42,872 bases of DNA from Bdellovibrionota bacterium (GCA_050952645.1 JBMNLI010000006.1:1-42872), one strand, 5' to 3'. Positions 1-42,872 are shown, counted from the first letter of the stretch. The notes: generated from the sequence alone by a model not told the origin. Program-made: numbers and translations.

Positions 1-1
1 A

Positions 2-154
2 ACCGTTTCAGATGATCTTACTACGCTTAAAGGTTGGTGGAAAAATAGACTTAGTAAAATTTTATTAGTCGCAACTATAACTAATCTATTTGGAACTGTT
101 GGAACTCTTCTAGCAGGCTCTGCCGTTTTAAAACAGTTTGTAGGAATGTTTTGA
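2..154 (+). CDS. C-terminal end of a TraB/GumN (pheromone shutdown-like) membrane protein, 5' truncated by the window edge
   Basis: Frame 2 reads TVSDDLTTLKGWWKNRLSKILLVATITNLFGTVGTLLAG...*, matching the remembered TraB-family C-terminal pattern (DDl.t.kG.wkNr..riLLV...tNlg..iGt). Confidence 0.65.
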   Translation, partial: TVSDDLTTLKGWWKNRLSKILLVATITNLFGTVGTLLAGSAVLKQFVGMF

Positions 155-310
155 TTGAGGAGACCTAAGTTTTATAATCTTTTAGTATATAGAATTTTTA
201 AAATTTTATATAAGAAAATAACGGTGTTATATTTTCTCTTGTCTTAATAATTTATTCGGTGTTTACTTAATCTAATAGAATATTTTGTTAAAAGTTTATT
301 TAAAGGAGCA

Positions 311-1618
311 ATGTTTTTGGAAGATAAAAATGTGGAATATAAAACTGATATTCCTAAAAAACATAACGCATTAAAGGCCGAAATTGTTTCTTTCTTAAAC
401 TCCGAAGGTGGAACAATATATTTAGGAGCAAATGAAAACGGTGAGTTTTAGAAGAAATGCTTAAGTTTTATTCAAGCTAGGAAGAAATACTATCTAATTG
501 GATAAAAGATGCTTTTTCTGAAAATGTTTACAAACTAGTTACTTTATATCCAAATGAAAAACCGTTTAGAATAGATATAAAAAAGGGGGAAAATAAACCT
601 TATTTTATAAAGATGGCGAGGGATTTAATTCAAAAGGAGTTTATATAAGAATTGGAAGTACAAAAAGGGTAGCTAGTTTTGATGAGCTACAAAGGATGAT
701 GCGCCAAACTAAGGCTCATAAATTTGAAAGATTAAAATCAGATAAAGAAAATTTAAGTTTTAAATACGTAATAAATAAATTTAAAGAAAAAGGGTTAAAT
801 TTTGATTTATACGCCTTAGGGTTATTAACGCAAGAAAATGAATATAATAACGCTGCTTTATTTTTAAGTGATCAGAATCCGACGATTTGCAAATTCGCAG
901 TTTTCCAAGGGTTAGATGTCCAAATTTTTTTAGATAAGAAAGAGTTTAAAGGCTCAATAATGAAGCAGTTAGATGAAATTTTATATTTTGCTAGTTTATT
1001 AAATAAGAAAAAAATTTTAATAAGTGGAAAACCACAGAGAGAAGAAATACTAGACTACCCAGAAATGGCGTTAAGAGAAGCGATAGTAAATTGTTTTTGT
1101 CATAGAGATTGGACACTAAGTGGAGACATAAAAATTGAGTTTTTTGATGATAGGGTTCAAATTTTTTCTCCTGGTAGTTTGTCAGGTGGATTAACTTTTG
1201 AAAATATTAAACAAGGAATGGTGGCAAAAAGAAATCCAATTATAGTCAATGTTTTAGATAAAGTGGACTATATAGAAAATTATGCTACAGGTATAAGACG
1301 TATTTTTTAGATTATAAAGGGTTTACAAAGTCCCCAGATTTTTATATTTCCGAAAATGGTGTTATCGTTACGTTGTTTAATAGAAATTATGTATCCAAAA
1401 ATGATGGTGAAAATGATGGTGAAAAGTTAAAGTCGCAAGCAAGACGAGAAATGATTATAGAGTTAATTAAAAAAGATAAAAAAGTTACTACTAAAGAAAT
1501 GAGTATTGTTTTTAAAGTTTCTAAACCAACTATAGAAAGTGATATAGCTAAACTTAGAAAGGAAAATAAGTTAAAATTTGTAGGTAGCACAAAAAGCGGA
1601 TATTGGATTTTGCTTTAA
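311..1618 (+). pseudogene. Disrupted AlbA_2/Schlafen-like + HATPase_c_4 (RecG C-terminal-like) + HTH protein
   Basis: SD AAAGGAG, then MFLEDKNVEYKTDIPKK..AEIVSFLNSEGGTIYLGANENG (AlbA_2), GVYIRIGST, YPEMALREAIVNCFCHRDW..KIEFFDDRVQIFSPG..RNPIIVNVL..IENYATGIRRI, and a C-terminal HTH ending GSTKSGYW. Broken by frameshifts near 446, 606 and 1308 and an in-frame TAG at 478-480. Confidence 0.85.
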
Positions 1619-1684
1619 ATAAATTTTTAAATAATATCTAAATTTAATAATAATTATTTGCAAAAAACTTTTAATTATATTCTT

Positions 1685-3277
1685 TTACGCCTCATCTAAA
1701 GATATTTCGATAGGAACTCCTCCTTTTAGTGCTGGCAATCTTTGGTTTAATATGCTTACAACGTTTCTAAAGATTCTTCTTGCCTCAAAAGTAAGTGATT
1801 TTTCGCCACAGTCTGCATACAATGAAACTGGGGTAGAGTGATTCACATCTATCGGCGCAATAGCAAAAGATTTGCTCTTATACGGTGATTGAGAACTCGC
1901 TTTATTTCCAAAAGATTGAATGTTAGTAAATTGTTGAGAAAGTGGAGATAAAAGATCCGTTATCGCAAGCTTCTGTCCATTCTCAACCGGTCCCCTAGCA
2001 CAAACCACTAGAGCATCTTCCTTATCATCAGATACTACTATTATACATGCTTTTTCAAAAGGCCCCTTATCTATTAGAATATCTAAAACTGTCGTTACCG
2101 CCTCCTCACTAGTTTCTATTTTATCTAAGACGATCTCGGTTTTTCTTAATAACTTATTAGATTCTTCTGAGTATGTGTCGACTGGTGTGGTAATAGTAAG
2201 CTCTGAGAAATCTTTTCTTGCTTCCTTAGGCTCATCTTGCGCTTGTTTAAGCTTAAACTTATCCTTTCTTTCTGCCCCTAATAATTGATTTAATTCATCT
2301 TCAAACGAAAAATCTATAATCGTCTTAGAGCCGTCTTGATACAATCCACTTTCCGTTTCATCTTCATCGAAAAAATCACCTTCAAATGTAAACTTTTGTT
2401 TGTTCATATTTAAAAGCTGGTTCGATATAAAATAACCTGCCGACCTTTCGTATATTTTTTTATATTGATGCTCAGTTAAAGGCAATGCTCTTATAGGACT
2501 TTTAGCTGGTAATGTTTGCCCTGGAGCTAGCTTCCCCCATTTACCAGAGTCAAAATATTCTATAAATTCAAATGCTGACCAAACGATAGACTTAAGTGTA
2601 GACCTATTAATATCGTTTCTTATTTGTTCATTTCTATCTAATCCTATAACGAGCGTATCTGGCATGCCTAACTTTTTTAAGTAATTTATAGTTGCTTCAT
2701 CAGTATCGATTTTAAAATCTTTGCTTAGTTTAAATTTTAAAGATACTGGGGAGTTGTTTTCTGCTAATTCCACAAACTCTTCTTCTAAATGTAATAAGGC
2801 TATAATATTTCCTAAATATAAAAATAAGCCTGAAAGTAGACATTCTTCTTGTATATTTTTATTTAATGTTTCTGCAAACATTCTTGCTATAATAGATGCT
2901 CTTTTACTTTTATCACGATATATATTTAAAAAACCTAAAACCTTTTCATCTTCTGGTTCCTTTCTGCTTTTTAATCCCGATAAAATTGAGGTAATGGTGT
3001 CGCTTCCTAATCTAGTTATCGCTAATTTTACGGAAGATATAGTCGCTTTTCCACCAGCAAAAAAAGTGGCATTAGCATTTCTTATTATTTCAATCGCAAG
3101 GGCGAGGTCTTGTGAAATGCAAATAGCGAGGTTTTCCATTCTAGTGTTTTTATCTCCGATTAATCTTATACTTTCTTGCAATATATCTGGGCTAATCGGA
3201 ATAACCGTATTTAACAATGGTATTTTTTTTGTAGGTGCCATTATATAACTTATCCTTTTTGCATTTAAATTTTGCAT
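1685..3277 (-). CDS. HDOD domain protein with C-terminal GAF-like region
   Basis: N-terminal ISQDLALAIEIIRNANA..ISSVKLAITRLG..LLSGLFLYLG is a degenerate HDOD signature; acidic linker; the C-terminal alpha/beta region is GAF-like by inference. Confidence 0.75.
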   Translation of the reverse strand: MQNLNAKRISYIMAPTKKIPLLNTVIPISPDILQESIRLIGDKNTRMENLAICISQDLALAIEIIRNANATFFAGGKATISSVKLAITRLGSDTITSILSGLKSRKEPEDEKVLGFLNIYRDKSKRASIIARMFAETLNKNIQEECLLSGLFLYLGNIIALLHLEEEFVELAENNSPVSLKFKLSKDFKIDTDEATINYLKKLGMPDTLVIGLDRNEQIRNDINRSTLKSIVWSAFEFIEYFDSGKWGKLAPGQTLPAKSPIRALPLTEHQYKKIYERSAGYFISNQLLNMNKQKFTFEGDFFDEDETESGLYQDGSKTIIDFSFEDELNQLLGAERKDKFKLKQAQDEPKEARKDFSELTITTPVDTYSEESNKLLRKTEIVLDKIETSEEAVTTVLDILIDKGPFEKACIIVVSDDKEDALVVCARGPVENGQKLAITDLLSPLSQQFTNIQSFGNKASSQSPYKSKSFAIAPIDVNHSTPVSLYADCGEKSLTFEARRIFRNVVSILNQRLPALKGGVPIEISLDEA

Positions 3278-3335
3278 TTAAATTTTGCTTCTAATTTTTG
3301 CTTTTAATTTTTTAAGTGCAATTTATAAAAAATAT

Positions 3336-3409
3336 AGTTCATTGCGTTTTTTTGTGGGATTTTATGCTAATCTTAATGGCTTAACGCCTCCCTTAAACGC
3401 ATAAGAACT
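3336..3409. mobile_element. Degenerate short MITE-like palindrome (same family as 23218-25333)
   Basis: Left end AGTTCATTGCGTTTTTTTGTGGGATT resembles the family left TIR. Right end ...AAACGCATAAGAACT is its imperfect inverted complement. Flanks AAAAATAT / AAAAGCAT match 6 of 8. Confidence 0.5.
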
Positions 3410-3502
3410 AAAAGCATTATACCTTAAGTATCCTAAGTATAAACTTTCGACAACTTAAAGAAATTACTTAAGTTTTTTCTTAAATAATACGTTTTTATAA
3501 TT

Positions 3503-4135
3503 ATGAATAAAAAACATTATAAATTTATATTTTTATTAGTAGTTTTAAACGCTATTTTTGCTAGTAATCTTTATGCAAAAGCCATTTGCAAAGCACCAGT
3601 GTTCTATAAATGGAAAGTTGATACTAGTTTTAAAGAAAGAAATTTAGAAAATAATGTAGAAAATAAAGCAAAAGAAAATAAGAATACTAGTAAAAGCTCT
3701 AAACGAAATAATCTTAAATCTGATAGACTAAACTTAGATAAAGAAGAAGTGCGAGAAACTTACTGGGGAGTAGTCGTAGCCGAAGGGGAGAAAAAAGAAG
3801 ATGCTGAAAAAAATTTAAAATATATGATACTAGAAAAACAAGGAGATGTTTTATCCGAGTGTAAAAAAGAACATGGAAGTTATAGCGAATGTATTTCAAA
3901 TAAATATAAGAAACTAAAAACAGATTTAGAAGCAAGTAGTTTTACAGTAAGAAAGCAAATCGAAGATGCAATAAGGTTTGATTGCGAAAATCAAGTAGGA
4001 GATTGCATAGAAGTCGTAAAAAAAGATATTCTTTGTGAAGAAATAAAGGAAGAAATTAAAGAGGAAGAAGAAGATGTAGACAATAAAAATAAGAAAGGCA
4101 GAAAAGATCAAAAAAACGCTTCAAGAAAAAAATAG
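3503..4135 (+). CDS. Hypothetical exported Cys-containing protein
   Basis: Signal-peptide-like N-terminus ending NLYA, several Cys, K/E/N-rich low-complexity inserts. Confidence 0.7.
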   Translation: MNKKHYKFIFLLVVLNAIFASNLYAKAICKAPVFYKWKVDTSFKERNLENNVENKAKENKNTSKSSKRNNLKSDRLNLDKEEVRETYWGVVVAEGEKKEDAEKNLKYMILEKQGDVLSECKKEHGSYSECISNKYKKLKTDLEASSFTVRKQIEDAIRFDCENQVGDCIEVVKKDILCEEIKEEIKEEEEDVDNKNKKGRKDQKNASRKK

Positions 4136-4222
4136 AAGATAAAAATAGAAAATAAAGATAGAAGATAAAAAATAAGATAAAAAAAAAGACAAAGAAAAAG
4201 ATAAATAAAAAGATAAATAAAA
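4127..4222. repeat. Purine-rich degenerate short tandem repeats (AAAAATAGAAGAT / AAAAAGATAAAT-like)
   Basis: Visible reiteration directly after the stop of 3503-4135. Confidence 0.6.
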
Positions 4223-4298
4223 AGGCGAAAGATAGCCTATTTTTAAAAGATCTTCCATAGCATTTTTTATATCTCTTTGCTAAAATTAAGAAAGTTTA

Positions 4299-4406
4299 GT
4301 TTTTTTACGCGTTGTAGGGTGGGTTCTTAAAATTAGCATTACCCGACTTAAGAAGAAGCCTAAAAAAAAATAACTTTTTAAACCCCTTTAAAATGCGTGA
4401 AGAGCT
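4299..4406. mobile_element. 108-bp MITE with ISL3-like ends upstream of pgi
   Basis: Imperfect TIRs GTTTTTTTACGCGTTGTAGGGTGGGTT / AACCCCTTTAAAATGCGTGAAGAGCT; exact 8-bp direct repeat AAAGTTTA at 4291-4298 and 4407-4414. Confidence 0.75.
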
Positions 4407-4448
4407 AAAGTTTATTTTAGAAAAAGTTTCATCAAAAAGGAGATGTAA

Positions 4449-6041
4449 ATGAGTCGGAATTGGATCGAGTTTAAAGAAAATTTTTATTTTGATAATAAAA
4501 CTGAATTTTCATTAGATTTAGGAAATATCGGGATAAATAAAGATGTAAAAAAAGAGTATGCTGAAAAATTTGAAAAAGTATTTAAGGAAATGGAAGCCCT
4601 AGAAAAAGGTGGCATCGCAAACGTAGATGAAAATAGAATGGTAGGGCATTACTGGCTAAGACTTCCAAGCCTTGCCCCTAGCAGTGAGATAAAAGAAGAC
4701 ATAGAAAATGTTATAATCGATATAAAAAATTTTTCAAATAAGATTCATAGCGGAGCAATACTATCTTCTAAAAATGAAAAATTTGAATCACTACTTCTTA
4801 TAGGAATAGGTGGTTCTGCACTCGGCCCTCAATTTTTAAGTGATGCTCTATCTTCTAAAAATGATAAAATGCAAGTTTTCTTTTTTGATAATACAGACCC
4901 TGATGGAATGCAAAAAGTATTAGATAAAATTCCTAGTTTAGAAAAAACATTATGCATAGTTATTTCTAAATCTGGTGGAACGAAAGAAACGAGAAATGGA
5001 ATGCTTGTAGCTCAAAAAGCTTTTAAAGATAAAAATTTAGATTATACGAAACACTTTGTAGCAGTTACGAGCAAAGAAAGCGAATTAGATAAAGTAGCAA
5101 AAAAAGAAAATTGGATTAAAACTTTTCCAATGTGGGATTTTATAGGCGGAAGAACGAGCGAAACTAGCGTAGTAGGGCTTTTGCCAGCATCTTTGCAAGG
5201 CTTTGATATAGATGAATTTTTACAAGGCGCTTCATATATGGACGAACTTACTAGAAATAGCGTTTTAGAAGAAAATCCATCGGCACTTTTAGCGATGCTT
5301 TGGTGTGTAGCAGGAAATGGAAAAGGTGAAAAAGATATGGTAATTTTGCCGTATAAAGATAGACTCGAGCTATTTTCAAAATATTTACAACAACTAATTA
5401 TGGAAAGCCTTGGGAAAAAAGAAGATAGAGATGGTAATTTTGTTTATCAGGGAATTTCAGTTTATGGGAATAAAGGTTCTACTGACCAACATGCTTATAT
5501 TCAGCAATTAAGAGATGGATTAGATAACTTTTTTGCAACGTTTATTTCAGTTCTCGCTTCAAATAGCAAGGTGTCTACTAGCGATAAGATGTGCAAATTT
5601 CAGGTAGAGGACAATATAGATGCTGGGGATTATCTTTTTGGTTTTTTTCAAGGAACTCAAATCGCACTTGCCGAAGGTGGCAAACGCTACTGCACTATTA
5701 CTATAAAAGAGCTAAGTCCTTTTAGCGTCGGTATGCTTATAGCACTTTTTGAAAGAGCGGTCGGCTTTTATGCAAGTTTGATAAATATAAACGCTTACCA
5801 TCAACCAGGTGTTGAAGCTGGGAAAAAAGCTGCGGCTAAAATATTAGATTTAAAATTAAAGGTGCAGGAGCTTTTAAGTAAAGAAAGCACGCCTCAATCT
5901 CTAGACGATATCGCATTTAAATTAGAGCAAAACCAAAATATGGCAGTAGTATTTAGAATTTTACGCCACTTAGAAGCGAATAATAAAATTAAAGATGATG
6001 GCGCAGCTAAAATATTTGATAGAAAGTATACGGCAGTTTAA
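4449..6041 (+). CDS. pgi: Glucose-6-phosphate isomerase
   Basis: IGIGGSALGP, VISKSGGTKET, WDFIGGRTS, QQLIMESLGK, GSTDQHAYIQQL, INAYHQPGVEAGK; SD AAGGAG. Confidence 0.97.
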   Translation: MSRNWIEFKENFYFDNKTEFSLDLGNIGINKDVKKEYAEKFEKVFKEMEALEKGGIANVDENRMVGHYWLRLPSLAPSSEIKEDIENVIIDIKNFSNKIHSGAILSSKNEKFESLLLIGIGGSALGPQFLSDALSSKNDKMQVFFFDNTDPDGMQKVLDKIPSLEKTLCIVISKSGGTKETRNGMLVAQKAFKDKNLDYTKHFVAVTSKESELDKVAKKENWIKTFPMWDFIGGRTSETSVVGLLPASLQGFDIDEFLQGASYMDELTRNSVLEENPSALLAMLWCVAGNGKGEKDMVILPYKDRLELFSKYLQQLIMESLGKKEDRDGNFVYQGISVYGNKGSTDQHAYIQQLRDGLDNFFATFISVLASNSKVSTSDKMCKFQVEDNIDAGDYLFGFFQGTQIALAEGGKRYCTITIKELSPFSVGMLIALFERAVGFYASLININAYHQPGVEAGKKAAAKILDLKLKVQELLSKESTPQSLDDIAFKLEQNQNMAVVFRILRHLEANNKIKDDGAAKIFDRKYTAV

Positions 6042-6173
6042 AAAATAAAAAAGTCATATCTATTGTAATTTTGTTTAAAACGTGCATTCTATAACAGCGT
6101 TTGGCGTCCTACATTAGTAGGAAACCAATTTCAAAGGGAATCGTATTAGGAAAGGTTTATCAAAGGTTTAAAA

Positions 6174-6793
6174 ATGGAAAAGGAAATTGTGTATGCGATT
6201 TGTGCTCCTAGATTTTTTGATGAGAAAGAAAATTTTCTTAAAAATCCTCTGACCCTGAGGCTATCAAAATTACTAGCCTTGAAGAGGCTATCAAATATTT
6301 TGGCGAACCGATGGGAACGTATTATATGCTTAAAAAGTTTAGGGTCGAGGAGTTGGGAAGAAATTTTTATTGGGATCATGTTGATTTTCAACATGGTGCT
6401 GAAAGGAGACGCTTAAGAGTTTGGTCTTACTCACTTTCTGGCAGAGGATTTTATCATTATGGTAGTCCAACAGAAAAAGAGTTTTATGACAAATATGAAA
6501 AATTGCCAGTGTGTGAAAATACTCCTACTAATTAAGATGGTATTTTTTGGTATTATGAAGAAAAGCTTTATCACATTTGGAATTTAAACTCCACAATACT
6601 CAAGCCTGATATTGTGTTTAAATTTTATGGGTTTGAAATTGGCTCATGGAGGACACTAGTTTTGAAGAGTTTTGAATATATCCCTGAAATTAACTCTGAT
6701 TGTCCTTATCTTGCGATAGGTGAAGTTGAAACTTCTTTTTATACTAAAAAGGAGTTTGAAACTAATTTTAGGCGAATCAAATTCCAACTTTAA
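6174..6793 (+). pseudogene. Disrupted hypothetical protein (about 200 aa when joined)
   Basis: ORF 6174 joins the 6311 frame through one frameshift near 6245 (..SDPEAIKITSLEEAIKYFGEPMGTYY..). That frame stays open past a single TAA (6533-6535) as DGIFWYYEEK...RRIKFQL* to 6793. Confidence 0.65.
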
Positions 6794-6922
6794 GCACCGC
6801 TTAGAAATCGTTTAAGACCTTAAGCCCCGAGTCTTTCTAGACTTACTTAGCCTAGTTAGACTTTTGCTTTTAGGTCTTTTTTTATTTTTATTTATATTTA
6901 TATTTATATTTTCTTTTAAGCC

Positions 6923-9451
6923 TTAACGCTCTCTAAAATAAATTCCAGCTAAAAAAGAGATAAGGCTTAATATTAAAAATAGGGTGCTTAAGTCTTTCTT
7001 CTCAGAGCTTTTAAAGTTTTTTTCTAAATCATTTTTAGTAGGATTTATCTTTCCTCGATGTTTTGTAGCTAGAGTGTTTAATATACTCATATTCGCAGAA
7101 AAATGTTTTTCTTCTAGCGTCTCATCGTAAGCTACATTAAGTACGATAGGAGAGGATTTTTTACCAAAATATTTTAACGCGGCTTTATATTCCCCAGCTT
7201 TAAGCGCTTCATGCTTTGCTCTAAAATGACCTAGCGCTAGTTTTTCTAAATCTAATTTTTTAATATCACCACTAGGAAGCGTTAGCTCAAATGATAACTC
7301 ATTAAAAGATATATTTTTAAAGACATTTATATCGAAAAAAAGTATGCCGTTTTTTATATAATAAAAACAATCGTAATCTAAAATATTATGCTCTTTTTTA
7401 AAATCATCTTGCAAAATATTATTTATAAGCTGTTCCCAAAAAATATAAATATTATCCCAAAGTATCCAATGCTTCGACCATCTGCCGTTCATATCAGTAG
7501 TAAAAGCTACCGTTTTCCCTTTGCCAATATTTCTACTTACTAAAAGAGGAATTTTATCTATAAAGTTTGTAGCGTAAAGTTCAACGCTCGCATCTTTTTT
7601 AGCATCTGTGTTTACTAACCCCTGTAAATCTGGATATTCACTAAAAGAAACGTTTATTAACTTGTTAGCTTCAACTTTAAAAATACTTTCTAAAACATCC
7701 TTGGAATCTTTTACAAATTTTAAATCTTTAATAAAAATATTTGGTAAACTTTCTTCATTATTAGCCTCGTAGTAATTTCCATTTCCAACCTTAGCCATTT
7801 CTTTTAAAAGTTTATCGTAAGTAGTGTTTCCAAGTAAAATTGTAGAAAGCGTGCTTCCTACCATACGAACGACGGTAGCGACATCACGAAATTTTTTTAC
7901 ATGCCCAGGGACTTGCCCATCGGTTAAAATAATTATATGTTTTTTGCCAGTCTTTATCTTGCTTAACATATTTATAGCATCATCTATGGCTGGCATTAAA
8001 TTAGTTCCACCAAAAGTTTTAATATTTTTTAGACTTTCTATCGCAAGCTTCCTTGTGTCTTTCATTTTATTTATAGGAAATATGGTAAATGAGTTCGTGT
8101 TGAACCCTATAATTCCTAAGTAATCTTCATTATTTAAATTCTTTATTAAATTTTCGCTAGCTATTTTTAAATATTCAATCTTTTTGCCATCTTCCATGCT
8201 TTGAGAATTATCTAAAATAATAACGACACCTAAATTAGCCCTTAAAATTTCTTTTTTAGGTTCATTAAAAGCTACTGGAAGAATATCCTCTATCTTAGTG
8301 CCACTGTAGCCTCCTAACCCAAAAGAGTTCTCTCCTCCTATCATTAGGAGCTTTCCTCCATTTAGAACGAAATCAGAAATCTTTTTATCATTGTTTCCCC
8401 CTAAACTTTTATAAGGAAAATTATTTAATATTATTAAAGAGTATTTATCTAAATTATCAAAAATCTCATTGCTAGCACCACTATAAATAGAGGTTAAACT
8501 AAAGCCTAAATTTTTAATAATCTCTTGCATAAAGTTTGCATCTAGCATAGAGGCGCTTAAAAGTAAAATTTCTTCTTTCTTTGTAGCCGTAATATAGAAC
8601 TCCTTTTTTTCTATTAAATTATTTGCATCATCTAACACTTTTACATCAATCTTATTTAAAGTTTTACTTAAATTATTAGTTAAGATATCTTTAGCAAGTA
8701 TATCATCTCGTTTAATAAAAACATTTTCGTTTAAAAACTCGATATCATTTTGAAAAACTTTTATTTTAAAATTCCTGTTTTTTATACCATTATTAGCAAT
8801 AAAAAGTTTAAACTCGCTTTTTTGATGTATCGTTCCCTTAGGGCTATAATTTATATTTAACGAGATATTATTTTTTGCATTACTCTTTTGATTTGAAAAA
8901 TCTGGAAGAAGAGGGAAAATCTTAGCACTAAAAATATTTTTTTCTACAAACTTTTCTAAATTATCTAGGCTTTCTAAACTGTCGATGCTTTCAAAGCCAT
9001 CAGTATATAAAATAATATCGCTATAGTTTTTTTCACTTAGTAATTTTTGAATATTATCTTTGATAAGAGTTTTGTTAAGGTTTAATGTAGCCCAAGTTTC
9101 TTTTAAGTCATGTGTGTTTTTAAGGTTTCCTAGCGAGATTGAGTAAGGCGTTATTTTTTCAGAAAATAAATAAATCTCATTTCCAAAATCGTATAATTTT
9201 TTAATTCTGTTATAAATATTCTCGCTTGGCATACTATTAGAAATATCGATTAAGAATGCTCTAGATGAATGCTCGGAAGTTTTTAAAACATAAGGCTTAG
9301 CAAGCGTAAAACATAGTAAACTTAAAGCTATCACTTTTAGAAAGTAAGCTTTTTTAGGAGTTAATTTTAAAACGTAAATTAGGCTTATTAAAATAAGCGT
9401 GCATACTCCACAAGCAAAAAACAAATGTTGGTTTTCAAAAAATATATTCAT
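6923..9451 (-). CDS. Membrane-anchored VWA + GATase1-like domain protein (MoxR-associated type)
   Basis: N-terminal TM helices, MIDAS-like IDISNSM and LDNSQSM..GGTN..ILTDG, GATase-like LLMIGGENSFGLGGY..IEDILPV, C-terminal TM. Confidence 0.85.
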   Translation of the reverse strand: MNIFFENQHLFFACGVCTLILISLIYVLKLTPKKAYFLKVIALSLLCFTLAKPYVLKTSEHSSRAFLIDISNSMPSENIYNRIKKLYDFGNEIYLFSEKITPYSISLGNLKNTHDLKETWATLNLNKTLIKDNIQKLLSEKNYSDIILYTDGFESIDSLESLDNLEKFVEKNIFSAKIFPLLPDFSNQKSNAKNNISLNINYSPKGTIHQKSEFKLFIANNGIKNRNFKIKVFQNDIEFLNENVFIKRDDILAKDILTNNLSKTLNKIDVKVLDDANNLIEKKEFYITATKKEEILLLSASMLDANFMQEIIKNLGFSLTSIYSGASNEIFDNLDKYSLIILNNFPYKSLGGNNDKKISDFVLNGGKLLMIGGENSFGLGGYSGTKIEDILPVAFNEPKKEILRANLGVVIILDNSQSMEDGKKIEYLKIASENLIKNLNNEDYLGIIGFNTNSFTIFPINKMKDTRKLAIESLKNIKTFGGTNLMPAIDDAINMLSKIKTGKKHIIILTDGQVPGHVKKFRDVATVVRMVGSTLSTILLGNTTYDKLLKEMAKVGNGNYYEANNEESLPNIFIKDLKFVKDSKDVLESIFKVEANKLINVSFSEYPDLQGLVNTDAKKDASVELYATNFIDKIPLLVSRNIGKGKTVAFTTDMNGRWSKHWILWDNIYIFWEQLINNILQDDFKKEHNILDYDCFYYIKNGILFFDINVFKNISFNELSFELTLPSGDIKKLDLEKLALGHFRAKHEALKAGEYKAALKYFGKKSSPIVLNVAYDETLEEKHFSANMSILNTLATKHRGKINPTKNDLEKNFKSSEKKDLSTLFLILSLISFLAGIYFRER

Positions 9452-11193
9452 AGCTTCTTGTTTTTAAACATAAAATATGCGATCTCTAGAAAAACTAAAA
9501 AAATTAAAAGTAAAAGTAGTTTGTCATAAATTTTTGAATCATTTAAAAAGCTTTCTTTTGATTTTTTGTTAATGATATTTAGTTTAAATTCATTATCTTT
9601 TAAAACATTCGACTCTCTTAAATCAAAAAAATTAAACGCCTCGTGTATATTGTTTATTTTAAAAAACCCTGTTGATTTTATAGAAATAGTTTCTTTAGTT
9701 TTGCTATCTTTGTAGCTATAAGGAAGAGTTTTAAATGTATCGTTTAGTATATTAGCATTTAAGTATTTTATAGAGTTTAGAAATAATATTTTTTCTTCTA
9801 AAGGTGCATTTTTAAAGGGAAGATAAGAAAAGCCACTTATAATATACTTTAAATTATTACTTTTAAGCGTTCCTAATACTAAAGATTTATTCGATTTTAA
9901 AATATTTTCTAAATAATAATCGTCTTTACTTTTTAAACTTACATACTCATCTTTATTTATATTTATTTGGTTTATATATGAAAGTAGGGGATGCCCTTTT
10001 AATGCACTAGTGATTGAAAGCTTGTCTTTTATCTTCTTATCAAAAAATAGAGACCCCTCTTTTAGGGACATTATTATTGCGCTGCTGTTTGGTAAATCTA
10101 AAACTTTAGAATTATCAAAAATTATTATATCATTTCGTTTTAAATTATTTATTTCATCTTTTGAAATACTGATAATATTAAACGGAAGCGTTTCTAAATC
10201 GCTTTTTAAAATAGGAGAGTCGCTCACTAAATATACATTGCTAGCATTTTTATTGTATATAAAAAATGCTTCATTGTCCTCTTTTATAATATCATTTCTA
10301 GCACTAATAGTAGCCTTACATAGGGCATATTTATTTTCATCAAAAGGAAAAGAAGTTAATTTTATATTTTCAGTAATGCTTTTTTGTGGCTGAATTAGTA
10401 GCTTTTTAGTGCTTAATTTTTTATTTTGACAACTTAAACTTAAACTAATCTTGCTAGGAGTGCTACAAAAAGATGATACCGTAGCAAAAGCCCTATCCTC
10501 TACAAGATTAAAGTTTGTAATAGCTATGTTGCAAGGAGAGATATTTTTATTAGATGAAAAAATCTCTATAATATTTTTAGGATTGTCATTTATATATTCG
10601 CTAATATTATTGCTAATATTATCACTAATATTTGTAGCGTATTTATCTGTAAAAATATATATTTTATCAAATTTTCCTATACTAAAATTGTAGTTTTCTA
10701 AATTATCTTTGGTAAAAGAACTCTCGGCTTTATTTATAATGTTTATCGCATCATTTTTATTTACAAAATTAGAGTTAATTATAGTATCAGAGGAGAGGAT
10801 TTTTATTTTAGCTTTTTTAGGGAAGCTTTCTACTAGAGATATAGCACTGTCTTTTATATCATCAAAATAAGTTTTATATTTAGAAATTTTTGCCTTAGTG
10901 CTGAATGAATTATCTAAAAAAACTAAGTAGTATTTTTGAGTATCTTTAATAGTAATATTTGCAAGTAGTAGGGTAAAGAGGAGAAGCAGAAAAAGTTCGT
11001 AAAAAAACCTAATGGGAAGTTTTGTTTTTTTACCATTTACCATTTTATCAAAAGTATTTTCTAATAAAAAAAAACTTGGAAAATAAATTTTTTTATTACT
11101 ATAAAATTTTATGTAAATATATACAAGTAGGCTGACTAGTATTGGAAATAAAAGTAGTGCGTATGGTGTTTTAAGCGTAAGTTCTAACGGCAT
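9448..11193 (-). CDS. BatA-like N-terminal / VWA domain membrane protein
   Basis: BatA-like N-terminus (P.ALLLFP..IYFPSFFLL), FLDNSFST, IFTD, C-terminal TM; overlaps both neighbours. Confidence 0.75.
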   Translation of the reverse strand: MPLELTLKTPYALLLFPILVSLLVYIYIKFYSNKKIYFPSFFLLENTFDKMVNGKKTKLPIRFFYELFLLLLFTLLLANITIKDTQKYYLVFLDNSFSTKAKISKYKTYFDDIKDSAISLVESFPKKAKIKILSSDTIINSNFVNKNDAINIINKAESSFTKDNLENYNFSIGKFDKIYIFTDKYATNISDNISNNISEYINDNPKNIIEIFSSNKNISPCNIAITNFNLVEDRAFATVSSFCSTPSKISLSLSCQNKKLSTKKLLIQPQKSITENIKLTSFPFDENKYALCKATISARNDIIKEDNEAFFIYNKNASNVYLVSDSPILKSDLETLPFNIISISKDEINNLKRNDIIIFDNSKVLDLPNSSAIIMSLKEGSLFFDKKIKDKLSITSALKGHPLLSYINQININKDEYVSLKSKDDYYLENILKSNKSLVLGTLKSNNLKYIISGFSYLPFKNAPLEEKILFLNSIKYLNANILNDTFKTLPYSYKDSKTKETISIKSTGFFKINNIHEAFNFFDLRESNVLKDNEFKLNIINKKSKESFLNDSKIYDKLLLLLIFLVFLEIAYFMFKNKKL

Positions 11194-12050
11194 AGCCCTT
11201 TTTCATTTAAAAAAGTTATAATATCATCGCCTATATTTAATGTGTAAAACATTACATCGTGTATTTTAGCATAAGTTTTTATTTTCTCGATATGATTATT
11301 ATAATTTTTGAAATAATCTTGTAAAATATTATTATCGAAACTTATCATTTTTTCTTCTTTAGTTTCACTGTCTATAAATCTTGCGTTTTTGCCATTAAAG
11401 TAGTCTTTAAAGTTAGGGTCAGTAATTTTGATTAAGTGAGTTTCAAAGTTTTTGCTTATTATTTTATCTAGTCCTAATTTTATATTTTCAAAAGGCGTTA
11501 AAAAATCGGAGATACACACTGCGATCCCTGGGAATTTTAAAGTGCTAAGATAAAGGGAGAGGTTATCGTTAAAAAAATCATCGCTTGTAGGAGTGATATC
11601 AGATAATTTTTCTAGTATTAAATTAAATTGTTTTTTATTAGAAAGTTTATTTAGAAAAAAATTATTCGATGCTGCGATAGTCAAGTTTTCATTATTGATA
11701 AGTGATATATAACTAAGAGAAGAGGCTAGTTTTAGTGCAGTTTCTAATTTTGAGTTTTCTTTAGGCGTGTCCATAGAAGCGCTTACATCTAAGTATATAA
11801 AAAAATTTATGTTTTGGTATTCTTTAAACTCTTTAAGGTAAAGTTTTTCAGTTTTAGCGTAAACATTCCAATCTATATTTTTAGGATTGTCTCCTAAGGA
11901 ATAAATGCGAAAATCTGAAAATTCTATTCCGCTACCTTTTTTTAAAGATGAGTGAGGGCCTTGATTTTTACCTAATGATTTTTTCTTAACTTTGAAATGT
12001 AGTTTTTCTAAACTTTTTAAAATGTTATCGTCTATAAGCTTTCGCTTCAT
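11184..12050 (-). CDS. DUF58 family protein
   Basis: GPHSSLKKGSGIEFSDFRIYSLGDNPKNIDWNVYAK..YLDVSASM..ISDF signature. Confidence 0.92.
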   Translation of the reverse strand: MKRKLIDDNILKSLEKLHFKVKKKSLGKNQGPHSSLKKGSGIEFSDFRIYSLGDNPKNIDWNVYAKTEKLYLKEFKEYQNINFFIYLDVSASMDTPKENSKLETALKLASSLSYISLINNENLTIAASNNFFLNKLSNKKQFNLILEKLSDITPTSDDFFNDNLSLYLSTLKFPGIAVCISDFLTPFENIKLGLDKIISKNFETHLIKITDPNFKDYFNGKNARFIDSETKEEKMISFDNNILQDYFKNYNNHIEKIKTYAKIHDVMFYTLNIGDDIITFLNEKGLCR

Positions 12051-12057
12051 AAGTTTT

Positions 12058-12591
12058 TTATTGTAATAATTTAACTCTTACTTGTCCTTTTGCTGTGCTT
12101 CTTTCTTCATCTATAAATATAGTGATTTCATCGGCAGAAAGCAGGCTTTTGTCTTTTTCTAATTCAGGATTTTTTGTAAGAACTATAATCTTTTTTACTG
12201 CATCATAGATTGCTTCTTCGCTCCTAGCACGCATATTGCCTTGAGATATGTCGACTTTTCCAACGGCTACTAATTTTTCTATTTTATTATCTTTAGAATA
12301 ATACCCCGTAACTTTATCTGATGTTAAAACCATATTTTTATGTTTTACATCGACGTTGCCAGTGTAAATAAAAATTCTTTCTTTTGCATTTAGCGTTAAA
12401 TTATCCGATGTGATATAAGTCGCATCTTTCTTAAAATCAAGCTTTTCAAATTTTGGCATGGAGGTTTCAAAAGTGTCCTTTTTTTCTGCAAAAGAGTTAG
12501 TAGCAGTAAATAATATTATGCAAATAAGTGTGCAAATAAATGCACTGGTAAATGCACTGGTAAATAATGTAAGTTGTGGTTTAGTTTTCAC
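12058..12591 (-). CDS. lptA: LPS transport periplasmic protein LptA (OstA family)
   Basis: Signal peptide; ITSDNL..YTGNVDV..LTSDKV..AVGKVDISQG..AIYD..LTKNPEL..RVKL beta-jellyroll pattern; lies downstream of an lptC-like gene. Confidence 0.85.
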   Translation of the reverse strand: MKTKPQLTLFTSAFTSAFICTLICIILFTATNSFAEKKDTFETSMPKFEKLDFKKDATYITSDNLTLNAKERIFIYTGNVDVKHKNMVLTSDKVTGYYSKDNKIEKLVAVGKVDISQGNMRARSEEAIYDAVKKIIVLTKNPELEKDKSLLSADEITIFIDEERSTAKGQVRVKLLQ

Positions 12592-12623
12592 TTTTTTATT
12601 TCCTTTTTTATTTTATTTTTTTA

Positions 12624-13236
12624 TTATCTTCTATCCTTAATAACGCTTACAACATTATTACTAATAGTGACTACTCGATCTTGAATTTTTATATTCATTG
12701 AATCACCCGTAATAGTAGCAAAGTTAGTATCTATTTTAACGGGAGTTTTAGTCGAAACCGTATCTTTTTCTTTATCATAATGAGCAGTTTCAGTTCTTAG
12801 TAATAATTCATTGTTGACATTTAGTTCTATATTTTTTTTTAAGTGTTGCGTCGCTTAACTCGTTTCCCTTTAAAAATTTATTTTTGCATAATCTGATTTT
12901 AATTTAATTAGTCTATCTTTTGAAAATAAAGAAAGCTCAGTTCCTTTTAACGTGGCTTTTTTAGTGATGGGATCTATTTTTTTCCTTTTTTAGCCATAAC
13001 TTCCCATTCTTTTTTTTTCCATTTTTTCCATCGAACTTCTTTCAAAGTTGTTTAAAAATAATCTCAGCATCTTTCGGATATGGAAAGCGTGCTTAAGTTA
13101 TCATCTTGCAAAGCTAGTGTTTGGCGATAGATTGTTTTTTTTTCTCATTAAGTTTTATCGAAATAATACTTAAAACGAAAAAGACTACTAAAATTAAAAT
13201 TGTTAATCGTATACTTTGTTTTCTAGATAATCTCAT
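12624..13236 (-). pseudogene. lptC: LptC-like gene with several apparent frameshifts (possibly sequencing errors)
   Basis: MRLSRKQ + single TM, then segments EWEVMAKKG, LKSDYAKI and LRTETAHYDKEKDTVSTKTPVKI..ITGDSMNI..ISNNVVSVI in different frames; the breaks are mostly at homopolymer runs. Confidence 0.75.
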
Positions 13237-13269
13237 AATTTAAAAACTTTTTATAAGCATTTTTAAGAG

Positions 13270-13564
13270 TTTAGTTTCATATTTAAAAAATAAGTGAAAA
13301 AACCATTTTTTTAAAGAAACGTTCTTCCTTGGGGTAATCAATCCCACCTTTGTAAAGAGAGCTGCATCTTATGATGCGACTTAAAAAACAGAATATGTCC
13401 TTTAAAAATTCCGTTATTCTCAATACTATCTAAATAATAGTTTGAACAGGGGGTGGGTAAAAACCTACAATTTCTCACCTAGTAAAGGAGAGAGTAGTTT
13501 TTTGTAAATAACGACTAAGAATTTTATAAAGTTACTATATAAGCTTTTTTATTAAATTTCTCAT
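13270..13564 (-). pseudogene. yidD: Membrane protein insertion efficiency factor YidD with multiple indels (3' end approximate)
   Basis: Fragments IYKKLLSPLLG, NCRF(YP), CSNYY and RIIRCSSLYKGGIDYP can be recovered across frames; canonical position after rnpA. Confidence 0.8.
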
Positions 13565-13591
13565 TTTAAATTCTTTATTGTTTCTCTATTG

Positions 13592-14023
13592 CTAATCCTT
13601 TGTTTTCTTTTTATTAGAGCTAGTGTTATCTACGTTAATATTATCTGTGCTAATATTATCTGCACTAAACATTATTAGTAATAATCTTGTTATGAAAAAA
13701 GAAATCCTAATAGCTTCTTTATGAATATCGTGAAAACTCATATTTATAGCATTCTTCTTTGCTATAATAACAATTTCGTAAGGAGAGTTAAACCTTTTTT
13801 TTGTAAGTCTAAAAAACTCTTTGATTCTTCGCCTTAATTTATTTCTATACACGGCTCGTTTGTCTACTTTTTTTGAAACGGTTATTCCTATTTTAGAGTG
13901 TTTATCTTTAGATTTGCGAGTGAAAATCAAAAAGTGTTTAGTAAATAGCTTCTCGCTAGTTTCTTGAATCTCTAAAAAGACTTTTCTTTTTTTTATTCTG
14001 TTTTTGAAACAAAGTTTATTCAC
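13592..14023 (-). CDS. rnpA: Ribonuclease P protein component
   Basis: RIKKRKVF, KIGITVSKKVDKRAVYRNKLRRRIKE (RNR-like motif), IVIIAK; GTG start; low-complexity C-terminal tail. Confidence 0.95.
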   Translation of the reverse strand: MNKLCFKNRIKKRKVFLEIQETSEKLFTKHFLIFTRKSKDKHSKIGITVSKKVDKRAVYRNKLRRRIKEFFRLTKKRFNSPYEIVIIAKKNAINMSFHDIHKEAIRISFFITRLLLIMFSADNISTDNINVDNTSSNKKKTKD

Positions 14024-14110
14024 GTTTAAAATATTTTTTTAGTTAGTTATATAAAACTCGGAGTGAAAGTTTAAGGGGCAAAAGAAATCGTTGTGAAAAT
14101 CTTCTACTTA

Positions 14111-14142
14111 TAATATCGATATAATATCGATATAATATCGAT
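14111..14142. repeat. 11-bp tandem repeat TAATATCGATA, about 3 copies
   Basis: Directly visible in the rpmH-rnpA spacer. Confidence 0.85.
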
Positions 14143-14350
14143 TATCTTTATTCTCGTTGTAATGTAGCAAATCAAATAATATAAATAAATTAAATGCTAT
14201 AAATAAACACTATAAAGTAATATTATAAAGTAATATTAAAAGTAAAAGACAAAAGGCACGAAGCGAAAGGAAGGTTTTTTATAAGCTAAAATATAAGCTA
14301 AAATAAATACAAGCTAAAGTTTAAGCCTAAACTATAAGTTGTTTATCCCC

Positions 14351-14515
14351 CTAGTTTTTATAATGCCCTTTTCTAAAGCTAACTACTGCAAGTTTCTTTC
14401 TTCCTTTTGCACGCCTAGCATTTATAACTTTACGCCCTCCCTTTGTAGACATTCTTTCACGAAATCCATGTGTTGAGTGTTTTGATTTTCTACTTGGTTG
14501 ATAAGTTCTTTTCAT
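14351..14515 (-). CDS. rpmH: 50S ribosomal protein L34 (54 aa; not in the ORF track)
   Basis: [54 protein letters not shown]. Confidence 0.97.
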
Positions 14516-14767
14516 TTTCTAAAATCTCTAAAATAAACTGTCTAAAATATATAAATTTAAATATTATTCTAATAATATATAAAAACTGATATTAAATTAC
14601 AAATCTGTAAACGCATCTATAAACGCTTGAAAATACATTTATATATTATTTACGCATTTAAATCAAGGTGTTTCAAAGGAATTTATTTTTATTTTATTAA
14701 CTATAAAATCTTATTGAAAGCTTTTATTTAAAAAACTATACTTAAAGAGGGTGGTTAACTTTTCTAA

Positions 14768-15493
14768 ATGGAGATTAAAGATTATATGATAAATAAGTAT
14801 ATAAATATTTTTATTTTAGCTTTTTTTAGCATAATTCTCGCTTCAAGTAGTGCTTTAGGAGAGCAAATTTCTAAAAGATGTCCCTTTAGTTGTCTAACTG
14901 AAAATATCCCTAGGCAATATTGTAGCGATTGGAAACGAGGAGATACTTGTTTTATCAATCTTAAAGGAAGTATAGTTAAAACAAGATGTCCCTTTACTTG
15001 TAAAACTGAAGGGATAAATAAAAAATTTTGTAGAGATTGGAGACGGGGAAATACTTGTTTCGTTCACGATTTAAGAGTAAATACTCCATATCGCTCAAAT
15101 ATTCATTTAGGAGATTACGAAGAAGGCTTTTCAAATCGTCCGCCTAGGGAGCAATATGGGCGCCCTTACGATAGACCTTATAATAGGCCTTATAATAGAC
15201 CGCATGGATATTACGATGATAATTATAATAGAGATAATTATAGACGCCCCTACGAAAGACCTCACTACCGAGCACCATATAAACACCCCGTAAAACCTCC
15301 TAGAGATCTTTATAGGGAGCCTTTTAGACGCCCTAAAGAGCCTGCGCCCTCTAGACCTTTGCCACCAGAGCGTAAGGAACGCCGAAATATTACTAAGAGA
15401 CCATGCCCATATAGTTGCAGAACTGAAGGGATACCTAAAAGCAAATGTAGAGATTGGAAAGAAGATGGGTTGTGCGTAATAGAAAGACTTTAG
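14768..15493 (+). CDS. Secreted protein with three 4-Cys repeats and a Pro/Arg/Tyr-rich linker
   Basis: Signal peptide ending SALG; repeats CPFSC..CSDWKRGDTCF, CPFTC..CRDWRRGNTCF, CPYSC..CRDWKEDGLCV. Confidence 0.85.
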   Translation: MEIKDYMINKYINIFILAFFSIILASSSALGEQISKRCPFSCLTENIPRQYCSDWKRGDTCFINLKGSIVKTRCPFTCKTEGINKKFCRDWRRGNTCFVHDLRVNTPYRSNIHLGDYEEGFSNRPPREQYGRPYDRPYNRPYNRPHGYYDDNYNRDNYRRPYERPHYRAPYKHPVKPPRDLYREPFRRPKEPAPSRPLPPERKERRNITKRPCPYSCRTEGIPKSKCRDWKEDGLCVIERL

Positions 15494-15652
15494 AAAATAA
15501 ATAATATATTAACATTAACATTCTAATAAGAGAACTTAAACTCACCTTAAAATATGCATATTAAGAAGCTTTAAATTTTAATGTGTGAATTTTAATGCTA
15601 AATAGATGTTAAATCGATATTAAACTAATATATTAATGATAAATATATATTA

Positions 15653-18600
15653 ATGATAAATAATGATAAAAATAATAAAAACTTAATTTGCTACTACGGA
15701 CTTCAAGGAAGTGCTAGTCCATATATAGCTAGTAAATTACTAGAAGATATCGATAATGCGACTATTATATGCAAAGATAAAAATGAAGCTGAAAAGTTTT
15801 TTATAGATTTAAAATTTTTTAGCGATAGAGGAGATATATATTTATTTCCTGAGTGGGACACTCTCCACTTTGAACAAGTCTCTCCTCAAAAATATATTTC
15901 AGCAAGTAGGATTAGCATTCTCAATGATATAAAAACTCTTAAAAGCCACGTAGTAATCACTACACCTCGCGCAATTATGCAAAAGATAGTTAGCTTTGAA
16001 AAGATAAAGCAAAACACTTTTTGTGTTAAAGTAGGAAGTGTTTATAATAGACAAGCCATAATACATAAACTCGTAAAAAATGGATTTAATAAAGTTTCAT
16101 TAGTAGAAAATAATGCAGAGTTTTCGGTTAGAGGAAATGTGATAGACCTTTTTCCTGCTAATATAAATTATGGCGTTAGGCTACTATTTTTAGAGGATAC
16201 TTTAGAAAAAATAAAAATTTTTGCACCTGAAACGCAACTTACTATCAATCAAGTAAAAGAGTTTGAAATACTTCCAACGAGAGAATTTTTTTTTCCAGAT
16301 GAAGATAAAAAAGATAAAGCGAAAGAAAGAATTTTTAAAAGAGCTCACGAATTAAATATTCCGATAAATGATATTAGATATTTTGAGCAAGTGCTAGGTG
16401 ATAGAATTTCAGTCCCTGGGCTTGAAATGCTTCAAGCATTATATGAACCGCTAGACGATTATTTTTCTTATATAGAAAACGATGAGAATTTTTTTATAAA
16501 AGATAGTATCGATTTTGAAAATAACTTAAATGCATTAGAGAAAATCATAAGTGAAAGAGAGGAAAGACTCTTAGAAGAAAAAAATCTTATTCCTAGAAAA
16601 AAAGATTTATACCTTTCTAGTAAAGAGATAGCATTAAATTTAAAAAATTATAAAAATACGTATCTCGAAAGTTTGTTTGTCGACACTAATAACAATGTTA
16701 AATCTTATAATTTAAAAATATATAAAAATACTGAATTAAAAATAAGAATTAGAAAATCTTTAGAATTAGGCACATACAAAGGGCTAGTCGACTATATAAA
16801 TAAGCTAAGAAACGGAGGGGCTTCGATTTGTTTCGTAATTCAATCTGATACTCGTATAAGAAGATTACAAAAAATTTTATTAGACTTTGATATCGAAGCA
16901 AAACTATGCGATATTTCGCCTCATAAATGGATAAAATTAAAAAATAAGTTTGGTTTAGCAATTATAAAATCCTCCTTAACTGAGGGCTTTCATTCAGTAG
17001 AAGAAAAAGTAGTCTTCGTTTCTGAAAGTGAGATATTCGGGGATAAAACTTTTAGCTCTCAGACTAGAAAAACTATTAGTGCTAAAAAGTTGATGAGTTC
17101 ACTTTCAGCGCTTAAAGAAGATGATTATATAGTGCATGAAGATTATGGCGTAGGAATTTATAGAGGCTTAAAACATATAAAGATAGAAGAAGAAGAAGCG
17201 GATTTTATAGAAATAGATTATCTTGATTCTAAGCTTTTTTTGCCAGTTACTAGTATTAAAAAGATTGAAAAGTTTGTAGCAGGGGAAGGACAAGAGCCAA
17301 CTTTAGATAAGTTAAGTTCTCGTAAATGGCTTCAAACTAAATCAAAGATTAGATCGGCAGTCTTTGAACTTGCTGGGGATTTAATAAGACTTTACAAAGA
17401 TAGAGAAATAGCTAGAGGGTGGTCTTTTAGTAAATATAATTTAGAAGATGATACGTTTGCAGATGGTTTTGGTTATAAAGAAACTAAGGATCAATTAGAT
17501 GCAATTAATGATTCGCTAAAAGATATGGCATCTTTAAAGCCGATGGATAGACTTATTTGTGGAGATGTGGGTTTTGGGAAAACGGAAGTTGCACTAAGGT
17601 GCGCTTTTAAATGTATCCAAGATAAAAAACAGGTGGCAGTGCTAGTGCCTACAACGATTTTAGTTGAGCAACATTTCTCTACTTTTCTAAAACGTTTTGC
17701 TAATTATCCCGTAAAAGTAGGTGCTATAAGTAGGTTTTATTCAGCAAGAGAAAACAAGGCAACGTTAGAAAAACTTTCCACAGGTAAGCTAGATATCATT
17801 ATAGGAACGCATAGCCTTTTACAAAAAGATGTTGCCTTTAAAGACCTAGGGCTTCTCGTTATAGATGAGGAACATAGGTTTGGAGTTAAGCAGAAAGAAA
17901 AAATTAAACAGATGAAAAGAAATGTAGATGTTTTAACTTTAACGGCAACGCCAATTCCTAGAACTTTAAATATGGCGATGCTAAACATTAGAGATATTAG
18001 CTTAATTAGCACTCCTCCTTGTAATAGGCAAGTTATAAGAACGTATATTAGCACATTTAAAGAAAGCACTATTCGTGATGCGATCTTAAGAGAGATTGAA
18101 AGGGGAGGGCAAGTTTTTTTTATTCATAACAAAATTCAATCGATAGAGGCTATAACAGATAGACTTAAGCTTTTAGTCCCTGAGGCTAGATTTGAGTTTG
18201 CTCACGGGCAGATGTTAGAGAAAAATTTAGAAGATATTACAAAGAGATTTTTCGACCATGAGTTTGATGTATTAGTAAGCACTACCATAGTAGAAAATGG
18301 TGTCGATTTGCCAAATGCTAACACGATAATCATAGATAGGGCAGACACTTTCGGGCTTTCGCAGCTTTACCAATTAAGAGGACGTGTAGGAAGAAGCGAT
18401 AGGCAAGCTTACGCTTATTTTATAATTCCAGAAATTAAGAAAATGACAGCTACTGCAAAAGAAAGATTAAACGTTATTCAATCTTTAGATGATTTAGGAG
18501 TCGGGTTTAATTTAGCGGTAAGAGATTTAGAAATAAGAGGGGCAGGTAATTTGCTCGGCAAGGAACAATCTGGAAATGTCGTAAAAGTAGGGTTTGAGTT

Positions 18601-19117
18601 ATACACAAAAATTTTACAAGAGGTCGTTTCTGAAATATCTGGTGATGAGTTAAGCGTAGAGGACATAGTAGAACCAGAAATAAAAACGCCTTTTCCTGCT
18701 TTTATTAGCGAATATTATCTTCCAGATGTTGCACAAAGGCTTATACTCTATCAGCGCATTGCTACTATAAAAACTAGAGAAGAATTAGAAAGTATGTATA
18801 GCGAGATTGAAGATAGGTTTGGTCCAGTGCCAGAAGAGACTGTAAATCTACTAAAAACTATGGAGTTTAGAAGTAAATTAAAAAGGTTAGGAGTCGTTAG
18901 CATAAATATAAAAAATGAAACGCTAGTTTTAAGTTTTTCTCCAAAGGCGAATATCGATATAGAAAATATAGTCCATCTAGTTCAAAGTGATTCTAAAAAA
19001 TATAGATTTTCTCAAAGCCAAAATTTAAGTATTACTCACGGATTAAGTATAGAGAAAAACTCTATCGATGATTTTTTTAACGCTACTAATAAGGTGCTTT
19101 TAAGGATTTTAAGGTGA
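15653..19117 (+). CDS. mfd: Transcription-repair coupling factor
   Basis: UvrB-like N-terminus (FSVRGNVIDLF), CarD/RID (VHEDYGVGIY), CGDVGFGKT, DEEH, TATPIPRT, QLRGRVGRS, TRG motif RDLEIRGAGNLLG, C-terminal TRCF domain. Confidence 0.98.
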   Translation: MINNDKNNKNLICYYGLQGSASPYIASKLLEDIDNATIICKDKNEAEKFFIDLKFFSDRGDIYLFPEWDTLHFEQVSPQKYISASRISILNDIKTLKSHVVITTPRAIMQKIVSFEKIKQNTFCVKVGSVYNRQAIIHKLVKNGFNKVSLVENNAEFSVRGNVIDLFPANINYGVRLLFLEDTLEKIKIFAPETQLTINQVKEFEILPTREFFFPDEDKKDKAKERIFKRAHELNIPINDIRYFEQVLGDRISVPGLEMLQALYEPLDDYFSYIENDENFFIKDSIDFENNLNALEKIISEREERLLEEKNLIPRKKDLYLSSKEIALNLKNYKNTYLESLFVDTNNNVKSYNLKIYKNTELKIRIRKSLELGTYKGLVDYINKLRNGGASICFVIQSDTRIRRLQKILLDFDIEAKLCDISPHKWIKLKNKFGLAIIKSSLTEGFHSVEEKVVFVSESEIFGDKTFSSQTRKTISAKKLMSSLSALKEDDYIVHEDYGVGIYRGLKHIKIEEEEADFIEIDYLDSKLFLPVTSIKKIEKFVAGEGQEPTLDKLSSRKWLQTKSKIRSAVFELAGDLIRLYKDREIARGWSFSKYNLEDDTFADGFGYKETKDQLDAINDSLKDMASLKPMDRLICGDVGFGKTEVALRCAFKCIQDKKQVAVLVPTTILVEQHFSTFLKRFANYPVKVGAISRFYSARENKATLEKLSTGKLDIIIGTHSLLQKDVAFKDLGLLVIDEEHRFGVKQKEKIKQMKRNVDVLTLTATPIPRTLNMAMLNIRDISLISTPPCNRQVIRTYISTFKESTIRDAILREIERGGQVFFIHNKIQSIEAITDRLKLLVPEARFEFAHGQMLEKNLEDITKRFFDHEFDVLVSTTIVENGVDLPNANTIIIDRADTFGLSQLYQLRGRVGRSDRQAYAYFIIPEIKKMTATAKERLNVIQSLDDLGVGFNLAVRDLEIRGAGNLLGKEQSGNVVKVGFELYTKILQEVVSEISGDELSVEDIVEPEIKTPFPAFISEYYLPDVAQRLILYQRIATIKTREELESMYSEIEDRFGPVPEETVNLLKTMEFRSKLKRLGVVSINIKNETLVLSFSPKANIDIENIVHLVQSDSKKYRFSQSQNLSITHGLSIEKNSIDDFFNATNKVLLRILR

Positions 19118-19263
19118 GTTTTAATTTGAGTATTTTTTAGAAAATATTTTTTTAAAAGATATTTAATTTAAAAACAAAAAGGGGTAAATTTAAAAAAATA
19201 CTCTTACCCCCTTAATCGTTAAGTTTGCTAAACTTATATTGTATTAAAATATTATATTAAAAC

Positions 19264-19282
19264 GCTCCATATAAAATGGAGC
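19264..19282 (-). terminator. Likely intrinsic terminator of the small lipoprotein gene (may act in both directions)
   Basis: GCTCCAT-ATAAA-ATGGAGC perfect 7-bp hairpin between convergent genes, with T-rich tails on both strands. Confidence 0.65.
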
Positions 19283-19298
19283 TTAATTTTTTATTTTT

Positions 19299-19487
19299 TT
19301 ATTCTGCTTGAGCTTCCTCAGTTTCAGGTTGAGCTTCTGCAGTTTCAGTAGTTTCTTCTACTTGCTCAGTAGCTACTGGTGCTTCTTCTGTAGTAGCAGG
19401 AGTAGTTTCAGTAGTTTTGTTGCAAGAAAGAGCAAGAATTAAAAGTAAAATTACAATAATAGTTATTATAGCAGTAGACTTTTTCAT
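19299..19487 (-). CDS. Small acidic Thr/Glu/Ala-rich lipoprotein
   Basis: MKK + hydrophobic stretch + lipobox-like LALSC, disordered tail; SD-like AAGGAAAG upstream. Confidence 0.8.
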   Translation of the reverse strand: MKKSTAIITIIVILLLILALSCNKTTETTPATTEEAPVATEQVEETTETAEAQPETEEAQAE

Positions 19488-19595
19488 ATTTTCTTTCCTT
19501 CTTTTATATTAAGTCTTTTTAGCAGGCATAGTTAAATAATAAATAAAATATAAATAAAAATGCATGCCTTAAAATTTCTATGAATTATGTTCATG

Positions 19596-19665
19596 TATTA
19601 CATTTATATATTATAAACATTTATATATTATAAATATGTATATGTTATAAATATGTATTATAAAC
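19596..19665. repeat. Degenerate ~16-bp AT-rich tandem repeats (ACATTTATATATTATAA-like)
   Basis: About four reiterations visible in the divergent lipoprotein/proS spacer. Confidence 0.6.
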
Positions 19666-19982
19666 AAAATAATATATAAATGATACGTATTTTTTTATTT
19701 ATAAATTAGAAATTTTAAACCATACACCAAGCGATATTTTAAAATGAAAAATAAAAAAAAACTAAAGTAAAAAATATACAAATTAAAATATATAAGAATT
19801 TTAATTTTTCACAAACATCTATACTATTTTCACAAAATAAAGCTTATAAGTCAATTAGTTTTCTTTTAGAATAAATCCTTAATTTTAGTTTTAAAAAATT
19901 TAAATGGAATTCTAATTCTCCCTTAATTTTTTGTTAATTCTCTTTGCTGATTCTCCTTTGCTGATTCTCCTTAAATCGATAC

Positions 19983-20012
19983 TTGATAATAAGTTTTAAA
20001 TAATGGTATTCT
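19983..20012 (+). promoter_or_regulatory. Candidate sigma70 promoter for proS
   Basis: TTGATA - 18 nt - TATTCT with extended -10 TG. Confidence 0.4.
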
Positions 20013-20052
20013 TTCTTCTTAGGTATCGTAATTTTTTTTAAAGGCAATAATT

Positions 20053-21780
20053 ATGAAAGTTAAAATGTTAGCAGGAGAGCGATTTAAAGAAAAACCTCAA
20101 GATTGTGTAGTCGAAAGTCATGCGTTGATGATAAGAGGTGGGTATATAAAACAAGTAGGAAATGGTATTTTTTCACTATTTACACCAGCAAAGAGGATCG
20201 TCCAAAAAATTGAGAATATAATAAGGGAAGAAATGGACGCCATAGATGGACAAGAGGTAAGTTTCCCAGTAGTATTTCCTGCATCACTGTTAGAAGAGTC
20301 TAGAAGATATGATGCCATCGGGTTAGAGCTTCTTCGTTTTAAAGATAGAAATAATAGCCCATGCGTTCTAGGAATGACGCATGAAGAACCAGCAGTGCAT
20401 TTAGCAAGAGATTTCGCAAAAAGCTATACTCGCTATCCATTTATGGTTTATCAAATAAATACTAAATTTCGTGATGAAGCTAGACCTAGAGCAGGGCTAA
20501 TAAGGGTAAGAGAGTTTGCAATGAAAGACGCTTACTCTTTTCATACGTCTCAAAAAGATTTAGAAGAATATTACGATAAATGTTTTGAAGCGTATAATAA
20601 AATTTTTAAAAGAGTAGGTATCCCTGAGGTAATCGCAGTTAAATCAGATTCTGGAATGATGGGTGGAAAAGTAGCTCACGAGTTTATGCTTTTATCGCCT
20701 ATCGGGGAGGATAGCATAGTTATTTGTAGCAAGTGCGATTATAAGGCGAACATGGAAGCTTCTGAAACCATAGTCGATAAAAATGATAACGTGCTACCCA
20801 TAGCGCAGCTTAAAAAAGAGTACACTCCTAATAATAAGACTATTGAAGATGTTGTAAAAACATTAAAAAGAGAGGCTAAAGATATTTGCAAAGCGGTTAT
20901 ATATCAGAAAAATAAAGATGATAAATTAGTAGTAGTATTTATAAGAGGCGACCTAGATGTAAACGAAACTAAGCTTACTAATTTTTTAGGTGAAAATATT
21001 CATCCTGCGACTTTAGTCGATAATAAAGTTTTAAATGCAGGTTTTTGTGGTCCATATAATTTAAATGCAAAAGATATAACTATACTTTTTGATAGGTCTT
21101 TAGAAGGTGTGCAAAATTTAGCGTGTGGTGCTAATGAGATAGATTACCATTACACTGGGCTAAACTTTAAAAGAGATATAAAGGATGCTACGTTTCACGA
21201 TTTTGCAAAATCTTTTCAAGGCTCTATTTGTCCTAAGTGTGGGCAAAAAGCCATAACGGTTTCTCGTGGCATTGAAGTGGGAAATATTTTTCAGCTTGGA
21301 ACGAGATATACTGAAAGCATGGATATGAAATATTTAGATAGTGATGGGAAAGAGCATTTTCCAATTATGGGTTGTTATGGTATAGGAGTTGGAAGACTTA
21401 TGGCTTCAATATGTGAAGTTAAGCACGATGAGCACGGTCCTATTTGGCCAATTTCAATTGCTCCTTGGCAGGTTCAAATCTGTGTTCTTAGGGCAGATGA
21501 TGAAAGTGTAAAGAGTCTAGCAGATGTGTTATACGCCGATTTACAAAAAGATAAAATAGAGGTGCTTTACGACGATAGAGAGGTAAGCACGGGGGTTATG
21601 TTTAGCGATGCAGATTTATTTGGAGTTCCTATAAGGGTAGTAGTAAGCCCAAGGAATATTAAAAATAATGTTGTAGAGATTTCGCTAAGAGATAAAAGCT
21701 TTAAAGAAGAGGTTAAAGTAGGCGACGCTAAAGAGAGAATTAAGGAGTTAATAAGAAAACTTTTAAGTAAGTTTGAATAA
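20053..21780 (+). CDS. proS: Proline--tRNA ligase (bacterial type with editing insertion)
   Basis: LGMTHEE, KFRDEARPRAGLIRVREFAMKDAYSFH, DSGMMGG, GIEVGNIFQLGT, MGCYGIGVGR, anticodon-binding domain. Confidence 0.98.
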   Translation: MKVKMLAGERFKEKPQDCVVESHALMIRGGYIKQVGNGIFSLFTPAKRIVQKIENIIREEMDAIDGQEVSFPVVFPASLLEESRRYDAIGLELLRFKDRNNSPCVLGMTHEEPAVHLARDFAKSYTRYPFMVYQINTKFRDEARPRAGLIRVREFAMKDAYSFHTSQKDLEEYYDKCFEAYNKIFKRVGIPEVIAVKSDSGMMGGKVAHEFMLLSPIGEDSIVICSKCDYKANMEASETIVDKNDNVLPIAQLKKEYTPNNKTIEDVVKTLKREAKDICKAVIYQKNKDDKLVVVFIRGDLDVNETKLTNFLGENIHPATLVDNKVLNAGFCGPYNLNAKDITILFDRSLEGVQNLACGANEIDYHYTGLNFKRDIKDATFHDFAKSFQGSICPKCGQKAITVSRGIEVGNIFQLGTRYTESMDMKYLDSDGKEHFPIMGCYGIGVGRLMASICEVKHDEHGPIWPISIAPWQVQICVLRADDESVKSLADVLYADLQKDKIEVLYDDREVSTGVMFSDADLFGVPIRVVVSPRNIKNNVVEISLRDKSFKEEVKVGDAKERIKELIRKLLSKFE

Positions 21781-21820
21781 AAAACTATAATTTTAAATAT
21801 TTTTTTAAAAGGCTTTTCTT

Positions 21821-22531
21821 ATGGCAATAAAAAAAATAGTATGGTTAGGTCATGCTAGCTTTTTATTTTATTTAAAAGAGAGTGTAGTAGCTCTAGACCC
21901 TTGGTTTGTGGGGAATCCATCATTTCCAAAAGATTTTAAGCTTCCTAAAATTGATTACGTTCTTTTAACTCATGGGCATCAAGATCACTTAGGTGATACG
22001 GGCGTGATTTTAGAAAAAAATAAGGAAGCAAAGGTCGTAGCGCAGTTTGAGCTTTCGCTTATTTTACAAAAACTTTATAAATTGCCTTTATCTAAAGTGA
22101 TAGGAGTAAATGTTGGGGGGAGCGTTAAGATAGATGAAATAGAGATTAAAGCCGTTAATGCCGCTCACTCTAATTCTATTATGGTAAATGATGAAATAGT
22201 AGGCTTAGGAAGTGCTATGGGATTTGTTATAAGTGATAATAAAAATACTTTTTATTTTGCTGGTGATACTGCTCTTTTTATGGATATGAAGATAATAGGA
22301 GATACGTTTGATATAACGCATGCTATGCTTCCTATAGGTGGAACCTTTACGATGAGCTATAAGGAAGTGCCTTACGCCGTGAAACTTTTAAATGCTCGCT
22401 GTGTTATCCCTATGCATTATAATACTTTCGAGGCGATTAAAGTTGATGTAGATGATTTTAAAAAATTGTGTAAAGAAAATGATATTCAAGCACACGTTTT
22501 AGAAGCTGGCAAAGAGTTTGATGTTTTGTAA
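21821..22531 (+). CDS. Metal-dependent hydrolase, MBL fold (UPF0173-like)
   Basis: WLGHASF, DPW, THGHQDH, AGDTALF.DM, LPIGGTFTM, IPMHYNTF. Confidence 0.92.
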   Translation: MAIKKIVWLGHASFLFYLKESVVALDPWFVGNPSFPKDFKLPKIDYVLLTHGHQDHLGDTGVILEKNKEAKVVAQFELSLILQKLYKLPLSKVIGVNVGGSVKIDEIEIKAVNAAHSNSIMVNDEIVGLGSAMGFVISDNKNTFYFAGDTALFMDMKIIGDTFDITHAMLPIGGTFTMSYKEVPYAVKLLNARCVIPMHYNTFEAIKVDVDDFKKLCKENDIQAHVLEAGKEFDVL

Positions 22532-23380
22532 AAGACTGATTTTTGTTAAGGATTAGTAGAGTTTTTTTAAGCTAAATTTTAATCTTGTAAGTTTTAGGTC
22601 TGTGATTATATAATATTTTTACTTAAGTTTTTTTACCACGATATTTTTTTTTTGAGTGCATTGTCTTTATTAGAAAATTTTAATTTAAACCTAAATTTTT
22701 TAAGAGTGTGTAAGTAAAATTAAAAACTAGATTTTTATTATGTTAAAATTCCTTTTAACCTTAAACAACCGATTAAAAAATTTCTTTAAAAATTTCTTTC
22801 AAAATAAAAATTTGATGAAAAATAAATATAAAAAGTCCCATTCGAGTCGTGGTAGCGTTTTAACAGAAACAGGCTATAGTTTGTTTTTATTATTTTGTAC
22901 TTACATGGGTAGTGACGAATGTTTTCGTATTTGTTTTTCATATGGTAGCTTTAAGAGAGTATTGCCTAGACGGTTTAAGAAAGGAAGATGTTCCTAATTG
23001 TGAGTCTGTAAGGGGGAAAACTCGAAGTGAAATAGATGAAGTATGCGAAGTGCCTGAGGTGCAAGCTCTATCTAAAGATTGTCCTACTATATGTAAATTT
23101 TGGATTACGGCTTATAATTTAGCATTATCGAAAAAGGTAGCGACCCCTAAGCAACTAGGCTTTAAATATTTTGAGTTAAGAGGGGAGCCGTGTATAGCTA
23201 AGTATGGTATTTTAATTGGTTCTTCACGTTTTAGGTGGGTTAGAAAAATTGTTTTTGGGGGTTAGCTTAAAAGAAAATTGGCTTTTATAGAAAACTATCT
23301 ATAGTTTAAAGAAAAATTACAACTATATTTAAAGTAATTTATTTTATGCAAATTTCTTTAAAATCAATTTTCTTTTGGGC

Positions 23381-25274
23381 GTGTGCCGGGCACGACATAG
23401 TTCTAGCGGGTGAAAGTCCCGTCACGGGTAGTTGTCACCAAGTGTAGTGATGCCACAAGCTCGAAGCAGTAATGTTAGAGTGAAGGAAGTGGCGGATCAA
23501 AACCAAGGAGCCTACGAACAGAAACCAGATACAAGGCTAAATGGTGGGTGAGGTTGCGCTACAAACCGAAGCCCTAAAGACAAACGTAAAACCAAACGAG
23601 TAAATCTGGAGGTTGTCTGGTGAAAGAACTATGCCTTACCCCGGGAGGTCCAGATAGCGTGCTATGCACGTGCGATATAAAGCTTATATCTGGAAGTCAG
23701 TTGATACCATAGTACTTGAGACACCACTCAAGGAAGGGTTGAACGTTAATATATTGTGAATCACTGTAAGCAAGGCTAGAAGAGTCCGAAATTGAAGATA
23801 TGCCTAACAAACAGGAACGTAACCTGTGGGGGCAGAAGATAGAGGGGGTGTTTTCTAGTAGCTTTACAAACAGAGGGAGGAGCAACAGGTGGAATTGATT
23901 GAACTAATTATATCAGACAAAAATATAGATGAGGCTATAAAGGCTGTTAAGCGAAATAAAGGTGCATCTGGTGTAGATGATATGCCAGTAGATGAGCTTG
24001 AAGACTATTTTGCCGTTCACAGAGAAGAGATAAAATCTCAGATACGTGAAGGGAATTATAAGCCGAGTCCAGTTAAGAGAGTGTATATACCTAAAGCTAA
24101 TGGTAAGATGAGACCTTTAGGAATACCTACAGTAGTAGATAGGGTAATTCAACAAGCGGTAGCGCAAATACTAGCACGCGGATACGAAAAGTATTTTAGT
24201 AATAGTAGCTATGGCTTTAGACCTAGAAGGAATTGCCATCTAGCAGTATATAGAACTCTTGAGTACTTGAAAAGAGGCTATGATTGGGTTATAGACCTAG
24301 ACATAGAGAAATATTTTGATACTGTTAATCACGACAAATTAATTTCGATAATCAGGGAACGCATCAAAGATGCGAAGACACTACGATTGATAAGACAGTT
24401 CTTAAGAGCTGGTATAATGGAAGATGGATTGTTTACTGTAAGTGAGAAAGGAGTTCCGCAAGGAGGTCCATTATCCCCAGTATTATCTAACATATACCTT
24501 GATAAGCTCGACAAGGAACTGGAAGCAAGAGGACTTAAGTTTGTTAGATATGCCGATGACTGTAATATATTTGTTAGAAGTGAAAAGGCTGCTAATAGAG
24601 TAATGAAGTCCGTTGCGAGTTGGTTGGAGCGTAAGCTACGACTTAAAATTAATTCAAGTAAGAGTAAAATCTCTAGGCCGACGGAAAGCACTTTCTTAGG
24701 CTTTACCTACTGGAAGAGTGGGTATAAAACTTGGAAATGTAAACCTGCTGAAGATCGCAAACGAAAACTCTATGATAAAACTAGAGAAATTCTTTGTAGA
24801 CGGAAGGCAATGGCACGAACGTTAGGTTCGACATTTCAACAGCTAAGCTGGTTAATTAAAGGTTGGATAAACTATTATAAGATAGGAACTCTTAAGACTT
24901 TTATAGATAAATATGGTCAATGGCTTAGACACAAAGTGAGGGTTATAATACTTAAACAGTGGAAATTGCCGAGACGAATCTATCTAAATCTTAAGAAATT
25001 GAACCGAATGCTTGGTTGCAATTTTAGAAATGAAGAAATCTATAAGGTTGCTAACAGCAGACTCGGCTGGTATAGACGCAGTTCGTGGTACGTAGTGAAT
25101 TATGCATTAAGCCCTAAAATATTGGGGCGTAAAACAAAGGAACGAATTGGTTTAATCGACCCTTTGACGTATTACCTGAGTATTACTTGATATTATATTA
25201 ATGGAGCGCCGTATACGAGACCCGTACGTACGGTGCGACGGGAGGGAGAGGGTATAGCCCTCGCTCTACCCTAT
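23381..25274 (+). mobile_element. Group II intron, bacterial class C (IIC), 1894 nt
   Basis: 5' end GTGTG (GUGYG); GGGTGAAAGTCCCG in domain I; short ribozyme; domain V GCGCCGTATACGAGACCCGTACGTACGGTGC with CGC triad (25206-25236); domain VI with bulged A at 25268 and AT end. Confidence 0.92.
23889..25190 (+). CDS. ltrA: Group II intron reverse transcriptase/maturase (no endonuclease domain)
   Basis: NKGASGVD, RPLGIPTVVDRVIQQA, SYGFRP, DLDIEKYFD, GVPQGGPLSP, RYADD, FLGF, GWINYY thumb domain; GTG start with GGAGG SD. Confidence 0.97.
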   Translation: MELIELIISDKNIDEAIKAVKRNKGASGVDDMPVDELEDYFAVHREEIKSQIREGNYKPSPVKRVYIPKANGKMRPLGIPTVVDRVIQQAVAQILARGYEKYFSNSSYGFRPRRNCHLAVYRTLEYLKRGYDWVIDLDIEKYFDTVNHDKLISIIRERIKDAKTLRLIRQFLRAGIMEDGLFTVSEKGVPQGGPLSPVLSNIYLDKLDKELEARGLKFVRYADDCNIFVRSEKAANRVMKSVASWLERKLRLKINSSKSKISRPTESTFLGFTYWKSGYKTWKCKPAEDRKRKLYDKTREILCRRKAMARTLGSTFQQLSWLIKGWINYYKIGTLKTFIDKYGQWLRHKVRVIILKQWKLPRRIYLNLKKLNRMLGCNFRNEEIYKVANSRLGWYRRSSWYVVNYALSPKILGRKTKERIGLIDPLTYYLSIT

Positions 25275-25822
25275 TTCGTGGGGCGAGTGATACTAATTTT
25301 AAGGTCTTTAACCCACTTAAAACGTGAAGAGCCTTTTAATTCCTGGTATAAAATTAGATAATGATAGTATAAAGACTACTAAACTCCCTCGAGAGTTTGT
25401 GGAAGAAGGAAGAATATGTAGATTTTGCTCCCATTGATAAAGAAAGTGAGACGATAAAACTTAGGACAATGAAGGGAGGGAAGATTTTTATTAAGTCTGG
25501 TATAATATTAGATATATTTAAGTTGTTAGATGATGAGCCTCTCATAGCAGATTCGTTTCATGTAGGTTTTTTTAGGACTGCGCAAATTTTCGATACATCT
25601 AGTTCACCTAAGGGGAGTTCGTCTAGTAGTAGCAGTTTGTCTAGTTCTTCACCAAGTAGTAGCTCATCTAGCGAGAGTTCCTCGTCTAGTAGTAGTAGCA
25701 GTTCATCTTTAACAGAAAGCGTTTCATCAACTTCCTTATTTTCATCGCAAAGTTTTGAAAGTAATGAAAGCACCAATACATCAGATTATAGCACTAGTAG
25801 TTTTAGTTGATAAAATAAAAAA

Positions 25823-25866
25823 AGATAGAGACGGCAGAGGTGCGTCTCGTGCCTGTGTCTCTATCT
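25823..25866 (-). terminator. Intrinsic terminator between convergent genes
   Basis: AGATAGAGAC / GTCTCTATCT 10-bp perfect outer stem with a GC-rich inner stem; the A-run on its left gives a U-tail on the minus strand. Confidence 0.75.
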
Positions 25867-25875
25867 ATAAAGCGC

Positions 25876-26739
25876 TTATTCTTTTAAGCTAACTAAGGTA
25901 AACATGCCAAAGCAGTTTGTTTGTTCTGTTTGTCCTGTTCGCTTTTTCTTCCAATCATGTAAATATACAATGATTTCTTCTTCTGGATATGAGTTTACTT
26001 TCGTCGGGTCTGAGCAATACGTATTTATATTCCAAAACGTTATTCCACTTTTAAGTTCATATTGTTCGTATGCCACTTTTTTATAAAGTGAGCAAGCGTC
26101 AATGGAATATAATGCTTTTTTCCTAGGACTATTCGCTAATTCCTCGAGTATTGAAGCTCCCCTTGCTAATGGTTTGTCGTTCGTGTTTATCCATACGAAA
26201 ACATTAGCATAGGTTTTTTCTTCGTTAATCCTAAATCGGTTGCCGAACCTTCCAAAAATTCCATCTTCCGAGTCGAGTATGACTGCTAAATCGCTGTCAT
26301 CGCTTTCTATTATTTTAGGCTTAGTTCCATCGTAGGTCCAATAGCCTTCTAATTTAGTAGCGTTGGTGTTAAACCAATAGCCTTGCTCTTCTACGGCCTT
26401 TACAATCTCTGCAAGTTCTGTGCTAATAGGCTCCTCAGTACTAGCTTCCGAAGCGGTTTCCTCGCTTTTAGCAATGTTAGGAGTCGCTTCATCGTTTTGC
26501 TCATCGGTGGTAGCAACTTCATTAGTCTCTTTTTGTTGAAGAGAGTCGCTTTCCTTTTCTTCCGAGTTTGGAATTTGAGGAGGTGTAGTTTCAACTACTC
26601 CATTATCCTCACGAACTGCTGGAGTGGAGGAAATAGTGTCTCCCTTATCGCCGTTGTTGCATCCTGTAGTTAAGATAGTAGAGCCGATAATCCCAAACGA
26701 AAGAATAATCGCATACAATGCATACAATTTTCTGTTCAT
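25876..26739 (-). CDS. Hypothetical lipoprotein (ATG at 26739 preferred over TTG at 26763)
   Basis: MNRK + hydrophobic stretch + LTTGC lipobox, acidic disordered linker, globular C-terminal domain; visibly more GC-rich than the core genes. Confidence 0.75.
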   Translation of the reverse strand: MNRKLYALYAIILSFGIIGSTILTTGCNNGDKGDTISSTPAVREDNGVVETTPPQIPNSEEKESDSLQQKETNEVATTDEQNDEATPNIAKSEETASEASTEEPISTELAEIVKAVEEQGYWFNTNATKLEGYWTYDGTKPKIIESDDSDLAVILDSEDGIFGRFGNRFRINEEKTYANVFVWINTNDKPLARGASILEELANSPRKKALYSIDACSLYKKVAYEQYELKSGITFWNINTYCSDPTKVNSYPEEEIIVYLHDWKKKRTGQTEQTNCFGMFTLVSLKE

Positions 26740-27104
26740 TGTTCTGTACCTGTACCCTTTCAAAAATTGGAGTTTTTTGTGTAAAGCTTTTTAGCTTATT
26801 CTTTAACATAAAGACAATCTATGCAAAGATTTAATACACAAAAATAACCTTTCGTCGTGCTTTTTAAAAAGCATCGAGTCTTATTATTCTCTTAAAATAG
26901 CAATTTTTAGTCAATTATATTTCATGGATAAGTAATAGCTCAATAGAACTACTGACTATAACTAAAATGATATTAGAAAACGCTAAAATTATAAGCAAAG
27001 TCTCGTTTTCATAAAACGATAAATAATGGCTTTTTTTAGTCTTTGAAAAAGAATATACTACTTATAGTTGTGATCTTGTATAAATTAAAAGGGATAAAAT
27101 TTTT

Positions 27105-28958
27105 ATGTTAAAGGCATTTTATAATAACAAGGGTTCAATATTTGGTATAATAATTATTCTTCTTATATCTTTTACGATGTTAGGATTTGGTGTCGATTTT
27201 TTTGGTTTTTCTTCAAATGATGAAAATTATGCTATCAAAATAAATGACCAAACTATTAGTGATTTTGAATATAATTCAACTAAGGAAAGCTACGTAAATA
27301 GTTTAAGAGAACGTTTAGGTGATATGTACACGCAGGTAAGCTCCCTTATAAATATAGATAAACAAGTAAGAGAAGGATTGATAAGCCAATCCTTAGTAGT
27401 ACAGTTTGCAAAAAATTTAGGCTTTACAAGCGGAGATAAAGCGGTTTCGCTAAGAATAATAGAGCTTTTTCCTGAAAATACTAGTTTAAATTATAGCCTA
27501 TTTCTAAAAAGAACGGGACGCTCTCCTAGAGAGTTTGAAGAGGTTTTAAGAAATTCTCTAATAAATGAAAGTTATCAAAATATAGTAAGCGATTTAATAC
27601 CTATTACACGCACCGAAATTATATCAAAAGTAAAAAAAGATAGAGAGCTTTACGATATAAACTACGTAGAGATAGATCCTAAAAATTTTAAAAATGTAAA
27701 AGATGGAACGGATGAAGAGCTTTATGAGTACTATAATCGTGTAGCAACAGACTTTGAAGAAAAAGAAAAAGTATCGTATAGATACGTAGTATTTAAACCC
27801 GAGGATTTTATAAATGTAATAAAACCTGATGAAAATGAGATAGAGTTATATTATTCGGAAAATCAAGTCCAATTTACAGAGCCTGAAAAAATATTGTGCT
27901 TAATGATAGATATTAAAAAAAGTGATGGAAAAGATAAAGCAAATAAAGTTTTAGAAAGATTGAAAAATGGAGAAGATTTTAAAAAACTTATAAAAGAAGT
28001 GTCAGAGAAAAAAGATACTAAAGAAAAATGGTATAAAAGAGGGGAGTTAGATGTAGATGTAGAAAGTGAGATTTTTGAGAAAAATAAAGCTGGGATTTCT
28101 GAAATTATAGAAGGAAAAGATTTTTATACGATAGTAAATGTTTTAGATTATAAACCTCATACGATAAAAGATTTAAATGAGGTTAGAAACGAAATAACAA
28201 AAGAGATTGTAGAAGGTCTAGCACCAGCATTTGCTAAAGATAAAGCTGAAAATTTAAAAGTTTTAATAGATGAAGGAAAGGAAATATCTGAAAAGCTTGC
28301 TTGGAAAAAAGTAGGTCTAGTAGAAGCTGGCAACTCTCCTAAAGAGTTTTCAGGTCTTACAGATAAAGTGCTTCAAAACTCTATGGATAAGGCTAGCGTG
28401 TTTGAGTATGGGGAGAATGTGGTTTTGTGCGAAATACTTGAATATAAAGAAAGTAATATCTTGCCATTTGATTCGTTAGGCGATAAAAAAGAAAGGCTTA
28501 AAGCAATGTATCGAGAAAATAAAGCAAATGATGAAGTGCAAGGTTTTTTAAGTAAGATAATTTTAGATTTAAATGAGCGTGATTTAAGCGTAGTAGCTAA
28601 AGATAATAAATTAAAATTAGAAACATTTAATGATTTTTCTAAAAATGATTCAGATAATGAAGCTTCTAAAGGAAAACGAGATAAGGGAATTTTTGCAAAG
28701 TATGAGATAAAAGAAGCCGTTTTAGCACTTAATAAAAAAGGCGATTATACTAAGCCTAGCGTTAAAAGTGGAGATAAGTTTTATATTTTACAAATATCAA
28801 ATGTAAAAGAAAATTTAGACCCAGTATCGGAAAGTGAAATTCTAGAGCGAACTAATAAAGCTAAAGAAGAACAACGCACAGTAAGTATTCAAAATATTTT
28901 AAATGTGCTAGAAGCTAAGGCCGATATAAAGTATGGACGATATATAAATTTAAATTAA
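27105..28958 (+). CDS. ppiD: PpiD/SurA-family membrane-anchored periplasmic chaperone/PPIase
   Basis: N-terminal TM (IILLISFTMLGFG), AIKINDQTIS SurA-N region, parvulin-like KANKVLERLKNGEDFKKLIKEVS; length typical of PpiD. Confidence 0.8.
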   Translation: MLKAFYNNKGSIFGIIIILLISFTMLGFGVDFFGFSSNDENYAIKINDQTISDFEYNSTKESYVNSLRERLGDMYTQVSSLINIDKQVREGLISQSLVVQFAKNLGFTSGDKAVSLRIIELFPENTSLNYSLFLKRTGRSPREFEEVLRNSLINESYQNIVSDLIPITRTEIISKVKKDRELYDINYVEIDPKNFKNVKDGTDEELYEYYNRVATDFEEKEKVSYRYVVFKPEDFINVIKPDENEIELYYSENQVQFTEPEKILCLMIDIKKSDGKDKANKVLERLKNGEDFKKLIKEVSEKKDTKEKWYKRGELDVDVESEIFEKNKAGISEIIEGKDFYTIVNVLDYKPHTIKDLNEVRNEITKEIVEGLAPAFAKDKAENLKVLIDEGKEISEKLAWKKVGLVEAGNSPKEFSGLTDKVLQNSMDKASVFEYGENVVLCEILEYKESNILPFDSLGDKKERLKAMYRENKANDEVQGFLSKIILDLNERDLSVVAKDNKLKLETFNDFSKNDSDNEASKGKRDKGIFAKYEIKEAVLALNKKGDYTKPSVKSGDKFYILQISNVKENLDPVSESEILERTNKAKEEQRTVSIQNILNVLEAKADIKYGRYINLN

Positions 28959-28993
28959 TTTTTTAAGTTATTATTATAATTTTAAATTTTATT

Positions 28994-29773
28994 ATGAATA
29001 AGAAAAGAAATTACAAAAAAATCATTTTTATAGCATTATCGTTTTTTATTAGCTTATCTTTTTATGCAGATAAGTCTTATAGTGATGAATTACCTTCTAA
29101 AGCTACGCATAAAGAAAATAGCTTAAAGAAAGGAACTCTATTAGCTAAGAATATAAAAATAGCTAAAAATATAAAAAATGATAAAAAAACTAGAAGCGAC
29201 TCTCCTAGTCTTCAAGGTAAGATAGATTTAGCTGAAGAGAAAAAAGGCGTATTGCCTTGGGTAAAGGGACAAAGCGAAATAAAGCTCGTGTTAGATGGTT
29301 TTGTTCAAGATGCGCAAAATGGAAAGATAGATAATTATATCCCAGATTTAGGAAAAGAGGCGTTAGAACAATTAGCCGCTACTTATTTATTTTGTTCAAA
29401 GCTTCAAGGCCCTTGCAAATTTATTCTAGATACTCTTTTAGAACTCGAGCTAGCACGCTCAATTAAAAATAATGATGTTTCTTGTTCTGGATTAAAGCAG
29501 TTTTGGAAGATATGGCTCGATAATAATTACGATAAGCAATTAAATTTCGATATGAAGCTTGGTTTAATGGAAAAAAATAAAATGTTTCAAACTTACGATA
29601 TGCCTAAATATATTCATTGCGAAGAAACGATAAGAAAAGACTTTAAGAAAGATTATATACCAAGCAAAGAAGCGTTAGCTAATATTAAAAAGACTAGTAA
29701 GCTTGTAGCACTTTTAGGAAAAAAATATGGCGATATTTCTAGTCAATATATACTAGAAAATACGGCTAAGTAG
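28994..29773 (+). CDS. Hypothetical exported protein with 4 Cys
   Basis: Signal-like N-terminus, open 259-aa frame co-oriented after ppiD. Confidence 0.7.
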   Translation: MNKKRNYKKIIFIALSFFISLSFYADKSYSDELPSKATHKENSLKKGTLLAKNIKIAKNIKNDKKTRSDSPSLQGKIDLAEEKKGVLPWVKGQSEIKLVLDGFVQDAQNGKIDNYIPDLGKEALEQLAATYLFCSKLQGPCKFILDTLLELELARSIKNNDVSCSGLKQFWKIWLDNNYDKQLNFDMKLGLMEKNKMFQTYDMPKYIHCEETIRKDFKKDYIPSKEALANIKKTSKLVALLGKKYGDISSQYILENTAK

Positions 29774-29811
29774 CAAGATTAAGTAACAAGATTAAATAAA
29801 AGGAAGAAAAT

Positions 29812-30530
29812 ATGGAGCTACTTCGTGGAATACAGATTGTAATATTAGCTAAAAAAGAAGAAGATAACCTAAAAATATTAATTCCTAAAATAAAAAATAC
29901 TATCAAGTCAATAGAAGATGAAGTGTTTAGTATTTTAATAGTTGATACTAACCCTTCCTTAGATAAAACTAAAGAGTTCGCACAAAAAGAAGGCCTACAA
30001 TATATCAATCAAGTTAATATCGGATTTGGTGGGGCGATGGTTGATGCAATAAAATTTTGTGAATATGATAGAATGATTTTTTTAGATGCAGATGGGGCGC
30101 ATGACCCAGTTTATATAAAAGATTAATTACTAAATTTAAAAAAGAAAATGCAACCGTTGTGATTGGTTCTAGGTATATAGACGGTGGGGAGACATTAGAT
30201 ACTAAGAAAAATATCTTTTTATCGAAAATTTTAAATTTTGTTTATGCTCGCACACTAGGTATAAAGGCAAAAGATGCATCTTCTAATTTTAGAATGTATA
30301 AAACAAAGCCATTAAAGTAATTAAAATTAAATGCTCAAAATTATGATGTTTTAATAGAAATATTAGTTAAATTAAAATTGTCTGATCCACAATTTAAAGT
30401 GGAGGAAATTCCTATCAAATTTTTAAGAAGACAAATCGGTTTATCTAAAAGAAGCGTTTGTAAATTCGCTATTAGCTATATTACGACTTTTATAAGATTG
30501 GTTTTATTTAAATTAAGGCATTTTAAATGA
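29812..30530 (+). pseudogene. GT2 polyprenol-phosphate glycosyltransferase (DPM1/GtrB-like), disrupted
   Basis: IVDTNPSLDKT, FLDADGAHDP; after a frameshift near 30123, VIGSRYIDGG, KDASSNFRMYK, an in-frame TAA at 30318-30320, then EEIPIKFLRRQIGLSK. Confidence 0.85.
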
Positions 30531-31829
30531 AATTTTTAAATAGCACGTTATTTTTGCTTAGGATATGGGTAGTTTTAGTCGCTATAATGTCTGGGCATAG
30601 TGATGCTTATGTTATAACTAGGTGGGGCATAGTTTTTTTTAGATGAAATTTTCTCAGGAGATATTTCTAATTATGCAATAAGAGCTAATACATTGGGTAT
30701 TGCTAATAATTACACAATGCTTTGTAATATTTTTGTTTCTTTAATTTTATTACCCTTTTATATTATTTTTCACAAAAATACTCATATGCCACTTGTTGGC
30801 TATATTATGTTTTATAAACTCTTTATAGCGATATTTACTATTTATTCTGCAATTTTAGTAAGGAAAGTAATGCTTAAATTGCGTTTTTCGGAAAAGCAGG
30901 CAAAGTTTTCTGAAATACTTTATTTAAACTCAATGTTTATTATTCCTATTAGCATTGTAATGGGACAAATAGATTTTATAGGAAATTATTTTTTAATTTT
31001 AGGAATATTATGCGTTCTTGATAATAAACTAATAAAAGCTAGCATGCTTTTTTCTTTATCATATTGTTTTAAACCTTTCTCATTATTTATCATAGTTCCC
31101 ATTATGTGTATTTTATTTTATAGGATAAGAAAAGATCTTTTTATACATGGATTTATTTTTTTGTTCCCATATTGGATACAAATGTTATGTACTTATTTAC
31201 TTATAGATGATTACTATTCTTTCTCAAGTGAAGTAAATATGTATTATGATTTTGCTAGTAGAATTATTAAAAATAGTTATTTTTTTATAATGGGGTTAGT
31301 GTGTTTACTCTTTTTGTATAAAAGTAAAAAAATATGTTTTAGTATAAATAAAATTTTAACCTTTCCATTAATAGTATTTTCCTTATTCACTTTACAATTA
31401 ATACATCATCAATGGGAGATTTACGAAGTTTGCTCTTTTATAGTCTTAATAATGTTGCTATTTAGGTTTAATGAATGTTTAGGAATTTTAGGGTATTTAT
31501 TTATAAATATTTTACAAATAATAAAATTGTTTTCTTTCGTGAATACTGCTTATACTGCATCGTGTTGGAAACACGGTTTTTTAAGTAGATATATTACTTT
31601 CGATAAGAATTATAACTTATCTGGTATTTTAAGTACTTATTTTATGCAATTTAAATTATTGTATGCTATGCTAATTTGTTTTTTAGTATTATTTGTTGCT
31701 AGTAAATGGGTTAATTTGCGCTTATTTCTTAATAAAGAAAAAGTTCAAAGCTTTAATTATAAGTTAATGGTAGGAATGTCGTTAATCCCACAGGTATGTT
31801 ATTTTACAATGAGTTATTTTTTTAAATAA
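30527..31829 (+). pseudogene. Polytopic membrane protein, probable GT-C glycosyltransferase, frameshifted at a T8 tract
   Basis: ATG overlaps the GT2 stop (ATGA). T8 at 30633-30640 causes a stop, whereas T7 would join it to ORF 30693-31829. Motifs YKL, SIVMGQID, LSYCFKPF are GT87/Alg6-like; many TM helices. Confidence 0.65.
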
Positions 31830-31840
31830 AAGTGTTTAAT

Positions 31841-32596
31841 TTAATTTGACAATCTGCTTTTCCAAATCTCTATAAGTTCTTTTTCATTTTTTAGGAATTT
31901 AATATCGCTATGTGATTTTAAAATTTCATTATCCTCTTTGCCGATATATCCCCAGCCTGCAAGGTATTGAGTTAGCCATAAAGGAGAGTTTAGTTCTCGT
32001 TTAATATCGATTAAATTATTTATAGCATCATCTACAAAGATTATATCCTGCTTTTCTTTTTCATAAATTTTTAGAATTTTGTCTGCTTTGCTCCCTTTTT
32101 GATCTCGTGAAAATATTTTACTATCATCAATATCTTTATTAAAAGTGCTAGTTAATAATTTTATCGATGCTGCGTCTTTATGACTTACTATGTAAAAATC
32201 TTTATCTCTTACAAATTCCCATATTTCTTTGTATGGCTTATTTAATTTTAACCAATCTTCTAAAAAGTTTTTTACCAACGATTCTCTCTTTTTAGAAATC
32301 TTATCTCCGAGTGTTTTTAAATTATCTTTTTGTGCTTCATATATATTTTGAAAAGATTCTCTATCTATTATATAAGGTTCTTTGCCCTTTTCTAATTCTT
32401 CTACGCAGAACTTAGATAGGATAAACATCGCCGCACTATCGTTCGACCTAGATCTATTTATCCTAAAAAAATCTTTAAATTTTTCTGGAACTTTTGTAGG
32501 GTCTAAATCTATATTTTTCACCGTGGCATATCCAATAGCCATAACCTCACTAGCAGTATCAAAAAGCACGCCGTCAAAATCAAGAACGTAAATCAT
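31841..32596 (-). CDS. HAD-superfamily hydrolase
   Basis: Motif I LDFDGVLFD, motif II IVSHK, K of motif III, motif IV FVDD, WGY. Confidence 0.88.
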   Translation of the reverse strand: MIYVLDFDGVLFDTASEVMAIGYATVKNIDLDPTKVPEKFKDFFRINRSRSNDSAAMFILSKFCVEELEKGKEPYIIDRESFQNIYEAQKDNLKTLGDKISKKRESLVKNFLEDWLKLNKPYKEIWEFVRDKDFYIVSHKDAASIKLLTSTFNKDIDDSKIFSRDQKGSKADKILKIYEKEKQDIIFVDDAINNLIDIKRELNSPLWLTQYLAGWGYIGKEDNEILKSHSDIKFLKNEKELIEIWKSRLSN

Positions 32597-32729
32597 AAAA
32601 AAATTCCTCTATTTAAATATTAAAAACTTAATGGTATCATTTGATGGTTTAAAGTTAAAGTGGTAATTTGTTAAAAATTAAAAATCAAAAATTAAAAAGT
32701 AAAAAATTTTAAGAGGTAAGTTTAAAAAA

Positions 32730-33548
32730 ATGAAATGTTCAGTTTTATCTAGTGGTAGTAAGGCTAATGCGACTTATATAGAAACGCATGATGCGAGCAT
32801 ACTTATCGATTGTGGGCTTTCTTGTAGGCAATGCGAAAAGGCGTTAAATAATATAAGTGTAAATCCTGCAAGCATCGATGCTATATTTATAACACATGCA
32901 CATAGCGATCATATAAAAGGAGTAAAGCTTTTTAGTAATAGGCATAAAGTGCCCGTATATGCAACTAAAGAGACGCTTTGCGTTCTAGATGATCCTTTTG
33001 AACCCATAGTGATAGAAAAGTCTCGCTCTTACGAATTAAAATCTTTCTTAATAAGCACGGCTTCTACAAGCCACGATGCAGAAAACTCTCTTTCTTTTAA
33101 AGTATCCGATAGTCTACATACCATCGGCTATTTAACCGATACTGGAAAAGTATCGAAAAAATTAGAAAAATTTTTGCAAAATTTAAGTTTGCTTATTTTA
33201 GAGTTTAATCACGACCCTATAATGCTTCAAACTTGTGATTACCCATGGCATTTAAAGGAAAGAATAGCTTCAAGTTATGGCCATTTATCAAATCTAGAAG
33301 CGAGTGAGTTTTTTAAGAAAGTATATCACGAAAATTTAAAAGCACTATTTTTAGCGCATATTAGTGAAAACACAAACACTAAGGAGCATGCATTTAAAGA
33401 GGCTACAAGGACGCTTTCAAAAATAGATGAAAGCTCTAATTGCTTTATAAAAGCGTTAGGTTATGATGCGACTCCACTATACGATTTAGAGAAAGATTTT
33501 GAAACTCTTGAAATTAAGGAAGATTATAAGCTTGCAGTTTGCCTTTAG
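32730..33548 (+). CDS. MBL-fold metallohydrolase (YycJ/WalJ-like)
   Basis: LSSGSKAN, IDCG, THAHSDHIKG, SHDA, TDTG, LEFNHD, GHLSN, LAHISE. Confidence 0.92.
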   Translation: MKCSVLSSGSKANATYIETHDASILIDCGLSCRQCEKALNNISVNPASIDAIFITHAHSDHIKGVKLFSNRHKVPVYATKETLCVLDDPFEPIVIEKSRSYELKSFLISTASTSHDAENSLSFKVSDSLHTIGYLTDTGKVSKKLEKFLQNLSLLILEFNHDPIMLQTCDYPWHLKERIASSYGHLSNLEASEFFKKVYHENLKALFLAHISENTNTKEHAFKEATRTLSKIDESSNCFIKALGYDATPLYDLEKDFETLEIKEDYKLAVCL

Positions 33549-33553
33549 GATAT

Positions 33554-33582
33554 TTGCACTTTTTTACTAAATATGATAAATT
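33554..33582 (+). promoter_or_regulatory. Candidate rpsB promoter
   Basis: TTGCAC - 17 nt - TAAATT with extended -10 TG. Confidence 0.45.
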
Positions 33583-33654
33583 TTTAAAAGATTTTCGTAA
33601 AATTTTTTGTGTATTTAATTAAATACTTTAAATATCATAAAAAATTATTTTTAA

Positions 33655-33767
33655 ACGCACTTAGATAGTCAAACTAGAGTTTTAAAAAAAACTCTAAATA
33701 AAACTTAGTGAAAAAAGGTTAAGCTTATAGCTTTTTTTAAGTTCAAAAATATCTAAGGAGGAATAAC
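33655..33767 (+). ncRNA. rpsB leader RNA (t44/S2 autoregulatory element-like)
   Basis: ACGCAC, closing stem CTTAGATA (33660-33667) / TATCTAAG (33750-33757) running into GGAGGAATAAC, two internal hairpins (TAGAGTTTT/AAAACTCTA and AACTTA..TAAGTT); same layout as known rpsB leaders. Confidence 0.65.
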
Positions 33768-33788
33768 TAAGTTAAAGGAGAATTTATT

Positions 33789-34709
33789 ATGTCTGAAGAA
33801 TTAAATAGTCTAGAAGAAACTGAAACTATGCAAACTGAAGCTATGCAAACTGAAGCTGTGCAAACTGAAACTGTGCAAACTGAAGCTGTGCAAACTGAGG
33901 TTATGCAAGATGAGGTAGTTAATGATGTAGTTAACGAAAATGAAGCTAATGAAAAGATTAAAGAGCTAGAAGAAATAGAAGCCGTAGAAGAAACCGTAGT
34001 CGATATTAAATCACTACTAAAATCCGGGGCTCATTATGGACACCAAACCGTTCGTTGGAACCCAAAAATGCTTCCTTATATTTATGGTGAAAGAAATAAT
34101 ATTCATATTATTAACCTTGATATTACATTAAAAAAATGGAATGAAGCTAGAAAATTTATAGTTGATAAAGTTTCTCAAGGTGCGACAGTGCTTTTTGTTG
34201 CTACTAAACAACAAGCAAAAGACGTGGTAAAAGAGGCTGCTACTAGATGCGACTCTTATTATATCAACAATAGATGGCTTGGAGGAACGCTAACAAACTT
34301 TTCTACCATTAAGCGTTCTATTGAAAAAATGAATAAGCTTAAAAAATTATTAGCCGATGCTGAAAATGAAGCTACGGGTGTTAAGTTAAATAAAAAAGAG
34401 AAGCTAGATATTTCTAAAACATTAGATAAGTTAGCTATGAACTTAGCTGGTATTTATAATATGAAGAGAACGCCAGATTTAATTTTCATAGTAGACGTTA
34501 TGAAAGAGGATATCGCAGTTAAGGAAGCTAAGAATTTAAATATTCCTGTAATAGCTTTAGTAGATACTAATTGCGACCCGACTGATATTACTTATCCAAT
34601 CCCATCAAATGATGATGCTTTAAGAACTATTTCGCTTTTTTGTAATGCAGTAGCAGATGCCGTAAATGAGGGAAAAAGAAATCTTGCAGCAAGATTTAAC
34701 AAGGCTTAA
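33789..34709 (+). CDS. rpsB: 30S ribosomal protein S2 with long acidic N-terminal extension
   Basis: [43 protein letters not shown]. Confidence 0.98.
33819..33908 (+). repeat. In-frame 15-bp tandem repeat x6 (ACTGAARCTRTGCAA; TEAVQ)
   Basis: Six consecutive near-identical units within rpsB. Confidence 0.95.
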
Positions 34710-34783
34710 AGCAAAGCTTTTAAAAGCTTTTAAAAAAGCACAAGTAGTCTTAGAGAAATTTATAGGGAGAGATTTATTAGGAG

Positions 34784-34822
34784 AAATTTATTAGCTAAAG
34801 AATGTTTAAAGCTAATAAATTT
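34784..34822 (+). promoter_or_regulatory. Hairpin between rpsB and tsf (attenuator or processing stem)
   Basis: AAATTTATTAGCT / AGCTAATAAATTT 13-bp perfect inverted repeat. Confidence 0.5.
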
Positions 34823-34891
34823 TTAAGTTGGTAAATAGTAAATTTATAAATAATTATTTAGAGTAAATTTTATTTTAGGAGATTTTTAGAT

Positions 34892-35536
34892 ATGACAGAA
34901 ATTACAGCAAGTGCAGTAAGAGATTTAAGAGAAAAAACTGGTGCAGGAATGATGGACTGTAAAAATGCATTAGTTGAGGCTAATGGCGATGAGGCAAAGG
35001 CGATAGAAATTTTAAGGAAAAAAGGCTTAAAAAGCGTTGATAAGAGAGCAGGAAAAGTAGCTGCCGAAGGAGTTATCGGCTCTTACGTTCACGCTGGGTC
35101 TCAAATAGTAGCCATAGTTGAGCTTAATTGTGAAACCGATTTTGTTGCTAGAGGAGATGATTTTAAAGCTTTAGCAAATGATATCGCAATGCATGTTGCG
35201 GCGATGGCTCCTAGGTATAATAGCGTTCAGGATATTCCTGAAGAAGTGCTAGAAAAAGAAAAAGAAATTTTGATGGAACAATTAAACGATAAGCAAAAAG
35301 AAAAAGCCGATATAATTATCCCAGGGAAGCTAGAAAAATTTTATTCTGAAAATGTTTTAGCTAATCAAGCTTTTATTAAAGATGATAGCAAAACCATTTC
35401 GCAATTAGTGTCAGATTTAAGTGCTAAAATTGGTGAAAAAATTGTAGTTAGAAGATTCGCTCGCTTTCAAGTAGGTGAAGGCATCGAAAAGAAACAAGAA
35501 GACTTCGCAGCTGAAGTAGCTGCAGCTATAAAATAA
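34892..35536 (+). CDS. tsf: Elongation factor Ts (short form)
   Basis: LREKTGAGMMDCK, ELNCETDFVA, RRFARFQVGEG. Confidence 0.98.
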   Translation: MTEITASAVRDLREKTGAGMMDCKNALVEANGDEAKAIEILRKKGLKSVDKRAGKVAAEGVIGSYVHAGSQIVAIVELNCETDFVARGDDFKALANDIAMHVAAMAPRYNSVQDIPEEVLEKEKEILMEQLNDKQKEKADIIIPGKLEKFYSENVLANQAFIKDDSKTISQLVSDLSAKIGEKIVVRRFARFQVGEGIEKKQEDFAAEVAAAIK

Positions 35537-35600
35537 GTAAAGCTTGAAGATTTTTAAAAATGATTAAGCCTTTTTATAAGATTTATAAAGCATAAAGTAT

Positions 35601-35643
35601 AAAAAAGATTGTAGTGAAAAAAACATCATTGCAATCTTTTTTT
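35601..35643 (+). terminator. Intrinsic terminator after tsf
   Basis: AAAAAAGATTGTAGTG / CATTGCAATCTTTTTTT stem ending in a T run. Confidence 0.7.
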
Positions 35644-35714
35644 ATATGTAGCTAAATAATATAAGGAATTTTAAAGAAAATATTTTTAATATAATATTAA
35701 AGGTAGCATGCATT

Positions 35715-36488
35715 ATGGCTAAAGAAAAATCTAATTTAAAAAATACTAAGTTAAAGAATACTAAATTAAAAAATACTAAGTTAAAATATAAAAGAGTGCT
35801 TTTAAAATTAAGCGGAGAGGTGTTAGCTGGAGGAAAAGATTTTGGACATGATGCAAAAGTTTTTAAATTTATCTTATCTCAAATAAATCAAGCTAGAGAC
35901 CTTGGGGCAGAAATCGCCTTAGTAATAGGTGGGGGAAATATCGTAAGAGGGAAACAAGCAAAAGAACTAGAAATAGAAGAAATAGATGCACACTATATGG
36001 GAATGCTCGCAACGGCTATAAATGCGATAGCATTCGAGAGTTATTTAAATAAAAATGGTGTGGAAGCAAAGGCTTTTTCAATGTTGTACTTAGATAATCT
36101 AATAGAAAAATTTTCAAAACAAAAAGCTATAGATAGTTTGAGTAATGGAAAAGTAGTCCTTTTTGCTTGTGGAACGGGAAGCCCTTATTTTACTACAGAT
36201 ACTGGGGCAAGTTTAAAAGCGATAGAAATAAAAGCAGATTTACTTATAAAGGCAACTAGTGTTAAAGGCGTTTACGATAAAGACCCTAAAAAATATGATG
36301 ATGCAAAGTTTATTGAAAAAATATCTTATAATGATATTCTAACTAAGAATCTAAAATTTATAGATTCCACTGCAGTTTCAATGTGTAGAGATAATAATAT
36401 GCCACTAGTCGTTTACAATATGAAAGAAGATGGGGGGCTAGTAAAGATTTTAAAAGGTGAGAAAATAGGCTCGTTAGTAGAGCCGTGA
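35715..36488 (+). CDS. pyrH: UMP kinase
   Basis: KRVLLKLSGE, IGGGNIVRG, MGMLAT, GSPYFTTD, GVYDKDP; N-terminal LKNTK x3 repeat. Confidence 0.97.
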   Translation: MAKEKSNLKNTKLKNTKLKNTKLKYKRVLLKLSGEVLAGGKDFGHDAKVFKFILSQINQARDLGAEIALVIGGGNIVRGKQAKELEIEEIDAHYMGMLATAINAIAFESYLNKNGVEAKAFSMLYLDNLIEKFSKQKAIDSLSNGKVVLFACGTGSPYFTTDTGASLKAIEIKADLLIKATSVKGVYDKDPKKYDDAKFIEKISYNDILTKNLKFIDSTAVSMCRDNNMPLVVYNMKEDGGLVKILKGEKIGSLVEP

Positions 36489-36523
36489 AAAAAATAAATT
36501 TAATTTTAAGGGAAAGTGTATTT

Positions 36524-37078
36524 ATGAAAGACAATATAGATAATTTTACAGATAATTGCGAAAAAACGATTTCGCATTTTAAAACGGAGCTAGGAAAAAT
36601 TAGAGGGGCTAGGGCTAGCGGAGGAATGCTTGAAAATATTCAAGTAGATTATTACGGCTCGAAAGTGCCTCTTATACAATTAGGATTGATAAACACTCCA
36701 GAACCTAGACTTATCACGGTGCAGGTATACGATGCAGGTGCTACAGATAGTGTAGAAAAGGCGATAAGACAATCCGATTTAAATTTAAATCCAGCAAGAG
36801 AGGGAAATTTAATAAGGTTAAACGTTCCAGCTCTTACGGAAGAAAGAAGAAAAGAACTTACTAAAAGACTTAGTAAGTTAGGAGAGGATGAAAAAGTAGT
36901 AATTAGAAACCATAGAAAAGATGCTATCGACACTCTTAAGAAAATGGAAAAGGACAAAGAAATTTCTGAAGATGAGTTAAAGAGAGGACAGGCTGAGATC
37001 CAGAGCATTACAGATAAATACGTTGAGATAGTTGATGAAATGTATAAGCAGAAAGAAGCAGAGGTTTTAGAAGTTTAA
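36524..37078 (+). CDS. frr: Ribosome recycling factor (ATG at 36524 preferred over GTG at 36485)
   Basis: IRGARAS, VDYYGS, PALTEERRKEL, RNHRKD, ISEDE. Confidence 0.97.
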   Translation: MKDNIDNFTDNCEKTISHFKTELGKIRGARASGGMLENIQVDYYGSKVPLIQLGLINTPEPRLITVQVYDAGATDSVEKAIRQSDLNLNPAREGNLIRLNVPALTEERRKELTKRLSKLGEDEKVVIRNHRKDAIDTLKKMEKDKEISEDELKRGQAEIQSITDKYVEIVDEMYKQKEAEVLEV

Positions 37079-37087
37079 TAATATCTT

Positions 37088-37142
37088 TTTATATTTATCG
37101 TGTTATATTTATCATTTTATATTTATCACGGTTATATTTATC
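37088..37142. repeat. TTATATTTATC x4 at 14-15 bp period abutting the uppS start codon
   Basis: Directly visible; no SD-like sequence before the ATG. Confidence 0.85.
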
Positions 37143-37925
37143 ATGGAAAATAATATACCAAAGCATATCGCAATTATTATGGATGGCAACGGTCGCTGGG
37201 CTCAAGCTAGGCATTTACCGAGAGTTCAGGGACATAGACAAGGTGCAAAGGCTTTAAAGAAAGTAGTTAAAGCGGCAAGAGAACTTGGCATTCGCTATTT
37301 AACGGTTTATGCTTTTTCAACGGAAAACTGGAAACGCCCTGAAAGTGAAGTGTCGGCTCTTATGAAGCTTTTTATATTGGCGCTAAACGATGAAACTCCC
37401 GAGCTAAAAAAAAATAATGTAAGGCTTCGAGCCATAGGGGCGCTTAGTATGCTTCCAAAGAATGTGTATGAAAAGCTTATGGCTTCCGTGGAAGCAACAA
37501 AAGATTGTGATGCTTTAGATTTAGTAATCGCAGTGTCTTACGGTGGAAGATACGAAATTTGCGATGCTTGTAAGAAGATATTAAAAGATTTTGAAAATAA
37601 AAAAATAAAGATTGATGATATTTCAGAGCAAACGTTTAGAAATTACTTGTATGCTAAAGACGTTCCCGACCCTGATTTTCTTATTCGCACTTCAAATGAA
37701 ATTAGAATCTCAAATTTTTTGTTATGGCAAATAGCTTATTCTGAGATAGTGATAAGCAAGAAGTTTTGGCCAGAATTTGATAAAGATGAATTGATTAGCT
37801 GTATAAATGAGTTTAATTCAAGGAGTAGAAGATTCGGGAAAACTAATGAACAAATAGAAGCTGAGAAAACTAAAACTAATAATAAAAAAACTAGTAATGA
37901 AAAGACTAATAATAAAAAAGGCTAA
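37143..37925 (+). CDS. uppS: Undecaprenyl diphosphate synthase
   Basis: HIAIIMDGNGRWA, YAFSTENWKRP, SYGGR, DPDFLIRTS..RISNFLLWQ, RRFG. Confidence 0.98.
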   Translation: MENNIPKHIAIIMDGNGRWAQARHLPRVQGHRQGAKALKKVVKAARELGIRYLTVYAFSTENWKRPESEVSALMKLFILALNDETPELKKNNVRLRAIGALSMLPKNVYEKLMASVEATKDCDALDLVIAVSYGGRYEICDACKKILKDFENKKIKIDDISEQTFRNYLYAKDVPDPDFLIRTSNEIRISNFLLWQIAYSEIVISKKFWPEFDKDELISCINEFNSRSRRFGKTNEQIEAEKTKTNNKKTSNEKTNNKKG

Positions 37926-38016
37926 TAAACAAAAGGCTAATAAAAAAGAAAATAATAAATAATAAATAGTATTTTAGGTTGTAAATTAAAAAAGTTTTTA
38001 TTTAGGAGAAAAAATT

Positions 38017-38808
38017 ATGGGCAATCTTACAAAAAGAATAATTACGGCAACGGTTTTACTTTTAGCAGTCATCCTTATCGTATTACAAGAAAACGTGCCA
38101 TTAACGCTTAGCTTAATAGCACTAGTGTTATTTTTAGGTTTTTTTGAAGTTATAAAAATGCTTAATTTAACTAATAAGACGCAATGCGTATTTATGTTTT
38201 TTGTGCTAGTAGTAGCTCCGATAGCCTTTGCTGTAACGGAGCGCTCCATGGGGTTGTTCGTCGTGGTAAGTTTAATTTTTATTCTTACTACTAGTTTTTT
38301 TGCGAATTTTAAAGATTTAGAGCAAGTCCAAAGAAGAACTTTTCTGTATCTTTTATGTTTTATCTTGTTAGGACTTGGTGGGTATTCTCTAGCAAATATG
38401 GCGTGCAAGGAGAATAGCTCAAAAGTTTTATTTTGGTTATTAGCGGTAATATCTGTAAACGATATTTGTGCTTACGCTTGCGGAAAGGCTATCGGGGGGG
38501 CGAGGTTTAATAGAGTAATTTCTCCTAACAAAACTGTAAGTGGCGCTATTTGTGGCATAGCTGGGGCAGTTTTAGCATCTTATTTAATGGTATATTTTTT
38601 AGATATAACTAATTTAAAATCTGGAGTGTTTTGGCCTACACTTTTTATTGCATGGTGCGCACAAATAGGAGATTTAATCGAATCGCTTATAAAAAGAATA
38701 TTAGGTGTTAAAGATAGCTCAAATATGCTCCCAGGGCATGGAGGAATTTTAGATAGAGTGGATGCTATTTTAGGTGCGGCTCCGCTTACACTTATTTGTT
38801 TTTTTTAG
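38017..38808 (+). CDS. cdsA: Phosphatidate cytidylyltransferase
   Basis: ISPNKTVSG, GDLIESLIKR..KDSSNMLPGHGGILDRVD. Confidence 0.97.
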   Translation: MGNLTKRIITATVLLLAVILIVLQENVPLTLSLIALVLFLGFFEVIKMLNLTNKTQCVFMFFVLVVAPIAFAVTERSMGLFVVVSLIFILTTSFFANFKDLEQVQRRTFLYLLCFILLGLGGYSLANMACKENSSKVLFWLLAVISVNDICAYACGKAIGGARFNRVISPNKTVSGAICGIAGAVLASYLMVYFLDITNLKSGVFWPTLFIAWCAQIGDLIESLIKRILGVKDSSNMLPGHGGILDRVDAILGAAPLTLICFF

Positions 38809-38975
38809 TTTGTTTTTTCTAGTTTATTTTTTCTAGTTTTGGTTTTTTTAAGTTTTGGTTTTTAAAGACTATTTAAGGATAAATTTTAAGGAAAAATTTA
38901 AATAGATAAATTCTAGAAAAAAAAGTAAAAAAAATAGGAAAAAATTTAGAGGATTTTAAAGGATAATAAAAAATA

Positions 38976-40253
38976 ATGTCGCTTTTAATTGCAATCATAG
39001 TATTAGGTATTTTAGTAGTCGTTCACGAGTTCGGGCATTTTTTAATCGCTAAACTATTTAAAGTGGGTGTGCTAGAGTATTCCGTTGGGTTTGGAAAGAA
39101 GATTTTTCAAGTTAAAAAGGGAGAAACTTGGTATTCGTTAAGGCTAATTCCACTAGGCGGCTACGTAAGTATGGCAGGTGAAGACCCGTATACGGTTTAT
39201 GGAAAAGAGCATAAGAAAGAACTTGAAAAAGAATTTGAAAAAGATTGCGAAAATAATAAGGAAAATAATAAAGAAGATAACAAAGAAGATAGCAAAAGCA
39301 AAGAAAACAAAAATAAAGAAAATGAAAACAAAGAAAATAAAGAAAACGAAGAACAAAGCCTTATCCCGAGCTTTTACGATGAAGATTCAATAAAACTTTT
39401 AAAAGATGAGTCGAGATGGTTTCTAAATAAGCCAGTGTGGAAAAAATTTCTAATAGTTCTAGCAGGCCCTTTTGCTAATATTTTGTTTGCTTTTTTAGTT
39501 GGAATATTCGTAGTTTATTTTTGGGGAATAGATGTTCCTGTAAATAAACCTATTATAGGTGAAGTGGTGCCAGATTACCCAGCAGAAAAAGCGGGAATAA
39601 AACCTAACGATAAGATATTACTAATAAATAATAAAAAGCCTAAAACTTGGGAAGATGTTTCAAAATACATAGGTCGCTCAAAAGATGGAGAGGCTAAAAT
39701 AGTGTTAGAAAGAAATGAAAATGGAATTAAAAAAGTTAAGACCTTATCGCTAGTAGCTATAAAAGATTCTCCCGAATTAGAGGCTATTATAGGAGAAGAA
39801 AATTTAGGCAATAAATTAAAAATAGGAATTATGCCAAGCTTAGAGGCTAAGAAAGTCCCTCTTAGCTTAACGCCTTTATATTCTCTTTCTAAGTTAGCTA
39901 GTATTACAGTAATGACTTATAGAGGTTTTAAAGGAATGATAACGGGTTCTATTTCTGCGAAGCATTTAGGAGGACCTATCGAGATAGTAAATACTACTGC
40001 AAAAGTTTCTAAAAGAGGTTTCGATAAATTGCTAGACCTGATGATTTTTATTAGTATGTCGTTAGCCATTATGAATCTTTTGCCGATTCCTATTTTAGAT
40101 GGAGGGCACTTAATGTTCTTTACCATAGAGTTTTTTATTAGACGCCCAGTGCCATTAAAAGTTCAAGCCTCCGCAGGGCAGCTAGGTATACTTATCCTTT
40201 TTACACTTATGATTTTCGCTACGGGAAATGATATTTTTAGATTATTTAAATAA
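38976..40253 (+). CDS. rseP: RIP metalloprotease RseP
   Basis: HEFGH, IPLGGYV, AGPFAN, one PDZ domain, NLLPIPILDGG; K/E/N-rich insertion. Confidence 0.96.
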   Translation: MSLLIAIIVLGILVVVHEFGHFLIAKLFKVGVLEYSVGFGKKIFQVKKGETWYSLRLIPLGGYVSMAGEDPYTVYGKEHKKELEKEFEKDCENNKENNKEDNKEDSKSKENKNKENENKENKENEEQSLIPSFYDEDSIKLLKDESRWFLNKPVWKKFLIVLAGPFANILFAFLVGIFVVYFWGIDVPVNKPIIGEVVPDYPAEKAGIKPNDKILLINNKKPKTWEDVSKYIGRSKDGEAKIVLERNENGIKKVKTLSLVAIKDSPELEAIIGEENLGNKLKIGIMPSLEAKKVPLSLTPLYSLSKLASITVMTYRGFKGMITGSISAKHLGGPIEIVNTTAKVSKRGFDKLLDLMIFISMSLAIMNLLPIPILDGGHLMFFTIEFFIRRPVPLKVQASAGQLGILILFTLMIFATGNDIFRLFK

Positions 40254-40271
40254 ATAAATTTTTTAGATGTA

Positions 40272-40994
40272 ATGAGTAAAAAACAAAATATTTTATCTAT
40301 AGATAGTGGTTCAAAAACGCTTAATATCTCTTTGTTAAAAGATGGAGTTAGTAGCAAAGATATTACAAGCATCTTTAGCAAAGATTCTTTTAGTAATAAT
40401 GAAGAACTAGCAAAACTTTTAAGCAAACTACTTAAAGAAAATTTACTAGAAATAAAAGATATCGATACTATTATTATAAATAGGGGGCCAGGGTCTTTTA
40501 CAGGGCTTCGTATAGGGTATGCTTTTTTAGAAGGAATATTATCTAGCATAGATGTAAATGTATCTCAAATAGTTTTACTAGAGGCTGTAAGGCATATTTA
40601 TAGCGATATTATAAAAGAATGCGATGTGGTTTGTCAGCATATAAGAAAAGAAAACTTTTTTGCATACCTTATTAAAGACAATAAACTAGAGTATGTAGAT
40701 AGCGATTTTTTAATATCTTACATAACTAAATATAGCTCGAAAGTGTATGTAATAAATGATATTGAAGAAGATATTGAAGAAGATGGTAAAGAAGATGGCA
40801 AAAAAACTTTTAATAGTGAAAATTTAAGTTTTATACATTTAAATTTTATACAGTTAAATTTTATCTCGTCAAAAATTTTAATAGAATACTACACAAAATT
40901 TAATATTCCTAATATAAAAAATATGAGTGAATTGAAGCCAAATTACGTTCAAAAAATTTCTGCAAAAACTATTAGTGAAAGGAATGCAAAATGA
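40272..40994 (+). CDS. tsaB: tRNA t6A biosynthesis protein TsaB (divergent)
   Basis: ILSIDS, GPGSFTGLRIG, C-terminal LKPNY. Confidence 0.9.
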   Translation: MSKKQNILSIDSGSKTLNISLLKDGVSSKDITSIFSKDSFSNNEELAKLLSKLLKENLLEIKDIDTIIINRGPGSFTGLRIGYAFLEGILSSIDVNVSQIVLLEAVRHIYSDIIKECDVVCQHIRKENFFAYLIKDNKLEYVDSDFLISYITKYSSKVYVINDIEEDIEEDGKEDGKKTFNSENLSFIHLNFIQLNFISSKILIEYYTKFNIPNIKNMSELKPNYVQKISAKTISERNAK

Positions 40995-41140
40995 TATTAA
41001 GGAATAAGATAGCAGAGGGGAGAGAGGTATATTTTAAAGGAAGCGATAGAAGCTACGCTTTTAAAGGCTATGAATATTATATTATAAAAGAATATTATAA
41101 AATAAGTGAGCTTTAAACGATTTAAGAAAAAGTCTATATC

Positions 41141-41169
41141 TTGACAGGATAGAGCCTGATTGCTAGTAT
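41141..41169 (+). promoter_or_regulatory. Strong sigma70-type promoter for the nuoE/F-like operon
   Basis: TTGACA - 17 nt - TAGTAT with extended -10 TG. Confidence 0.65.
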
Positions 41170-41199
41170 AAGTATGTCTAAAATTTGTTTAAAAAATCT

Positions 41200-41275
41200 A
41201 GTTCTTTGACGTTTTAGGTGGGTTAGAAAAATTATTTTAACTTAATCAAAAATTTTTATAGTTGGATTTTATAGA
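41200..41275. mobile_element. Partial copy (left end) of the 23218 MITE
   Basis: ACGTTTTAGGTGGGTTAGAAAAATT is identical at 41209-41233 and 23226-23250; a further block TTGGATTTTATAGA vs TTGGCTTTTATAGA lies at nearly the same offset; right end not recognisable. Confidence 0.75.
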
Positions 41276-41360
41276 TAGGTTTTTATGAGCAGATTTTTTA
41301 CAAGTCTCTTTTTTACTAGCACCGTTTAAATTTAGAGAAAATATGTAAGCGCTTTAATAC

Positions 41361-41416
41361 TAACTATATTAGTTTAACTATATTAATTTAACTATATTAG
41401 TTTAGCTGTATTAGTT
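41361..41416. repeat. 14-bp tandem repeat TAACTATATTAGTT x4 (degenerating)
   Basis: Directly visible in the leader of the nuoE-like gene. Confidence 0.85.
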
Positions 41417-41504
41417 TAAGAGCATTAGTTAGTAATTAGCGTTTTAGTTATAGTGCTAGGTTTTAAAAAAAAATAATGTATATATTATAAATGGAGAAAA
41501 TATA

Positions 41505-42047
41505 ATGACAGATGGAACCCAAGCAGGAGGAGAGTCTTTATCTTGCGAACAATCTTGCGAACAATCTCGCTTTGAGCAATTCGATAAGGTCTGTGAAATT
41601 TTAGCCGAGTATGATTATCAGCAGACTAAATTGATCCCAATTTTACAGAAGATTCAAGATGTGTATCGTTATCTTCCTAAAGAGATAATCGAGTTCGTAG
41701 CAAAATCACTAAATATGTCTGCTGCTCATATATATGGTGTGGCAACTTTCTATTCTCACTTTACTTTAGAGCCAAAGGGAAAACACTTGATTCGTTGTTG
41801 CAATGGAACGGCTTGCCACGTAAAACAATCTGTCCCAATAATAAACGCTATAAGAAAAAAATTAAATATGCCAGAGGGAAAAAACACTTCACCAGATTTA
41901 TTATTTTCTCTTGAAATAGTTTCTTGTTTAGGGGCTTGTGGTTTAGCTCCAGTGGTAGTTATAGATGAAGAGGTTCACGGTCAAGTAACACCTAGTCAGG
42001 TAGAAGCGCTATTAGATGAAATTCTTAAAAAGGAGAATGCAAAATGA
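41505..42047 (+). CDS. NuoE/HydC-like [2Fe-2S] subunit
   Basis: LIPILQKIQ, GVATFYSHF, CNGTACHVK, CLGACGLAP. Confidence 0.93.
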   Translation: MTDGTQAGGESLSCEQSCEQSRFEQFDKVCEILAEYDYQQTKLIPILQKIQDVYRYLPKEIIEFVAKSLNMSAAHIYGVATFYSHFTLEPKGKHLIRCCNGTACHVKQSVPIINAIRKKLNMPEGKNTSPDLLFSLEIVSCLGACGLAPVVVIDEEVHGQVTPSQVEALLDEILKKENAK

Positions 42048-42872
42048 GTAGTGAGTATTTCGACGCAAAAAAATTAACTGAAATTAAAGACGCTTTTATT
42101 GAAGCGCAGAAGAAAGTAAAACGAAGAATTATCCTTTGCGCTGGGACTGGTTGTATGGCAGGTGGCTCTATGAAAGTTTATGATGCCATCTGCAAAGAGC
42201 TTGAAGCTAATGGTTTAAATGTAATCGTCGAACTTCAAAAAGAAAAAGAGATTAATGATAAAGGCGTATGGATGTCTAAAAGTGGTTGCCAAGGATTTTG
42301 TCAAATGGGACCACTGTTATCGGTAGAACCAGACGGCATTTTATACGTAAAAGTAAAGCCTGAAGATGCTAAAGAGATAGTAGAAAAGACGATTTTAAAA
42401 GGTGAGGCTGTAGAGCGTTTGCTTTACGTAGATCATAAAACTAATGAGCATCGCCGAGGTAAAAAAGAGATAGATTTTTATTCTAAGCAACATCGTGTTT
42501 CTTTAGATGAGTGTGGACGTATAGATTCTGAAAGTATACAAGAGTATATCGCTAATGGAGGCTACGAAGCTGCTGCTAAAGCTTATTTAGACCTCGAGCC
42601 TGAGCAAGTGTGTAAGCTTATTTTAGACTCAGGGCTTAGGGGTAGAGGAGGCGCTGGGTTCCCAACGGGTAAAAAATGGGATTTAACGAGAGTAGTAGAA
42701 GCAGATTTGAAATACGTAGTATGCAACGCAGATGAGGGCGATCCTGGGGCTTTTATGGATAGAAGCGTTATGGAGGGGAACCCACATTCAGTTATAGAAG
42801 GCATGATGATAGCGGCTCGTGCTATCGGTGCAAAGGAGGGGTATTTTTACGTTCGTGCAGAATATCCGCTAG
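42044..42872 (+). CDS. NuoF/HydB-like NAD(H)/FMN-binding subunit, truncated by the window edge
   Basis: ATGA overlap; N-terminal thioredoxin-like 2Fe-2S domain (CAGTGC..GCQGFCQMGP), SGLRGRGGAGFPTGKKW, CNADEGDPGAFMDRSVMEG, YVRAEYPL. Confidence 0.95.
   Translation, partial: MSSEYFDAKKLTEIKDAFIEAQKKVKRRIILCAGTGCMAGGSMKVYDAICKELEANGLNVIVELQKEKEINDKGVWMSKSGCQGFCQMGPLLSVEPDGILYVKVKPEDAKEIVEKTILKGEAVERLLYVDHKTNEHRRGKKEIDFYSKQHRVSLDECGRIDSESIQEYIANGGYEAAAKAYLDLEPEQVCKLILDSGLRGRGGAGFPTGKKWDLTRVVEADLKYVVCNADEGDPGAFMDRSVMEGNPHSVIEGMMIAARAIGAKEGYFYVRAEYPL

Follow-up and report, generated by a model that had tools for sequence, protein, structure and literature searches.

A group IIC intron that probably uses the hairpin of an ISL3-derived MITE family as its main landing pad

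Introduction
The window analyzed here is a stretch of 42,872 nt from a Bdellovibrionota bacterium. It includes a group II intron that lies within a MITE. The locus raises the question of whether the MITE carries the intron from place to place or whether the intron reached the MITE on its own. A sequence-only reading of the window had proposed a co-mobilized unit, and had added that the intron could home into empty MITE copies. The element, its relatives in the same genome and the intron's insertion sites were compared and the two routes were weighed.

Structure of the element and its empty site
The 2116-bp unit is flanked by two copies of the 8-bp repeat TTTTAATT and has TIRs that match at 23 of 25 positions (Table 1). 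The intron is surrounded by 163 + 59 = 222 bp of non-coding MITE DNA. Its boundaries were set by the 10 copies in the genome, which have identical start and end bases. The exact 8-bp TSD, the 25-bp TIRs, the 222 bp of non-coding DNA and the 1894-nt intron with an intact YADD RT had all been named from the sequence alone, and every coordinate was confirmed. A promoter and terminator scan of 23000-23900 gave one promoter-like site (1.7 expected) and no terminators.

Table 1. Features of the intron-bearing MITE, in window positions.
Feature	Position	Strand	Comment
Left 8-bp target site duplication	23210..23217		Single copy at the empty site in 6/8 runs
Left TIR of MITE	23218..23242	+	First 24 nt match ISL3 element G000:C10:339480-341339 (left end) at every position
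Left 163 bp of the 222-bp MITE (intron 5' exon)	23218..23380	+	Sequence comparison with other copies
Predicted internal DNA hairpin	23264..23380		Fold -21.6 kcal/mol, z -5.3 vs 100 shuffles
Mirror insertion site AAGC/T	23264..23265	-	Empty in the window copy; occupied in 3 other intron copies
Group IIC intron, 1894 nt	23381..25274	+	10 copies in the genome
EBS1 (GCUA), domain I loop of stem 23552-23567	23558..23561	+	Covariation with the last 4 exon bases, 36 relative sites
RT/maturase, 433 aa, YADD at 24549-24560	23889..25190	+	No endonuclease domain found
Domains V and VI, presumed CGC catalytic triad	25204..25274	+	Rfam RF00029 42.1 bits; triad read from sequence
Right 59 bp of MITE (3' exon)	25275..25333	+	First base T = IBS3; right TIR 25309-25333
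Right 8-bp target site duplication	25334..25341		Identical to 23210..23217

Eight sequencing runs from six studies were examined for the empty site; the source sample may be among them. In X1, X2, X3, X4, X8 and X9, but not in X5 and X7, a joint was found that omits 2124 nt and retains a single 8-mer (8 letters fit both sides). This joint lay within one contig in X4 and X8, with 255 letters on the shorter side. The whole unit is a real insertion, because the empty joint with its single 8-mer was seen in six of the eight runs. A MITE-only allele at the window locus was shown in none of the eight. One 94-nt contig of X3 spans the left MITE junction with 26 letters on the MITE side (threshold 31), which is a hint only. 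Intron coverage is partial in X3 and almost nil in X9, and missing coverage does not count as evidence.

The element splits a hypothetical gene with a Ser-rich tail (22816-25810). The reading frame of this gene is continuous through the empty junction, yet other breaks are present. Run X8 differs from the window by single-base indels at 22870 and 25389, and other strains may have an unbroken gene.

Class and origin of the intron
The 433-aa ORF matched only RVT_1 and GIIM in Pfam and scored 410 bits against TIGR04416 (cut-off 300). In comparison with solved maturases the RT scored 362 and 337 bits with IIC-type enzymes (337 with the GsI-IIC RT) and 165 with LtrA. Rfam matched RF02001 (D1-D4) at 106.7 bits in addition to the D5/D6 model listed in Table 1. 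The intron ends, fixed from the 10 copies, show the GUGYG start and the AY end. The CGC triad in domain V was read from the sequence and agrees with the rule for the class. A class C RT without an endonuclease domain, group II ribozyme domains, a short EBS1-IBS1 pairing and a predicted upstream stem-loop together place the intron, by its sequence, in group IIC (class C). The sequence-only reading had named the lack of an endonuclease as a general trait of IIC introns, and it holds here: no such domain was found beside the RVT_1 and GIIM matches and the class C RT match.

An IIC-attC intron was considered and rejected. These introns insert at TTGT/T in the attC bottom strand, according to the available text of PMC7923331, and the sites here are RGC/T or TAGC/A (the slash marks the point of insertion).

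The closest RTs for which an organism was named (57-77% identity) were from Erysipelotrichaceae and Clostridia (loci L021-L044 and L105-L137). This placement and the lack of an intron match in 39 of 40 host relatives suggest that the intron was gained horizontally. When the unit was sought in these 40 related genomes (at most the best seven candidates per genome), the only matches were one of 51 bp to a flank (G001, 91% complete) and one of 107 bp to the intron (G016). The first 30 nt of the intron gave 0 matches to metagenome contigs, a set from which close records may be missing. From the 10 near-identical copies at distinct sites in the genome we infer that the intron splices and retrohomes.

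The MITE family and its ISL3 element
TIR-like matches numbered 131 in the genome, compared to 0, 1 and 1 in three shuffles. Thirty-four elements had paired TIRs and 21 of them were flanked by duplications, 13 at 8/8 and eight at 7/8. The family gave 137 non-overlapping hits, 44 of them long-form copies, and occupies 0.97% of the genome. A 15-mer of the TIR had 0-2 matches in each of five relatives, like the reversed control, and none of the 40 relatives searched yielded the family.

One ISL3 element of 1860 bp with an 8-bp TSD is present in the genome (C10:339480-341339). Its left end is identical to the MITE TIR at 24 of 24 positions and its right end at 23 of 25. The transposase scored 173 bits with PF01610 and 228.7 bits with NF033550 (NCBIfam cut-off 180). 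The MITE is, as judged from the sequences, ISL3-derived: it shares TIRs with the ISL3 element, has 8-bp duplications, is multi-copy and is non-coding. An ISL3-like MITE had been proposed from the window alone, and the genome supplied both the multi-copy family and a cognate ISL3 with matching ends and an 8-bp TSD. The 423-aa frame of the ISL3 element (L020) has no in-frame start codon in the assembly, owing to a genuine break or to a sequencing error.

The MITE occurs in three lengths, 104 bp without a hairpin, 159 bp with a short hairpin and 222 bp with a long hairpin. The 104-bp form has its junction at a short T/G direct repeat; examples of the length variants are C12:245989-246092 and C9:31355-31513. 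Another type of MITE, about 270 bp long, has eight paired copies and shares ~220 bp with the ISL3 right end (e.g. C12:9344-9618 and C9:65927-66204). The intron was absent from all eight. MITE-derived tandem arrays were found at C9:42963-43772 (unit 196 bp), C10:about 293800-294230 (130 bp), C7:about 145000-147620 (about 280 bp) and C17:about 233760-236230 (about 290 bp).

Insertion sites and the predicted hairpin
Nine of the 10 intron copies lie at the foot of the internal MITE hairpin, on either strand, and one lies at a non-MITE hairpin. The site is GGGC/T in five copies, as in the window, and the mirror AAGC/T on the other strand in three; AGGC/T and TAGC/A occur once each. The AGGC/T copy occupies one repeat of a tandem array with 98-bp units and a short hairpin. 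The TAGC/A copy, on contig C15, lies at a unique hairpin outside the MITE family; a MITE remnant is about 100 bp away. For all 10 exon joins, folding predicted a stem that ends where the intron is inserted (z from -4.1 to -7.5).

In the window the hairpin arms are at about 23264-23285 and 23360-23380 and enclose an AT-rich branched loop of about 75 nt. The foot comprises an inner stem of about 13 bp, a 4-nt T spacer, IBS1 (23377-23380) and then T. The solved IIC target has a 12-bp stem, a 4-nt spacer, a 4-nt IBS1 and T in the accessible part of PMC10190682. Read against that target, both MITE strands would offer the same layout of stem, spacer and IBS1, provided that the outer base pairs fray.

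The EBS1 tetramer GCUA pairs at three or four of four positions with all four site types and fits RGC/T at both hairpin feet. T stands at +1, the IBS3 side of EBS3-IBS3, in nine of the 10 sites. Among relative introns the EBS1 loop changes in step with the final four bases of the exon: a mean of 3.53 of four positions were paired, compared to 1.87 after shuffling (0/10,000 shuffles reached this). The loops showed 20 different EBS1 tetramers, and the result is inflated by kinship, as the introns are not independent. The set held 36 distinct sites from 49 loci, 13 being dropped where no 5' end or EBS was found or the flank was short. Since GCUA fits both feet and EBS1 covaries in relatives, targeting here is most likely ordinary IIC hairpin targeting with an ISL3-derived MITE supplying the sites.

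The relatives are 57-77% identical, belong to Bacillota where named, and sit after compact terminator-like hairpins. GCUA is not among their 20 tetramers. TIR-like repeats were sought around 26 of them; 23 had none and three had short ones (11-14 nt), and no MITE host was seen. Copies of one intron in Allobaculum stercoricanis (L032-L035, L041 and L044) have different EBS1 tetramers (AAUA, AUAA and GUAA), and each tetramer fits its own site at three to four positions.

The intron is enriched in MITE sites. A census reduced 78,726 RGC sites to 1836 by an exact 8-mer prefilter and then to 400 predicted hairpin sites with RGC at -8 kcal/mol, of which 120 belong to the MITE family. Occupancy was 9/120 for MITE sites compared to 1/280 for all others (P = 1e-4) and 1/102 for intergenic ones (P = 0.02). 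At -12 kcal/mol the difference was weaker (8/87 for MITE sites vs 0/40 for intergenic sites, P = 0.056). Site supply, fit and neutrality may all contribute to the enrichment. Occupied copies make up eight of the 44 long-form MITEs. The intron was found in 0/11 short (104-bp) copies and 0/36 hairpin-less sites, controls too few to reach significance. Eight of 10 copies are on the G-rich strand, a replication-strand bias that is not significant (P = 0.11), and one exception lies 10 kb past a skew switch.

The AGGC/T copy (L009, G000:C10:108630-112386) is nested at three levels. An 1858-bp IS1634-family element with a 5-bp duplication lies inside the intron ORF, and the intron lies in one unit of the 98-bp MITE-derived array. 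The IS1634-family element scored 250 bits with NF033559 on partial sequence and has nine near-identical copies in the genome. Run X2 has a junction with this element at 24986, as in L009.

Landing pad or vehicle
Compared with the window copy, the introns carry 0-3 substitutions over about 1894 nt. Among the eight hosts of the long form, all 28 pairwise comparisons gave 6-31 substitutions in 173-221 bp of MITE. The window element and the copy at C10:229923, both with perfect TSDs, differ at 7/221 positions in the MITE and at 0/1893 in the intron (P = 1.4e-7 if both parts had one age). Joint movement predicts a shared age, and MITE and intron are not of one age because the introns are near-identical while their host MITEs have diverged. 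The nearest neighbor of each of the eight hosts is an empty copy, for five of them a truncated near-consensus one. Two tandem sister MITEs on contig C17 differ at 2/221 positions and only one holds the intron.

The age contrast would be false if assembly or polishing had homogenized the introns. Five of the 10 copies do carry one to four single-base indels, mostly in base runs, which resemble long-read errors, so the polishing state varies between copies. This explanation is nevertheless hardly credible, as the copies retain private substitutions and the evidence from orientation, tandem sisters and the non-MITE site is independent of intron identity. The intron is also present in independent runs, with 0-2 differences in X1, X4, X5 and X7 and 14 in X8 (in about 1.9 kb). 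Flank contigs in the runs differ at 5-9 positions in about 260-300 letters (2-3%). The youth of the intron is therefore not only an assembly effect, since intron contigs with 0-2 differences occur in runs whose flanks vary more.

As judged from these sequence comparisons, a recently acquired IIC intron most likely retrohomed copy by copy to the predicted hairpin foot in an older ISL3-derived MITE family (probability roughly 0.8). The MITE would then be mainly a landing pad and not a vehicle. The suggestion that the intron could home into empty MITE copies is thus borne out by the nine copies at the MITE hairpin foot, the divergence contrast and the sister copies without the intron. The locus is no one-off insertion either: the sequence-only reading had called for a count, which gave 10 intron copies, many empty MITEs (the long-form copies number 44) and a cognate ISL3. 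Its co-mobilized unit fared less evenly. The proposed test, a search for composites with different TSDs, turned up four, but co-mobilization is unsupported as the main route, given the far older MITE parts, the two mirror sites and the non-MITE hairpin, and the sisters without the intron.

One observation runs against a simple reading. A silent variant at 23906 divides the copies into seven with A and three with G, and the G copies are exactly the three at the mirror site (Fisher P = 0.008, post hoc). Independent homing does not predict this match of allele and orientation. We read it as two waves of homing, which leaves the match itself unexplained. The variant lies in RT codon 6 (23904-23906), for which three synonymous Leu codons occur among the 10 copies.

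Two founders, one per orientation, would yield the match of 3/3 vs 0/7 if MITE and intron formed one non-autonomous composite moved in trans by ISL3, with later gene conversion with empty MITEs scrambling the MITE parts. Reticulation among the MITEs is possible because their tree is poorly resolved. Both TIRs are retained in four of the 10 intron copies, with four different TSDs (8/8, 8/8, 7/8 and 7/8), the units, at 2.1 kb, are not much larger than the 1860-bp IS, and the cognate ISL3 scores above the NCBIfam cut-off. This composite is still rather improbable as the source of the copies. The three G hosts differ from each other at 8/173, 28/217 and 25/175 positions (5-14%), and among them one lacks the left end and one has decayed ends. 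Homing is needed in any case for the A-allele copies at the non-MITE hairpin and inside the tandem array. In X4 an intron contig with the G allele leads into a GGGC-type 3' exon, and the single ISL3 ORF (423 aa) has no in-frame start in the assembly. No MITE haplotype was found with the intron at several loci, the closest two hosts differing at 6/173 and none of the 28 pairs being identical. A composite may nevertheless have moved once in the past, for instance into the window locus.

The match would also arise, with no need of intact TIRs, from a few homing events followed by spread between MITEs through homologous recombination or exon-carrying cDNA, which would keep orientation and allele together. 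On the long side, MITE copies share 47-163 bp at about 95% homology. Such spread is very unlikely. There is no sign of co-conversion of nearby markers: on the 3' side, hosts of like orientation show differences no more than 2-16 alignment columns from the site, and two mirror-site hosts differ within 4 and 18 columns. At the junction of the C15 copy, MITE homology is absent.

Proposed mechanism
Under copy-by-copy homing, the ISL3 transposase would have acted in trans to multiply the MITE, with 8-bp duplications as the result. In single-stranded DNA at the replication fork the MITE inverted repeat would fold and present the ~13-bp stem, the spacer of four T, a 4-nt IBS1 with RGC at its end, and T. 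EBS1 GCUA would pair with RGC and the intron would then reverse-splice, with the nascent strand priming reverse transcription. The near symmetry of the repeat would give every long MITE one site per strand. Insertions in MITEs would persist, being nearly neutral.

A two-engine element, in which both processes act, is an unlikely extension of this scheme. ISL3 transposition would make new twin-site hairpins and at times move the whole 2.1-kb unit, and the intron would colonize empty copies. The allele-orientation match would then record composite moves, or spread between MITEs guided by homology.

Comparison with known systems
B.h.I1 and GsI-IIC are class C introns that insert after stem-loops. 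Class C introns are described as inserting after terminators or attC with short pairings and limited specificity, in the available text of PMC4424553, PMC3898094 and PMC7923331. The present intron resembles them, and the E.r. intron as far as the accessible part of PMC10190682 describes it, in the lack of an endonuclease, the 4-nt EBS1-IBS1 pairing, the T at +1 and the order of stem, short spacer and IBS1. It is unlike the terminator- and attC-associated introns in that nine of 10 copies are in one repeat family. In contrast to the sites of terminator-targeting class C introns, the MITE hairpin combines a long stem with a branched, AT-rich loop of ~75 nt, shows nothing terminator-like in the scan and can be used on both strands.

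RmInt1 homes into ISRm2011-2. E.c.I1, I3, I4, I9 and c-Ha.de.I1 subgroup 2 are further group II introns that home into IS elements and benefit from many non-essential sites (PMC3522654, available text). Here too a multi-copy, non-essential mobile element is the source of sites and is unsaturated (8/44 long MITEs). These introns differ from the present one, a class C intron that reads a hairpin in a non-coding MITE. IS targeting and class C terminator targeting are treated as separate strategies in the accessible part of PMC3522654. Two intron strategies that reviews keep apart, DNA-hairpin reading and hiding in another mobile element, are joined here.

The closest likeness to the MITE is an ISL3-mobilized MITE of Microcystis aeruginosa, which in the available text of PMC11448079 is short and non-coding, has GGCTCTTC-type ends, 8-nt direct repeats and a stem-loop, and has a cognate ISL3. 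The window MITE shares these ends, repeats, stem-loop and cognate ISL3; the Microcystis MITE, as described in that text, is without an intron.

An IIC intron targeting a MITE was not found in the literature searched, where coverage of key IIC papers was incomplete and Quiroga and Centron 2009 (title only) may list repeat targets. When a MITE multiplies, a newly arrived class C intron can find dozens of sites at which insertion is nearly neutral. IIC target rules could also be tested on this family: the symmetric hairpin with one site per strand allows fork-strand preference to be followed at one locus, and the length variants (long-loop, short-loop and hairpin-less) with the same IBS1 form a natural comparison set. 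No new biochemistry is implied, and the arrangement has been seen in one species.

In IStrons and the Thiomargarita 'MITEtron' a group I intron harbors an IS or a MITE (PMC4853749, in the part available). There too an intron is combined with IS- or MITE-type DNA, but here the nesting is reversed and separate movement is favored. The parts of the present element are known and their combination is new, a class C intron with the twin-site hairpin of an ISL3-derived MITE as its main target.
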